A stretch of DNA of 64,000 nt from Nibricoccus sp. (GTDB lineage Bacteria; Verrucomicrobiota; Verrucomicrobiia; Opitutales; Opitutaceae). The notes under the pieces were generated by a model that did not search any database, was not told the DNA's origin, and saw nothing but the letters and a program-made list of their open reading frames with translations. The stretch covers positions 3,296,001 to 3,360,000 of the forward strand of contig JASGHG010000001.1 of NCBI GenBank assembly GCA_047602425.1. The letters are read 5' to 3'. Positions within the stretch are counted from its first letter, which is position 1. Each line of letters starts with the position of its first letter. The translations under genes and the position numbers were made by a program. Positions 1 through 64,000 of the stretch are shown one piece after another.

Positions 1-325
1 CGATCGAATCGTCGCTGCCAAAGGTATAAACGAGCAAACGTGGAGGCTCGCATTTGAGGACACGTCCTTCGAAGGTCACGCCGGGATCCTGCACCTGGGC
101 GTATTTTGCCGGTGGCGTTTCGTTCGGCGCCAGATTTTTGTGGTGCATGGCAAACTCGACTTTACCGCCCGCCTTCTGCTCCAGCACGCCGCCGCAGATC
201 CAGCGGGCCCGTTTTTCCGGATCGGTGAGATATTCCCAGATGCGCTCGATGGGTCCGGGCAGGGTGCGCGTGAGACGCACTTCACCGGCGCCGATAAACT
301 GTCCATGTTGGTCGTTGGATTTCAT
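1..325 (-). CDS. SRPBCC/AHSA1-family protein, N-terminal part (runs off the left edge)
   Basis: Not in the ORF track. Manual translation from ATG at 325 gives MKSNDQHGQFIGAGEVRLTRTLPGPIERIWEYLTDPEKRARW..., open to base 1, a typical SRPBCC N-terminus. Third gene of the ArsR-SRPBCC operon. Confidence 0.85.
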   Translation of the reverse strand, partial: MKSNDQHGQFIGAGEVRLTRTLPGPIERIWEYLTDPEKRARWICGGVLEQKAGGKVEFAMHHKNLAPNETPPAKYAQVQDPGVTFEGRVLKCEPPRLLVYTFGSDDSI

Positions 326-364
326 GGTAGATATAAAATAGTTGTAGGTCTAAACAAAAACGTT

Positions 365-802
365 TCACAGGAACACACGATCGAGCGCATCGAGCATTTT
401 GCTCCAAGAACCTGCGGCCTTGTCCACGAAGTCGGCCCACTTTGGACTCATGTCGTGTGTGAGTTTCACCTCGCAGCCTTCGCCACGTGCAGTAATTTCG
501 ACCGACACTTTGCTCGTTTCCGGAAAGGTGTCGCGCGTGCCCCAAGTGAAAACCAGCCGGCGCGGACGATCGATTTCCAGGTATTCGCCGACGTGATCGA
601 CTTCGGTGTCATTGCGATCGACCACAAACGAGAATTTTCCGCCCATTTTTGGTTCGAGATTGAGTTTTACGATGCGCTCTTCGCGGACATTGGGACCAAA
701 CATCCAACGGCCGAGCATCGTCGGATCGAGCCACGCATCGAATACGCGTTCGGCAGACACATTGAAGTGATGCAGCACCACGGCCTGTACCGGTTTGTTC
801 AT
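365..802 (-). CDS. SRPBCC/AHSA1-family protein
   Basis: AERVFDAWLDP...GEYLEIDRPRRLVFTW motifs. The ATG at 802 overlaps the ArsR stop (ATGA), so it is preferred over the longer ORF start. Confidence 0.9.
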   Translation of the reverse strand: MNKPVQAVVLHHFNVSAERVFDAWLDPTMLGRWMFGPNVREERIVKLNLEPKMGGKFSFVVDRNDTEVDHVGEYLEIDRPRRLVFTWGTRDTFPETSKVSVEITARGEGCEVKLTHDMSPKWADFVDKAAGSWSKMLDALDRVFL

Positions 803-1128
803 GATTTCTTTTTTCGTTTTTTTGCTTCGTCGTCGGCTCTCAATTCGCGTTCGAGGGCGTCGAGACGGCTCGACCAGAACGAGCGGGTTTTCTCCAGCCA
901 CGCCTCGATTTCATCAAATCCTGCAGGGTTTATGGATTGGATGCGCGATTGGCCCTCGGCGCGAACGGTGACGAGCCCGGCTTCGCGCAGCACCTTCAAA
1001 TGTTGCGAAATCGCAGGAGCGCTCATGTCGAATTCCTCGACGAGTTCTCCGGCGGTGCGATCGCGCACGGCGAGTAGTTCGACGATGCGGCGTCGGGTTG
1101 GATCGGCGATGGCGGCTAGACTTTGCAT
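799..1128 (-). CDS. ArsR/SmtB-family transcriptional regulator
   Basis: AIADPTRRRIVELL...SAPAISQHLKVLREAGLV helix-turn-helix signature. Confidence 0.95.
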   Translation of the reverse strand: MQSLAAIADPTRRRIVELLAVRDRTAGELVEEFDMSAPAISQHLKVLREAGLVTVRAEGQSRIQSINPAGFDEIEAWLEKTRSFWSSRLDALERELRADDEAKKRKKKS

Positions 1129-1136
1129 GCCGACAA

Positions 1137-1158
1137 TAATTAAGCTAAAGCTTAATTA
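1137..1158. promoter_or_regulatory. Perfect inverted repeat, probable ArsR autoregulatory operator
   Basis: TAATTAAGCT-AA-AGCTTAATTA (10-2-10), 8 nt upstream of the arsR start codon. Confidence 0.7.
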
Positions 1159-1189
1159 AGCAAACGCTGAACAAAGATTTTTTCGTTTT

Positions 1190-1912
1190 TTATTTGGCGG
1201 ACCTGCGGGCCGGCGCAGTTCGAGGCGCGGCAGATCCGGGCGAGGCTTTATTCGCAGTGACCGGTCGCGGCTGCGGAGGTAGGGCGGGGATGAAGAGGCT
1301 GCGCATTTCCTCGGTGGGAAAATATTTCCCCGGGCATTCCGTGTGTCCTGGATCTACTTCGCAGTGGATCTTGAATTCGAGGGGGACGAATGCGACTTCG
1401 TCACGGAGGTAGAGCAGCAGCTCTTTGAGCGCAGCGACTTGTTTTTCGGTCGGCTTGTGATTTTCAAAATTGCCGACCAGGCAAATGCCAATCGCGATCT
1501 CGTTTAAACCCAGTTTATCGCGGACATGACCGCCGAGCAGCTGTTTGGTCCAACGCATGCCGATCTCGATTTCGCCATCGCCCGAGTCCTTTCCGTTACC
1601 GATAACAAAATGATAGGCCAATCCGTTGACCATTCCGCGTTGCCGATGGCCTATATCGTATTTCGCCGCGTTGCCGCTTTCATCGGCGCTATGATGGCAA
1701 ATGATCATTTTCCACTGGCCCGGAACAATCTTGAGTTTCGATGTCACGTCCCGGACTTGTTGGGTGTAGACGACGGTTGGTTTGACAACGACCGGCACGG
1801 GCACGGCAATTTTGGTTTGTTCGACCGAGGGCTTGGCAGGTTTGGACGAAGTGCTGCATCCGACGATTGCTGCCTGGAGAAAGATGATAAGCAGAGGCAA
1901 TCGTTTATTCAT
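1190..1912 (-). CDS. N-acetylmuramoyl-L-alanine amidase (Amidase_2/PGRP type), probable lipoprotein
   Basis: IICHHSA...AYHFVIGNG...IGICLVGNF...H...TECPG Zn-amidase motifs. Signal peptide ends in IVGC. Confidence 0.85.
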   Translation of the reverse strand: MNKRLPLLIIFLQAAIVGCSTSSKPAKPSVEQTKIAVPVPVVVKPTVVYTQQVRDVTSKLKIVPGQWKMIICHHSADESGNAAKYDIGHRQRGMVNGLAYHFVIGNGKDSGDGEIEIGMRWTKQLLGGHVRDKLGLNEIAIGICLVGNFENHKPTEKQVAALKELLLYLRDEVAFVPLEFKIHCEVDPGHTECPGKYFPTEEMRSLFIPALPPQPRPVTANKASPGSAAPRTAPARRSAK

Positions 1913-2027
1913 GTGCCGTGGGGTGGAGCTTCAAATGGAGTGCCAGACGCTTGCTGACGAAGCAAAGCGTTTTTGTCAGAGGGAACGCGGCCGGCGCACG
2001 CGTAAATTTGGGCATGTTACCCGGACT

Positions 2028-4199
2028 TCAGTTGGCGGGCGTAGAGAGGCCGCGACGATCGAGCAGCGGTTGCAGCGAAGGTTCGCCGCCGCGGAAGGTG
2101 CGATAAAGCTTCAGGGCATCCGCGCTGCCGCCGCGCGAGAGCACCAGATCGCGGAAACGGTCGCCGCCAACCCGGGATAGGCCGCCGTTTTTCTTGAACC
2201 ACTCGACCGTGTCGGCATCGAGCACTTCGCTCCAAATATAGGAATAGTAACCCGCGGCATAGCCGGTGGTGAAAATGTGCGAGAAGTAAGTGCTGCGATA
2301 GCGGGGTGGCACGGGTGCGAAATCCAGGCCGACACGCTTCAAGGCGGCCGCTTCGAAGGCGAGGGCACCATCGGCGTTGGGCACTTGAGCGGCAGTCACT
2401 TGGTGCCAGGCCTGATCCAATAGGGCGGCGGCGAGGTACTCGGTGGTGGCAAAACCTTGATTGAACTTTGACGCCGCTTTCACCTTGGCGACGAGCTCGG
2501 CGGGAATGGGCGCGCCGGTTTTGTGGTGTTTGGCATAGTTCGACAAAACTTCGGGCCATTCCATCCACATTTCGTTCACCTGTGAGGGAAACTCGACGAA
2601 GTCGTTCGGGACATTGGTGCCGGCGAAACGCGGATAACGCACGGCGGAGAATATATCGTGCAAATTGTGGCCAAACTCATGGAAGGCAGTATTCACCTCG
2701 TCATACGTCAGCAGCGTGGGCTCACCGGCGGCGGGTTTGGAGATATTGAGATGGTTGGCCACGACGGGGTGGGTGCCGAGCAGGGCAGACTGTATCACGT
2801 AAGAAAGAGCCCAAGCGCCGCCACGCTTGGAAGGCCGGGCATACCAATCGATGATCAGCAACGCGAGCGACGAGCCATCGGCGTTGAACACCTCAAAGAC
2901 GCGGGTGTCGGGATGATAACGCGGCAGATCAGAGCGTTCTTTAAACGTGATGCCGTACAGGCGCGTGGCGGCGTAGAAAACACCGTCTTGCAGAACGTGG
3001 TTAAGCTCGAAGTACGGACGGAGCTGGCTCTCGTCGAAAGCGAATTTTTCAGCGCGGACTTTTTCGGTGTAGAAGGCCCAGTCCCAGGGTTCGAGCTTGG
3101 CGCCTGGAATATCTTTTTCGAGGAGACGTTGGAGGTCGGCGGCTTCGCGGCGGGCGTTGGCTACAGCGGCCGGAGCAAGTTTCTGCAGGAGATTGTTGAC
3201 CGTAGCGACCGAACCAGCGGTTTGGTCGGCGAGGACGAAGGCGGCGTGATTAGCGAAGCCGAGCAGTTCGGCACGTTCAGCCCGCAACTTGGCGAGGCGG
3301 GTAACGATGCCGCGAGTGTCGTAGTCGCCGCCGTGCGAACCGCGGGCAACGGAGGCGCAGAAAATCTTTTCGCGAAGAGCGCGATTGCTCAGCTGGCTCA
3401 ACGGCGGTTGTCCCGTGGTATTGACCAGACGCACGAGGAACTGACCTTCGTGACCGGCAGCCTTGGCGGCATCGGCTGCAGCGATAATGGACGTTTCGGG
3501 CCAGCCGGCGAGTTCCTCGCGCTTGGCGACGAGCACGGCGGAGGCATTAACTTCCTTGAGCACGTTTTGGGAAAACGATGCCTGCAATGACGCGATCTCG
3601 GCGTTGAGTTCGCGCAGGCGGGCCTGATCGGCAGTGCCGAGCTTGGCGCCGGCGCGGACGAAATCATTGTAGTAACGTTCCAGTGCGTACAGCGATTCGG
3701 GATCGAGTTTCAGCTCAGTGCGACGTGCATAGAGCGCGGCAATGCGGGAAAAAATGCGGAGATTGAGCAGGATGGCGTCCGCATGGGCGGCGAGCTTGGG
3801 CGCCATTTCCTGTTCGATGGCTTCCATCTCGGGATTGGTGTCGGTACTGTTAATCCCATCGAAAATCCGGGAGACGCTGGCAAACAGCTGGCCGGAACGT
3901 TCCAGGGCTGCGATTGTATTGTCGAATGTTGGCGCTTCGGATTGGTTGGCGATGACCTCGACCTCGCGCAAATGATCCGCCATGCCTTGCGTGTAGGCAG
4001 GGCGATAGTGTTCGTTGCGAATGCGGTCGAAACGGGGGTAACCAAATTGTAGGTCGCTCCCCGTGAGCAAAGGATTGTCGGCGGCGGAAAGCCCTCCGGT
4101 GACAGCGGCTAAACCAATCATGAAACAAAAGAATAATTTGGACACGATCACAGCGAATGCAAAGTTGCGCCGTTTTCCAGCCGTGAATCGATTCATCAC
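2028..4199 (-). CDS. dcp: M3-family metallopeptidase (peptidyl-dipeptidase Dcp); start codon uncertain, probably exported
   Basis: FHEFGH (HExxH), DFVEFPSQVNE, YAAGYYSYIWSEVLDAD. Hydrophobic leader precedes NPLL. Confidence 0.92.
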   Translation of the reverse strand: MMNRFTAGKRRNFAFAVIVSKLFFCFMIGLAAVTGGLSAADNPLLTGSDLQFGYPRFDRIRNEHYRPAYTQGMADHLREVEVIANQSEAPTFDNTIAALERSGQLFASVSRIFDGINSTDTNPEMEAIEQEMAPKLAAHADAILLNLRIFSRIAALYARRTELKLDPESLYALERYYNDFVRAGAKLGTADQARLRELNAEIASLQASFSQNVLKEVNASAVLVAKREELAGWPETSIIAAADAAKAAGHEGQFLVRLVNTTGQPPLSQLSNRALREKIFCASVARGSHGGDYDTRGIVTRLAKLRAERAELLGFANHAAFVLADQTAGSVATVNNLLQKLAPAAVANARREAADLQRLLEKDIPGAKLEPWDWAFYTEKVRAEKFAFDESQLRPYFELNHVLQDGVFYAATRLYGITFKERSDLPRYHPDTRVFEVFNADGSSLALLIIDWYARPSKRGGAWALSYVIQSALLGTHPVVANHLNISKPAAGEPTLLTYDEVNTAFHEFGHNLHDIFSAVRYPRFAGTNVPNDFVEFPSQVNEMWMEWPEVLSNYAKHHKTGAPIPAELVAKVKAASKFNQGFATTEYLAAALLDQAWHQVTAAQVPNADGALAFEAAALKRVGLDFAPVPPRYRSTYFSHIFTTGYAAGYYSYIWSEVLDADTVEWFKKNGGLSRVGGDRFRDLVLSRGGSADALKLYRTFRGGEPSLQPLLDRRGLSTPAN

Positions 4200-4260
4200 G
4201 CCAACTATTCATCGCACGCAATTTTCTGGCGAAACGAGGGCTATTGACGATGGGTGTTCT

Positions 4261-4899
4261 TCAACGCTCCGTCGTGACACCGGTGAGTGCCAAGCGCAGG
4301 CCGAGGAGAATGAAGGCGACTCCGGCGAGACGGTCGAACAGGCGCGTAAGACCGGGACGAGTGCGGATGTGTTTTCCAATGGCGGCGCTGAAAAGTCCCA
4401 CCAGCACAAAGACCACGAATGAAATCAGGCCAAAACCAATTCCAAGGAGAAACAATTGCGTAGGCAGACTGCCTTGCCCGGACCGAATAAACTGCGGTAG
4501 GAAAGCGAGGAAGAAGAGCGCGACCTTGGGATTTAGGACGTTCATTAAGAATGCCTGGACAAAAATCTTTCGCGAGGAAAGCGGCGTGGCATTTTCGGGC
4601 AAGGAGATGAGCCCGCGCGAAAAGAGCACCCTCACTCCGAGAAAAATCAGATAGGCGGCGCCAAGCAGTTTTGCCACCGTGAACGCGTTTGCCGAAGCGA
4701 CCAGCAGCGCGGAGAGGCCGCAGACCGAAGCCGCCGTGTGAATCGTCAACCCCGAGCAAAACCCGGCGGCAGAGACAATCGCCGCGCGCCGCCCCTGCGA
4801 GATCCCTTTGGCCAGCACATATAAAATATCCGGCCCGGGTGCGACCGCGAGCGCGGCCGAGGCGAGAACAAACGTGGTGGTGAAGGGTAAAGCGGACAT
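4261..4899 (-). CDS. LysE/RhtB-family amino-acid efflux protein
   Basis: APGPD motif, NVLNPKVALFFLAFLPQF, multiple TM segments. Confidence 0.92.
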   Translation of the reverse strand: MSALPFTTTFVLASAALAVAPGPDILYVLAKGISQGRRAAIVSAAGFCSGLTIHTAASVCGLSALLVASANAFTVAKLLGAAYLIFLGVRVLFSRGLISLPENATPLSSRKIFVQAFLMNVLNPKVALFFLAFLPQFIRSGQGSLPTQLFLLGIGFGLISFVVFVLVGLFSAAIGKHIRTRPGLTRLFDRLAGVAFILLGLRLALTGVTTER

Positions 4900-5338
4900 T
4901 TAGATGACAGTTTCGGGACGTTTGATGGAGATCGATTTCGCGCGGACCTGTCAAACGAGGGCCTGAAACTGAAAAACGAGGCTTTACGTTACCCTGGCAT
5001 AATTGACGACAATGGCACTGGTGTTTCTCGCAGGTTGGGGGAAGTTTTTTCGAACCCTCAATGCCATTTGATCGGTGACGGAATTTATTGGACGAACAGG
5101 AGGTCTATCTAGTCCAGATGGGCGGGTTTTTTCGCGAAAGCGAAGAACACGAAATATCGGCAGGATCGTTTCACTGACTGGCTCTGCAAAAAGAAAGCCG
5201 GAATGCAAAATTCTGGCGATAGCGACTGTTTTTCGCGCAAAACGTTGAGCGCAGAGGCGTGGTTAATAGCGCACGAATGTCGGACGAATTTGGCGGTTTA
5301 CAGTTATTTGGCAGATCTATCCCGGGCCGATCATTGAC

Positions 5339-5905
5339 ATGAAAATGCTGAATGTTTCTCTTGGCGCAAAAGAACGCATGACGCGGCGGATTTACCCAAT
5401 CAAAGTTCTCGGCCTCGTTGCTTTAGTCGTCCTGGGCGCGCTCCTCATCCTCAACCACACTTCCGGCATGTTCAAAGTTTGTCTCTTTTCACCTGTTAAA
5501 GGAAAAGTCGTTTTCAAAGGCCAACCTGTAGCCGGCGCAGTGATCGAACGGCATTGCAAGTGGAACTGGAAGAAGACGGAGCAGACCGATCAGACGACCA
5601 CTGACGTAAATGGAGAATTTTCCATGCCCGGCATCTATTCTTGGATGGGCGTGGTGCAGTTGGTTCCCCACGAGCCGGTGATCCACCAACAGCTAGAGAT
5701 TAAACACGAGGGGAGGACGTACAATGCGTGGACGCACTTCAAGCATGAGTACGGTGAATTTGCGGAGCTCGATATCTGCAAAGCGCTGGGAGACGGCCCA
5801 AGTCTGGATGGGAAGCCGATCGATCTCCTTTGTGATCTTGGAGTGGAATCGAAAAATCACTTCGGAGGTTCCGGCTGGGGAGGAATTGGCGAACTGAGGA
5901 GATAA
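5339..5905 (+). CDS. Membrane-anchored or exported DUF6795-like (transthyretin-like fold) protein; candidate immunity protein
   Basis: N-terminal hydrophobic helix, then LFSPVKGKVVFKGQPVAGAVIER...TTTDVNGEFSMP. Lies 6 nt upstream of the lipase. Family call from recall only. Confidence 0.6.
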   Translation: MKMLNVSLGAKERMTRRIYPIKVLGLVALVVLGALLILNHTSGMFKVCLFSPVKGKVVFKGQPVAGAVIERHCKWNWKKTEQTDQTTTDVNGEFSMPGIYSWMGVVQLVPHEPVIHQQLEIKHEGRTYNAWTHFKHEYGEFAELDICKALGDGPSLDGKPIDLLCDLGVESKNHFGGSGWGGIGELRR

Positions 5906-5911
5906 CCTGCC

Positions 5912-7123
5912 ATGATTACAACTTTGACCCCGCGCGAAGTCGCGCGAATTGCACTCAATGTTTATCAACTCGAACATGTTGATGTAGGTACGCTGTACAA
6001 AGCGGACGGAGCCCTTGGATGTGAGGGTTTGTTCAAGGTTGCAGATGATGCACGTTTCAACGCGAAAACAGGCGGACACTTGTACAGCCGTCTCAGCGGT
6101 TTCGGGTACATTGCTGAAGGCGAAGGCGCCCATGCGGGTGAATATTTAATCGCTATTCGTGGGACCAACCCTGGGAGTGCCCGCGATTGGTTGACGGATG
6201 CCCGCGCAGGATTTTGTCGCGGCGACAGCGGACATTCTGTGCACCTTGGCTTTCAAACTACATGGAAGTCGTTTGAGAACGATGTGCGTGAATATTTCCG
6301 TGGTAGAAATCCCACCCGCATTCACTGCGTCGGCCACAGTTTGGGCGGTGCACTGGCAACGCTTTGCGCGGATTATCTTTCGGCGAATAATGTCGGTGAG
6401 GTTTCTCTTTATACATTTGGGGCTCCTCGTGCCGGTATGCGTGAATTTGCAGAGGCGCTAACTGAGAGGATGGGCGTCGAGAATTTTTTCCGTGTGACCA
6501 ACGTGGCTGATCCTGTTGCAGTTGTACCGATCTATCCGTTTTACCACGCGCCATATTTGACGCGCCAGTACGTGGTTGGCGGTGCAGGATTGCCCATCAA
6601 CCCTTGGGCTCATCCAATGGGTGGTTATGTCAAGGCGGTCGGACAGGCATCGTGGGCGACGATGGTGGATCGTTCGACTACAATGGTTGTCGCGGATGAA
6701 GTGAAACGCTGGTTGGAAACGGTTTCCTCCGGTGGTGGTGTGACAAGATTTTCTGTCGAAACATTTACCATGATCGGCAAAGCGCTCGGCTGGATTTTGC
6801 AGCAAGCCTACGAAGGGGTCGGGCTGGGCTCGTGCTCTCTCCTGACGGCGTTGGATCACTTGGGCTACTTGGTCGAGCGTGGGACCAGATTCACCGAGGA
6901 GCTCGGGGCAGATATTAAAACGACGATGAGCGCGATCCTACGCTTTATCGGACACAGCACGGTTATTGTTGGCGAGATCACCGTAGCATTCCTGCGATTT
7001 GTTTTAGATCTATTCTACGGTGCGATCCGGTTGATGGCCGTGCAGGCTCGTGCGGGGGATGGGGCAGGAGTGAAACCCAAATCGCGGCGTAAAGCCGCTC
7101 CTACAGTAGGGTGGTTTTTGTAG
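5912..7123 (+). CDS. Class-3 lipase (alpha/beta hydrolase), Tle-like
   Basis: IAIRGT, VHLGF, GHSLGG nucleophile elbow, YTFGAPRAG, DPVAVVP. No signal peptide; helical C-terminal extension. Confidence 0.88.
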   Translation: MITTLTPREVARIALNVYQLEHVDVGTLYKADGALGCEGLFKVADDARFNAKTGGHLYSRLSGFGYIAEGEGAHAGEYLIAIRGTNPGSARDWLTDARAGFCRGDSGHSVHLGFQTTWKSFENDVREYFRGRNPTRIHCVGHSLGGALATLCADYLSANNVGEVSLYTFGAPRAGMREFAEALTERMGVENFFRVTNVADPVAVVPIYPFYHAPYLTRQYVVGGAGLPINPWAHPMGGYVKAVGQASWATMVDRSTTMVVADEVKRWLETVSSGGGVTRFSVETFTMIGKALGWILQQAYEGVGLGSCSLLTALDHLGYLVERGTRFTEELGADIKTTMSAILRFIGHSTVIVGEITVAFLRFVLDLFYGAIRLMAVQARAGDGAGVKPKSRRKAAPTVGWFL

Positions 7124-7142
7124 GAGCGGCTTTATGCCGCGA
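7082..7142. repeat. REP pair, family A (GTAGGAGCGGCTTTACGCCGCGA), two copies in inverted orientation
   Basis: tcgcggcgtaaagccgctcctac (7082-7104) and gtaggagcggctttatgccgcga (7120-7142). Confidence 0.9.
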
Positions 7143-7151
7143 TTCTTCGAA

Positions 7152-7665
7152 CTAAGCCAACCACTCGGGGTAAGGGCAGGCGGAATCGGTCAATTCGCCG
7201 AACCACGTCCAATCTTCTTTGGCGCAGAAATAACCGGGCCAGGTCTGGCCAGTCGGCAAAATGTTTTTCTGATAGGGGTTCAGGAATATGTAGAGAAAGA
7301 TGGGCAACCGATCCTCATCGGCCCGATGCGGTGGTCATAGTAGCCGTGTTCCCATTTGAGGCTGGCGGCGCGTAATGCGGGAGATAATCTGCCCTTGAAG
7401 AGGCGAATTGAATTAGAGAGATCTGCGGTCTCGCCAAGGACTGCTAGAAGATGGATGTGATTGGGCATGATCGTCGCGGTGCGTATGTGCCAATTTGCTC
7501 TGCTTCGAGTTTGTACAATTGGCCCAGTACGACCGCGAGAAGCGAAGGAGCAGTCAGTCCTGCTTGTCGCTGGTTCGTGCAAAGCGTGAGGAAGTATTCC
7601 GAGTCAGAATTCGACCAGCGTCCACGGCGAAGCGCTTCGTGTCCTTTGCCAGGAGTACGGGGCAT
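7152..7665 (-). pseudogene. REP-associated tyrosine transposase (RAYT, Y1/HUH) with two frameshifts
   Basis: Three consecutive frames give ALRRGRWS..YFLTLCT / IMPNHIHLL..WEHGYYDHRI / DEDRLPIFLYIFLNPY..YPEWLA*. Shifts near 7495 and 7320. REPs on both sides. Confidence 0.85.
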
Positions 7666-7683
7666 GCGAGGGGCTGTTTGGAT

Positions 7684-7805
7684 GTAGGAGCGGGTTTATC
7701 CCGCGATGATGGAGTCTGGAGATTATTTATCGTGGCGTAAAGCATGGTATTCGCGCGACATAGGATTGCCGATGTTTATTTATCGCGGCGTAAAGCCGCT
7801 CCTAC
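7684..7805. repeat. REP doublet (REPIN-like), family A
   Basis: gtaggagcgggtttatcccgcga (7684-7706) and inverted tcgcggcgtaaagccgctcctac (7783-7805), with a degenerate partial copy between them. Confidence 0.88.
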
Positions 7806-7818
7806 AGTGGAGCGGCAC

Positions 7819-10557
7819 TCAATAATCCAGATACGGCCCGAGCCATTTTTCCGTGTCGGCGATGGTTTGGCCGGAGCGGGTGGCGTAGTCTTCGATCTGG
7901 TCTTTGGCGAGTTTGCCGACGCCGAAATATTTTGAATCGGGGTGATTGAAGTACCAGCCGCTCACGCTGCTCGCGGGGGACATGGCGTTGGATTCGGTCA
8001 GGGTGATGCCGGTGGCGGCGGTGGCATTGAGCAGGTCGAAGAGCGGGGGTTTCGACTGGTGGTCCGGGCAGGCGGGATAGCCGGGGGCGGGGCGGATGCC
8101 GCGATATTTTTCGCGGATGATCTGCTCCATCGTGAGGTTCTCCGTTTTGCCGTAGCCGCAGAAATCGCGGGCGCGTTTGTGCATGAGCTCGGCCAAGGCT
8201 TCGGCGAGGCGGTCGCCGAGGGCTTGAGCCATGATCGCGGAGTAGTCGTCCTGCTTGGCTTTGAATTCGGAGGCGAGTTTTTCCACGCCGTGGCCCGCAG
8301 TGACGGCGAAGCCGCCAAGGTAGTCGAGGCGTCCACTGTCCTTCGGCGCAATGTAGTCGGCGAGGCAGTGATTGAACTGGTCGGCGGGTTTCTCCTGCTG
8401 CTGGCGGAGGAGTGGGAAAGTTTTGAGGACCTTCGAACGCGACTCGTCGGAATAGACTTCGACGCTGTCGCCGATGGCGTTTGCCGGCCAGAAGCCGATG
8501 ACGGCTTTGGCGGTGAAGAGCTGTTCGTCGACGATGTGGGCGAGGAGTTTTTGCGCGTCGTTGAAGAGCTTCGTGGCCTCGGTGCCGACTTTTTCGTCTT
8601 TGAGAATGTCCGGGTAGCGACCGTGGAGCTCCCACGCGCTGAAGAAGGGACCCCAGTCCACGAAATCTACGATTTCGCGGAGGGTGATGGGTGATGGGTA
8701 ATGGGTGATGGGTTTCCCAGGACCTATGATCTCTGACCTATGACCTGCGCCCGTGTCCGCGTCCGTTGCGAAGACGCGCGTGCCGAGAAACTCCGGGCGC
8801 GGAATGTCAACTTTAGACCAGTCGAAAGGTTGGCGACGTGCTCGGGCTTCGGCGAGCGAGAGCAGCGGTTTGCGGGCGCGGCGGTTGGCGAAGTCTTCGC
8901 GTTGGGCTTGTTGCTTGGCGACAGTTTCGGCAATGAACTTTGGTTTTTGCTCGGGCGAGAGGAGCGCGCTGACGACGTTGACGACGCGGGAGGCGTCGAG
9001 CACGTGGACCACGCCGTGTTCGTACTCGGGCGCGATCTTCACCGCGGTATGCGCGAGCGAGGTCGTGGCGCCGCCGATGAGCAGCGGAACGTTGAGGCCC
9101 TCGCGTTTCATTTCCTTGGCGACGTGAACCATTTCGTCGAGTGACGGCGTGATGAGGCCGGAGAGGCCGATGACGTCGGCGCCGATTTCCCTGGCTTTGG
9201 CGAGGATCTTGTCGCACGGAACCATGACGCCGAGGTCGGTGACCTCGTAATTGTTACAGGCAAGAACGACCCCGACGATATTTTTGCCGATGTCGTGGAC
9301 GTCGCCCTTGACGGTGGCGATGACGAACTTGCCTTGGGCGCGAGCGGTGCCACCGGCGGCGACGGCGCGCTTTTTCTCCTCTTCCATGTAGGGCGTGAGG
9401 TAGGCGACGGATTTCTTCATCACGCGGGCGGATTTCACGACCTGCGGGAGGAACATTTTGCCAGCGCCAAAAAGATCACCGACGACGCGCATGCCGGCCA
9501 TGAGGGGCCCTTCAATGATGTCGAGCGGGCGCGGGTATTTTTGGCGGGCTTCCTCGGTATCGGCCTCGACGAACGTGTCGATGCCTTTGACGAGTGCGTG
9601 CGAGAGACGATCTTCGACGGAGGCATTTCTCCAGGCTTCGGCGGAAGGTTCCGTGATCTCGGATTTGGAATTTGAGATTTGAGCCTTGAGCGCTTCGGCG
9701 TGGGCGATCAGGCGTTCCGTTGCATCTGGGCGACGGTTGAGGAGAACATCGTCGGCGAGTTCGCGGAGGGTGGGTTCAATCTCGTCATAGACGCCGAGCA
9801 TGCCGGCGTTGACGATGGCCATGTCGAGGCCGGCCTCGATCGCGTGGTAGAGAAACGCGGTGTGCATCGCTTCGCGCACGGGATTGTTGCCGCGGAAAGA
9901 AAAGGAGACATTGGAAACGCCACCGCTGACTTTCGCGCCGGGGAGCGTTTGTTTGATGATCCGGGTGGCCTCGAAGAAATCGACGGCGTAATTGTTGTGC
10001 TCCTCGATACCGGTGGCGACGGTGAGGATGTTTGGGTCGAAGATAATGTCCTCGGGCGGGAAACCGAGTTTGTCGACGAGCAGGCGGTAAGCGCGTGTGC
10101 AGATGCGGACTTTTTCGTCGCGGGTGGCGGCTTGGCCGTTTTCGTCAAAGGCCATGACAACGGCGGCAGCGCCGTAGCGCATGAGAAGTTTGGCGCGGCG
10201 GAGAAATTCGGTTTCGCCATCCTTGAGCGAGATGGAATTGACGATGCCCTTGCCCTGAAGGCACTGAAGACCTTTTTCCAGAACCGTCCATTTGGAGGAA
10301 TCGAGCATCACGGGCACGCGACAAATGTCGGGTTCGGCAGCGATGAGATTGAGGAATTTGACCATCGTGGCCTCGCCATCGATCAATGCCTCGTCGACGT
10401 TGATGTCGATGACGTTTGCGCCGCTCTCGACTTGTTGCTTGGCGATAGCGAGACAGGCGTCCCAGTCGCCGGCCTTGAGGGCCTTGGCGAATTTAGGCGA
10501 GCCGGTGATGTTGGTGCGTTCGCCGACGACGAGAAAGGTGGATGCGGTTTTGGTCAC
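7819..10557 (-). CDS. metH: B12-dependent methionine synthase, C-terminal polypeptide (pterin-binding, cap, cobalamin-binding and reactivation domains)
   Basis: [21 protein letters not shown] (DxHxxG), [14 protein letters not shown]. Lacks the homocysteine-binding domain. Confidence 0.97.
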
Positions 10558-10566
10558 GATGAAAGG

Positions 10567-11034
10567 TTATTTAATGAAAATGGAATCGAGGCCTTTTTCG
10601 GGATCGACGAATTCGATGGCGGTGATGTGCGCGGATTCGTCGAGGCGGAGGAGAGTAAGTTTGTCGTCCTGCTTCGGATAGCGGGAGAGGAGGTCCTTCG
10701 CGTCGCCGAGGAGGATGCGGTGAGGATATTTCTTCATCTTCGGCAGAGCGAAGACACGTCCGACACCAGGCATGCCGTGAATGTCGGCGAGAAAAATCGC
10801 CTGTTTCTGCGGAAGAAAATCGGCGCCCTTTTCGGCGAACCATTTATTGGCTTTTTTGCCGGTGCCCATTTCAAAACTGACCAGAAAGACGCGCGGCCCG
10901 GGAGCGAAGGCGTATTCCTTTTCGTGCTGATCTTTGACGGTGAAAGAGTCGAGCTTGTCACCGATCTTGTACGGATCGGCCGCGGAAAGGTGAGTGGCAA
11001 CAAACAAGGCGAGAACGGAGAAGAGACGTTTCAT
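10567..11034 (-). CDS. Exported hypothetical protein, probable Cys-free thioredoxin-like fold
   Basis: Signal peptide MKRLFSVLALFVATHLSA; KIGDKLDSFTVKDQH resembles a redoxin N-terminus; no cysteines; tight operon spacing. Confidence 0.75.
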   Translation of the reverse strand: MKRLFSVLALFVATHLSAADPYKIGDKLDSFTVKDQHEKEYAFAPGPRVFLVSFEMGTGKKANKWFAEKGADFLPQKQAIFLADIHGMPGVGRVFALPKMKKYPHRILLGDAKDLLSRYPKQDDKLTLLRLDESAHITAIEFVDPEKGLDSIFIK

Positions 11035-11049
11035 GGTGGGTGGAGTGGT

Positions 11050-12051
11050 TTAGGCGAGCAGCTGGGCGATGGCCCAACCAGTCGCGAACGTTACGAGGGT
11101 CGTCAAAATCAGCAACTGGTAGCAGCGACGGATGTCGCGTTGATCGGCTCCTTCCGGATCGGCCGGATCGCCGAGCCAAAGATCGCAGACAAGCACGCCG
11201 TTTTTATAAATGGGCCCGATGAGACGCAGGCCCAGCGCGCCGGCCATGGTGGCTTCGGGCCAGCCGCTGTTGGGACCGGGGACGAGAGCGTGTTGCGCAA
11301 GGCCCCAGCGCCAGGCTTTGCGGCCGTGCATGCCGGGCAAAACGAAGGCGAAACCGGTGAGCAATAAAAAGCACCAGCGGGCAAAAAGGAAATTGGCGAC
11401 ATCGTCGAGTCGCGCACCGCACCAACCGAAGCGGAGGTAGCGTTCGTTTTTGTAACCGACCATGCTGTCCATCGTGCTGGTGATTTTGAAAAGCACGGCT
11501 CCAAGCGGGCCAAAGGCGAGGGCGAAGGCGAGGGGGGACAAGACGCCATCGACAAGGTTCTCGCTCATGCTTTCGACGGCACCGCGACCGCAGGCGCGTA
11601 GGTCCATCTTGTCGGTGTCGCGGCCGACGAGCATGCCAATAGCGTCACGGGCGGCGGACAAGTCGTTGGACGCGACGGCGCGGGCGATGCGCTCGCCGTG
11701 AGCGATGAGATCGCGCAGCGCGAAGCAGGCCCAAAGAACAAGACCGGTGGCTAGATCGAACGCGAATGGATGAAGCGTGTGCGCTGCGGCTAGAAAGGCG
11801 AAGCCGAGCGGCAGAACCGAACCGGCGAGAAGAAGGAAGAGGAGGACGCCGCCGACGTAACCATTGAGACCGATCTTGAAGAGAAAACTTTCGATGGTTG
11901 CGAGCCATCGGCCGAGCAGACGGATCGGATGAAGCGCAAAGACGGGATCGCCGATAAGCGCGTCGAAGCCCAACCCGATCGCGGACCAGAGGATGAAGCG
12001 CGGGTCGAAGAAGCCGGTGAGAGCAGAGAGCGTGATCGAAAGGTCAGGCAA
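11050..12051 (-). CDS. cbiB: Adenosylcobinamide-phosphate synthase CbiB (CobD)
   Basis: DALIGDP..HPIRLLG, LVGRDT, ESMSENLVDGVLSP, TMDSMVGYKNERY, PNSGWPEATMAGAL. Confidence 0.95.
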   Translation of the reverse strand: MPDLSITLSALTGFFDPRFILWSAIGLGFDALIGDPVFALHPIRLLGRWLATIESFLFKIGLNGYVGGVLLFLLLAGSVLPLGFAFLAAAHTLHPFAFDLATGLVLWACFALRDLIAHGERIARAVASNDLSAARDAIGMLVGRDTDKMDLRACGRGAVESMSENLVDGVLSPLAFALAFGPLGAVLFKITSTMDSMVGYKNERYLRFGWCGARLDDVANFLFARWCFLLLTGFAFVLPGMHGRKAWRWGLAQHALVPGPNSGWPEATMAGALGLRLIGPIYKNGVLVCDLWLGDPADPEGADQRDIRRCYQLLILTTLVTFATGWAIAQLLA

Positions 12052-12087
12052 GGTATTCTAGGGGGATGCGATCGGACACCGAAATTA

Positions 12088-12218
12088 TTTTTACAGAAGA
12101 GAACGAAGGGAACGAAGAGTTGCTGGCGGAATGGAGTCTGGGTTCTAGGCGGAGTAAATGGAAATTGGAGTTGGGAAAATCAGTAGCGCTTTGTTGCCTT
12201 AGTTTCCTTCTGTAAAAA
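12088..12218. repeat. Small inverted-repeat element with 9-nt-period arms (TTTTACAGAAG...CTTCTGTAAAA)
   Basis: Left arm ttttacagaagagaacgaagggaacgaag, right arm ctttgttgccttagtttccttctgtaaaa. Related copies at 30157-30247 and about 43003-43020. Confidence 0.65.
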
Positions 12219-12234
12219 AGGTTTTATCTGCGGT

Positions 12235-13518
12235 CTATTGGTTCCATTTTTTCCGCCAGCCGAGGGCGATGGCGCGTTGGGCGAGAGCGACGGCGGCGGG
12301 GAGGAGTTGCGCGGGAGCCGAACCGAGATCGAGCGGCAAATGCGGAATGAGCTCGCGGCGGAAGTTGTCGAAACGTTCCGGCTGGCAGGCGAGGCCGGCG
12401 GCCATGAGCGCGGCTTGGTTGATCAGACTTTCGCGAGCGGACCCAGCGCCGAGGGTGCCATAGAGCACGCGGTCGAGGACGGCGGCGAACGCATAGGCGG
12501 CGGCGGCGAGTTGGGGCTCGTAGACGACGGGATTCCAGTTGGCCTTGAGCAATTCGAATTCGCGTTCGGAAAGAAGCGTAGGCTGGGCGGCTTTGAAGGC
12601 TTCCTCGGTCAGACCGAAGCGGCCGAGCGCGTGGAAAAGAGAACGGGTCAGGCTGGGTTCGAGGCCGTTTTGCCAGCGAAGAGCTTCGAGCGTGGCTTGG
12701 CGTACGGCGAGACCGGTGAGTTCGCCGGCCTTGGTGTGCTTCCCGGTCCAGGTGCGGGGAGCGCCGCCGTGGAGCGGTGTGGCGATGGCGAATTGATCGG
12801 TTCCGGTACCGGTGGCAAGACGCCAGGAGCTTTTGCTGCCGACGGCAAGTTCAAGGAGCGCGCTCGTCTTGGCCTCGGTCATGGTCATCGCCGCACGCGT
12901 GAGCGCGGCGGCGCTGAGAGGCGCGGAAAAGAGCAGCACGGTGTTGATCGTGCCATGGTGGGTGCCAGGGGACTTTTGATTGGGGATTTCTGATTTTTGA
13001 TTTGGCGATCCGGCTATTTCGTTCGGTACGGACTCAATTTTGGGAGTTTGAGTTTTGACGGTTGGAATTTGCGGTGGCATGACGCGTTCCCATTTGCCAT
13101 TGCGTTCATCGTAGTGGGCGGCGTCACCGGCGCTGCCGGCGTTACCGGTCACACCGGCGGTGACAATGGCGGTAACGGAAAGATCGGCATGGGTCTGCGT
13201 GATCATGCCGAGATACTGCATCTGCGCGGCGGTGCCCATGAGTGCAGTCTGGGCGGGATCGAGCGCGAGTTCGGCGCAGACGTGGCGGTGATAGCCATTC
13301 TGGCCGATTTCGGCGATGAGCTCGTGGCGCTCCAGATGTTTGCCCGGCTCGCAACTCTGATGGTTCACGAGATAACGAAGATCGTTGCGGAGACCGCCGT
13401 TCACGTGGCAGGTGCTGAGAACGAGCGCGGGCGCGCGAAGTTCGACAATGGCGTAGCGGCCGCGGCGTTGGAGTTCGGCGAACGGCGAGGTGAAGAGCGG
13501 AAGGTCGGACATCGACAA
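12235..13518 (-). CDS. cbiZ: Adenosylcobinamide amidohydrolase CbiZ family protein with C-terminal extension
   Basis: VLST..NGG, LMGTAA, VTAGVTGNA, GTINT, TMTEAKT, ATGTGTD, GKHTKAGEL motifs; adjacent to cbiB. Confidence 0.88.
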   Translation of the reverse strand: MSMSDLPLFTSPFAELQRRGRYAIVELRAPALVLSTCHVNGGLRNDLRYLVNHQSCEPGKHLERHELIAEIGQNGYHRHVCAELALDPAQTALMGTAAQMQYLGMITQTHADLSVTAIVTAGVTGNAGSAGDAAHYDERNGKWERVMPPQIPTVKTQTPKIESVPNEIAGSPNQKSEIPNQKSPGTHHGTINTVLLFSAPLSAAALTRAAMTMTEAKTSALLELAVGSKSSWRLATGTGTDQFAIATPLHGGAPRTWTGKHTKAGELTGLAVRQATLEALRWQNGLEPSLTRSLFHALGRFGLTEEAFKAAQPTLLSEREFELLKANWNPVVYEPQLAAAAYAFAAVLDRVLYGTLGAGSARESLINQAALMAAGLACQPERFDNFRRELIPHLPLDLGSAPAQLLPAAVALAQRAIALGWRKKWNQ

Positions 13519-13549
13519 ATGAAAAGTGAGAAGTGGAAGTTATTGGCAG

Positions 13550-14623
13550 TTAGCCTACGGTGAGTGGTTCGAGGCCGCTCAACTGAAGTGCACTGGATTT
13601 GACGCGGGTGGCGTGAGGTCTTTTGCCATGCACGGCTTTGGCGATCGCGGCGATGTGCGCGGGTGTGGAACCGCAACAGCCACCGACGAGATTGACGAAG
13701 CCGGAGCTGGCGAATTCGCCGAGAACGTGGGCCATGTCCGCCGGCGTTTCGTCGTAGCCGCCGAACGCGTTCGGCAAGCCGGCATTCGGATAACAGGAGA
13801 CGTGGCATTCGGCGATTCGCGAAAGTTCCTCGATGTACGGGCGCATCTGTTTTCCGCCAAGAGCGCAATTGATGCCGATGGAGAGTGGTTTGGCATGGCG
13901 GACAGAATTGTAGAAGGCGGCCACGGTCTGGCCGGACAGCGTGCGGCCGGAGGCGTCGGTGATGGTGACGCTGATCATGATTGGCACGCGGCGGCCGAGT
14001 TTATCGAAGACGCCTTCGATGGCGAAGAGCGCGGCTTTGGCATTGAGCGTATCGAAGATCGTTTCAACGAGCAGTGCGTCGACACCGCCTTCAAGGAGCG
14101 CTTCGACTTGTTCGGTATAGGAAGCAACGACCTGCTCCCAACTCACAGCGCGAAAGTCCGGACGGTTGACATCTGGCGACATCGAGAGCGTGCGATTGAG
14201 CGGACCGATGGCGCCGGCTACGTAACACTGACGGCCCGGCGTGGCGGCTTCGGCGCGTTGGGCGGCGCGGCGGGCGACTTGGACGGCGGCGAGATTGATT
14301 TCGCGGACGAGGAATTCGGTTTTGTAGTCGGCCTGCGCGATCGAAGTGGAACTGAAAGTGTTGGTCTCGACGACGTCGGCTCCGGCAGAGAAATAATCGA
14401 AATGGATCTGCTCGATGAGTTCGGGTCGCGTGAGGCAGAGCAAATCGTTGTTGCCCTTCAAATCATGTGGATGGCTGGCAAAACGGTCACCGCGAAAATC
14501 TTTTTCCTCCAAGCGATGGGTTTGGATCATCGAACCCATCGCGCCGTCGAGAATAACAATGCGCTCGGCAAAGAGCCGCGCGAGATCGCGAATGGGAGGA
14601 GAAATCGGATTCTGTTTTAACAT
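13550..14623 (-). CDS. metH: Methionine synthase N-terminal polypeptide (homocysteine S-methyltransferase domain)
   Basis: [48 protein letters not shown] Zn ligands; ends LSGLEPL. Confidence 0.96.
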
Positions 14624-14628
14624 ATCAA

Positions 14629-14650
14629 CGTATCAAGATATATTGATGCG
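14629..14650. promoter_or_regulatory. Palindromic operator upstream of the metH operon, SahR/SamR-like
   Basis: CGTATCAA-GATATA-TTGATGCG (ATCAA-N6-TTGAT core) next to the start codon. Resembles the SahR-type motif as recalled, not tested. Confidence 0.5.
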
Positions 14651-14844
14651 ACATTGCAAGCCGGTAATTTCGACAACTAATACGGGAGAAAAGAACAGGC
14701 GCGGGAGCAAGCGGGCGAGAGCAGAATTTTGCAGAAGAGCGCTGGCGGTGGACTGCGGTTGGGTGGGAGACAGTTAAATAAAAAGGTTGCGCAACGCGGA
14801 TTTGTTCGCGGAGTCTGCGTGGGTTCGTTGTTCTTTACATTCGC

Positions 14845-15120
14845 TCAAGGTTCAGGGGAAGGCCGTGAGAATCGGCCACAGTTGCGCTGCGGTAACGCAT
14901 CACGAACCTCCATCGTACTCCGAACGTACGAAACAGCCAATCGGCCCAGCAGGCCGGTGAAGGCGGAGGTGAGGCGGCCGCGCGGCGCGGCAAATCCCAA
15001 ATCACAAAAGCCCAAATTTCAAAGTCAGCTCCGATGCTGTATTTTGGAATTCTGGATTCTGGATTTTGGAATTTGCACGCAACGCGTGCCAGAAATGCGA
15101 AGTCCGAAGACCCTCCCGGG
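14845..15120 (+). ncRNA. Cobalamin riboswitch carrying an inserted repeat hairpin
   Basis: AGGGGAAGGCCGTGAGAATCGGCCACAGTTGCGCTGCGGTAA core, GCCAATCGG..GGTGAAGGC, B12-box-like AAGTCCGAAGACCCTCCC; directly upstream of btuB. Confidence 0.85.
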
Positions 15121-15258
15121 AGTGCTCACGCGGCCGAAGCGGAACTTTTGCGCGCTTCGGTCTCGAAATCTTCATCGCAAAAATGAAGCGTGAGAGCAGC
15201 TCATACGACCTGCCGGCAACGGTGTGTCTGCTCTTGCTTTAATCAAAGAGAGATCACC

Positions 15259-17187
15259 ATGCCTTCCTTCCAACGCTCCCGCCTGACGGGATTGTTGTTT
15301 CGTTCCATTGCATTGGCGACGGCCATCGCGTCGCTTGCCCATGCCCAAACCACAACGGTTGAAACCGCTTCAGCGGCACCGACCCACGACTCCGTCCCGC
15401 AGTTGGACAAATATGTCGTCTCCGCGTCGCGCACGCCCACCGATCCTCGTAATGTTCCGAACGCGGTTACGTTCGTAAAACTCGAGGAGCTCACTGCGTC
15501 GCAAGTCCCGGATTTGCGCACGGCGCTCGCCGCCCAGCCAGGTGTCATGCTCGTTTCCACGGGCGCCAAGGGCGCGCAGTCCACCATCTACATGCGTGGC
15601 GCGGCCGCTGACCAGGTGCTGTTGTTTGTCGACGGCATTCGCATGAACACGACCGAGGCGGGTTACGCCAACTTCCTTGGCGGGGCCGACTTGGTCGGCA
15701 TCGACCGTCTGGAAATTTTGCGCGGCCCCCAGAGCACACTCTATGGCAGCTCGGCCATGGGCGGCGTGATCACGCTCAATACCACCCACGGCTGCGGCGG
15801 CCCGATAGCGGATTTATCGGTTGAAACCGGTTCGTTCGACACGTTTGCCGTCTCCGCAGCGGTGCAGGGCGGCACCCAGACGGTTGGCTACAGCGCCTCG
15901 CTTTCGCGCACGCGGACCGACAACGACCGCGCGGACAACGGCTTCAAGGCGACCTCGTACAGCTCACGCGTGGAGTGGACGCCGTTCAAGGGCCTGCTCG
16001 TCGGAGGCACCGTGCGCGGCCAGAAGGGCCGCTTCGAAGAGCCGGGTACCAACGGCGGCAGCAAGGGCATTGCCGAGGTGCCGAACCATCTTGTCACCGC
16101 CTATGTGCAGTGGCAGCCCATCGACGGTGTCTCCACGCGGTTGACTCATGGCTGGCACCAGACGGAGTACACTTGGACCGATATAACCTACGGTCCGACC
16201 TCGAACTACTACGCGCGCAACACTCGCGAGGTCCTCGACTGGCAAAACAGTTGGGACGCATTTAAGTGGCTGCAACTCGTCGGCGGCATCAACGCCGAAT
16301 GGGCGCACTACACCAACGGTGGCGTAAAGCTCACCGACGATCAGAATGCGATCTATGCTTCGGCTTCGTTTCGACCGCTCGCGGGGCTGACGATCGATGT
16401 CGGCGACCGCAAGGACGAACATGAACTGGACGGTGGTGCAACCACGGGCCGTGCAGGCGTCTCGTATTTCCTGAAACCCTCCGGCACGAAGTTCCGCGCG
16501 ACTTACGGCACGGGTTTCAAGGTGCCGAGCATGATCAATCGCAATGGCTCCGAGCCATGGTACGGTGCCAGTCCCGACGTTAAGCCGGAAAAGTCCAAAG
16601 GTTGGGACGCGGGTATCGACCAGGAACTTCTCGACGGAAAACTGACCGCGAGTGCGACGTATTTCCACAACGACTTTGAGGACTTGATCGTCAGCAACTA
16701 TAAATATTTGCCGGCAGAAAACAAATGGCGGTACATCGCGGAAAACGTGAACAAAGCCTACACCGAAGGCGCCGAATTCGCACTCTCGATCGAGCCGATC
16801 CAGTTCGTAAAACTAAAAACTTCCTACACGTATCTGACCGCGATCGACGACAGCAAGAGCGGCAAGCCTGTCCGCCTCGTGCGCCGTCCGCGTCACACCG
16901 GCGATGTCGAGCTGCAGGTGCTGCCGACCACAAGTTGGATCTTTGGCGTCGGTGTGCATTTTGTGGGTTCGCGCGAGGAATCCGTCTACAATCCCGCGAC
17001 CTATTCGTCGAAACAGGTCGACACGGAGAACTATGCGGTCGCGCGCGCCTTCATTTCCTACCGAACGAGCGATAACGCCTATTTGAAATTGCGTGTAGAA
17101 AACGTATTTAACGAAAAGTATGCCGAGGCTTTTGGCTACGAAGCTTTACCACGTGGGGTTTTTGGCGGAGTGGAGTTGAAGTTCTAA
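15259..17187 (+). CDS. btuB: TonB-dependent cobalamin receptor
   Basis: Signal peptide, TonB-box-like YVVSASR, plug motif IDRLEILRGPQSTLYGSSAMGGVI, terminal Phe; riboswitch upstream. ATG at 15259 preferred over GTG at 15190. Confidence 0.92.
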   Translation: MPSFQRSRLTGLLFRSIALATAIASLAHAQTTTVETASAAPTHDSVPQLDKYVVSASRTPTDPRNVPNAVTFVKLEELTASQVPDLRTALAAQPGVMLVSTGAKGAQSTIYMRGAAADQVLLFVDGIRMNTTEAGYANFLGGADLVGIDRLEILRGPQSTLYGSSAMGGVITLNTTHGCGGPIADLSVETGSFDTFAVSAAVQGGTQTVGYSASLSRTRTDNDRADNGFKATSYSSRVEWTPFKGLLVGGTVRGQKGRFEEPGTNGGSKGIAEVPNHLVTAYVQWQPIDGVSTRLTHGWHQTEYTWTDITYGPTSNYYARNTREVLDWQNSWDAFKWLQLVGGINAEWAHYTNGGVKLTDDQNAIYASASFRPLAGLTIDVGDRKDEHELDGGATTGRAGVSYFLKPSGTKFRATYGTGFKVPSMINRNGSEPWYGASPDVKPEKSKGWDAGIDQELLDGKLTASATYFHNDFEDLIVSNYKYLPAENKWRYIAENVNKAYTEGAEFALSIEPIQFVKLKTSYTYLTAIDDSKSGKPVRLVRRPRHTGDVELQVLPTTSWIFGVGVHFVGSREESVYNPATYSSKQVDTENYAVARAFISYRTSDNAYLKLRVENVFNEKYAEAFGYEALPRGVFGGVELKF

Positions 17188-17205
17188 GATCCTGCGTTTG
17201 AGACC

Positions 17206-18060
17206 ATGAAAAAACAGGCCCTGCTCCTCGCGTTGATCGTGCTGCACTTCGTTGTGTGGACGGCCTGGGCGGGGCCTGTTCGCGTGGTGTCACAAACGGT
17301 CGGCACGGATGAGCTTTTAATTGCGCTGGCCGAACCATCGCAAATCGCCGCGCTCAGTCACTTGGCGCGGGAATCGGCCTTTTCGACCGTTGCTGAAGAG
17401 GCGAAGAAATTCCCTCAGCTGCCAAAAAACTGCGACCTCGAAGGTGTCTTGAAATTTGAGCCCACGCTTTTGCTTTGTGCCGATTACAGTCGGGCGGAAG
17501 TGGTCGAGCAGGCGCGCCGCGCCGGCCTGAAAGTGATCGTGCTGACGCGCTACTACACGCTGCAGGATGCCTATGACAACTTACGGTTGATTGCGCGCGA
17601 ACTCGGGCCCGAGGCTGTGGCGCGCGCCGAACGCATTGTTGCCGACTGCGAAGAGCGGGTGGCGAAATTACACGAACGTTTGCGCGGGGCGAAACTGGTT
17701 CGGGTCATGGCGCCTTCGACTTATGGCGTGATTCCGGGCGACAACTCGACGTTCCAAGACATGTGTGAGCATGCGGGAGCCGAGAATCTCGGATTTACCC
17801 TAGGGAAACTCCACGGCCACGCGGCTCCGCCCGTCGAGCAAATGCTCACCTGGCCGATCGACCGTTTGGTGGTAACGGGTGATTCGCTCGAATCGGCGCT
17901 TGCGACTTTCAAAAAAATCTCGCCGTACCAATACATGCCGGCGGTGCGCGAAAATCGCGCGATTCTGCTCAAGCCCTGTTTGATCAGCACGGTCACGCAC
18001 CATCGCGTCGAAGCTTACGAAATGCTCGCGCGAGCTCTGCATCCGGAGAGGTTCCCATGA
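17206..18060 (+). CDS. btuF: Cobalamin ABC transporter substrate-binding protein
   Basis: RVVSQTVGTDELLIALAEPSQIAALS helical-backbone receptor N-terminus; operon context. Confidence 0.85.
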   Translation: MKKQALLLALIVLHFVVWTAWAGPVRVVSQTVGTDELLIALAEPSQIAALSHLARESAFSTVAEEAKKFPQLPKNCDLEGVLKFEPTLLLCADYSRAEVVEQARRAGLKVIVLTRYYTLQDAYDNLRLIARELGPEAVARAERIVADCEERVAKLHERLRGAKLVRVMAPSTYGVIPGDNSTFQDMCEHAGAENLGFTLGKLHGHAAPPVEQMLTWPIDRLVVTGDSLESALATFKKISPYQYMPAVRENRAILLKPCLISTVTHHRVEAYEMLARALHPERFP

Positions 18061-19034
18061 CGCCGCCCTGGGTTCATCGCATCGCGCTGCCGGTCGCCTT
18101 GATTCTGCTTGGGTTGCTCGCGCTGACGTCGCTGGCGATTGGAGATATGCGACTGGGTCCGGCGCGCATTTGGGCGGGTCTGACGCACGAAGACGAACTG
18201 GCGTCAATGGTCCTCTGGAACATCCGCGTGCCGCGCATGCTGGTGTCGGTTTTGGTAGGTTCGGCTCTGGCGGCAAGCGGCCTGGTGATGCAGGCCTATT
18301 TTCGCAACAGCCTGGCGAGTCCGGGCCTGCTGGGCGTTTCAAGCGGAGGCGCCGCGGGCGCAGTGGTGCTGATAGGTTTGGGCTGGGCGACGACGTCGGT
18401 TTTTGCACTTCCACTGGCGGCAATTCTGGGAGCTTTTCTCGCGACGGGCGCGGTGGTTTTGCTGGCGCGGCGCGGCGCCAGCACGGAACGGCTTTTGCTG
18501 GCGGGCGTGGCGCTGAATGCGCTGCTCGGCGCGGTGACGAGTTATGTGCTTTCGAATTTCACGCTTACCTACGACCGCAACGCGAAAATCCTTTTCTGGC
18601 TGCTTGGCGGCCTGGAGGACCGCACGTGGGAACACGTGACAATGGCCTCGCCGATTTTGCTGGCGGCTGTGCTGCTCTGGCCACTGGGGCGGCCGATGGA
18701 TTTGCTCAGCCTCGGAGCACGCGAGGCGCAGAGCCTCGGTGTCGATGTCAAACGGTTGCGGCGATGGATGCTCGTACTCTCGACGTTGCTGACCGCACTG
18801 GCGACTTCCGTGGTGGGCACCGTGGGTTTTGTCGGTTTGATCGTGCCCCATTTGTTGCGACTGCTGGTCGGACCTGAACACAAACGGCTGGTGCCGCTGA
18901 CGCTGATCGTCGGCGCCGCCTTCGTACTCGCCTGCGATTTGATCGGTCGCAGCGCAGGCGGACTTCGCGTCGGCATCGTGACCTCGTTGATTGGCGGACC
19001 CTTTTTTCTATGGCTACTGAGACGACAGGCGTGA
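18057..19034 (+). CDS. btuC: Cobalamin ABC transporter permease (FecCD family)
   Basis: IRVPRML, FRNSLASPGLLGVSSG, EAQSLGVDV, GFVGLIVPH. Confidence 0.9.
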   Translation: MTPPWVHRIALPVALILLGLLALTSLAIGDMRLGPARIWAGLTHEDELASMVLWNIRVPRMLVSVLVGSALAASGLVMQAYFRNSLASPGLLGVSSGGAAGAVVLIGLGWATTSVFALPLAAILGAFLATGAVVLLARRGASTERLLLAGVALNALLGAVTSYVLSNFTLTYDRNAKILFWLLGGLEDRTWEHVTMASPILLAAVLLWPLGRPMDLLSLGAREAQSLGVDVKRLRRWMLVLSTLLTALATSVVGTVGFVGLIVPHLLRLLVGPEHKRLVPLTLIVGAAFVLACDLIGRSAGGLRVGIVTSLIGGPFFLWLLRRQA

Positions 19035-19744
19035 CGGCGCTGACCGTGACCAACGCCTCGGTGCCGGGGCGGCTTGAAAACGTGAGCCTCTCGCTCACGC
19101 CGGGCATGCTTGCGGGATTGGTTGGCCCGAACGGCAGCGGCAAGTCCACGCTTTTACAGGTGGCAGGTGGTTTGCTTCCGTCGACCGGAAGCGTGACCTG
19201 GAACGGCCGCGAGGTGGACGATCTTGCGATCGCTGAGCGGGGCCGGCTGGCCGCGTGGGTGCCGCAGGAGGCGCGGTTCGAATTTGGGTTTTCCGTACGT
19301 TCGGTGGTTGCGCAAGGCCGGTATGCCTGGGGTGACGACGAAGCCGGTGTGGATGAGGCGTTGGAGCAACTGGACCTGACGGCACTGGCCCACCGGCCCG
19401 TCAATCAGCTCTCTGGGGGCGAACGCCAGCGTGTCATGATTGCCCGCGCGCTTGTGACGGAAGCTCCGCTTCAACTCTGGGACGAGCCGCTGGCACCCCT
19501 CGATCCGAGGCACGCGCTGGAAGTGCTCGCGCATGCGCGTCGCGTGACGCGTGCGAAAACCACGATGCTTTTTTCGCTGCACGATTTGCGCGCGGCCTAC
19601 TGTCTGGATTTTGTCGTCGTGATGCATCAAGGTCGGCTCCGTGCCGCCGGCCAACCTGAAAAAGTGCTCACGCCGGAACTCTTGATGGATGTCTTCGGCG
19701 TGCGCGCGAAGCAAATCCCCGGACTCACTTTGGAACTTCCATGA
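19031..19744 (+). CDS. btuD: Cobalamin ABC transporter ATPase
   Basis: GPNGSGKST, LSGGERQR, WDEP; GTGA overlap with the permease stop. Confidence 0.9.
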   Translation: MTALTVTNASVPGRLENVSLSLTPGMLAGLVGPNGSGKSTLLQVAGGLLPSTGSVTWNGREVDDLAIAERGRLAAWVPQEARFEFGFSVRSVVAQGRYAWGDDEAGVDEALEQLDLTALAHRPVNQLSGGERQRVMIARALVTEAPLQLWDEPLAPLDPRHALEVLAHARRVTRAKTTMLFSLHDLRAAYCLDFVVVMHQGRLRAAGQPEKVLTPELLMDVFGVRAKQIPGLTLELP

Positions 19745-20352
19745 ACAAAACACCCACTACCGCCAAGACCGAAGAACAGCACCGCGAAGACATGCAGGCC
19801 TTGCAGGCTGAGATGCGCAAAAAACTGAATGCAGCGAAGGACAAGCATGGGCTGATCATGGTCCACACCGGCAATGGCAAGGGCAAATCGACCGCCGCGT
19901 TCGGCATGGTAGCGCGGTCGCTGGCCCACGGACGAAAAGTCGGCGTTGTGCAATTCATCAAGTCGACGCCCGATGCGATCGAAAAAGTTTTGCGCGGACC
20001 CAACTTGAAATGGCACGCGGTGGGCGATGGTTTTACCTGGGACACGCAGGATCGCGCCGGCGATATCGCGAAAGTGCGCGAGGGATGGAAATACGCCTGC
20101 GAATTTTTCAACGACCCGAATGTTTCGCTGGTGATGCTCGATGAGCTCAACGTTGTGCTCTCGATGGACTATCTGCCGGTCGATGAAGTGATCACCGCGC
20201 TGAAAGCGAAGCGTGCCGACCAGCACGTCGTCATCACCGGTCGCGGTGCGCCCCAGGCGTTGATGGATCTGGCCGATCTCGTCACGGAAATGCGAGAGAT
20301 AAAACATCCCTTCAAGGCCGGCGTGAAGGCGCAGCTCGGGATCGAATTCTAA
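19741..20352 (+). CDS. cobO: Cob(I)yrinic acid a,c-diamide adenosyltransferase (CobO/CobA/BtuR)
   Basis: HTGNGKGKSTAAFG, GDGFTW, VITGR, KHPFKAGVKAQLGIEF. Confidence 0.96.
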   Translation: MNKTPTTAKTEEQHREDMQALQAEMRKKLNAAKDKHGLIMVHTGNGKGKSTAAFGMVARSLAHGRKVGVVQFIKSTPDAIEKVLRGPNLKWHAVGDGFTWDTQDRAGDIAKVREGWKYACEFFNDPNVSLVMLDELNVVLSMDYLPVDEVITALKAKRADQHVVITGRGAPQALMDLADLVTEMREIKHPFKAGVKAQLGIEF

Positions 20353-20353
20353 A

Positions 20354-20448
20354 AATCTTTATCGTTCCTCTTTATCTTTCTCTTTCTCCCGTTCTTTTCC
20401 TGAGGGCGAAGGGGAGAAAGAGGAAAGAGTAAGATAAAGAGAAAGATT
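20354..20448. repeat. Pyrimidine/purine hexamer-repeat hairpin between cobO and cobQ
   Basis: TCTTTA/TCTTTC-rich arm followed by its imperfect reverse complement (GAGAAAG/GATAAAG). Confidence 0.65.
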
Positions 20449-20456
20449 AGAAACTG

Positions 20457-21911
20457 ATGAAAGCCCTCGGCATTCTTGGCACCTCTTCGGGCGCAGGCAA
20501 ATCGTGGATCACAACGGCGGTTTGTGCCTGGTTGCGCGGCCAGGGCGTACGTGTGGCGCCCTTCAAGGCGCAGAACATGTCGAACAACGCTTGGGCTACT
20601 TTCGACGGTGGCGAGATCGCGAGAGCGCAGGCGGTGCAGGCAGAGGCCTGCGGACTGACTCCCTGTGTGGAAATGAATCCCATCCTGCTCAAACCCTCCG
20701 GCGCACAAGGCTCGCAGGTGATTTTGCAAGGCCGGGCAAAACCACATAAAACCGCCAGAGACTATTACGGCAATTTCGACGAACTCTGGACGCTGGTGCG
20801 CGAGACGCTCGATGGCTGGCGAAGCAAATGCGACGTGCTTGTCCTCGAAGGCGCGGGCAGTCCGGTGGAGTTGAATCTGATGGAGCACGACCTCGTGAAC
20901 ACGCGTCCGTTGCGGTACCTCGATGGTCGCTCGTTGTTGGTTGGTGACATTGACCGCGGGGGCATTTACGCGCAGTTGGCCGGAACATGGCAGCTTTTGC
21001 CGGCGGAAGATCGTGCGCGGCTGCTGGGCGCGGTGGTGAACCGTTTTCGCGGCGACATCGGCTTGTTTCCCGACCCAAACCACTGGCTCGCACCCCATGC
21101 GCCCGGTTTCAGGATTCTAGGCACCGTGCCGCTGCGTCCGGATTTGCAACCTGAGGAGGAGGATGGCCTGGCGCCGGGCGACGAGGATCGTGGGCAGGGC
21201 GAAATGATTGCCTGGATACGTTTGCCCCATGTGGCGAACCTGACCGACTGCCAGCCTTGGTGGGACGACGAAGGAGTTCGTACGCGCTGGGTGCAAACCG
21301 CGAACGAGCTGACGGCCGCGCGCGCGGTTATCATTCCAGGAACGAAGAATACTTTAGCGGATTTGCGATGGTTGCGTTCGACCGGTCTCGCTCGGGCGAT
21401 CGTCAAGGCGGCACGTTCGGGCGTGCCGGTTATCGGACTTTGCGGCGGTTATCAAATCCTCGGGGAACATCTTTCCGATCCCGCCGGTGTCGCCGGCGAT
21501 TCGGGCGAAGAGGAGGGCCTGGGACTGCTGCCAATCCGAACTGTTTTCGAGAAGGAAAAATTTGTGCGGCAGGTCACCGCGATTTGCGGGGAACGCCGCT
21601 GGCAGGCTTACGAAATGCACATGGGGCGGACCCGCGCGACGCGCGAGCATACACCCTTGTTACTGGTTGAGGATGGTTCGGGGACTCATCCGGAAGGAGC
21701 GAAGGCCGGCAGTGTCTGGGGAACCTATTTGCACGGCTGGTTCGAGGCGCCGGAGACGCGGAAACTCGTCACGGCGGCCGCCGGGATCAGCGGTCACCGC
21801 GCCTGTGCCGCGACTTGGGTGGAACAACGGCAGAAAATTTATACGGAGATGGCCCGGCATCTCACGGCCCACGTCGATCTCGATCCAGTCCGCCGATATC
21901 TCGGACTTTGA
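20457..21911 (+). CDS. cobQ: Cobyric acid synthase (CobQ/CbiP)
   Basis: GTSSGAGKS, PFKAQNMSNN, EGAGSPVELNL, GLCGGYQILG, GTYLHG. Confidence 0.96.
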   Translation: MKALGILGTSSGAGKSWITTAVCAWLRGQGVRVAPFKAQNMSNNAWATFDGGEIARAQAVQAEACGLTPCVEMNPILLKPSGAQGSQVILQGRAKPHKTARDYYGNFDELWTLVRETLDGWRSKCDVLVLEGAGSPVELNLMEHDLVNTRPLRYLDGRSLLVGDIDRGGIYAQLAGTWQLLPAEDRARLLGAVVNRFRGDIGLFPDPNHWLAPHAPGFRILGTVPLRPDLQPEEEDGLAPGDEDRGQGEMIAWIRLPHVANLTDCQPWWDDEGVRTRWVQTANELTAARAVIIPGTKNTLADLRWLRSTGLARAIVKAARSGVPVIGLCGGYQILGEHLSDPAGVAGDSGEEEGLGLLPIRTVFEKEKFVRQVTAICGERRWQAYEMHMGRTRATREHTPLLLVEDGSGTHPEGAKAGSVWGTYLHGWFEAPETRKLVTAAAGISGHRACAATWVEQRQKIYTEMARHLTAHVDLDPVRRYLGL

Positions 21912-21935
21912 GTGGCAGGAATTGTCGCGCAGAAT

Positions 21936-21963
21936 AAAAAAGCCGGGCGCGGAGCCCGGCTTT
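21936..21963. terminator. Intrinsic terminator between convergent cobQ and the sigma factor gene
   Basis: AAAAAAGCCGGGC-GCGGA-GCCCGGCTTT. Confidence 0.75.
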
Positions 21964-21991
21964 CGAAATGGTGCAAAGTGGCGGCGGCTTT

Positions 21992-22759
21992 TTAGGCGTA
22001 TGCGATGGCTTGGCAACCGTAGACGACGCGCGAGGCCACGAAGAAATCCTCTGGACCGGCTTCGGCGTCGAATTCCGGGGCTGTCTCGCTGAGCAGCTTG
22101 CGCAGATTTTCGCGGGCGCGGGCGATGCGGCTTTTCACTGTGCCGACATTGATACCGAGAGCGCGGGCGATCTCATCGTAGGGAAGGTTGAGAATATTGC
22201 GCATCGTCAGAATCTCACGGTGGCGTGAATCCAGTTTTTCCATACAAGAGGAAATCAGCTCGGTGAATTCCTGCGTGACGGTTTCCTGGACCGGGCTGTG
22301 CGTGTCGGCGGCGATCAAATCGGAGAAAGTGCCTTCGGACTCCTCGTTGAGCGGTCGCTCAAGCGAAACGGAATCCTGACGACGGCGGCGGAAGAAATAC
22401 CAGTAGCGATTGCGTGAGAGATTGAGCGCGATGCGGTAGAGCCAGGTCGCGAGCGAGGAATCGCCGCGGAAATTGGCGAGACCGCGATGCGCGCGAATGA
22501 AGGTGTCTTGGGCGATTTCCTCGGCATCGGCGGCATTGCGGAGGAGATTGTGAGCGAGACCGAAAATCTTGCTATGGTAACGGTCCATGATTTCGACGAA
22601 CGCAGATTCTTCGCCTCGGTTGAAGCGAGCGATCAGTTCGGAGTCATAAGCGGCTTCCTGGGCGGAATCGGATTGTGCGGCTTTGCTAGTGAAAGGCGGC
22701 AGAGTGTTGCAAAGCTGGCGTGGAGAGGCTGGGCGGGTGATAGATTGTGGCATATTCAA
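21992..22759 (-). CDS. ECF-type sigma-70 factor
   Basis: DAEEIAQDTFIRA, FRGDSSLATWLYRIALN (region 2), YDEIARALGINVGTVKSRIARAR (region 4). No adjacent anti-sigma gene. Confidence 0.93.
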   Translation of the reverse strand: MNMPQSITRPASPRQLCNTLPPFTSKAAQSDSAQEAAYDSELIARFNRGEESAFVEIMDRYHSKIFGLAHNLLRNAADAEEIAQDTFIRAHRGLANFRGDSSLATWLYRIALNLSRNRYWYFFRRRRQDSVSLERPLNEESEGTFSDLIAADTHSPVQETVTQEFTELISSCMEKLDSRHREILTMRNILNLPYDEIARALGINVGTVKSRIARARENLRKLLSETAPEFDAEAGPEDFFVASRVVYGCQAIAYA

Positions 22760-23316
22760 GAGGGCTCCAGTTGCTGTTCGATGCCTCTCTTAAACCTCAT
22801 CCCGTGCCACGTTGTTAAAATACTTAAAAGCAGCTTAATACCAACAGTTTAAAATACTGATATAACCGCGACGGTCGCTGATTCCGTGCACTTTGAATGG
22901 CGTGGTTTTAGTAAATCTTGCAAAATGCAAGACGTCGCTCCCGAGTTTTTGAGCGAATAACCGGCCGCAGTATCTAGGCCTTTCTGGGGTTTCCCTAACG
23001 CGTCAGCAAATTTCTCTCTTAGTACGCGGCCAATTGAAGAAGTGCCACGATTCTCGATTTAAAGTTTAGATCTGGGCCGTAGGATAAGAGCCACACCATC
23101 GCACAACGGAAGAACGTGGGTCTAGCGATGGTGATCCACGTGCGATGATCGAGCCGAGCCCATATAAAGTCAGTGGGGCAGCGACTTCCGAATCGCGACA
23201 TTGGCTGAAAGAGAAGTGAAATGCTTTTGGTTCGGTCGACAGGACTCTCGGAAAGACGAACGAGGGAAAACGCCTAGGCCGGTAACGTTGCGGCCGGCAA
23301 CTTCGTCTAGCTTGGT

Positions 23317-24480
23317 ATGCCTTCGTCTCCAGCTGCCTCTCGGACCCCATTTGCTCGTATTTCGCGGGCACCTCACACGCCGATTCACCGCTGGCCGAAT
23401 TCAACGGCTGAAACAGCAGGGCAATGCGACTTGGCGCAGCAGGTGGTTTCGCTCGTACCGCAGCCCGGAGAAATGACGGACGCCTTCGTCTCGCGCGTGG
23501 CGGAGGAATTGAAACGTCGCGGCGCGTCGGTTTTGATGGTGATGGCTTACGGTTCGGTTGAGATGCATGACGCCGTCATGGAGTCGCTTGGACGCGCGGC
23601 GGGCGGCATCGATTGGCCCATTCTTTGGGTGGAAGGTGCAAATTGTTTTGGCGGACCATTGGCTGGATTTCAGATTTTTGTCCTGCCGGGGCGAAAGATC
23701 GAGCGTCTGCGTTTTGGTGGACGTGTGATTGGTTCGGTATTTAACGATGGCAGCGCCCGACACTGTTTGATGGCAGGTCTTGCGCCTGCCGGCGTATTGG
23801 CGTCGCGAGTCACGCAATGCGAAGAGCTTTTCAAAAGCGCGTCCCGCGTCCTGGCAGAAGCTGGTTTTTCCTATGGCGACGTCGCGCGCACTTGGTTTTA
23901 CAACGACGAAATTCTTTCGTGGTACGACGATTTCAATCGCGTGCGCACGGCATTTTATGCGCAGCACAAGTTTACTTGCGGCTCGCTTCCGGCGAGCACG
24001 GCGGTGCGGGGGCGTAATCCCCGCGGGGCGGCGCTCGTTTTTGGAGCTTGGGCGGTGGTTGAGGAAACTGCAGAGGCAAGCGTTCAAGAAGTGGCCTCGC
24101 CGCTGCAATGTCCGGCGCCGGCTTACGGAAGCTCGTTTAGCCGGGCCACGGAAATTGTCTCGGGCGGCGTGAAGCGTCTGCTGGTTTCCGGTACGGCGAG
24201 TATTGAGCCCGGCGGCAAGACCGTCTGGCAGGGCGACGTGGTAAAACAAATTGCGCTCACCATGGAGGTGGTGGAGGCGATTTTGCGTCCGCGCGGGCTG
24301 AATTTTGAAAACGTGACTCGGGCGACGGCCTATTTCAAGCACGCGCAGGATGTCATGGTTTTCCAGAACTGGTTGGCGGAACGGGGCCTGAACGCCATGC
24401 CGGTGGTACCGGTGCACTGCGATATTTGTCGCGACGATCTCCTGTTTGAGATCGAACTCGACGCGTGCGCGACTGCTTGA
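23317..24480 (+). CDS. Multi-domain Rid (YjgF/L-PSP) family protein, FkbO/Hyg5-like; start uncertain
   Basis: RTWFY...FNRVR...PASTAV, SFSRA, LVSGTASI, CDICRDDLLFEIE. Confidence 0.75.
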   Translation: MPSSPAASRTPFARISRAPHTPIHRWPNSTAETAGQCDLAQQVVSLVPQPGEMTDAFVSRVAEELKRRGASVLMVMAYGSVEMHDAVMESLGRAAGGIDWPILWVEGANCFGGPLAGFQIFVLPGRKIERLRFGGRVIGSVFNDGSARHCLMAGLAPAGVLASRVTQCEELFKSASRVLAEAGFSYGDVARTWFYNDEILSWYDDFNRVRTAFYAQHKFTCGSLPASTAVRGRNPRGAALVFGAWAVVEETAEASVQEVASPLQCPAPAYGSSFSRATEIVSGGVKRLLVSGTASIEPGGKTVWQGDVVKQIALTMEVVEAILRPRGLNFENVTRATAYFKHAQDVMVFQNWLAERGLNAMPVVPVHCDICRDDLLFEIELDACATA

Positions 24481-24564
24481 GGTTTGAGCTCGGTCAAGGA
24501 GTCGGCGCAATCGCTCGATTTGAGTTGAAAAACGGCGCGGTTCGCATCCTTGGTATGCCTTCAC

Positions 24565-24662
24565 CTCGTTTAGGCGAGCCCGGAGCTCCGGGCTGAGATT
24601 GAGGCAAGATCGGCCTCTAAAGTCTTCGAACCTGATGCGCTTAACACCGCCGTAGGGAAAAC
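24565..24662 (+). ncRNA. TPP riboswitch
   Basis: AGGCGAGCCC..GGGCTGAGA..GTCTTCGAACCTGATGCGCTTAACACCGCCGTAGGGAA directly upstream of thiC. Confidence 0.9.
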
Positions 24663-24713
24663 AGGAACCGGATGCGAAAAGCGACGGAACTTGCGACCCG
24701 ATCAGCGGAGTAG

Positions 24714-26860
<2,147 letters not shown>

Positions 26861-26865
26861 GTCGT

Positions 26866-26960
26866 GAAAATCTCAAGCGGCAAAATTCCAAATCACAAAA
26901 TGACTGGCTGCGAGCCAGTGGCTAATTTCTGGGTTTCGATCCTTTGGAATTTGGCATTTC
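26866..26960. repeat. Heptamer-repeat hairpin between thiS and the tenI-like gene
   Basis: CAAAATTCCAAATCACAAAA ... TTTGGAATTTGGCATTTC, with arms like those of the hairpin in the B12 riboswitch. Confidence 0.65.
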
Positions 26961-26964
26961 CCCA

Positions 26965-27597
26965 ATGAAATTGGCTGTGATTTCTCCCGAAGGCTACGAG
27001 CCACGCGAGCACGCGGTGCTGGCGGCACTGTTTGCGGCCGGACTTGAGCGATATCACGTGCGAAAACCGCAGTGGACGGAGCACGTATTACGAAACTTCG
27101 TCCGATTAGTCCCGGAAAAATGGCGCGCGCGGCTGGTGTTACACCAATACCACGCGTTAGCGGAGGAGTTTGGTTGTGGTGGTGTGCATTTCAAGGATTC
27201 CGAAGGCAAGGTGCGCCCGCCGGGTGTGCCGCGGTTTTCGGACGGCCATGCGGCTCAGCCTTGGGTCAGTCGTTCGTGTCACACACTCGCCACTCTGTCG
27301 TCAGCAGTCGGTTGTTTCGATTCGGTGTTTTTCAGCCCGGTGTTTCCTTCGATTTCCAAGCCTGGCTACGAACCAGCCACCGCTGTGAATGAGGTCGCGG
27401 ATTTTCTTGCAGGCCGAACCGATTCGCAGCGCCAAACCACCGTCTTTGCGCTCGGAGGCGTCACGCCGGGGAATGCGGCTCGTTGCGCCGATTTGGGATT
27501 TGACGGTGTCGCGGTGCTCGGAGCGCTTTGGCAGGCTTCGGAGCCACTGAAAGTTTTCGAACAGCTTCAACACGCTCTCTCTGCTCATGCCGCTTAA
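26965..27597 (+). CDS. Thiamine-phosphate synthase superfamily protein (TenI/ThiE-like)
   Basis: YHVRKP, SRSCH, FFSPVFPSISKPGY, ALGGV, GVAVLGALW. Confidence 0.85.
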   Translation: MKLAVISPEGYEPREHAVLAALFAAGLERYHVRKPQWTEHVLRNFVRLVPEKWRARLVLHQYHALAEEFGCGGVHFKDSEGKVRPPGVPRFSDGHAAQPWVSRSCHTLATLSSAVGCFDSVFFSPVFPSISKPGYEPATAVNEVADFLAGRTDSQRQTTVFALGGVTPGNAARCADLGFDGVAVLGALWQASEPLKVFEQLQHALSAHAA

Positions 27598-28237
27598 TCC
27601 GCACAAATATTCGGTGATGTGCATCACGCTCGACGGGCTTGCGCTTTCGCATGAAGAGCAGGCCGCGCGACTCTGCGAAGCGGGAGCGCGGTGGATTCAG
27701 TTTCGCCACAAAGGCGCGACGCTCGAAGCTTGGACGAAACTTGCGCGCGAAGTTGTCTTGGTGTGCCGTTCGCATGGTGCCGTTTGCATTGTCAACGACA
27801 GCGTAGACGTGGCGCTTGCGTCGGGCGCGGACGGCGTTCACCTCGGCAAACAGGATGAAGATTGGGTAACGGCGCGCCGCCGGCTGGGCCGCAGCCTTTT
27901 GCTCGGCGGCACGGTGAACAACGCCGACGAGGCCGCGCGCGCAATTCTGGCCAACTGCCTCGACTATGTAGGCGTTGGTCCGTGGCGGTTCACCCACACG
28001 AAGCAAAATCTTGCGCCCATACTCGGTGAAGCGGGGGTACGTTCGCTTGTGGCGATGTTGGATGGTTTGCCGGCATGGGTAATCGGTGGCATCGAGCCGG
28101 CGGACCTGCCGGCGATACGCGCGACCGGCGCGGCGGGCGTTGCCGTGTCATCAGGCCTTTTTCGGGACGGCCAAGTGACGACCAATTTCAAGAACTACGC
28201 GCACGCGTGGTTGGACGATCAATCCTGCTCCATCTGA
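27587..28237 (+). CDS. thiE: Thiamine-phosphate synthase
   Basis: WIQFRHK, IVND, GVHLGKQD, YVGVGP.RFT.TK, IGGI. Confidence 0.93.
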   Translation: MPLNPHKYSVMCITLDGLALSHEEQAARLCEAGARWIQFRHKGATLEAWTKLAREVVLVCRSHGAVCIVNDSVDVALASGADGVHLGKQDEDWVTARRRLGRSLLLGGTVNNADEAARAILANCLDYVGVGPWRFTHTKQNLAPILGEAGVRSLVAMLDGLPAWVIGGIEPADLPAIRATGAAGVAVSSGLFRDGQVTTNFKNYAHAWLDDQSCSI

Positions 28238-28240
28238 ATA

Positions 28241-29035
28241 ATGATGAAACCTCAACCACTCGTTATCGGCGGAATCGAATTTTCCTCCCGGCTTTTTCTT
28301 GGCACCGGCAAATATAGCTCGGGCCGGGCAATGGCGGAGAGCCTTGCCGCTTCGGGCACGCAACTGGTGACGGTCGCGCTACGCCGCGTGCATGCCGACC
28401 AATCCTCCGACGAAATTATTTCGCATCTCGACCGGGATCGCTACCGGCTCATGCCAAATACCTCGGGCGTGCGCGATGCGAAGGAGGCGGTGCTCGCCGC
28501 CGAACTTGCCCGCGAGGCCTTGGAAACGGATTGGGTGAAACTCGAAATTCATCCCGACCCGAAATATCTCATGCCCGATCCGGTGGAGACATTGAACGCC
28601 GCGCGTGAGCTCGTGAAGCGAGGTTTCACCGTGCTGCCTTACGTGCATGCCGATCCGGTGCTCTGCAAGCAACTCGAGGAAGCGGGTTGCGCCGCGGTCA
28701 TGCCGCTTGGTGCGCCGATCGGCAGCAACCGCGGCCTGGAGTCGCGCGCGTTTTTGGAAATCATCATTGCCCAGAGCAACGTACCTGTGGTGATTGACGC
28801 TGGTTTGGGCACGCCCTCGCATGCGGCGGCGGCGCTTGAAATGGGCGCGGATGCGGTGTTGGTGAACACGGCGATCGCTGCTGCAACCGATCCGACCGCT
28901 ATGGGTCATGCATTCAAGCTCGCTGTCGAAGCCGGACGCATTGCGTACGAATCGGGCCTCGCAGCGACATCCGTTAAACCGGTCGCACAGGCGACGTCGC
29001 CGTTGACATCATTTCTCAGCGAGGTGGGCGCATGA
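28241..29035 (+). CDS. thiG: Thiazole synthase
   Basis: [38 protein letters not shown]. Confidence 0.97.
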
Positions 29036-30201
29036 GCTTTGTCGACGTTTGGAAGCAGCACGACTTCACGTCGATCGGTCGTGCGATTAAATCGAAGACC
29101 GCGGCGGATGTTCGCCGTGCGCTCGACCGCGTGAATGCCGGGTTGGATCTCGACGATTTGCAGGCATTGCTGTCGCCGGCTGCGGTGCCGTTTTTGGAGG
29201 AGATGGCGCAGCTGAGTCACCGACGCACGATCGAGCGTTTTGGTCGCACGATGCAGATTTTCGCGCCAATGTACCTCACCAACGTGTGCAACAACGTATG
29301 CACTTACTGCGGTTTCAGCGCACAGAACAAAATTCCGCGCGTCATCCTTAATGATGAACAAATACGCGCGGAGGCGGCGGTGCTTGCGACCCGCGGCATC
29401 GAGCACGTGCTGTTTGTCACGGGCGAATCCAAACGGGCGAGTCGCGAATATTTTGAAAACGCATTGCGGATTTTGCGTCCCTCATTCGCGAGCCTATCGA
29501 TGGAGGTGCAGCCGATCAGCGAGGACGATTACGCGGCGCTCGCTCGCGCCGGACTGAGCGCGGTGATCGTTTACCAAGAGACCTATGACCCGGCGGCGTA
29601 TAAACAACACCACTTGAAAGGACCAAAGGCCGATCTGATTTACCGGCTCGAAACCCCGGACCGTCTCGGTCGCGCGGGCTTGAAGAAGATTGGACTTGGC
29701 GCGCTCTACGGACTGAGCGACTGGCGCGCGGACGCGTGGTTCACCGGCCTTCACCTCCGCTACATGGAGAAACAGTATTGGCGGACGCGCTACAGCATGT
29801 CGTTTCCGCGACTGCGTCCACATGCGGGGGCGGAGATTGAAATCGTACCGACCACGGAACGGGATTTAGTCCAGGCCTTTTGTGCGTACCGACTGTTTAG
29901 TCGTGAGCTGGAGCTCACGCTTTCAACACGGGAACGACCGGAGTTTCGCAACCACGCCATCCGGCTCGGGGTGACGACGATGAGCGCCGGGGTAAAAACG
30001 AATCCCGGCGGTTATGCCGCGGATCAGGAAACGCTCGAGCAGTTCCAAATCAGCGACGAACGCTCAAGCGACGAGGTCGCGGCGTATCTGCGCAGTCAGG
30101 GCTACGAACCAGTTTGGAAAGACTGGGACGCGGCGTATGACGGCATGCAGCAACCCTTTTTGTCACAGGAGAGAACGGAGATGGTGGAATCGAGGATTTG
30201 A
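29032..30201 (+). CDS. thiH: 2-iminoacetate synthase (radical SAM tyrosine lyase)
   Basis: [10 protein letters not shown] (CxxxCxxC), YQETY, SFPRLRP, LSTRE, TNPGGY, PVWKDWD. Confidence 0.95.
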
Positions 30202-30247
30202 AAACTTGTCCGATCTCCTCTGTTTTCTCAGTTCACTCCTGTAAAAA
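30157..30247. repeat. 9-nt-period inverted-repeat element overlapping the thiH 3' end
   Basis: ACAGGAGAGAACGGAG ... CTCTGTTTTCTCAGTTCACTCCTGTAAAAA; related to 12088-12218. Confidence 0.55.
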
Positions 30248-30259
30248 TCGAATCGGAAA

Positions 30260-31366
30260 ATGAACTTCTCCCACGACGAACTTTCCCGCTATGCCCGCCA
30301 TCTTTCGCTGGCTGGTTTCGGCCCGGCTGCGCAGGAGAAGTTGAAACGCAGCCGCGTGCTCGTAATCGGCGCGGGCGGGTTGGGCTGTCCGGCGTTGCTC
30401 TATCTTGCGGCGGCGGGGGTGGGGAAGATCGTAATCATGGATGGTGATCGGGTTGATGTATCCAATCTCCAACGACAAGTGCTCTTTGCGAGCGATGATG
30501 CCGGCCAGTTCAAGGTTGATGCCGCCGCCCGCCGTTTGTGCGCACTCAATCCCTTGATCGAGATCGTACCGCTGGCCGAACGTTTCACGCGCGACAATGC
30601 CCTCGACTGCCTGCGCGACGTCGACGTGGTGGTTGACGGCTCGGATAATTTTTCAACGCGCTACCTGGTGAATGACGCCTGCGTGCTGGCGGGTAAGCCA
30701 TTTGTCTACGGTGCAATTCAGGGCTTCGAAGGGCAGGCGAGCGTGTTTAACTTCCAGGGCGGACCAACCTATCGCTGCCTCTTTCCCGAACCACCGGAAC
30801 CAGGCTCTGTACCTAATTGTTCCGAGGCAGGTGTGCTCGGCGTGCTGCCAGGATTGATTGGAACGATTCAGGCGACGGAGGCGATAAAACTTCTGACGGG
30901 CATCGGCGAGCCATTGAGCGGCCGCCTTCTGCTTTGGGACTCGCTGTCGATGACTTCGCGTACCGTCAAACTCGCGGTCGATCCGCGGAGTCGTGAAATT
31001 CGCGAACTTCCGCTCGAAAATTATGGCCAGACGTGCTCATTGCCGGCGATGCAACAACCCGGCAGCGACGAAATCGATGGCCTCGAACTCCGCACAAAGC
31101 TCAATGCCACGCAACTGATCGACGTGCGTGAGGATTGGGAGCGGGCGATGGGCACCATCGAACCCTCCGCCCATCTTCCGCTTGGGCAGCTGGCCAACGG
31201 TTCGGTGGCTGGAGCCATTGCGACGCTCGACGCAAAGCACCCAACGGTTGTTTTCTGCGCGCACGGCATGCGCAGCCTGAAAGCTCTGGCAGTGTTGCGC
31301 GAACGCTATGGTTTTACGAATGCGCAGAGTTTGCGCGGCGGTTACGAAGCTTGGACGATGCTCTAG
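30260..31366 (+). CDS. ThiF/MoeB-family adenylyltransferase with C-terminal rhodanese domain (MoeZ-like)
   Basis: RYARH, GAGGLG, SNLQRQ, YRCLFP..PNCSEAGVLG, IDVREDWE, CAHGMRS. Confidence 0.92.
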   Translation: MNFSHDELSRYARHLSLAGFGPAAQEKLKRSRVLVIGAGGLGCPALLYLAAAGVGKIVIMDGDRVDVSNLQRQVLFASDDAGQFKVDAAARRLCALNPLIEIVPLAERFTRDNALDCLRDVDVVVDGSDNFSTRYLVNDACVLAGKPFVYGAIQGFEGQASVFNFQGGPTYRCLFPEPPEPGSVPNCSEAGVLGVLPGLIGTIQATEAIKLLTGIGEPLSGRLLLWDSLSMTSRTVKLAVDPRSREIRELPLENYGQTCSLPAMQQPGSDEIDGLELRTKLNATQLIDVREDWERAMGTIEPSAHLPLGQLANGSVAGAIATLDAKHPTVVFCAHGMRSLKALAVLRERYGFTNAQSLRGGYEAWTML

Positions 31367-31450
31367 ATCAGTGCGCTTTAGGTGCATGCACCGCTAGTGA
31401 AAACGTTCGCAGAGGAGAACCAATTTCCCGAATTGCGTTCTAAATCTTCC

Positions 31451-32047
31451 ATGAAAACAAAACTCCGTTTAGTCGTTTTGGCGGTGTCGTTTGCTTTGTT
31501 TGGTTTCGGTGGTGTGCGAGCGGATGTTTCGCTATCAGTCTCCGCCGATATTCGTATCGGCAAAGTGCCGCCACCTCCACCGCCGGTGATTGAAGTGATC
31601 GATGCCCCGCAACCAAAAGGTCCGCCGCCTTGGGCTCCGGCGCATGGTTTTCATCGAAATCACACGTACTATTTCTATCCAGCCTGCGACGTCTATTATC
31701 GTCCCGATGACCACATGTGGTTCTTTCTCGAAGGTGGCGCGTGGACGGCGACGGTGCGATTACCGGATCGACTGGAAATCGATTTCAGCCGCTCGGTTCC
31801 GCTGACAATGGAAACCGACAAGCCCTACGTGCATCACGAAGCGATCGTTGCGCATTACCCGAAAGACTATTTCAGGAAGGTGAAGATCAAGTCGGAGGGG
31901 AGGCCTGACAACGAACGTGTCGAGAAAGAGCATAAGAAGGACCTCGAAAAACATCACGAGCCCGAACGTAAAACGCAAAAGGCCGGGCCTGACGACGATG
32001 ACGATCACGGCAAAGGCAGAGGCAAAGGTAAGGGTAAAAACAAATAA
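31451..32047 (+). CDS. Exported hypothetical protein with GPPPWAPAHG motif and charged low-complexity tail
   Basis: Signal peptide from ATG 31451, Pro-rich segment, YYFYP..VYY..WF aromatic core, GKGKGK tail. Confidence 0.75.
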   Translation: MKTKLRLVVLAVSFALFGFGGVRADVSLSVSADIRIGKVPPPPPPVIEVIDAPQPKGPPPWAPAHGFHRNHTYYFYPACDVYYRPDDHMWFFLEGGAWTATVRLPDRLEIDFSRSVPLTMETDKPYVHHEAIVAHYPKDYFRKVKIKSEGRPDNERVEKEHKKDLEKHHEPERKTQKAGPDDDDDHGKGRGKGKGKNK

Positions 32048-32108
32048 AAACCGCCAAAGCATCGAAGAGACAAGGTTCGCGAACAGTGCCAAACTATTCG
32101 GTAACGCC

Positions 32109-32138
32109 AAGCCGGGGCGATCCGCCCCGGCTTTTTTA
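32109..32138 (+). terminator. Intrinsic terminator
   Basis: AAGCCGGGGCG-ATC-CGCCCCGGCTTTTTT. Confidence 0.8.
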
Positions 32139-32338
32139 TTCGGCGAAACAGGACCAAGTGCTGCGGTCGTTTTTAGAGCTGCTGCCCTCGCCGAGGTTGC
32201 CCGCTTGCCCGGTTTTGAACGTTGTGCCTTTGATTCTTTTCGGGGCACGCAAAAGCGCGGACCGACTGGCGCTGCGCACGTTATCGACTAGCGTTTGAGC
32301 AGTCGTGAATTTTTTCCGACGAAACCTACATCCTTAAA

Positions 32339-32845
32339 ATGTCCTCCCCTGTCCAATCTACTTACCTGCAGCCGTCATCCAATGCGAGCGGCTCCGTCAA
32401 TTACCAAGCGCCGGATCTCACACGCCATCCGCCGCGCAGCCCGCGCACGCGCCTCGGTGGGTTCGTTCAACTTCCGCGCTTGATCGACAAGGCCCGTGCC
32501 GTCGCAGCGGGCAAGGGTGGCGACTTCCATTACAATTGCCCGATCGACCAGCGCTTCTTTTCTTTCACCGGCGTTAATGCCGACGCCTTCATGGAGCAGA
32601 TCAAAGCCGGTAAATCCGACAGCGAACTGCTCGCTTTCGTCATGGCGAACCTCCAGCCCAAACGGCACGCGTCGGAAATCGTCTCTTGGTCGACCTGGTT
32701 CGAAAATCTCACTGCCACGCCGCCGGACACTCGCGCCTTTTTCAACGACGTTCATCGCAAAAACGCCCCGCAGCGCGAAGACATTGCGACGTGGTTCGAC
32801 TGGCTCGATCTGGACGATTACGTGACGTACGGCGGAAAAGCTTAA
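32339..32845 (+). CDS. DUF5069-like protein
   Basis: DLTRHPPRSPRTRLGG...PRLIDKARA...YNCPID...WFDWLDLDD; family call from recall. Confidence 0.8.
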   Translation: MSSPVQSTYLQPSSNASGSVNYQAPDLTRHPPRSPRTRLGGFVQLPRLIDKARAVAAGKGGDFHYNCPIDQRFFSFTGVNADAFMEQIKAGKSDSELLAFVMANLQPKRHASEIVSWSTWFENLTATPPDTRAFFNDVHRKNAPQREDIATWFDWLDLDDYVTYGGKA

Positions 32846-32978
32846 CCGCCTGTAACCGCTATTCGGCCCCGCTGCATTCAACGGGCGGGGCATTGTCTCG
32901 ATTGATCGTGTTTACAACAGATCCGGATGAGAAGCTTGAGCTGGCCAGCGGGTCGAAAATTTTTCAACGTGCGCCTCT

Positions 32979-33962
32979 ATGAAAATCCGCACTTTAGGTA
33001 ATACCGGTTTTCGCGTCGGCGAAATCGGCTTGGGCACTTGGCAGCTGGGCGGCTCTTGGGGTGAGGTCACGGAACAGACCGCGCTCGAAACCCTGCGCGC
33101 CGCCGTGGCAACGGGGGTGAACTTTTTGGATACGGCGGATGTTTATGGCGATGGTCGCAGCGAGCGGCTTATCGGGCGATTTTTGAAGGAGACGCGCGAG
33201 CCGGTCTTTGTCGCGACCAAACTCGGACGCTCCGGCACCCCGGGTTGGCCAAAAAACTTTACCCGCGCTGCGGTGCGTCAGCATACGGAAGCATCGCTTC
33301 AACGTCTCGGCGTCGAGGCGCTCGATCTCACGCAATTGCACTGTGTGCCTTTGGCGGCCTTGAAAAACGGCGAGATGTTCGACGCGCTTCGCGAATTGCA
33401 ACGCGAGGGGAAGATCAAAGCTTTTGGCGTAAGCGTCGAATCGATGGAGGAAGCGCTTTACTGCCTGGAGCAGCCGGGCGTGGTTTCGCTTCAGATCATC
33501 TTTAATATCTTCAGGCAGAAACCGATTCACACGCTCTTCGCCGCCGCGAAGCAGAAAAATATCGCCTTAATCGTGCGTTTGCCGCTGGCGAGTGGTTTGC
33601 TCGGAGGAAAAATGACGAAGCACACCCAGTTTGCTCCGACCGATCACCGCGTGGAGAATCGCGATGGACAGCTCTTCAATGTCGGCGAGACGTTTGCCGG
33701 TTTGCCCTTTGAAAAAGGCGTGGAACTCGCCGAGGCGCTTAAACCGCTCGTTCCCGCCGGCCAGTCTATGGCGGATTTCGCATTGCGGTGGTGTCTCGAT
33801 TTTGAGGCGGTCAGCGTGCTCATTCCCGGAGCGCGCAATCCCGAACAAGCCCGCGGCAACGTCCGCGCCTCGGACTTGCCTTCTCTCGGCCGCGAGTGTC
33901 ATGCAAAGCTTGCGAGTTTCTACGAACAAGAAGTGGCCGCGCACATTCGCGGACCTTACTAA
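32979..33962 (+). CDS. Aldo/keto reductase
   Basis: IGLGTWQLGG, DTADVYGDGRSE, ATK, LDLTQLH, IPGARN. Confidence 0.95.
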   Translation: MKIRTLGNTGFRVGEIGLGTWQLGGSWGEVTEQTALETLRAAVATGVNFLDTADVYGDGRSERLIGRFLKETREPVFVATKLGRSGTPGWPKNFTRAAVRQHTEASLQRLGVEALDLTQLHCVPLAALKNGEMFDALRELQREGKIKAFGVSVESMEEALYCLEQPGVVSLQIIFNIFRQKPIHTLFAAAKQKNIALIVRLPLASGLLGGKMTKHTQFAPTDHRVENRDGQLFNVGETFAGLPFEKGVELAEALKPLVPAGQSMADFALRWCLDFEAVSVLIPGARNPEQARGNVRASDLPSLGRECHAKLASFYEQEVAAHIRGPY

Positions 33963-34149
33963 GGCCGCTCGGGCTCGTTTATTCGGCGAAAGATTTCGCT
34001 CCTGGAAGATGCGCTGCGGATGCTTTCGGATTTAGTTGTCCGAAACATGGGACTTCGTCCGTGGAATAAACCATGAAGCCCACAACCAAAATATCCATGG
34101 CAGGAATCGGCCCGTGTCGCCCTTGCTGTCACGACTTGGAGAACAAATC

Positions 34150-34799
34150 ATGAGAAAGATTGTCGCCATCACCCATGTCACGCTCGACGGCATTATGCAG
34201 GCGCCCGGCGGCCCAGAGGAAGATCCAACCGGCGGTTTCACACAAGGTGGCTGGGCTATGCTTTTCGGGGATGAGATTGGGGGCGAGGCCATCGACAAAA
34301 TCATGTCCGCCAAGTCCTCGGTCGCCGCACCTATGAAATTTTCGCGGCATACTGGCCTTACGTCGGCGAGAATTCCATCGCGAAGGCTTTTAACAACGCG
34401 ACGAAGTACGTAGTGACGCGCAGTCTGAAAAAATTCGACTGGGCGAAATCGCAGCCAATCGGCACCGATGCTGTGGACGAGATCCTCCGCTTGAAGGCAT
34501 CTGACGGGGCCGAATTGCACATCTGGGGTAGCAGCGAACTGCTGCAGACCCTAATTGCTGCGGAACTGATCGACGAGTTTCGCGTTTGGATCTACCCGGT
34601 GGTTTTAGGCAAGGGCAAGCGATTGTTCGAAAAAGGTGTGTCCCCGCGTGGCCTCACATTGGTGGAGTCGCGCGCCACGACAAAAGGCGTCCTCTTGAAT
34701 ACCTACCGCCCGGCCGGTCCCCTTCCGGCAGGTTCTCCGCTTGAAAAGCCATCCAAGGCCGAACTGGTGCGCCGCCGAAAACTGGCTGCTGAGAAATGA
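34150..34799 (+). pseudogene. Dihydrofolate reductase/RibD C-terminal family protein, frameshifted
   Basis: MRKIVAITHVTLDGIMQAPGG in one frame; LGRRTYEIFAAYWP..KYVVTRSL..IWGSSEL..PVVLGKGKRLF in the next. Break near 34313-34318. Confidence 0.85.
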
Positions 34800-34881
34800 T
34801 ATTTAAACTGCAGAGAACGCAGATTGCCGGAAAACGACTGCGGATTGCATTTCATCTGGCCTCGTGCTGATTTCGTGGAGC

Positions 34882-35505
34882 ATGCCGCTCCATCGAAAAA
34901 AGATTTTTCGCCTGCCACCGCCCGCGCCCACCACGATCTATGTTCGATCGGGCTACAATCGTGTGCTCGCCGAGGAATTCGAGGCACTCAAGGTGAAGCG
35001 CGTCGCATTGGTCGCCGACAAGGTCGAAGCCCACAGCCAGGGCGACCTGCGCGAGAACTTCGGCTTCAAGGCGGCGAAGGAGGCAATCCGCGCCGTCGAT
35101 CGCAAGATGACGGCGCTCGACCGCTTCGTCGCACGCAACACCTTCATCGAAGTCGATCCCGCTGCATGGCTCACCAAACCAACCGTCACGCTCCAACTTG
35201 GGCATGTCACCACGCTCGAGAAACAGGACGTGGCGACGAAACGAAAGCACCGTTTCACCTTTCTCGTGACGACCTACGGCGAAACGGCGGTCGACGAGGA
35301 GTCGGGCATAGAATGTCTGCCGCATACCTCTCCGCTCGCCGCCGCGGTGTTAGGTCTCGCCGCTGGTTCGGAAACGCGGACGACTCTTCCCGCCGGCGAG
35401 GCCATTCTCAAAATCGTTTCCATCCGCAATCCCACCCAGGCGGAACTCGACCGTTTGCTCATGCCGATCAAGCCGCCGGAGATAGCGGACGACGAAGGCG
35501 CCTGA
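34882..35505 (+). CDS. GreA/GreB-family transcription elongation factor paralog; start uncertain
   Basis: Coiled coil with GDLRENFGFKAAKE tip; C-terminal SPLAAAVLGLAAG..LKIVSI. Confidence 0.75.
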   Translation: MPLHRKKIFRLPPPAPTTIYVRSGYNRVLAEEFEALKVKRVALVADKVEAHSQGDLRENFGFKAAKEAIRAVDRKMTALDRFVARNTFIEVDPAAWLTKPTVTLQLGHVTTLEKQDVATKRKHRFTFLVTTYGETAVDEESGIECLPHTSPLAAAVLGLAAGSETRTTLPAGEAILKIVSIRNPTQAELDRLLMPIKPPEIADDEGA

Positions 35506-35813
35506 CGGCGGGCGATGATTGCGAGATCTGAAGCATTGCCGTCGATGCGGGCAAGCAGTGGCATTTAGGCGCCTGAGATTTGTCTGGCTCGTAACGCCTG
35601 TGGGCCGTGGCGTTCATAGGCAGATTTCGAGATGTTTACTGTTCATACAAAATACATGGCGCGTAGCGCCCCGTGCACTTTCGGAGTGAAGAGGCAGCGG
35701 GAACATTTCGGGTAACTGTTTTGTTACTGATGAATTCTGGCGGATGGCTCGTGGGAGTTCAGTAACTCGGCTTCAATGGCCACAAGGCGGTGGTCCTAAT
35801 CATCACAAATGTC

Positions 35814-38561
35814 ATGAGAATAAAATATTCAATTAGCTATGTCTGTTGGTTTCTTCTTTTCCTAGTTTGCTGTTTCCTGACTCTGCAGGCTGACGTCCTG
35901 CCCACGAATTACCGCAATTTCTATCGAGCAGACCGGAACTTCGTCACACGAATAGAAACGGCAGGCGGGACGATCCGTGCGGTGGCAGCAACTCCTGATG
36001 GGGGCTTTGTCGTGGCTGGACGATTTTCCACGATTGCCGATCAGCCGCGTCTAAATCTTGCGAAATACAAGGCGGACGGGAGCGTCGATCCGAATTTCAA
36101 TGCCAACACGGGATGTGATGGCGAAATCTCGACGATGGCGGTGCAGGCGGACGGGAAATTCGTCATCGGCGGAAATTTCACGACATTCAACGGCACGGCG
36201 CGAATCGGTATTGCCCGCGTCAATACGGATGGTTCGCTCGATACGAGCTTTGAGCCACACTTGGGATTCAACGCGCCGGTGACGGCGGTGGCCGTGCAGC
36301 CGGATGGCAAGGTCGTGGTGGCAGGGATTTTTTCGCACTTTAACGGTGTGGCACGCGCAGGGATGGCGCGCCTGAATAGCGATGGCAGCCTGGATCAAAG
36401 CCTGGATGTTGGTTCGGGTTTCGACACCTTCGTAAAGGCGATCGTCATACAGCCCGACGGCGGAATCATCGCCGGAGGTTCTTTTGAGACAGTGAATGGA
36501 GCGGCGGCCAAAACCCTCGTTCGTCTCCGGAGTGACGGATCGCGCGATACGGCGTTTAGCGCAAATTTGGGAACTGGATTCACTGCGGCGCCCACGTGGG
36601 TATATGCATTGGGGCTTCAGCCGGACGGCAAAATTGTGGCTGGCGGCATCTTCAGTGCCGTGAACGGAAACGCTCGCAATGGAATCGTCCGTTTGAATTC
36701 CGACGGCACGGTGGACAACACCTTTAATGTGGGCACTGGCGTGGACCGCTATCCGGTGGAATCGCTGGTGCTTCTGGCGGACGGGCGTATTTTGATCGGC
36801 GGAAATTTTAGCTCTTTTAATGGATCGGCAAGGCGAGGTATTGCCCGATTGAATACGAACGGTTCGCTGGACAACGCTTTTGATCCCGGCAGCGGTTTTG
36901 CGGGAGATTTGGGCAACACGACGGTCTCCACTCTTGCCGTCCTGTCGGACGGACGCATTGCTGCGGGCGGGAACTTCACCGGCTTCGACGGCCACGCCGT
37001 GCTCAACCTTGCTCGACTGGGCGCAAACGGTGGGTTTGATGCGCTGGCAGGAGGTGCGTTGCGCAAGCCCGGGCAAACCCGCGCGTCGCTCCCGGTCGGG
37101 GACAAAATTGTAGTGGTGGGTTCATTCGATTTTGTGAACGGCGTGGCGCGGACCGGCATCGCGCGACTCCACGCAGCCAGCGGCGCGTTGGACACATCGT
37201 TTGCTCTTACGGGATCGGGTTTCGACGCGGGGCTTGTATCGAGAGTGATCGCACAGCCCGATGGAAAGCTTGTCGTGACGGGAGATTTCGCCGCCTACAA
37301 CGGGACGAGCCGTGCCGGTATTGCTCGCCTGAATACGGATGGATCGCTCGATACGACTTTCAATCCCGGCACGGGTTTTGATTATACGCCTGCGGTCAGT
37401 TTGGTTTTGCAGCCGGACGGAAAGATGGTCGTGGGCGGAGGATTTGCGATTTATAACGGCGTAGCTCGGCCACGGGTTGCTCGTTTAAATGCGAACGGTT
37501 CGCTGGACATGAGCTTCAATCCCGGCGCCGGCTTCGACGGTCCGCCCCTGGCGATGCTTCTGCAGGCGGATGGGCGGATTGTTGCGGGTGGCGCTTTTGC
37601 GACTTACAACGGCACGGCGCGCAGTTGTATCGCCAGGCTGAATACCGACGGTTCGCTCGATACGAGTTTTAATCCCGGCCTGGGTTTTAAGGACAATAGC
37701 AGCGTCGGTGCGGCCTCAAATGTCGAAGCCATGATCCTGCAACCCGACGGCAAGATCGTCGCGGCGGGCGACTTCACTCATTTCAATAGTGTTGCCCGCG
37801 GCGGTATCGCACGAGTGAACGGAGATGGTTCGCTCGACACGTCGTTTGTACCGGGCCTGACGTTTAACGGCTTTTCCTTTTCGCTGGCGTTGCAGACAGA
37901 TGGAAAAATCGTCCTAGCCGGTTACATGCATACGGCGAACGAGGCATTTTTGCCCCAGTTCTGGCGTTTATACGCGGATGGCCTTATCGACCCGCTATTT
38001 TTTGTGCAGGAAACGATCGGAACTTTTTTGCGTTACGATGACAACGGCCGGTTATTGGTGTCCGGCGCAGGCGCGATTGCGAACGGCTTTTCCCAAGTGG
38101 GATTTGCCGTCGTTGCGCCTGATCTCAACGCGCCGATGTTCACGGTTCAGCCGATGAGCGCGACGGTGAACGTTGGTGGTTCGGTTAACTTTACCTCAAA
38201 TGCCACCGGTGTTCCGACTCCCGCTTATCAATGGTACAAGGGGCCGGCGACTTTACTGCCCGGCAAAACAGATCCCACGTTGATGATTTCAAATGTTCAG
38301 GCCGCGGATGCCGGAGCGTATTTTGTGACTGCTATAAATAGTTCGGGTTACGACGTCAGTATGCTCGCTGTGCTCACCGTGAATAGCAGCTCATCTTCGT
38401 CGAGCAGCAGTAGCAGTAGCTCAAGTTCGTCGTCGGGTGGCTCCTCGTCTGGTTCGGGCGGCGGGTATGGTGGCGGGGGAGGGGCGCCCAGCTATGGGTA
38501 TTTTGCTGCCGGCTTGGTGTTGTTACTGACACGTTATCTGGCTGCTGCGCGGAAAGTCTGA
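35814..38561 (+). CDS. Surface protein: delta-60 repeats, Ig domain, Ser/Gly linker and C-terminal membrane sorting signal
   Basis: About a dozen QPDGKIVxGGxF...IARLNxDGSLDxSF repeats; YQWYKG..DAGAY Ig domain; GGGGGAPS followed by hydrophobic helix and RK. Confidence 0.9.
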   Translation: MRIKYSISYVCWFLLFLVCCFLTLQADVLPTNYRNFYRADRNFVTRIETAGGTIRAVAATPDGGFVVAGRFSTIADQPRLNLAKYKADGSVDPNFNANTGCDGEISTMAVQADGKFVIGGNFTTFNGTARIGIARVNTDGSLDTSFEPHLGFNAPVTAVAVQPDGKVVVAGIFSHFNGVARAGMARLNSDGSLDQSLDVGSGFDTFVKAIVIQPDGGIIAGGSFETVNGAAAKTLVRLRSDGSRDTAFSANLGTGFTAAPTWVYALGLQPDGKIVAGGIFSAVNGNARNGIVRLNSDGTVDNTFNVGTGVDRYPVESLVLLADGRILIGGNFSSFNGSARRGIARLNTNGSLDNAFDPGSGFAGDLGNTTVSTLAVLSDGRIAAGGNFTGFDGHAVLNLARLGANGGFDALAGGALRKPGQTRASLPVGDKIVVVGSFDFVNGVARTGIARLHAASGALDTSFALTGSGFDAGLVSRVIAQPDGKLVVTGDFAAYNGTSRAGIARLNTDGSLDTTFNPGTGFDYTPAVSLVLQPDGKMVVGGGFAIYNGVARPRVARLNANGSLDMSFNPGAGFDGPPLAMLLQADGRIVAGGAFATYNGTARSCIARLNTDGSLDTSFNPGLGFKDNSSVGAASNVEAMILQPDGKIVAAGDFTHFNSVARGGIARVNGDGSLDTSFVPGLTFNGFSFSLALQTDGKIVLAGYMHTANEAFLPQFWRLYADGLIDPLFFVQETIGTFLRYDDNGRLLVSGAGAIANGFSQVGFAVVAPDLNAPMFTVQPMSATVNVGGSVNFTSNATGVPTPAYQWYKGPATLLPGKTDPTLMISNVQAADAGAYFVTAINSSGYDVSMLAVLTVNSSSSSSSSSSSSSSSSSGGSSSGSGGGYGGGGGAPSYGYFAAGLVLLLTRYLAAARKV

Positions 38562-39079
38562 ACCGCGAAAAAACATTCTGCGGTGCCGCTGCCTCCGTAT
38601 TTTCGCGACAAAATTTTCCTGCCGTATTCACGCCGCGACCGCGGCACGGCATGCGGTCGGGCGCGAATGGGTTTTAGGCCGTCGCTGGATTCGCGGACGG
38701 TGGAATTCTGAATTCGAGGTCGTACTTGGGCGCGACTTGGAGCAAGCGGTCGATTTCCTCCTGTTGAAGTATCCCGAAGATCCCGCTTCCGCCTCGCGCG
38801 ACTGAGTATGGCGTTGCTATTGCCGCGGTTCGGCGTCGCCGAAGCAATGGGCTTGGGCGTGCCTTCTAGATAACGCGCGAAAGTATATAACGAACCACGC
38901 TATTGGTATATATATTCCCCTATGGGATATCGGACCTACCGGAGGATAGGGGAACGGCCCGTAGTGCAACAGCCCATTGGGGGGCGCCTTTCCACACGTT
39001 ATTCTACAGCCCACGGGATGCCTGTTTTGGGCTCTCAGAAATCAACAACCTACAAAGAAAAATAGAAACAAGTTATAAT

Positions 39080-39682
39080 ATGCATACTCCAATAACAAAG
39101 CTCCTGGCTTTGCTGCTCTGCGGCATCGCGGTCTCCGCTCAGGCTACGCCGATCACCGGCCAGCTGAACGTGCAATCGGGCTCCGTCGTACTGACGCCGA
39201 ACCAACTTGGCGCTGTCACCAACGTGGCCGGTTCCATGAATGGCAAGGTCACGTCGGTGGAAGGAAGTTATCCTTCCAGCCTCGTCGGCGGTACGGTCAC
39301 CTACAAACCGTTCAATACAACGGTCGGGAGTCAGGCCATCGCGGGTCTGTGGTCGGTGTTGGACACCGCCACCGGCTTCACCTACTCGTTTGACCTCAAT
39401 TCGGTCCTGTCTGTCATTCAGACAGGTTCCAATCTGTTGGTGAACGGCGAGGGAAAACTCTGGTCAACCAATCCTGATTTGACGGCCGCTTATGGTCTGT
39501 GGTCGTACGGCATTAACTCTGCCGACGGTTCCCCGACCAATGGCGTGTTCTCGTTCCAGTCCAATAACGTCGCGACAGCGGCCGTTCCGGACGGTGCGAG
39601 CACCCTAATTCTTCTGGGTGTCGGCTTGATGGGCGTCGCCGGTCTCAGCCGCGTCTTTCAGAAGAATTCATTCGCGGTCTGA
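39080..39682 (+). CDS. VPDSG-CTERM (PEP-CTERM-like) exported protein
   Basis: Signal peptide ending AQA; C-terminus VPDGASTLILLGVGLMGVAGLSR. Confidence 0.88.
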   Translation: MHTPITKLLALLLCGIAVSAQATPITGQLNVQSGSVVLTPNQLGAVTNVAGSMNGKVTSVEGSYPSSLVGGTVTYKPFNTTVGSQAIAGLWSVLDTATGFTYSFDLNSVLSVIQTGSNLLVNGEGKLWSTNPDLTAAYGLWSYGINSADGSPTNGVFSFQSNNVATAAVPDGASTLILLGVGLMGVAGLSRVFQKNSFAV

Positions 39683-39705
39683 TCGAGTGATAAGATCGAC
39701 CTTCC

Positions 39706-39741
39706 AGTCGCCGGCCTTTCACGACCGGCGACTATTTTTTT
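39706..39741 (+). terminator. Intrinsic terminator
   Basis: AGTCGCCGG-CCTTTCACGA-CCGGCGACT-ATTTTTTT. Confidence 0.75.
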
Positions 39742-39952
39742 GCGCCCGCGATAACGGCCGCCATTGAGAAAGCCGGCCGCCGCGAGCAGTTGTTGTTGGA
39801 TCTTCTGAAGCGGTTGGAGAACTGTCCCAGTGTCTCTCGCTTGCCCTCCACGGCCTGATTCAACGTCGGGGCTGGATGAACGAAATCCGCCGTAACAGGC
39901 TTCACCTGCGTGAGGCCCGTTACGGCGAAATTATTTTAGCGACGCCAGCCGG

Positions 39953-40108
39953 TTAGAGCCGCGTGCGGAATCCACCCGCGAGGTAGATGATCAGGACGAT
40001 CAGCAGCACCAGGCCGAGACCTCCGCCGCCAATGGCGGGTCCGCCAAAGTAGAATCCGCCGCCGCCCAGGAGAAGGAGTAGAACCAGGATAAGAAGGACC
40101 GTACTCAT
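39953..40108 (-). CDS. Small Gly-rich membrane protein (DUF3309-like)
   Basis: 51 aa MSTVLLILVLLLLLGGGGFY..GGGGLGLVLLIVLIIYL; hairpin at about 39887-39927 downstream. Confidence 0.75.
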   Translation of the reverse strand: MSTVLLILVLLLLLGGGGFYFGGPAIGGGGLGLVLLIVLIIYLAGGFRTRL

Positions 40109-40400
40109 GCGCCTAAGATAGCGCGTGGCCCGGCCTGCCGCCATCGGGGTTTTTCCCATCCGGCGGGCGATAAAAAATGGCATCGCACGATTCCGCGCGC
40201 CGTTTCCGACTAGGGAAAAATTTTACGGGAATTTATAAACAGGTTTCGGGCGGCGAAGTTCATGAGGCACTTCTTTAACTCGCCAATGCGCAACAGATAA
40301 ACGGGGCACGCGAGCCATCGCCCTTTGTAGCGATATTTTCGATACGCGGTGAGGTGAAATCTTCATTGCAGGAATTCGTCCTGGTGCCGCAGAGGAAGGA

Positions 40401-42242
40401 ATGCCTTCGTTCCCTCTCAAGTGGTTTCTCGTGCTCTTCGGTGCGTTTCTCGTCTCGTTGGGCGCCGATCTTTATTTTAGCCAGCCGGGCTCTCTTTCCG
40501 CGGGCAGCGCCAACGCGGTGCAACTTAACTCGGAAGAGTTCCTGAGCGCCGCCGCCGCAGGCGAGCTCTCAACCGGAACCATCATCTATCGGGTGAACGG
40601 CGCCGGGCTCGCGGATCTGGCGGCAACGCGCAAGCGTTCCGGTGCGACGGAGAACGTCAAAGCCGCCGCACGCCTGACGGATGCGGATCTCGCCGCGCTG
40701 CGCAAAAATCATTTCGTCGAGGACGATGCAGTTTCGCTGGAGAAGGCCCGTCCCTTTACTTCACGCGAACGCATTGCGGCCCTCGCGCATGCCACCACGC
40801 GAACACTGGGACTTATTACGGCGATCGCGGCGGCTCTGATGGCGGTATCGCACTACACCGCGCGTTACACCGCGTTTTCCGTCCGAAAAATGCGGGCCGC
40901 GACGTCGGAGGTGAAATTCTCCGCGGTCGCCGGCTGTGACGAAGCGAAGGGCGAAGTCCACGAAATCGTGGAATTCCTGAAAGACCCGGCGCGTTTTCGC
41001 ACGACGGGCGGACGGATGCCGAAAGGCGTGCTGCTCGTCGGTCCCCCCGGCACGGGCAAGACCATGCTGGCGAAAGCCGTGGCCGGAGAAGCCAAGGCGC
41101 ATTTCTACAGTTTGAGCGGCTCCGACTTCGTGGAACTCTATGTCGGCGTTGGCGCTTCACGCGTGCGTTCGCTTTTCAAAAAGGCGCGCGAAACTGCGCC
41201 GAGCATTATCTTCATCGACGAAATCGACGCGATCGGTCGCAAGCGTTCCTCAGGTGAAGGCGGCTCGCAACAGGAACACGACCAGACGCTCAACGCCTTG
41301 CTCGTTGCGATGGACGGTTTCGATACCGACGATGCTGTGGTCGTCTTTGGTGCGACGAATCGCCCCGACACGATGGACCGTGCGTTGTTGCGTCCCGGTC
41401 GCTTCGACCGCCAGGTTTCACTCAGCCTGCCTGACCTCGCCGGTCGGCGCGCGATCCTTCAGGTGCATGCGGCGGCGGTCAAACTCGACGCCGATGTCGA
41501 TCTACAACATATCGCCAAAGGCACGCCGGGTTTTTCCGGCGCCGATCTGGCCAATCTGCTCAACGAAGGCGCGATCCACGCCGCGCGCCACGGTCGCAAG
41601 TCGATCACCACCGCCGATCTCGACGAAGCGCGTGACAAGATCAACTGGGGTCGCGAAACGCCCCGCGCTTTCACACCGGCCGACAAACGCATCATCGCTT
41701 ATCACGAAGCCGGCCACGCGCTGATGCAGATTCTCTCCGGCGACGACACCACGAAACTTCACAAGGTGACGATCATTCCGCGCGGACGTTCGCTGGGCAG
41801 CACGCAATTCACGCCGGAACGCGATCTCTACAATCATTCCCATCCGCAACTGATCGCGCGGCTGCGTTGTTTGATGGCCGGACGTGTTGCCGAGGAACTT
41901 GCGCTCGGCAGCATCACGAGCGGCGCGTCGAGCGATATTCAGGAAGCGACCCGCATCGCGCGTCAGATGGTTTTCGAATGGGGCATGTCGCCCATGGGTT
42001 TCATGGCGCTGACGCGAGCCGAGGGCGAAACGGAACTCGCCAGCCCGCAGAGTTTGCACGAAGCCGAGCATCACGTGAAAACGCTGCTCGCGGAAAACTA
42101 CACCGCCACAACCGAAATCATCCGCGGCGCCCGAGCGGCGCTCGATGCCATTGCGCACGATCTGCTCGAGCAGGAAACGATCAGCGGCGATCACGTCCGT
42201 CAGACCGTCGCGGCCATCTTGGCCCCGTCGGCGCAGGCCTAG
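40401..42242 (+). CDS. ftsH: FtsH-family ATP-dependent zinc metalloprotease (paralog)
   Basis: Two N-terminal hydrophobic segments, [36 protein letters not shown]. Confidence 0.92.
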
Positions 42243-42404
42243 ACGGTCAGTCTAACCAACCCAAAGGTTTTGTTTGCCTCCACCGCGTGCACGGTGAACG
42301 GCGGCGCTGCGTCGTGTGCCGATTTTTCTCCACGACCGATTTGCGCGATGGGAAATTTGCAACGAAGTTCCGCGGTCACGCCCCGCCATCAACGGAACTT
42401 TTTT

Positions 42405-42890
42405 ATGAACAAGCCGACGCCCAAAAATACAATCTGCCTTTGGTACAATAAAGACGCCCTCGACGCCGCCCGCTTTTACGCCGCGACATTTCCCGATAGC
42501 AAAGTGATCGCGGTGCACAAGGCGCCAGGCGATTATCCCTCGGGCAAAGAAGGCGACGTGCTCACCGTGGAATTCACCGTCATGGGCATTCCGTGCCTTG
42601 GCCTAAATGGCGGTCCGGAGTTTTCGCACAGCGAAGCGTTCTCTTTCCAAATCGCAACCGACACCCAGGAGGAAACGGACCGCTACTGGAATGCGATCGT
42701 CGGCAACGGCGGTCAGGAAAGCCAGTGCGGCTGGTGCAAGGATCGCTGGGGGCTCTCCTGGCAAATCACGCCGCGCGTGCTGACCGAGGCGTTCAACGCC
42801 GGCGGCGCCGAAGCCAAGCGCGCCTTCGAAGCGATGATGGAGATGGGAAAAATCGACGTCGCCAAAATCGAAGCCGCGCGGCGCGGGTGA
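42405..42890 (+). CDS. VOC/PhnB-family protein (3-demethylubiquinone-9 3-methyltransferase-like)
   Basis: NTICLWY, LNGGP.F..SEAFSF, CGWCKDRWGLSWQITP. Confidence 0.92.
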   Translation: MNKPTPKNTICLWYNKDALDAARFYAATFPDSKVIAVHKAPGDYPSGKEGDVLTVEFTVMGIPCLGLNGGPEFSHSEAFSFQIATDTQEETDRYWNAIVGNGGQESQCGWCKDRWGLSWQITPRVLTEAFNAGGAEAKRAFEAMMEMGKIDVAKIEAARRG

Positions 42891-43084
42891 AGTTGGGCGA
42901 AACAGAAGAGACAACCACTCGTTTTTACTTAAGGGCTGATCGTTGCTCGGTCTGTCTTGCTTCAGTTTTCACTGATCCCTGGTATGAAGACAGGTGAAAC
43001 CATTTTACAGGAGGAAACTTAGGGGGCGAATCTTTGGCGGTCGTTGCCCTATATCCGCGTGAACGGCTCGGCCAAGGTCGAGCC

Positions 43085-43525
43085 TTACAGGCTACGGGCG
43101 GGCTTCAGTTGAAGCACGACGCTCGTGAGGCGATCGAGATTCTCTTCGTTGGCCGGTCGCACGATGTGCTCGATCCGCCGCGCAACGTCCGGGTGATCGA
43201 ACGCCTGCGACCACGAAACAAGGGTGCCTTGGGCGGACGGCGTCAGACGCACCGTCAGTCGATAGTGCGGTCCCGAGACGTGGCGGATGACCACTTTCGC
43301 GGACGGCTCAATCTCCTCAAACACGCTCTCGTTGGGATAATCTTTTCCATCGGGTCCGTGCATGACGTACACCCAACGTCCCTGCTGTTTGAATTCGCAA
43401 AGCTCGAATGTGTTGGTGAAACCAGCCGGTCCCCACCAACGCGCCAGTTGCTCCGGATCATTGAAGGCGGCGAAGATCTGTTCGGGCGTGGCGGGAATTT
43501 CGCGTGACGTTTCGAAAGGAGCCAT
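43085..43525 (-). CDS. SRPBCC/AHSA1-family protein
   Basis: SREIPATPEQIFAAF.DPEQLARWWGPAGF, MHGPDGKDYPNE. Confidence 0.9.
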   Translation of the reverse strand: MAPFETSREIPATPEQIFAAFNDPEQLARWWGPAGFTNTFELCEFKQQGRWVYVMHGPDGKDYPNESVFEEIEPSAKVVIRHVSGPHYRLTVRLTPSAQGTLVSWSQAFDHPDVARRIEHIVRPANEENLDRLTSVVLQLKPARSL

Positions 43526-43751
43526 GGTGGTGGATGGGATTTGGTTTTGACGGGATCGCAGCGAATGACGACCGCGGCTGGCCGGCGTCGGAGCGGGCAA
43601 ATATCCTAAGTGGATTCACAAATTTCGCCAGCGCATCGAAGAGATGCTGGGGAGTACAAAATTTCGAACTCTGCTATTTTCTCTGATCCCTGAAACCGCC
43701 CGGCGACGTCACGTGTATCCCAAGCGACACTTTCACTTCGAACCTCCAGCA

Positions 43752-45116
43752 ATGAAGATTATCCTGCTTTTCCCCGCGGTTCTTGCCGCGTTTTTTTCTC
43801 CTGCGCTCGCGGATTCTGCGAATGACCTCAACAGCCCAGCTCTCCCCTCCAATCGCACGAATGCGCGTCCCGGCTCCGCAGTGAAATCGTCGGCGGATTC
43901 GTCCGTGACCAAACCATCGGTCGAGGAGGCGATCGCCATTTTGAAGGCCGAGAACGAGGAGTTCGATCGACTCGGAGTGATCTCACGCACAAAAGTCCAG
44001 GAGAGCGTGGATAAGTTTTTCTCGTCGGTAAACGTCTCCGCGCTCACCCCGCAGCAGATCGCCGAGGTTTTCCGTCAGACCGCATTTTTCCGGGCGGACC
44101 GCAAGTGGGCGAGGGAAGCGATGGACACGTTGCACGCCTCCGGCGCGGATCGCGGCACCACCGGCGTGCTCAGCCTCGCGCTTCAAGGGCTGATGTTTGG
44201 CCTCGTGCAGGGCTCGGCGCAGGAGCGCGTGCAGGCGGGCGCGACGTTGCGCGAGCATCCGGCGTTTACCGAAGCGCTCAACGGCGACGATGGAGACTTG
44301 GTGTTGGCGGCGGCCTGCAAAGGCCTTCCTGCCCCAGGCTCGGAACGCAACGACGCGCTGGCCTCGGTTTGTACCAAACTCGATGTTTCGTGGCCCGGCC
44401 CCGCGGCGCAGTCGGTCCAGGCGGCGTGGGAAGCCTTTTCGGGTCAAAAGGAAAAACCGGCGCCCGCCCAGTTGACCCGCGTGCGGAAACACCTCGTCGC
44501 GTACCTTGACGCCGCTTTGAAAAATAGCACGCATCCGCGCGTCGTGAGGTGGAAGGACAAGATCGCTTCGACCCGCGATTTTCTCAACGGCCCCGCGGCT
44601 CGCGGCCAGCTCGTCGGCTTTCCCGCGCCCGAGCTGCATTTTCTCTGGACCAATTTGCCAGAACTAAAAGCGCTCTCGCAGTTGAAGGGCAAAGTCGTCG
44701 TCCTCGATTTTTGGGCCGTCTGGTGCCAGCCCTGCCGCGCCGCCTTCCCGGAGATGCGGCAGCTGCAGGAACGTTATCGCAACTACGACGTGACGCTGCT
44801 CGGCGTGACCAGTCTGCAGAATTTCATGCTCGACGAAAAAGACGCATCGATCCGCTGCGACGGCGATCCGGAAAAAGAAACGCGGCTCCTCGCCGAGTTC
44901 ATCAAGCACAAGAACATCACCTGGCCCGTCGTGGTCAGCCGCGAACCGGTCTTCAATCCGGACTACGGCATCAACGGCATTCCCGCCGTGGCGATCATTG
45001 CGCCCGACGGCGTGTTGAAATTTCTTTTAACCACGGGCCGCGAATCGACTGAGGAAAAAATAAAGATGATCGATTCGCTCCTCGCTGAATTTGGCAAACC
45101 CACGCCCAAAGCGTGA
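43752..45116 (+). CDS. Exported TlpA-like thioredoxin-domain protein with long helical N-terminal region
   Basis: Signal peptide; LKGKVVVLDFWAVWCQPC; YGINGIP (cis-Pro motif). Confidence 0.88.
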   Translation: MKIILLFPAVLAAFFSPALADSANDLNSPALPSNRTNARPGSAVKSSADSSVTKPSVEEAIAILKAENEEFDRLGVISRTKVQESVDKFFSSVNVSALTPQQIAEVFRQTAFFRADRKWAREAMDTLHASGADRGTTGVLSLALQGLMFGLVQGSAQERVQAGATLREHPAFTEALNGDDGDLVLAAACKGLPAPGSERNDALASVCTKLDVSWPGPAAQSVQAAWEAFSGQKEKPAPAQLTRVRKHLVAYLDAALKNSTHPRVVRWKDKIASTRDFLNGPAARGQLVGFPAPELHFLWTNLPELKALSQLKGKVVVLDFWAVWCQPCRAAFPEMRQLQERYRNYDVTLLGVTSLQNFMLDEKDASIRCDGDPEKETRLLAEFIKHKNITWPVVVSREPVFNPDYGINGIPAVAIIAPDGVLKFLLTTGRESTEEKIKMIDSLLAEFGKPTPKA

Positions 45117-45256
45117 TCCCATCGCGCCGGCACTTCGCATTCCAACTCGGAACACGCGGCGCCCGGATAAAAATTCGCGGAGGATGCTGAAACTTTTCTC
45201 CGGCCTGCCGTGTTTCCTCGGGTGAACGCAGCACCTTCCACCTTGAGCTACCACCC

Positions 45257-46726
45257 ATGCACTTGATCCGCCCGCCCGCCCTCAGACGCATTCCGAAACG
45301 ACTTCCGTCCTTGCGACGCGGCCACCGTCCTTCGCTCGCCGCATTCCTCGGCTTGAGTTGCGCGCTCAGCCTCGGCGCCGTCAGCGGCGTTCAGGCCGAC
45401 GATGTCGACGACTACATCGCGGCGCAAATGAGCCGGCAGCATATTCCTGGTTTGTCCCTCGCGGTTTTGAAGGACGGCAAGCCGGTGAAGATGCAAGGCT
45501 ACGGCATCGCCAATCTGGAACTCGGCACGCCCGCGACGCCGGAGACGGTTTATCAAATTGGTTCGGTCAGCAAACAGTTCATCGCTGCCGGCATCGTGTG
45601 CTTGAGCACGGAAGGGAAGGTCGGTCTCGATGATTCGATCAGAAAATACCTTGAGGACGCGCCGGAGGCTTGGCAGCCCATCACGGTAAGACATCTGCTC
45701 ACGCACACCTCCGGACTGGTTCGGGAAACGCCGGGACTGCAATTGAAGGCGCAGAGCGAAATCGACGCGCTCCGCGCCGCGTACGCCACGCCGCTCGCCT
45801 TTCAGCCCGGCGAGAAATGGCAATACAGCAACCTCGGTTACTTCGCGCTCGCCGAAGTCATCAGCCGCGCCGCACAGATTCCCTGGCCGCGATATTTGCA
45901 GGAGCGCATTTTCGCGCCACTGGGCATGAGCGCCACCCGCACGACCACCATCGAGGAACTGGTGCTGCAACGTGCTGGTGGTTATCAATGGTTGGACACC
46001 CAGCAGTATCAAAATTGTCCCCTCATCCCCGGCGTGCGGCCTAGCGGCGCTTTGCTCTCCAGCGTGCGTGACCTGGCCAAATGGGACGCGGCCCTGTATT
46101 CGGATGCCGTGTTTTCACCGCAGCAGCGCGAACTCCTGTGGACGCCCGTGAAGCTCAATGACGGGACCGAGAAGCCTTACGGCTTCGGCTGGGAGACAGG
46201 CAAAACCGGCAAACATCGCCACGCGAAACACGGCGGCACGATGCTCGGCTTCCGCTCGCAACTCCTGCGCTTTCCCGACGACCGGCTGACCGTCGTTGTC
46301 CTGACCAATGCCACCCAGGTGGTCACCGAAAAAATCGCACTCGGCATCGCCGCGTTTTATCTGCCCGACTTGAAACCGTCGCAGCCCAAGCGCAACCCCG
46401 CGCCGCTGCCCATGGAGATTCTCGATGGTTATGCCGGCCGATATCGCGTCGCGGGCGACCGGGTGCTGGCGATCGCGCGCCGGGGGAACCAATTGTCAGT
46501 CACCCTGCCGCTCGGCCCGGCATTGGGCAAGGAGATCGGCCCGCTGGTGCAAGGGGTGAGCATGGATCTCGCGTTGGTGACACCGGAGAACGAAACACGT
46601 TTTTTCGACGAAGATGACCCGCGCTCCACCTATGTTTTCTCCAAGGACGCCGCCGGCAAAATCCAATTCGCCATCGAAAACGCCGAGGGGAAAACCCTCC
46701 AGAAGGCGACGAAGATCGATCCGTAG
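45257..46726 (+). CDS. Serine hydrolase, beta-lactamase/class C-like family
   Basis: GSVSKQF (SxxK), LLTHTSG, YSN, HGG motifs. Confidence 0.92.
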   Translation: MHLIRPPALRRIPKRLPSLRRGHRPSLAAFLGLSCALSLGAVSGVQADDVDDYIAAQMSRQHIPGLSLAVLKDGKPVKMQGYGIANLELGTPATPETVYQIGSVSKQFIAAGIVCLSTEGKVGLDDSIRKYLEDAPEAWQPITVRHLLTHTSGLVRETPGLQLKAQSEIDALRAAYATPLAFQPGEKWQYSNLGYFALAEVISRAAQIPWPRYLQERIFAPLGMSATRTTTIEELVLQRAGGYQWLDTQQYQNCPLIPGVRPSGALLSSVRDLAKWDAALYSDAVFSPQQRELLWTPVKLNDGTEKPYGFGWETGKTGKHRHAKHGGTMLGFRSQLLRFPDDRLTVVVLTNATQVVTEKIALGIAAFYLPDLKPSQPKRNPAPLPMEILDGYAGRYRVAGDRVLAIARRGNQLSVTLPLGPALGKEIGPLVQGVSMDLALVTPENETRFFDEDDPRSTYVFSKDAAGKIQFAIENAEGKTLQKATKIDP

Positions 46727-46763
46727 AAGACTCGCGGCTTTTCAACCGGGCTGCACTCGCCAA

Positions 46764-47420
46764 TCACTTGGGGTCGTGCGGCACCGGGGGCGCATCCCAC
46801 CTAAGCAGGGTGGCGGTGGATCTTGCGCAGAAGAGGCCGAGCGCAAGGCCGGCGATGGTGTCGCTGATCCAGTGCCAGCCGGCAGCGACAAGACTCACCA
46901 TCATGGCGACCGTCAACGCGAGCCAGGCCACGCGGAGCTTCGGCTTCCGCATCCAGAGAACACCGGCAAAAGCCGCCGTGATCGAGGTGTGTCCCGAGGG
47001 GAAGTAAGCGTACCCCGGTCCCAGGTGAAACGGAAAGAACCCATAGATGCCGTCTCTGATCCACGAAGGACTGCCCTGAAAACTCTCCGGGCCGATGCGC
47101 CCCGTGACCACTTTTAGCGTTTCCGTCAGGGTCAAGGCGATGGCCACTGCAAGGCAGCAGCCGAACGCGGTGTCGAGCCGGTAGGATTTCCGGCCAAAGA
47201 AGATTGCGCCAATCCCGTAGCCCGCCAGACGCAGACAGACGAAAGCCATGATTGGATAGAGCAGGTAATTGATGGCGACGAAAACGCCGCGCTGACGAAC
47301 ATGTTCGAAGGCCCAAAGCTCTGCCGGACGATCGACCCAAATGACGCAGCCAGCAATCGTCAGAAAGCATCCGATTGCCGCCGCTAGTTTCCATCGGAAG
47401 CCGGGGTGGGCGGAGGTCAT
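46764..47420 (-). CDS. PAP2-family membrane phosphatase
   Basis: LKVVTGR..P, FPSGH, HWISD motifs with TM helices. Confidence 0.88.
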   Translation of the reverse strand: MTSAHPGFRWKLAAAIGCFLTIAGCVIWVDRPAELWAFEHVRQRGVFVAINYLLYPIMAFVCLRLAGYGIGAIFFGRKSYRLDTAFGCCLAVAIALTLTETLKVVTGRIGPESFQGSPSWIRDGIYGFFPFHLGPGYAYFPSGHTSITAAFAGVLWMRKPKLRVAWLALTVAMMVSLVAAGWHWISDTIAGLALGLFCARSTATLLRWDAPPVPHDPK

Positions 47421-47533
47421 CAGTTCGTGTTGCGGAAAAGCCCGCCACTGCGCAAGGAAATTGACCGACGGCCAAGGGTGGCGATTGGGATTCTAGAGCA
47501 TTTTTAAAATGTCATGGCCGCACAACTCCGGCC

Positions 47534-47604
47534 GCAGGGGCACAGTCTTGCTGCGCCCGGTTTCACTTTGCCACAGAAAGGGCGCAGCAAGACTGCGTCC
47601 CTAC
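47534..47604. repeat. REP doublet, family C (GTAGGGGCGCAGTCTTGCTGCGCCC-like)
   Basis: gcaggggcacagtcttgctgcgccc ... gggcgcagcaagactgcgtccctac; second doublet at 54403-54470. Confidence 0.8.
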
Positions 47605-47765
47605 GAAGACAGCTCGGTTCATAACACCGGTTTACGGCTACAGGTTTTATTGTATGTGCTCTAGCCCCGTCTTTGATCTGTGCTCCGCGCGTCGAGGCTG
47701 CCGAGCCACATGCGGTATCAGACCAAGTTGCAATCAAACGTATAAATATTGCCAGCGTTCGATGG

Positions 47766-47847
47766 GTAGGGACGGACCGCCGGGCCGTCCGTCCGCTCGG
47801 GCCATTCGCAGGCAACGTTGACGGACGACCCGGCGGGTCGTCCCTAC
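47766..47847. repeat. REP doublet, family B (GTAGGGACGGACCGCCGGGCCGTCCG)
   Basis: Inverted pair of palindromes with GTAG/CTAC ends; further copies at 53680-53705 and 61921-61947. Confidence 0.82.
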
Positions 47848-47934
47848 CTCGGCCGTTTTGATGTCTTTGAATGCAACTTGGTATCAGACACTCATTCTAC
47901 CTCGGAGAATGAGCCAATTGGCGCGGCAGCGCCG

Positions 47935-47986
47935 GTAGGGACAATGCTCCTGCCTTGTCCGGGCAATGACGGAGCATTGCCCCTGC
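47935..47986. repeat. REP-like doublet, family D
   Basis: gtagggacaatgctcctgccttgtcc-gggcaatgacggagcattgcccctgc; only one occurrence in the window. Confidence 0.6.
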
Positions 47987-48001
47987 CTTTTTTCCATGGA
48001 C

Positions 48002-48031
48002 AAAAAAACCGGCGCCCTTTTGGGCGCCGGT
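48002..48031 (-). terminator. Intrinsic terminator of the upstream hypothetical gene
   Basis: Minus strand ACCGGCGCCC-AAAA-GGGCGCCGGT-TTTTTT. Confidence 0.8.
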
Positions 48032-48096
48032 CTATGGCAGAACACAGTGCAGAAACCATCACTTATGAGCGGCGATGGAAATTCACCTAACGTTAC

Positions 48097-48768
48097 TTAG
48101 TGGTTCTGTGTTGCTGGTTCTGTTTTGATCGCCGTGCCATTGTCGCGCTTCGGGGCGCGCTTGATATGGCTGGCGGTTTGCCAGGCGCGCATCACTTCGG
48201 CATTGCGGCCGTACTTGTTGGTCACGATCGCATCGAGATCGTTCACGGCCTTCATGCCCTCGGCGATGAGGACGCCCACGGCCTTGGTTTTTCCCACCGC
48301 GGCGGTCGTGCCGCTCTTGAGCGCGGCTTGCGACAGGCGGATGGTTTTCACATCGGCCTCGAGGTTGGCGACGAAATCGGCGGGCATTTCGTACGCCAGA
48401 AAAAGCGGGGTGACGCCGTCCTTTTTCAAATTCGCCAGAAACGTATCGGCGGCGGTGAGGACGGCGGCGGGATTTTGCTCGGGAATGACGAACGAGTCGG
48501 CAAAGCCCGGTTTTTCCTGGGCGATGGCGCGCGCGGTTTTGGCGATGGCCTTTAGGTCGAGCAGCAAGGCGTCGAAGAGCACCTCGACGGCGGTGGCTCG
48601 AGGATGGATCTGTTGAACCTTGCCGGCGCTGAGTTGCGCGATCACCTCGGCCACCGTGACGCGGCATTTGGCGCCCTTGGAGTCGGGCAGAAGGTCTTTG
48701 AGGTAGTCGTTCCCGAAGGCGTCGACTTCGGTGAACATGTCGTAGCGTCGTGATTCCCTGTCATTCAT
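48097..48768 (-). CDS. Hypothetical protein, predicted all-alpha-helical
   Basis: 223 aa from ATG 48768 (MNDRESRRYDMF...), genome-like codon usage, amphipathic helices, own terminator. Confidence 0.8.
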   Translation of the reverse strand: MNDRESRRYDMFTEVDAFGNDYLKDLLPDSKGAKCRVTVAEVIAQLSAGKVQQIHPRATAVEVLFDALLLDLKAIAKTARAIAQEKPGFADSFVIPEQNPAAVLTAADTFLANLKKDGVTPLFLAYEMPADFVANLEADVKTIRLSQAALKSGTTAAVGKTKAVGVLIAEGMKAVNDLDAIVTNKYGRNAEVMRAWQTASHIKRAPKRDNGTAIKTEPATQNH

Positions 48769-48956
48769 GGATGTATTTTTATTTGATGGTTGTGTGTGAT
48801 GCGGAAACTCCCGTTGGACCTCCCGCCGGGTTCGGTGAAAACGTAAAACCATAACCAAATGCAAGAACTTCATTTTATTTTAAAAATATCTTACAAAAGG
48901 TTCGGTAAACGGAGCACGCCGGTGTAGGGGATTACCTGATTTGCGTTGGTTGCGGT

Positions 48957-49466
48957 GTGTTCGGCACGGGTCTCGCTTGCACTTTTTTTGTGCCGGCGGG
49001 CCGATGTGCCGGACGCGCTCTACTCCCGGAAGCTCTGTCACAAAAAGACCAACACCGCGTTCTTCCCCGCATCGCGCTTGCACGCTGCGGCGAGCGACTC
49101 ACACGCACCGGCGGCCCCCTCGCACGCTCCGGCGCGCCGCTGCACGCAACCGATTTGCAATTTACACCCACCGGCCGCCCGCTGACGCGCTCCGGCGCCC
49201 GATTTACACGCTCCGGCGAAGCACTCGCACGCTCCGGCGAAGGACTCGCACGCTCCGGCAGCCGACTTACACGGTCCGGCGGACGACTTACACGCTGCGG
49301 TCACGAGCTGACACGCTCCGGCGCCCTGCTCGCACGCTCCGGCCCCCGATCTACACCCTCCGGCGCTCCCCTGCACGCAAATGACCGGCGATTGCACGTG
49401 GGGTTGCTGTCGTGGTCCGGTTTATCCCGAGATGAATTGCACGATCCAGTCGCTCTCTCCAATTAA
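48957..49466 (+). CDS. Possible heptad-repeat protein (L-A/T-R-S-G-x-x)n
   Basis: Open frame across the array; several unit differences are synonymous in this frame (CTN, ACA/ACG, CGC/CGG, GGC/GGT); weak GTG start. Confidence 0.35.
   Translation: MFGTGLACTFFVPAGRCAGRALLPEALSQKDQHRVLPRIALARCGERLTRTGGPLARSGAPLHATDLQFTPTGRPLTRSGARFTRSGEALARSGEGLARSGSRLTRSGGRLTRCGHELTRSGALLARSGPRSTPSGAPLHANDRRLHVGLLSWSGLSRDELHDPVALSN
49077..49391 (+). repeat. Tandem array of 15 degenerate 21-bp units
   Basis: Consensus YTNRCACGCTCCGGC plus 6 variable nt; 21-nt register kept exactly throughout. Confidence 0.92.
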
Positions 49467-49492
49467 TTCTCGACAGCAAATTTTAGGAAGAC

Positions 49493-52400
49493 GTGCTTGG
49501 AGTCATGCAACCGGAAGGCAATTTTCTCCATAGGCTAACTTTTTTTTGGCCCCGTACTTTCATATTCATATCGGTGGTGTTCTTCTTCGGTGGGGGTGTT
49601 GCTGGATTGGAAGCGCAACCTGCTGGAAATGTTGAGAGGTTCATTCTACAGCCATGGCAGTGGGATGGTGTCGTCGCGGCGCTGGAAGATCCGAATATGG
49701 AGGTACAACGCGCTGCGCTCAATTGGCTCTCTAAGCTAGATCCGCGGAGTACCGACGCCCCGGATGATACACGATCCAAGCGACTTGCGGAACTAGTCGA
49801 CGAACATTTAAGCGATAGTCACGACTTTAGTGAAAAAATCGCCGCCTTACGTTCGCTATACTGGGGACAGTCTCCGCGTTCTCACCAGTTGGTGGTTGGG
49901 TTGTTCAAAAGCAAGGACCCAGTTTTTCTGAAATATGTTTTGGCAGCACTCGAAGAATTCGGACCGGACTGGGCTATGTTCGCGCCCCAAGTGGCAGACC
50001 TTCTCAACAACAAAGATACTGAAGTACAAGCCGCCGCAATCCGTGCGCTAGGTAATATGGGACCGGTCGGCGCAAAATTTTCAGCCCGATTGGCCAGCTT
50101 TCTAAAAAGCGGCGATTTCCATGTTCAGACGTCAACAATCTATGCACTTGTCAGACTAGGATTGGCCGGAACGATGTCCGCGCCTCAGCTCGCTGAACTC
50201 CTTAAAAAAGGTGACTCCAGTGTACGAGGTGCCGCAGCTTATGCCCTTGGTGCCATGGGTCCGGACGCAGCAAGCTTGGCATTGACGCCGGAATTGATCG
50301 AGCTCCTTAGAAACAGAAACCCAGAGGTTTTTAACTCCGTTGGTGCTGTATTCCAGGGACTGGGGCCCGCAGGCGTGGCATATGCCCCAAAATTGACCGA
50401 GCACTTCAATGATAAAGATCCCAGCGTACGATGCGCCGCAGCAGACCTAGTCGGTATAATCGGGGCGGCAGCTGCAGCATTTACGCCCGAGGTCGCGAAA
50501 CTCCTCAAGGACGACAGTCCAGCCGTTCAAAGATCCGCGGCCAATGCGCTTATAAAAATGGGGCCGGCCGGGAAAGCGCATGCTTCTCAAGTTGCCGAAC
50601 TCCTCAAAAGTAACAATACCGATGTACAGAGTTTTGCAGCTGGTGCCCTCGGGAAAATGGGATCGCAGGGCGCGCTCTTTGCATCCCAGATCGCTGGGCT
50701 CTTAAACAATAAAAGCAATGAGCTCCGTTGTTCTGCTCTATCCGCACTGGGCGAGATGGGACTGGCTGCTGGGGACTGTGCGCCTCAAATAGCCGAACAA
50801 CTTAAGTACAATAATATTTCCATCCAAAGATTAGCGGCCATCGCTCTTGGAAGAATAGGCCCAAAGGGTGCAGTCTTCGCGCCTCAGATAGCCGAACTCC
50901 TTAAAAGTGACAGCGCCAACATGCGGGGGTACGCAGTCTACGCTCTAGGCAACATGGGACTGGCCAGCGCACCTTTCGTGCCGCAAATCGCCGAGTTTCT
51001 AGACGACACTGATTTCGACCTCCGAATATCTGGAGCCGTTGCAATCGGTAAAATAGGCCCCGCAGGTAGCCCCGTTGCCCATAAAATGGTGACATGCCTC
51101 ACAGGCGGTGAAGAAAACTCTAAAATTGTATCTACAAACGCGCTCATTCGTGTCTGCGTTCAGCCAAATCCATCTGTTGCCATGTACCTCATGGATTTGT
51201 CTCATGGTTATATTGTTTCAAGGGGTTTTCTTGAATTTGTCGCTTATCTTCTGGGCGGAGGCGAAAAGCCGAATCGGTTTCGGGTTCAATGGCTTTCCAG
51301 TCGATCCCCGCAAGCGAGCAAAACAATTTCTGACCTGAACCATACGGAAACACGCGAAGTTCTAGCGGAATTACATAGCGCAATACGCGTGTCCGATAAG
51401 TTACCGACCGTAAGCAACAAGATAGCAAAACTAGCTGCGGACTTAGTGCGTAAACATGGGCCAGTCGATAACAACCTAGTGCTAGATCTAATGGATTCGT
51501 TGGAGAAGGCAGGATATCCTGATCAGGCGCGGACACTGGAAGATGCGCTCAAGAATAAATCCCGGTTAATAAATAAATTGGGCTGGAGTGCTGAGGCGTG
51601 GTCTGCACCGGGCGCGTCATGGGAAAAGTTTGCGGCGTGGAACCTGGGATTGTTGGCCACTTTATATAGCTGCGTGATAGTAGTGCTGTTTATTGGATCG
51701 CCGTTGAGCCTGGTCCAATTACACGAAGGCTGGGCGATCATCTTTGGCTCGGTGCCCTGGATCGGCGATGCGCTAGAGCGAGTGGCGAAGTTATCAGCGC
51801 TATTCCTTATTACCTCGCGTCGTTGTTTGGATGCCGTTGTCCACCATTATGCGGCAAAGGCTTTGGTTGATTTAGAGAAACGCACAGAAGTCGGATCGCG
51901 CCACCATTGGATTGCGGCTCCACTCGAAATTAGAGACGAAGAATTCGGTACGGCTAACCGACCATTCGTTCCTCCTAAAGATGCTCCAGCAGGAATGATC
52001 TACATACGAGGGCTCACGGAGCTTGGCAAGTATCTCACCGGACCACGAAGGTGGGTATCGATTGAAGGTCCAGGTGGCGTCGGTAAGTCAGTATTGGCTT
52101 TTCAAATTGCCCGTTGGTTTGCCGATTCCAAGGCGGCGAATCGTTTACATCAGGCCCAGGCTATCCCCATTTTTGTTCGGGAGCTCAAAGAGGGACTAGA
52201 TAAAGAAGTACTAGCCGAGCTTAAACGTGCATTGGGGATGCCCAAGATGTCTACGATACTTTCCGAGGCGCTTCTTAAGAACGGTCGAGTCTTGGCGATC
52301 GTAGATGGCGTCTCTGAAAAGAAGGTAGATTTCGACGAACTCAATTCCGAACAATTCAATCCAGCTAAAGATGCGCAGCTCACGCACTTCGTCGTAGTTA

Positions 52401-53131
52401 CCAGCCGTCGCCGCGTAAGACCTAATGATACGATATTAGTACGTCCTCTACACGTGGATTTGGGGAGTATCGATGTTGTCCTGAATCGGTATATCGATGG
52501 CGTCGTGGGCGCGGGTCGGTTTTCGCCGGCTCATCGCGAAGCTATTCGCGATGCAATCAAGAGAATCATGGACGAGCTTAAAACCGAGTCAGATCCGGAC
52601 GCGAATATCCCGCTTGTTTTCATAAAGCTGATCGTCGATAGAGCAGACAGAGTGCTGTCGAGTCCGGGGGCGATAAATGCACAGGATGGTGAGGATGTAG
52701 TCCTTCCGCAGAGTCTTTCCGATTTGGTGGACCAGTATCTGGCTAGTCTCTTGGAGAACACCCCCGACAAGGAGATCCATGCTGTTCGCACTCGAAAGGC
52801 AGCCCTCGCATGCGTCGGTAAAGAGGGACTCCCTGTGTCACGCCCGCTGGCGGCATATAGAACCAAAGGTCTTGAGCAGGATCAACTGGATCTACTCGTG
52901 ACTGTTGGCCTACTTACTAAGGATGAGAGCGACATGGGCGATCCTCTATATAAATTCGCGCTTGATCCAATCGCAGAATACTTAGCCGCAAAAGAACTCG
53001 TGACTTTGGTACGAGACGGGGAGTTGGAATCAGTCGAGCTTGCTCGCATGCGTGCACAATTTAACAAAGAATCTGATGTCAACCAACAGATCATTCGTGT
53101 GGCACGGGCCAAGAAGATCGATGTGGATTGA
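49493..53131 (+). CDS. HEAT-repeat / transmembrane / NACHT-like P-loop NTPase protein
   Basis: N-terminal hydrophobic helix; about 12 HEAT repeats (AAxALGxMGPxGxxFAPQxAELLK); central hydrophobic segments; Walker A GPGGVGKS; Walker B VLAIVDGVSE; LDPIAEYLAA. Many A/T-ending codons. Confidence 0.85.
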   Translation: MLGVMQPEGNFLHRLTFFWPRTFIFISVVFFFGGGVAGLEAQPAGNVERFILQPWQWDGVVAALEDPNMEVQRAALNWLSKLDPRSTDAPDDTRSKRLAELVDEHLSDSHDFSEKIAALRSLYWGQSPRSHQLVVGLFKSKDPVFLKYVLAALEEFGPDWAMFAPQVADLLNNKDTEVQAAAIRALGNMGPVGAKFSARLASFLKSGDFHVQTSTIYALVRLGLAGTMSAPQLAELLKKGDSSVRGAAAYALGAMGPDAASLALTPELIELLRNRNPEVFNSVGAVFQGLGPAGVAYAPKLTEHFNDKDPSVRCAAADLVGIIGAAAAAFTPEVAKLLKDDSPAVQRSAANALIKMGPAGKAHASQVAELLKSNNTDVQSFAAGALGKMGSQGALFASQIAGLLNNKSNELRCSALSALGEMGLAAGDCAPQIAEQLKYNNISIQRLAAIALGRIGPKGAVFAPQIAELLKSDSANMRGYAVYALGNMGLASAPFVPQIAEFLDDTDFDLRISGAVAIGKIGPAGSPVAHKMVTCLTGGEENSKIVSTNALIRVCVQPNPSVAMYLMDLSHGYIVSRGFLEFVAYLLGGGEKPNRFRVQWLSSRSPQASKTISDLNHTETREVLAELHSAIRVSDKLPTVSNKIAKLAADLVRKHGPVDNNLVLDLMDSLEKAGYPDQARTLEDALKNKSRLINKLGWSAEAWSAPGASWEKFAAWNLGLLATLYSCVIVVLFIGSPLSLVQLHEGWAIIFGSVPWIGDALERVAKLSALFLITSRRCLDAVVHHYAAKALVDLEKRTEVGSRHHWIAAPLEIRDEEFGTANRPFVPPKDAPAGMIYIRGLTELGKYLTGPRRWVSIEGPGGVGKSVLAFQIARWFADSKAANRLHQAQAIPIFVRELKEGLDKEVLAELKRALGMPKMSTILSEALLKNGRVLAIVDGVSEKKVDFDELNSEQFNPAKDAQLTHFVVVTSRRRVRPNDTILVRPLHVDLGSIDVVLNRYIDGVVGAGRFSPAHREAIRDAIKRIMDELKTESDPDANIPLVFIKLIVDRADRVLSSPGAINAQDGEDVVLPQSLSDLVDQYLASLLENTPDKEIHAVRTRKAALACVGKEGLPVSRPLAAYRTKGLEQDQLDLLVTVGLLTKDESDMGDPLYKFALDPIAEYLAAKELVTLVRDGELESVELARMRAQFNKESDVNQQIIRVARAKKIDVD

Positions 53132-53223
53132 GGAGTACGGCACGGGTCGGGAAAGCGAGGCGGCAACACCCTGTCCGAACGCGGTGGCATTGTTCGTTGA
53201 AGGAGTGGTTCTACACCATTCCT

Positions 53224-53628
53224 ATGATCAAACAGATTGCTCTTAATATTCCTGTCGCGGATTTGCCGAGGTCGGTTTCGTTTTTTACGGCGCTTGGGTT
53301 TTCGCTCAATCCGCAGTTCACCGGTGACACGTGCGCGTGTGTCGTCGTCAGCGAGTCGATCACTGTCATGCTGTCGACGCATGCGAAGTTTCGCGAATTC
53401 ACGCCGAAGGCGGTTTGCGACACGAGCAAGGCGGCGGAGGCGTTGTTCTGCCTGAGTTGCGAGAGTCGCGCGGAGGTGGACGGACTCGTCGCGAAGGCGC
53501 TCGCGGCCGGAGGCACGACCTACGACAAGGCGGAGGATTTTGGTTTCATGTACACGCACAGCTTTGTCGATCCCGATGGTCACGGGTGGGGGCTGTTTTA
53601 TCTGAGCGCGCCGCCGACATCGGTCTGA
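53224..53628 (+). CDS. VOC/glyoxalase-family protein
   Basis: NIPVADLPRSVSFFTALGF, SRAEVD, GFMY.HSF.DPDGHGW. Confidence 0.9.
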   Translation: MIKQIALNIPVADLPRSVSFFTALGFSLNPQFTGDTCACVVVSESITVMLSTHAKFREFTPKAVCDTSKAAEALFCLSCESRAEVDGLVAKALAAGGTTYDKAEDFGFMYTHSFVDPDGHGWGLFYLSAPPTSV

Positions 53629-53679
53629 CGATCGAACGGGTCGTCAGAGGACGTTGTTTGAGGAGGGCCCAGGCGTAAA

Positions 53680-53705
53680 CGGACGGCCCGGCGGTCCGTC
53701 CCTAC
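53680..53705 (-). repeat. REP, family B
   Basis: cggacggcccggcggtccgtccctac, exact reverse complement of 47766-47791. Confidence 0.85.
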
Positions 53706-53852
53706 CTGTTCACGGCCGACAAGGGTGGAGGCGTTGACTTGAGCGTGCGTGCTCGGGTTTGGACGGGTGGAACGCGTTGGTTCGGGTCTCGGAAAAGCGC
53801 CTTGAGGGCAAGTCGCCCGCAGATTTTGCCTTTTTTTGGGGGGGGGGAGACG

Positions 53853-54332
53853 TCAGGCGGGGGAAAGTTCCTTTGTCATGAACACGCTATTGGGGTCGTC
53901 GCGGTAGTCGGCGAAGGGTGGGCAGGGTTTAAAACCATGCTTTTGATACAAACGGTGCGCGGGGTGGAAATATTCGCGCGCGCCGGTTTCGAGGCTCAGC
54001 CAGCGATAGCCCCGCCGCCGGGCCTCGGCGATGATGGTTTGGATGATGGCGCTGCCGACTCCGCTGCGAAGATGAGTCTTGATGGTGCGCATGGATTTTA
54101 ATTCGCCGTGGTCGGGGCCAAGCTCCTTCAGCGCCCCGCACCCTAACAACTCGCCACCGGCCCAAGCGCTCCAGAAGGTGACTTCGGGTTTCTTCAGTTT
54201 GTCGAGATTCAGCGCATGCATGCTGCGCACCGGAGTGATCTCGGTCAGGGCGCGGAGATGCTCCATCAGCAGTTCCTTGATTTTAGGGCCGCTCAGATCG
54301 TCGACGCGAATCTCCAGGGTTTGCGGGGTCAT
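53853..54332 (-). CDS. GNAT-family N-acetyltransferase
   Basis: LLGCGALKEL, GELKSMRT, RSGVG, LSLETG, LYQKHGF. Confidence 0.93.
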   Translation of the reverse strand: MTPQTLEIRVDDLSGPKIKELLMEHLRALTEITPVRSMHALNLDKLKKPEVTFWSAWAGGELLGCGALKELGPDHGELKSMRTIKTHLRSGVGSAIIQTIIAEARRRGYRWLSLETGAREYFHPAHRLYQKHGFKPCPPFADYRDDPNSVFMTKELSPA

Positions 54333-54402
54333 CGTTTGAGATAGCTAAAGCACATGCAATATAACGGTAGCCGCAAATCGAATGATGAACCGGACTGTCT
54401 TT

Positions 54403-54470
54403 GTAGGGGCATTGCTGCGCCCGATTCGAGCCGGGCACTCGCAATGGGCGCAGCAAGACTGCGCCCCTAC
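54403..54470. repeat. REP doublet, family C (left arm with small deletion)
   Basis: gtaggggcattgctgcgccc ... gggcgcagcaagactgcgcccctac. Confidence 0.8.
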
Positions 54471-54603
54471 AGTCGGAGGTTTGCGACGACGCGGTGGCGC
54501 AGGCTCCTGTGCTCCGGGGTGGCGTGGGGTGCTGTGATGGAAAACGCGGAGCAGGAGACGGCGGGCGGGTTGACCGCGGGCGGGGGAGGCGGAGGATGGG
54601 GGC

Positions 54604-55503
54604 ATGTCGACCGAGTCCAAAACGCAGCCAGCCACCGGGAGTTTCTTCGCGGCGTCGGCGAGTTATTTTATTTGGGGAATTTTCCCACTGTTCTGGCGGT
54701 TGCTCACGGTGGTCGATGCGACGGAGTTGATCGCGCATCGCGTGGTGTGGTCGTTGTTGTTTCTACTCGGCGTGGTGGCGGTGCAGCGGCGGCTGCCGGA
54801 ATTGGCGCGGGCGTGTCGGGATTGGAAAAATCTGCGGGTGCACGCGGCGAGCGGCGCGCTGCTGACGGTGAACTGGCTCGTCTATGTGTGGGGCGTGAAC
54901 CATGGGCATGTGATCGAGTGCAGTCTCGGTTATTTTCTGGTGCCGTTGATCAACGTGGCGCTGGGACGCTGGTTGTTGCACGAGCATCTGCGGAAAGCGC
55001 AACTGGTCGCGATCGTCGTCGCGGCGCTTGGGGTGGCTTTGATGGTTTGGCGTGTGGGGAGGATTCCGTGGATCGCGCTGTCGCTGGCGGCGACCTTTGG
55101 GCTTTACGGCTTGTTGCGGAAACGCTCGGCGCTCGGGCCGCTCGCGGGGCTGACGCTGGAGACGCTGCTGCTGGTGCCGTTGGCGGCGGGTTTTTTGCTC
55201 TGGCGTTGTGCGCAAGGTGGCGGGGCGCTCGGTCACGTGGACGCGATGACGACGGCGCTCATCCTGAGCAGCGGCGTGGTGACGGCGGTGCCGTTGTTGC
55301 TCTTCGCGAAAGGTGCGCGCGGGCTGCGGATGATCACGCTCGGGCTGCTACAATATCTGGCGCCAACGTGTCAGTTTCTTCTCGGCTGGCTGTTGTACAA
55401 CGAAACGATGGGCGCGGCACGGGCCGGTGCGTTTGCGCTGATCTGGGCGGGGCTGGCGCTCTACAGCATCGACGCGGTGCTGGCTTCGCGTGCGGCGCGG
55501 TGA
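54604..55503 (+). CDS. rarD: EamA-family transporter RarD
   Basis: YFIWGIFPLFW, HRVVWS, NWLVYVW, SLGYF, TFGLYGLLRK, GLLQYLAPT. Confidence 0.93.
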   Translation: MSTESKTQPATGSFFAASASYFIWGIFPLFWRLLTVVDATELIAHRVVWSLLFLLGVVAVQRRLPELARACRDWKNLRVHAASGALLTVNWLVYVWGVNHGHVIECSLGYFLVPLINVALGRWLLHEHLRKAQLVAIVVAALGVALMVWRVGRIPWIALSLAATFGLYGLLRKRSALGPLAGLTLETLLLVPLAAGFLLWRCAQGGGALGHVDAMTTALILSSGVVTAVPLLLFAKGARGLRMITLGLLQYLAPTCQFLLGWLLYNETMGAARAGAFALIWAGLALYSIDAVLASRAAR

Positions 55504-55556
55504 GGACGGCGCGGTGGCGAATGGTGGGAGCGGGTTAAACTGCGAGGGATGGAAAA

Positions 55557-55579
55557 TCTCGGCGTAAAGCCGCTCTTAC
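55557..55579 (-). repeat. Degenerate REP, family A
   Basis: tctcggcgtaaagccgctcttac. Confidence 0.65.
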
Positions 55580-55618
55580 AGGACGGAGTTTTGCGGGCTG
55601 CGACGGATTTGAAATATT

Positions 55619-56359
55619 CTAGAGGGTTTCTTGGCCGCCGTGTTTACGGAGGATCGCAGCGACGTCTTGAAAACCTTTTTCCACGGCGATTTTCAGCGGC
55701 GTCTTGCGAAACGCGTCGGGCGCGTTGACGTTGGTGGCGCCGTTGGTGAGGAGCCATTCGGTCATGGGCGCGCGGCCGTCGCGTGCGGCGGCGCTGAGGG
55801 CTTGATTGAAGTCGGGGGCGTTGGGCGCGAGGTGCGGTTTGATCGCCTCGGCAATGGCAACTTCTCCGCCGATGGCGGCGTGGTAGAGCAGCGTGAGGTT
55901 GTGCGGGCCTTTGGTGACGGCGGCTTGCGGCGAAACTTTCAGCAGGGCGATCACGGTTTCGGAATAACCGAGCATGGCGGCGCAAAACGTGTCGATTCGC
56001 GCGCCGGCCGATAGAAGGAATTCGACGATGTCGCGGCGACCGACATGAGCGGCGCCGTTCAATCCCATTTCCCAATCGCCGATGCCGATGTTGCCGGTAT
56101 CGGCGGACGCGTAAACCAAGCGCGGCTCGCGGGCCAGCATGGCCTTCACTTTGTCGAGATCGCGGTGGGCGGCTAAAACAAATTCCGTGGCGAGGGCCGG
56201 GTCGTGAGTGGGCTTAACCCGATCCTTTGGCGCGGTACCCGGCGGTTTGGCCTCCATCGATTTGGTGGTGTCCTGGCCAAAAACATTGGAAGCGGAAGCG
56301 GTGGTCAACGCGGCGGCGGCCGCGGCATGGGTGAGGAAGGTGCGTCGAGGAATCTTCAT
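55619..56359 (-). CDS. Tat-exported ankyrin-repeat protein
   Basis: RRTFL twin-arginine leader; AAHVGRRDIVEFLLSAGA, TLLYHAAIGG, TPLKIAVEKG repeats. Confidence 0.85.
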   Translation of the reverse strand: MKIPRRTFLTHAAAAAALTTASASNVFGQDTTKSMEAKPPGTAPKDRVKPTHDPALATEFVLAAHRDLDKVKAMLAREPRLVYASADTGNIGIGDWEMGLNGAAHVGRRDIVEFLLSAGARIDTFCAAMLGYSETVIALLKVSPQAAVTKGPHNLTLLYHAAIGGEVAIAEAIKPHLAPNAPDFNQALSAAARDGRAPMTEWLLTNGATNVNAPDAFRKTPLKIAVEKGFQDVAAILRKHGGQETL

Positions 56360-56470
56360 GCGGGGTGAAAGGTGAAAACACCGGGAAGTGTCCGTGTTAG
56401 GACGCTTTCCTGACGGAATGAGTTACGGCGAACTCCAAGACGACGACGGCGGGGGGCTGGCCGCACGGCC

Positions 56471-56863
56471 TCAGCGGCGCGCGGGCTGGAACAGTTCGAC
56501 CGGATTGCCCGAGGGATCGTCCATGATCACTTCCGAGCCGCCGGGACCGGTCAAGATATCGCTGCGGAAATGCACCTGCGCCTTTCGCAGTCGCTCGATC
56601 TCGGCCGGAAGATCGTCGACGTTGATGATGATGCGATTCCAGCCGCCCGGCTCCGCCTTGCTGCCATCCAGCATTGGCTTGGCGGCGCCTCCCGGCCCAA
56701 AAGGAGTGCTGAGCACCATGGTGAAATTGCCACGCGAGATCATGGCGAAGTTTTCATTTGTCGGTACTTCCTGGTTTATCTGAAAGCCGAGGTGTTTCGT
56801 GTAAAACGAAACGGCTCCGGCGATATTGTTGACCATGTAGCGTGTGCGAACGGTATTGTTCAT
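56471..56863 (-). CDS. VOC/glyoxalase-family protein
   Basis: RYMVNNI..AVSFYTKHLGF, PGGWNRI, DDPSGNPVELFQP. Confidence 0.92.
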   Translation of the reverse strand: MNNTVRTRYMVNNIAGAVSFYTKHLGFQINQEVPTNENFAMISRGNFTMVLSTPFGPGGAAKPMLDGSKAEPGGWNRIIINVDDLPAEIERLRKAQVHFRSDILTGPGGSEVIMDDPSGNPVELFQPARR

Positions 56864-56998
56864 GTGAGCCTCCTGCTTTTTGCGATGAGGCACTATACTC
56901 AGGTCGAACGAAAGTGGGCGCGCCAGTGGGCGAAAAAGCGCACGAATTTGCCCTGGGGAATATTCGTCGCGATGCGTGTCACGCTTGAGGATCGAACT

Positions 56999-57056
56999 GC
57001 AGGAGCGGCTTTACGCCGCGATTTTCCCATCCATCGCGGCGTAAAGCCGCTCCGAC
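56999..57056. repeat. REP doublet (REPIN-like), family A
   Basis: gcaggagcggctttacgccgcgat-N10-atcgcggcgtaaagccgctccgac. Confidence 0.88.
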
Positions 57057-57144
57057 AAAGAAGGAATAAAAAATCCCAAAACGACGGCGAAGCCGGCGTT
57101 TTGGGAGGAGGAAGCGGTTCGTTGGGGGATTTCCCGATCTGTCG

Positions 57145-57549
57145 TTATTCGTGGAGCGCGAATTTGAGCGGGAGGCTCAGCTGGCAGGCGACCGGAGTGC
57201 CGTTCTTGCTGCCGGGTTCGAATTCCCACGCGGAAACGGCGGCGAGGGCGGCTTCGCCGAAGGCGGGGTCCGTGGCTTTTTCGACGCGGACGCTTTTCAC
57301 CGAACCATCAATGTCCACTACAAAGGAGATCACGGCCTCACCGGTAATGCGGGCGGCTTTGAGGTCGGCGGGGTAGCGGGGCTGCACGCGTTTGATGGGA
57401 TTCGGCTTTTTGTCGAGTTCGGTCAACGGGCAGAGTTTCGAGTCCGTTTGGGCGCAGGGGCTGGTTTCGGCGGCGGATTGCTGGGCGCTGAGAGACAAAC
57501 CGGACAGGCCGGCGGCCAAGACGAGGAGGGCGATTTTGGAGGTTTTCAT
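57145..57549 (-). CDS. Short TonB C-terminal-domain protein with signal peptide
   Basis: PRYPADLKAARITGEAVISFVVDIDGSV...WEFEPG.KNG.PV; no Pro-rich spacer. Confidence 0.85.
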   Translation of the reverse strand: MKTSKIALLVLAAGLSGLSLSAQQSAAETSPCAQTDSKLCPLTELDKKPNPIKRVQPRYPADLKAARITGEAVISFVVDIDGSVKSVRVEKATDPAFGEAALAAVSAWEFEPGSKNGTPVACQLSLPLKFALHE

Positions 57550-57803
57550 GGATTCTTTTCGAGGAGTTTTTGTTGGAGGAATGAAAATGGATTCCATGAT
57601 AGGCACCCGCACGACGGGCGGACCGCACAAGTTTTTTTCAAGGGAGTGGCGGTGTCCCTTTGGAGCGGCATTTCCAGAGGCGGACGGTGGCAATTGTCAC
57701 GAAAAAGCGAAACGCGGGTGGGCGAGTTGACTTGGTTCGAGTTTGGCACTTTTTGGGGAATCCAAGGCGGGTGCATGGTGTATTTCCCACTTGGCTCCTC
57801 ATT

Positions 57804-60800
57804 ATGAAAACAATGACGTTTGTGCGCGCAGTCTCACTGCGAATCATCGCAGGGTTGGTTGGAGTCTTCATCCCGGGTTTGCTGGCGGCCGCGCTTCCCA
57901 CGCCGACTCAGCCGGTGCTTGTCGTTCAGGAAAATGGAGCGGCGGACCGCTTTCAGTTTTTTGTGCCGGAGCTTCTTACGACCGAGGGTATCAACGGTTT
58001 TCAAACCGCACAGTTGTCGGAATTGACTGGATCGTTTCTGGCCAGCTACGACACGGTCATCCTGCCGCACCTGGCCTTGAGCGGGGCGCAGGCGACGCTT
58101 TTTCAGAACTATGTGAATAGCGGTGGCACCTTGATCGGTTTGCGGGCAGACGCGCAACTTGCCGTGGTATTTGGCGTGACTTCGTTGAACGCAACGCTGC
58201 CGGAGGCGTGGCTTCAGATTAACACGGGCACACCGCAGACCTTCGGGCTGGTTCGGCAGACGCTGCGGTTTCATGGAACCGCGGACCGTTATGCGCTGAA
58301 CGGCGCGAGCGCCCTCGCCACCTTGTATGAGACAACGTCCACCGCCACGACGTCGCCGGCGGTGGCGACGCATGTCTTCGGTGCGGGGCGCGCCATTCTT
58401 TTCAGTTTCGACCTGACTGAGAGCATCGTGTTGCTGCGTCAGGGCAACCCGGCGTGGGCGGGTGCTCCCAATAATCACGACGGCTTCCTCACCCTGCGCG
58501 CGTCGCAGATGTTCAAGGACAACGTGACCAACACCTCGTGGAATGATCTGGGCGACCAGGCGCTGAACGACGTGCCGCAGGCCGACGTGCAGCTTCGTCT
58601 TTTGAGCAATTCGATCGCGGTTGCCAGCGCTGCGAAACAAAAACCGCTGCCCCGCTTCTGGTATTTTCCCAACAAGGCGAGGGCGCTGCTCCTGTTGACC
58701 GGCGACCAACATGGAGAGTCGGAGGCCAATTCAGCGGCTGTGACCAGCGCGGTCGAGGCGGCGGGCGGTGGGTACACGAATTTCTTGTGGTATCCATTTG
58801 GTTCGGTCAGCGACAGCACGGTGACGAACTGGCTGGCCGCCGGCCATGCGTTGGGTATCCACTTCGACGATACGGGGGAGGGCGGCGGCAACGGTTCGGG
58901 GGCAACCTGGGCGGGGATGCAGGCGGTGCTGACGCAGGCGATGGCGGCGTTTGCGACTGCATACCCGAATGCGCCCGCGCCGGTCACGACGCGGAACCAT
59001 TTTCTCATTTGGCTGAGCAACAACGCGGCCGGTGCGCCCGATCCCATTGCGCAGGCGCGGTTGTTTCAGCAGGCCGGGATCAAATTCGACACGAGTTTCT
59101 CAGCATTTCCAAACCGCTGGGGTTACATGAACGGGAGCGGCCTGCCCTTGAAGTTTCTCGACCCGACGTCGGGCGAAATTGTGCACGTGTATGAACAAGC
59201 CACCCAGTACGAGGACGACGTGCAACTCAGCAGCGCGGGCTATAGCACGAATTGGAGTCTGGCGACGGCCCAGACCCATTATGAGCGATCGCTGTCTGAG
59301 AGCCTGACCAAGTACAACACGGCCGTCACGATGCTCTTTCATCCCGACGCGTGGGGTAGCTATCAGCCACACGGTTCATTCGTGCTGCAGTATGCGCAAA
59401 GCCACGGCATCCCGATGCCAAGCTTGGCAAAGTGGCTCGCATTCTGGGAGGGCCGGGCGGCGACCGGCGTTTCCAATTTCACGACGGGTTCGAACATCGT
59501 TTCGTTCGATACGACGGCTTCGCCCGCCGGGCTCACCCTGCTCATTCCGGCGGTGGCCGGACCCAGCGCGGTCTCGCATGTGGTGGTTGACGGTGCAAGC
59601 CAGTCCTTCACGGTCGAGGTGTATCAAGGAATCCGATACGCCAGCCTGACACTGGCCGCGGGCAACCACTCGGTCGCGGTCAGCTACGCGCCGAGCGACG
59701 CGACGGCGCTGGTGTTCGGCTCGGTGACTCCCTTGGCGGGCACGTCCGGCACCACCGTGCGCATCCAGGGTGGGACCATCGACCAAACAGTTTCCCTGAA
59801 TGACAACGGCAGTTATGTCGCCGGACCGCTGCCTGCTGGTACCTACACAGTCACGCCTGCGGCGGCCAACCGGACGTTCACGCCGGCGGCGCGCACGATA
59901 ACCGTGGGCAGCGGCGACGTGGGCGATGTGAATTTTACCAGTTCCGCGGTGGCGGGATCAACCGAGACGCTTTTCACCGATCAGACTCCGGTGCTCACCA
60001 ATATCTCGGACGGCCCGACGACGAACTATGAACTTGGTACAGTTTTTTCCAGTGCGGTGGAGGGCAGGATTCAGGCGATTCGTTTTTGGAAAACGGGCAA
60101 CGAATCCGGCACGCACGTTGGAAATATTTGGAGTGCGACCGGCCAGTTGCTCGCCTCGGTGACCTTCACCAACGAAACGGCCTCGGGCTGGCAGCAGCAG
60201 GCCCTGGCGACGCCGTTGCTCATCACAGCTGGCACCTCGTATGTGGTTTCGGTCAACACCGGCAACAGCTACTATGTCGCAACGCTGCAAGGACTCGCCT
60301 CGCAAATCGTCAACGGCGATCTGCGCTCGGTGGTCGGCAATAATGGCGTGTTCGGTCCGGCCGGCGCGTTTCCTACGAGTAGTTTTAATGCGGCGAATTA
60401 TTTCCGTGATGTCGTTTTCAGTCCGGGCCCGCCGCCTCCTGTCGGCGAGTCGATCTTCACCACGCAGACCCCGGCGCTCATCGATCAGAGCGATGGGCCG
60501 ACGACCAACTATGAGCTAGGAACAACATTCTATAGCGGCGTGGCAGGCACGATCTCGGCGATCCGTTTCTGGAAATCGCCGGCGGAGACCGGTGCGCACA
60601 TCGGTCGCATTTGGAGCGCGGACGGCCAGTTGCTCGCCTCGGTGACGTTTACGAACGAGACCGCGTCCGGCTGGCAGGAGCAGGCGCTCGCTACGCCGCT
60701 GGCCATTAACGCCGCCGCTTCGTACGTCGTGACGGTCAACACCGGCAACACTTACTACGTTGCGACCGAACTCGGGCTCGCGGCGCAGGTGGGGAACGGC

Positions 60801-61898
60801 AACCTGCGGGCGGCGGCCGGCAATAATGGCGTCTTCGGGCCGGTGGGCGCGTTTCCGACGAACAGCTACCAATCGACAAATTATTTCCGCGATGTTGTCT
60901 TTGTTCCGGGCGCCACTCCACCGCCATCGGCGGGTGAAACGCTTTTCACCACGCAGATGCCGGCGCTGCTGGATCTCAGCGACGGCGCGTCGGCTGACTA
61001 TGAACTCGGGACCGTATTTTCGAGTGCGGTGGCGGGTGAAGTGAGCGCGCTTCGTTTTTGGAAATCCGGAAACGAGACCGGCCAGCACGTGGGCCGCCTT
61101 TGGACCGCCAGCGGACAACTGCTCGCCTCGGTGACGTTCGCGAACGAAACGGCCTCCGGCTGGCAGCAACAGGCGCTCGGTACGCCATTGGCGATCACGG
61201 CCAACACCGACTACGTGGTCACGGTCAACACAGGCGGCACGTACTACGTTGCGACCGAACAAGGGCTCGCCAGCGAGGTGGCCAACCAGAATCTGCGGAC
61301 GACGGTCGGCAATAATGGCGTGTACGGTCCCGTCGGCTTGTTCCCGACGAACAGTTATCAAGCGACAAACTATTTCCGCGACGTGGTCTTCAATCCTGGA
61401 ACAGCTTCTCCTCCTCCGCCACCTGCGGGGGTGTCGATCTTTACCACACAGACTCCGGCCGCGACCAACTTGAGCGACGGTGCCAGCGTGAACTACGAAC
61501 TCGGCACGGCCTTTGCCAGCTCCGCGGCGGGCCGTGTGACGGCGCTTCGCTTCTGGAAGGCGGCCAACGAGTCGGGAACCCATGTGGGCCGCCTTTGGAG
61601 TACGGGCGGGCAATTGCTCGCTTCGGTGACTTTCGCGAATGAAACCGCGTCGGGCTGGCAGGAGCAGGCGCTCGATGCGCCTGTGGCCGTCGTTGCCAAC
61701 ACCGGCTACGTCGTATCGGTCAACACGGGCAACACCTACTACGTGGCGACCAACAACGCGCTTACTTCGCCGGTGACGAATCAGGATTTATCGACCTTGG
61801 TGGGAAATAACGGACTCTTTGGCCCGATGGGTTCGCTGCCGACCAACAGCTATCAAAGCACCAATTATTTTCGCGACGTGGTCTTTGTTCGCGACTGA
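57804..61898 (+). CDS. Large exported protein: N-terminal putative catalytic region, beta-sandwich, four DUF4082-like repeats
   Basis: Four copies of NYELGTxF..AIRFWK..ASGWQ.QAL..NYFRDVVF; N-terminal LLTGDQH/IHFD/RNH segment. Confidence 0.85.
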   Translation: MKTMTFVRAVSLRIIAGLVGVFIPGLLAAALPTPTQPVLVVQENGAADRFQFFVPELLTTEGINGFQTAQLSELTGSFLASYDTVILPHLALSGAQATLFQNYVNSGGTLIGLRADAQLAVVFGVTSLNATLPEAWLQINTGTPQTFGLVRQTLRFHGTADRYALNGASALATLYETTSTATTSPAVATHVFGAGRAILFSFDLTESIVLLRQGNPAWAGAPNNHDGFLTLRASQMFKDNVTNTSWNDLGDQALNDVPQADVQLRLLSNSIAVASAAKQKPLPRFWYFPNKARALLLLTGDQHGESEANSAAVTSAVEAAGGGYTNFLWYPFGSVSDSTVTNWLAAGHALGIHFDDTGEGGGNGSGATWAGMQAVLTQAMAAFATAYPNAPAPVTTRNHFLIWLSNNAAGAPDPIAQARLFQQAGIKFDTSFSAFPNRWGYMNGSGLPLKFLDPTSGEIVHVYEQATQYEDDVQLSSAGYSTNWSLATAQTHYERSLSESLTKYNTAVTMLFHPDAWGSYQPHGSFVLQYAQSHGIPMPSLAKWLAFWEGRAATGVSNFTTGSNIVSFDTTASPAGLTLLIPAVAGPSAVSHVVVDGASQSFTVEVYQGIRYASLTLAAGNHSVAVSYAPSDATALVFGSVTPLAGTSGTTVRIQGGTIDQTVSLNDNGSYVAGPLPAGTYTVTPAAANRTFTPAARTITVGSGDVGDVNFTSSAVAGSTETLFTDQTPVLTNISDGPTTNYELGTVFSSAVEGRIQAIRFWKTGNESGTHVGNIWSATGQLLASVTFTNETASGWQQQALATPLLITAGTSYVVSVNTGNSYYVATLQGLASQIVNGDLRSVVGNNGVFGPAGAFPTSSFNAANYFRDVVFSPGPPPPVGESIFTTQTPALIDQSDGPTTNYELGTTFYSGVAGTISAIRFWKSPAETGAHIGRIWSADGQLLASVTFTNETASGWQEQALATPLAINAAASYVVTVNTGNTYYVATELGLAAQVGNGNLRAAAGNNGVFGPVGAFPTNSYQSTNYFRDVVFVPGATPPPSAGETLFTTQMPALLDLSDGASADYELGTVFSSAVAGEVSALRFWKSGNETGQHVGRLWTASGQLLASVTFANETASGWQQQALGTPLAITANTDYVVTVNTGGTYYVATEQGLASEVANQNLRTTVGNNGVYGPVGLFPTNSYQATNYFRDVVFNPGTASPPPPPAGVSIFTTQTPAATNLSDGASVNYELGTAFASSAAGRVTALRFWKAANESGTHVGRLWSTGGQLLASVTFANETASGWQEQALDAPVAVVANTGYVVSVNTGNTYYVATNNALTSPVTNQDLSTLVGNNGLFGPMGSLPTNSYQSTNYFRDVVFVRD

Positions 61899-61920
61899 AT
61901 AGTCTTTGCGCGCAGTGCCG

Positions 61921-62004
61921 GTAGGGACGGCCAGCCTTGGCCGTCCGCCGACTTCTCATGTGAAAAGTCTTTATGCTCGGCGTCGGCCCGGCGGGCCTAC
62001 CCCT
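61921..62004. repeat. Degenerate REP doublet, family B-like
   Basis: gtagggacggccagccttggccgtccg ... cggcccggcgggcctacccctat. Confidence 0.6.
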
Positions 62005-62033
62005 ATTGCCTAACCAGCGCTTCGCACGCACGC

Positions 62034-62065
62034 AAAAAAGACGCCGGCGAAAAAGCCGGCGTCTT
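62034..62065 (-). terminator. Intrinsic terminator
   Basis: AAAAAAGACGCCGGC-GAAAA-GCCGGCGTCTT. Confidence 0.78.
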
Positions 62066-62100
62066 GGAGGTGAGAAGTCGTTTGGTTTTGTGGGGCGATA

Positions 62101-63264
62101 TTACGCCTTGGTGTCTGTCGAAGTGGCTGCGGCGGAGGTAGCCTCCAGGCGTCCGGTCTGCATTAACTTCGAGTTGATGTAGTTTTCGATTTTTTGGTCG
62201 GTGACCGTGACGATCTTGCCGGCGCCGGCCTTCACGTACTTGGTGTTCCACGCTTTGAGGTTGGCTCTCAAATCTTCCACCGTGGCGTTCTTCTTTTCCT
62301 TCGTGTCCTCGATCGCGTGAATCATGTTGGTATTGGCGACCTCGGCGAGATTGTGACGGTAGAGGCATAAACCGAGCGCGGCCAACACGGCCACGGCGAC
62401 AACGCCGAACAGGATCCAAACCATCCAAGGTTGAACAAAAGGCAGGGAGACGGTGGCGAGTCCGAGGACGCCCGAGATAATCGCCAGGCCGGTTTTGCCC
62501 ACGGGAGAATAAACCGCACCAGCCAAAGTGAGCACGGCGCCGATGCCGCACCAGATCATCAGTTGCCGCTTCAACCGTTCGAAACCCTCGGCTTTTTCGC
62601 GGGCCTTCTTCTCCGCTTCGGCCCGTGCGTTTTCCTTTTTGATGACTTGGTCGTTTGCGACGTTGAGGTCGGCTTGAGCCTTGGCGTTGTCGGCTATGAA
62701 CTTTTGTTCAATTTCCTGCCTTTCCTTTTTGACAGTTTCGACCTCCTGCTTCGCGAGCTTGGTTGTTTCGACGAGGATGCCATTTTGCTTCACCAATTCT
62801 TCGTGCTCCCGTTTTAGTTTCTCGATAGCGGGTTGATCGTTTCCTTGGTAAGCGGCGAGGTAACTTTTCAGCCGTTCGCCGCCCTCGACGATTTCCTTGA
62901 TGGATGGCGGGCGGCCCATCGCCGTGAAACCCTCGACCGAGCGGGCGTTGACGAATTCCAGGAGGCCGGCGGTGTACGGCATGCTCGTCGCCTGTTGCAA
63001 CCGGTAGAGCGCATTGGCGCCCGCCTGCAGCTGGGCGTCCTGGCCGTCGATCACCGAATCCTTTTTGCTGGAAAGCTGTTCCGAATTTTTTGCCAGCTCG
63101 TTTTGATAATTTTCCTTCACCTGTTGCAGCTGTTTCTCCGCCTCCGATTTCTTGATGTAGGCTTCGTCCAATTGCCTTTGGGAAATGATGGGCAGGCTGC
63201 TGCAAGCCGTGAGGGCGAAGAGCGCGAAGAGGATGAATAATATTTTAGGCTGTTCCTTGTTCAT
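62101..63264 (-). CDS. Hypothetical lipoprotein with long coiled coil and C-proximal transmembrane helices
   Basis: Lipobox LTAC; about 210 aa E/K/Q-rich helical region; 2-3 hydrophobic segments; soluble tail. Confidence 0.8.
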   Translation of the reverse strand: MNKEQPKILFILFALFALTACSSLPIISQRQLDEAYIKKSEAEKQLQQVKENYQNELAKNSEQLSSKKDSVIDGQDAQLQAGANALYRLQQATSMPYTAGLLEFVNARSVEGFTAMGRPPSIKEIVEGGERLKSYLAAYQGNDQPAIEKLKREHEELVKQNGILVETTKLAKQEVETVKKERQEIEQKFIADNAKAQADLNVANDQVIKKENARAEAEKKAREKAEGFERLKRQLMIWCGIGAVLTLAGAVYSPVGKTGLAIISGVLGLATVSLPFVQPWMVWILFGVVAVAVLAALGLCLYRHNLAEVANTNMIHAIEDTKEKKNATVEDLRANLKAWNTKYVKAGAGKIVTVTDQKIENYINSKLMQTGRLEATSAAATSTDTKA

Positions 63265-63617
63265 ACATGGGTCCCGGGTGAAGCGCTGTATACTGTTTGT
63301 ACAATATTAATACTACAGGTTTTGGAGCGATTTGTTACCAGCATTTCCATGCGCGCTGGATTGAAGCGATGCTAACCACTGGCGATAATCCTTCGGGGGC
63401 GCGAACGGAACGGCGTTCAAATAGAGCGGCGAAAAGTATGCAGGGATGTTCCACAGTCAAGGGGCCGGGCGATATTAGAACTTTCATATTGATAGAGTAG
63501 CGAGAGCCCGGCGATGGATGGAGGGCGCGCTCTTTACAAGATCCATTGCCCACAAAAAAGGCATCGGTCGGAACCGATGCCTTGAAGGAAGATAATATCG
63601 CGCGGTTTGATCGAGCC

Positions 63618-64000
63618 CTACGATCCTGCCGGCCAAGTGCGAAAGAGGCGACCGCTCCGCAAAGTGACAAGCACGACGAGGCTCGCGAAATAGAATGCCT
63701 CCGGTGCGCCGCCGCCGCCGGATTTCGGAGCGGGAGCGGGCGCCGCACTTCCTGACGAGCTGCTGCTGGAAGAGGAGGACGAACTGCTCGATGAAGACGA
63801 CGAACTGGAACTGCTGCTCGACGAAGACGAAGAAGACGAAGAGGAGGAACTCGACGAACTGCTGGACGAGCCGGAGGAGCTGCGGCCATCATCGTAGAAA
63901 AAAACGGTCAGCAGTCCGCTGTCGGGCACGAGTTTGATCTCGCTGTTGTTATCCGTGGAGGGCAGCGATTGCATCCAACTGCGTGCATTGGCCACGGCCA
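63618..64000 (-). CDS. C-terminal end of a surface protein (enters from the right edge) with poly-Ser linker and GGGGAP sorting signal
   Basis: About 40 Ser, then KSGGGGAPEAFYFASLVVLVTLRSGR; same architecture as 35814-38561. Confidence 0.8.
   Translation of the reverse strand, partial: AVANARSWMQSLPSTDNNSEIKLVPDSGLLTVFFYDDGRSSSGSSSSSSSSSSSSSSSSSSSSSSSSSSSSSSSSSSSSSSSGSAAPAPAPKSGGGGAPEAFYFASLVVLVTLRSGRLFRTWPAGS

What the first reader, a model, noticed from the sequence alone, without database searches (positions are those of the whole stretch)
49493..53131. Membrane-spanning NLR-like protein: HEAT solenoid outside, NACHT-like NTPase inside, no obvious effector domain
Seen: N-terminal signal/TM helix, about 12 HEAT repeats, hydrophobic segments near 51620-51830, Walker A GPGGVGKS (about 52067), Walker B VLAIVDGVSE (about 52290), and a short helical C-terminus. 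Codon usage (CTA, ATA, TTA, AGA) differs visibly from neighbouring genes. Established: bacterial STAND/NACHT proteins usually run effector-NTPase-sensor repeats, and several act in anti-phage defence. Inference: the order here is inverted and the repeats may sit in the periplasm, giving a horizontally acquired transmembrane receptor that senses an envelope-level ligand and oligomerises in the membrane.
Basis: partly seen in the sequence, partly recalled or inferred. Interest (0 to 1): 0.7.

Follow-up and report, generated by a model that had tools for sequence, protein, structure and literature searches.

The report
Chimeric membrane NLR-like receptor, swapped antenna
This bacterial gene encodes an immune-receptor-type (NLR-like) ATP switch inside the cell, joined through one membrane helix to an exported HEAT-repeat antenna taken from a different receptor family, and it belongs to a wider family that plugs many different outside antennas onto the same switch.

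Summary
The intact 1212-codon ORF reads: signal-peptide-like N-terminus, 12 regular HEAT repeats plus cap and stalk, one transmembrane helix, two amphipathic helices, and a complete NACHT-fold module (model pLDDT 93; best matches NLRC4, NLRP3, NOD2). No effector follows. The gene has foreign codon usage and was found in 0 of 60 relatives and 0 of 400 phylum genomes.

New here: the protein is a chimera. Its TM-NACHT half is 49-56% identical to proteins with BNR beta-propeller ectodomains and nests among them. Its HEAT/stalk half comes from a different (Moorena-type) HEAT-TM-NACHT family. The junction is near residue 690. The family also carries LamG, Ig-like, caspase-like and metallo-beta-lactamase ectodomains. 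16 of 144 members have long C-terminal tails, some with TIR, kinase, EAD1 or sigma54-activator domains. ATP-binding residues are near-invariant, but the NLR ADP-lock histidine is Leu (122 of 160) and Walker B is DGxSE.

Best reading (0.5): an outside-in receptor for envelope-level threats, activated by clustering. Topology is well supported (about 0.85). Function is untested and defence-island evidence is weak. Four earlier scan notes describe the cyanobacterial HEAT version.

The parts
49493..53131 (+). Single intact ORF, 1212 aa from GTG (1208 aa from ATG 49505): signal peptide - HEAT ectodomain - stalk - TM - amphipathic helices - NACHT-fold module
   Evidence: GC3 0.50 vs mean 0.67 over 2447 ORFs
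49493..49615 (+). Predicted Sec signal peptide (residues 1-41; hydrophobic core 23-41; cleavage after A37 or A41 inferred)
   Evidence: KD 1.95; N-terminal hydrophobic stretch in 70 of 83 near-full-length relatives vs 2 of 17 cytosolic NACHT-HEAT controls; no SignalP available
49616..49969 (+). N-terminal cap, about three irregular HEAT-like helix pairs
   Evidence: AF2 secondary structure; best hit P0119, E 7e-7
49970..51160 (+). Twelve 33-residue HEAT repeats (residues 160-556), alpha-solenoid
   Evidence: Foldseek best matches PP2A A subunit, karyopherins, alphaRep
51161..51562 (+). Helical stalk (residues 557-690) shared with Moorena-type HEAT-TM-NACHT proteins
   Evidence: 43.7% to P0119 over 135 aa, E 3e-31; no BLAST hit at E<=1e-3 to BNR-type relatives
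51554..51568 (+). Inferred fusion junction (about residues 688-692) between the HEAT/stalk donor and the TM-NACHT module
   Evidence: similarity to P0119 ends and similarity to P0003/P0016 begins here
51608..51700 (+). Single transmembrane helix (model helix 706-735; hydrophobic core 718-736; Y725 and the following P737 invariant in 18 of 18 aligned)
   Evidence: exactly one KD peak 124-142 aa before Walker A in 48 of 48 close relatives
51701..51796 (+). Two amphipathic juxtamembrane helices (737-768), conserved H744/E745, inferred to lie on the cytoplasmic face
   Evidence: unfavourable insertion score with a recalled Hessa scale
51818..53128 (+). NACHT-fold STAND module (NBD-HD1-WHD-start of HD2), residues 776-1212
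   Evidence: AF2 pLDDT 93, pTM 0.91; VIA Z 15.3 NLRP3, 15.2 NLRP1, 14.5 NOD2; Foldseek NLRC4 E 7e-11
52067..52090 (+). Walker A GPGGVGKS (859-866)
   Evidence: Lys in 154 of 155 aligned
52289..52318 (+). Walker B variant hhhhDGVSE (Ser where NACHT has the second Asp)
   Evidence: D 160/162, S 159/162, E 162/162
52400..52408 (+). Sensor-1 T-S-R (970-972)
   Evidence: R 162/162, T 157/162
52952..52981 (+). Winged-helix motif KFALDPIAEY; L1157 aligns with NLRC4 H443, the ADP-lock histidine
   Evidence: HMM alignment to NLRC4 (in register but domain score only -0.4 bits); Leu 122, Phe 13, His 7 of 160; next Asp 160/160

Best explanation
A type I inner-membrane receptor of a divergent NACHT clade that signals outside-in. 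Shown computationally: domain order, fold, motif conservation, chimeric origin, patchy distribution. Inferred steps: (1) The signal peptide exports the HEAT solenoid to the periplasm, the TM helix stops transfer, and the NACHT module stays in the cytoplasm. (2) A proteinaceous or multivalent ligand at the envelope (phage injection apparatus, a competitor's or predator's delivery machine, or a neighbour's surface protein) binds the HEAT arm and clusters the membrane anchors. (3) The module has no C-terminal sensor to clamp it and lacks the ADP-lock histidine, so clustering rather than lock release drives ATP-dependent ring assembly. (4) In relatives with a C-terminal TIR, kinase, EAD1 or sigma54-activator domain the ring switches that domain on by proximity. 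In effector-less members such as this one, the ring gathers the TM and amphipathic helices, which occupy the usual effector position, and either perturbs the membrane or recruits an unlinked partner. The purpose is defence or non-self sensing, and ectodomain swapping changes what is sensed.
For: Fold. Single crossing: one peak in 48 of 48 close and 61 of 76 distant relatives; 124 of 125 have a TM peak. Export: N-terminal hydrophobic stretch in 70 of 83 vs 2 of 17 controls, lipobox-like pattern in 24 of 83 by a loose regex; relatives carry extracytoplasmic domain types such as YCF48/BNR propellers and LamG. Two relatives read TIR-TM-spacer-TM-NACHT, which puts both enzymes inside only if the NACHT-proximal segment crosses once (P0086, P0111). 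ATP-binding residues near-invariant. His-to-Leu at this position activates NLRC4 and two bacterial NACHTs (10.1101/2022.07.19.500537, passage). Immune-type C-terminal domains: TIR in P0023, L029, L031; kinase P0025; EAD1 P0032; FGE-sulfatase P0137, P0139. Swap: query nested in BNR clades at SH-aLRT 98/100/98; one clade for the HEAT-bearing members rejected, p-AU 5e-29. Patchy and foreign. One relative lies in a conjugative element (L007), one beside tRNA-Ser and an integrase-like ORF (L005).
Against: No effector in this protein or in 128 of 144 relatives, and no partner gene common to the loci. The window neighbourhood holds no defence system; PADLOC gives only generic HEAT, AAA and similar matches. 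Only 5 of 16 scanned loci had a defence- or toxin-antitoxin-type neighbour, without a control set. The closest BNR-type relatives have host-like GC3 (0.74-0.93) and metabolic neighbours, as for long-term residents. No positive-inside bias around the TM. 15 of 76 distant relatives show a second hydrophobic peak. The His/Leu register comes from a weak alignment. The Ser in Walker B leaves hydrolysis open.
Confidence: 0.5

Rival explanations
1. Same topology and outside-in logic, but a non-immune signal transducer for envelope state, cell-cell contact or development.
For: Weak defence context. One relative ends in a sigma54-activator domain and one in a protein kinase. Anabaena alr2986, which an earlier unchecked scan note assigns to a HEAT-TM-NACHT family, is listed among genes present only in filamentous cyanobacteria (PMC2821919, table passage) and beside a HetR-bound region (PMC4192349, table passage). 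Defence and non-defence STAND clades are interspersed (PMC13581612, passage).
Against: Not found in 60 relatives or 400 phylum genomes; foreign codon usage; TIR, EAD1 and FGE fusions. I did not test whether alr2986 belongs to this clade.
Confidence: 0.22
2. Inside-out device. The NACHT module with its short C-terminal end senses a cytoplasmic cue, and the N-terminal exported domain, which sits in the usual effector position, is the output that gets clustered at the surface.
For: In bacterial NACHTs the N-terminal effector is the part that varies among close relatives, and short C-terminal extensions can serve as sensors (10.1101/2022.07.19.500537, section 12). Here too the variable part is N-terminal. 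One ectodomain is a metallo-beta-lactamase-fold domain (P0037).
Against: Most ectodomains are binding scaffolds (propellers, HEAT, LamG, Ig-like). The two caspase-like ectodomains lack the catalytic Cys (motif recalled). TIR domains, where present, lie on the cytoplasmic side.
Confidence: 0.15
3. The HEAT repeats are cytoplasmic (uncleaved or non-functional N-terminal segment plus a membrane hairpin) and fold back on the NACHT module as an ordinary intracellular sensor in permuted order.
For: HEAT repeats are mostly cytoplasmic (general knowledge). No positive-inside bias. Some distant relatives have two hydrophobic peaks (15 of 76).
Against: One peak in 48 of 48 close relatives; residues 737-768 are amphipathic; signal peptides and lipoboxes are widespread; the same module carries periplasmic-type propellers; TIR-TM-TM-NACHT parity.
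Confidence: 0.07
4. An accidental, non-functional fusion carried as decaying cargo.
For: This exact combination was seen once among the 287 other proteins retrieved; no expression data.
Against: Uninterrupted 3.6-kb frame with all family motifs intact; both halves have the same codon adaptation (0.53 and 0.54), so the fusion is not recent; the junction falls at the same place where other ectodomains join the module; other HEAT-TM-NACHT fusions arose separately.
Confidence: 0.06

Closest known systems
Bacterial NACHT / NLR-related anti-phage proteins (bNACHT; 10.1101/2022.07.19.500537; passages and sections 6 and 12 read)
   Same: NACHT-fold module; HEAT, propeller and FGE domains; TIR, kinase, EAD, caspase partners; patchy distribution; a TM class predicted to sense intramembrane or periplasmic signals.
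   Different: There the sensors 'tend to be' C-terminal, the TM class has multiple TM regions, Walker B is D[GAS]hDE and the winged-helix His is called defining. Here the repeats are N-terminal and exported, there is one TM, Walker B is DGxSE and the His is Leu. Their Figure 2 and Table S1 could not be seen and may list this architecture.
Animal NLRs NLRC4, NLRP3, NOD2
   Same: Best structural matches of the cytoplasmic module; NLRC4 is the best genuine sequence match in the PDB (E 3e-4) and also lacks the second Walker B Asp (DGYNE).
   Different: Cytosolic, with C-terminal LRR sensor, N-terminal CARD/PYD and the ADP-lock His.
Cyanobacterial/Moorena-type signal peptide-HEAT-TM-NACHT proteins (P0119, P0175, P0179, P0182; four earlier scan notes)
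   Same: Same layout; source of this protein's HEAT cap, repeats and stalk (26-38% identity; stalk 44%).
   Different: Different NACHT clade (about 20% identity in the module), DGxNE, and the winged-helix His is kept (FRHD motif).
DGR-diversified NACHT-CLec targets (10.1101/2023.09.22.558884, passages)
   Same: Predicted NACHT-linked sensing that includes the periplasm.
   Different: C-terminal CLec sensor diversified by a retroelement; not an N-terminal exported ectodomain.
Avs antiviral STANDs (PMC13581612, passages)
   Same: STAND pattern-recognition logic, oligomerisation on ligand binding.
   Different: Cytoplasmic, N-terminal effector, C-terminal TPR-like sensor; no Avs model matched.
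Toll-like and other type I receptors (recalled)
   Same: Signal peptide - repeat ectodomain - single TM - cytoplasmic signalling part; relatives P0023, L029, L031 end in TIR.
   Different: An analogy only; TLRs have no NTPase between TM and TIR.

Membership tests
STAND NTPases | P-loop NBD followed by helical domain and winged-helix domain | tested here: met
   AF2 model; NLR matches Z 14-15 over 340-370 residues, above NB-ARC (about 11) and AAA+ (about 9)
STAND NTPases | Walker A Lys, Walker B Asp, sensor-1 Arg | tested here: met
   154/155, 160/162, 162/162
STAND NTPases | Nucleotide-dependent oligomerisation | not testable with these tools
   needs biochemistry
NACHT clade / bNACHT (definition from 10.1101/2022.07.19.500537) | Walker B signature D[GAS]hDE | tested here: not met
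   DGVSE; Ser in 159 of 162, Thr in 3. NLRC4 itself has Asn there, so the signature is not absolute
NACHT clade / bNACHT | Winged-helix His equivalent to NLRC4 H443 | tested here: not met
   L1157; Leu 122, His 7 of 160; register from a weak HMM alignment
NACHT clade / bNACHT | Closer in fold to NACHT than to NB-ARC proteins | tested here: met
   top 8 VIA rows are NLR-type NACHT proteins by title or, for row 8, by recall; Foldseek rows 1-33 shown are NLRC4, NLRP, NOD2, NAIP
NACHT clade / bNACHT | Pfam PF05729 at gathering score | tested here: inconclusive
   22.8 bits vs 26.7 for the query; some relatives pass (P0036, P0087; P0143, P0173)
NACHT clade / bNACHT | Effector-NACHT-sensor order | tested here: not met
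   repeats are N-terminal of a TM; the protein ends 58 aa after the start of the WHD motif
NACHT clade / bNACHT | Anti-phage activity | not testable with these tools
   needs phage challenge
Avs / other PADLOC-DB 2.0 systems | Match of the NTPase module to a system model | tested here: inconclusive
   only generic HEAT matches and E>=0.0097 P-loop matches; library dates from 2023
Moorena-type SP-HEAT-TM-NACHT | HEAT cap, repeats and stalk of that family | tested here: met
Moorena-type SP-HEAT-TM-NACHT | NACHT module of that clade (DGxNE, FRHD) | tested here: not met
   separate branch with 100% support; motifs differ
PBS lyase / NblB HEAT proteins | NCBIfam equivalog cut-off | tested here: not met
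   NblB 54 vs 300 bits; CpeY 19 vs 600
KAP NTPases (definition recalled) | TM helices inserted inside the P-loop domain | tested here: not met
   TM lies about 140 aa before Walker A, none inside the NBD

The most novel reading that the evidence does not exclude
Bacteria have a widespread family of type I transmembrane NLR-like receptors. A NACHT switch that has lost the ADP-lock histidine is wired through one helix to plug-in periplasmic antennas (BNR propellers, HEAT, LamG, Ig-like, dead caspase) and, optionally, to cytoplasmic TIR, kinase or EAD outputs. This gives surface pattern recognition before a threat enters the cytoplasm, with specificity changed by recombination at a fixed juxtamembrane junction. 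This gene is a captured swap event.
Probability: 0.4. Interest if true: 0.88.

Novelty: new variant of a known kind. Interest (0 to 1): 0.7.

Why it matters
The characterised NLR and Avs receptors in the papers read here recognise molecules inside the cell. A single-pass receptor that couples an exported antenna to an NLR switch would join the two layers that animals and plants keep separate (surface receptors and NLRs), and would give bacteria a way to sense phage injection, competitors or neighbours at the envelope. The natural His-to-Leu change and the fixed junction make it directly testable: forced clustering should activate it, and swapped ectodomains should reprogram it. TIR- or kinase-bearing relatives offer a ready readout.

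Tried and rejected
Homodimer prediction of residues 709-1174 with ATP: no verdict, score 0.00; not used as evidence. Sequencing runs: none was listed, so start site and expression are untested. Promoter/terminator scan: 1 and 4 sites, below shuffle means. Positive-inside rule: no bias. Paralogues in the genome: none by tblastn at E<=0.01. Viral contigs: 2 weak partial matches only; L014's ORFs did not look like a family member, L015 was not examined. A clean empty site was sought in 4 congeners: the flanking genes are shuffled, so no insertion boundary or target duplication could be defined. The 21-bp tract upstream was considered as a capture element but also lies upstream of the orthologous neighbour gene in G004, which has no NACHT gene there. 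The one recurring neighbour (convergent 390-aa membrane protein in 3 loci, L017, L021, L025) has no named family and no tblastn hit in this genome. PDB search with A1 returned only propeller hits because full-length rows dominated the profile. ESM Atlas returned NACHT/nSTAND clusters without a specific family. Literature: searches and passage searches found no description of this family. Six terms (PSII_BNR, YCF48, NCH4, alr2986, Opitut, signal peptide) had 0 hits in 7 readable supplements of PMC13581612; 3 further files were too large. The journal version of the bNACHT paper is not held and its Table S1 and Figure 2 were not seen. Rows dropped: tree of 82 of 84 chosen rows (P0161, P0023 skipped); the AU test used 32 of these; topology counts used 125 proteins with Walker A at least 230 aa from the start; tail counts used 144 of 173 with a recognisable WHD motif; Pfam was run on about 100 of the 173 family proteins.
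Full report
Observation. The ORF at 49493-53131 is intact. It has an N-terminal hydrophobic segment (residues 23-41), twelve regular HEAT units (160-556), a helical stalk, one strongly hydrophobic segment (718-736), and Walker A and B motifs at the stated positions. Codon usage is foreign: CAI in the lowest 1.5% of 2447 ORFs, the four named codons 4-6 times the genome rate. There is no paralogue in the genome.

The C-terminal part is a NACHT-fold module. An AlphaFold2 model of residues 688-1212 from a 68-row alignment has pLDDT 93 and pTM 0.91. It matches NLRP3, NLRP1, NLRP9, NLRP2 and NOD2 at Z 14-15, NB-ARC proteins at about 11 and AAA+ proteins at about 9; Foldseek ranks NLRC4 first (E 7e-11). 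The module runs to the C-terminus, leaving no room for a sensor or effector. Across 173 family proteins the Walker A Lys (154 of 155 aligned), Walker B Asp (160/162), Glu (162/162) and sensor-1 Arg (162/162) are near-invariant. Two NACHT signatures are changed family-wide: Walker B reads D-G-x-S-E (Ser 159/162), and the winged-helix position that aligns with NLRC4 H443 is Leu in 122 and His in 7 of 160. That register comes from a low-scoring but in-register alignment block anchored by flanking residues. The bNACHT preprint calls this His highly conserved and defining, and reports that His-to-Leu activates NLRC4 and two bacterial NACHTs (10.1101/2022.07.19.500537, passage). I therefore file the protein as a STAND with NACHT fold that fails two NACHT signatures, not as a canonical bNACHT.

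Topology. No SignalP or TM predictor was available, so I used family statistics. Of 125 relatives with enough sequence before Walker A, 124 have a hydrophobic peak; all 48 close relatives have exactly one, 124-142 residues upstream; 15 of 76 distant ones have two. An N-terminal hydrophobic stretch is present in 70 of 83 near-full-length members against 2 of 17 cytosolic NACHT-HEAT controls, and 24 of 83 match a loose lipobox pattern. The model shows one long helix (706-735) followed by two amphipathic helices. P0086 and P0111 have the order TIR, TM, spacer, TM, NACHT; TIR and NACHT both need cytoplasmic substrates, so the NACHT-proximal segment should cross once. The positive-inside rule gave no signal. 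I put N-out, NACHT-in at about 0.85.

The protein is a chimera. Searching with residues 560-1212 gave 26 other proteins, 20 of them at 49-56% identity over the TM-NACHT part; nearly all carry YCF48/BNR beta-propellers at the N-terminus, not HEAT repeats. Searching with residues 40-690 gave HEAT proteins whose best members (P0175, P0119 and Moorena proteins) also have signal peptide, HEAT, stalk, TM and NACHT, but a different NACHT with DGxNE and the His kept. The stalk is 43.7% identical to P0119, the module 56% to P0003, and the two similarities meet at about residues 688-692. In a tree of 82 NACHT modules the query sits inside BNR-bearing clades with SH-aLRT 98, 100 and 98 (quick search, LG+G4, no bootstrap). 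Holding the HEAT-bearing members together is rejected (p-AU 5e-29, 32 rows). Both halves have the same codon adaptation, so the fusion predates or accompanied arrival in this genome.

The family. The representative library holds 505 proteins at E<=0.001 and 90 at 1e-10. N-terminal domains seen include BNR propellers (most), other propeller-like domains (my reading, L030, L032), HEAT, LamG (L029), Ig-like (my reading, P0023, L034), caspase-like without the catalytic Cys (P0025, P0034), and metallo-beta-lactamase (P0037). Of 144 with a recognisable WHD motif, 128 end within 110 residues, like the query; 16 continue, with TIR, protein kinase, EAD1, sigma54 activator, FGE-sulfatase or HEAT among them. 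Named genome records are Opitutaceae MAGs (50-54%), Bacteroidota (30-33%) and weaker hits in other phyla. I did not determine the window's own organism.

Distribution and context. The module was found in 0 of 60 relatives and 0 of 400 sampled genomes of the phylum. In the complete congener G004 the orthologue of the upstream neighbour has other genes beyond it, and the flanks are shuffled. Among 24 related loci (20 after merging near-copies) no partner gene is common. One lies in a conjugative element (relaxase, coupling protein, TraG; L007) with lower GC3 than its neighbours, one beside tRNA-Ser and an integrase-like ORF (L005), one beside a transposase (L034). Of 16 loci whose neighbours (54 ORFs) were scanned with PADLOC, and most of them with Pfam, five had a defence- or toxin-antitoxin-type gene: type IIG restriction-modification (L016), HipA (L003), caspase (L008), DUF4062 with integrase (L029), Xre-like antitoxin (L035). 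There is no control for this fraction, many relatives sit among metabolic genes with host-like GC3, and the window itself holds no defence system. Context is therefore weak evidence for defence.

Mechanism. I favour an outside-in receptor (0.5): ligand-driven clustering of the exported solenoid brings together NACHT modules that have neither a clamping sensor nor the ADP-lock His; they form an ATP-bound ring; the output is a fused enzyme where present, otherwise the gathered membrane helices or an unlinked partner. All steps after the architecture are inferred. Rivals: non-immune envelope or developmental signalling (0.22), inside-out signalling with the exported domain as output (0.15), cytoplasmic HEAT (0.07), dead fusion (0.06).

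Comparison with what is known. The bNACHT preprint (sections 6 and 12 read) lists multi-TM NACHTs predicted to sense periplasmic signals but places sensors mostly C-terminally; its Figure 2 and Table S1 were not seen and may contain this architecture. A DGR preprint predicts a NACHT target with periplasmic domains (passages). The 2026 STAND survey (passages of preprint and journal version; 7 supplements searched) does not mention such a family under the terms tried. Seven library searches found no description. Four earlier notes of this scan describe the cyanobacterial HEAT-TM-NACHT layout; they are unchecked AI notes and not independent support, and they lower the novelty of the bare architecture. 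What this locus adds is the evidence for ectodomain exchange between two distant receptor clades, the breadth of antennas and outputs on one module, and the family-wide loss of the His lock.

Verdict. Real, intact, horizontally acquired; a new variant of the NLR-like STAND receptors with type I membrane topology; function untested. Interest 0.7.

Noticed in passing
window 49081-49365: Imperfect 21-bp tandem tract (13.6 copies) between the divergent hypothetical gene and the NACHT gene. A similar tract lies upstream of the orthologue in G004, and two more copies occur in this genome (G000:C1:59970-60305 and 848099-848442). Role unknown.
   Followed up: partly
L058:349-2045 (G000:C1 about 845850-847550): Two low-GC3 genes downstream of another copy of the 21-bp tract: a 308-aa protein with a C-terminal TIR domain (Pfam TIR_2 E 2e-27) and a 256-aa unknown. 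A possible defence pair, and a conceivable unlinked partner; not tested.
   Followed up: partly
window 48097-48873 (-): 258-aa helical hypothetical protein with no Pfam, NCBIfam or PADLOC match; 82% DNA identity in G004; one paralogue at 35% in this genome.
   Followed up: partly
window 47493-47890 and 54345-54486: Interspersed repeats of about 170 bp with more than 20 copies in this genome at 80-95% identity; MITE- or REP-like by appearance.
   Followed up: no
L017:9771-10949, L021:8593-9762, L025:4500-5702: Unnamed 390-400 aa membrane protein convergent with BNR-type family members in three loci (57-61% identical); no Pfam family.
   Followed up: partly
P0005, P0012-P0019, P0021, P0022: Many BNR-type members begin with a lipobox-like signal and also have the internal TM, so the ectodomain may be anchored at both ends, possibly across the periplasm.
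   Followed up: no
P0146; P0084: HEAT-TM-NACHT fused to a C-terminal sigma54-activator AAA+ domain, and a member fused to a Cpn60-like domain (could be an assembly artefact).
   Followed up: no
L034:43-2361: A family member whose NACHT module breaks off after sensor-1 and continues in frame into a DNA polymerase A-like fragment, beside a DDE transposase.
   Followed up: no
window 57660-61898: 1412-aa predicted secreted protein ending in four similar domains of about 160 aa; not examined beyond a PADLOC scan with no match.
   Followed up: no
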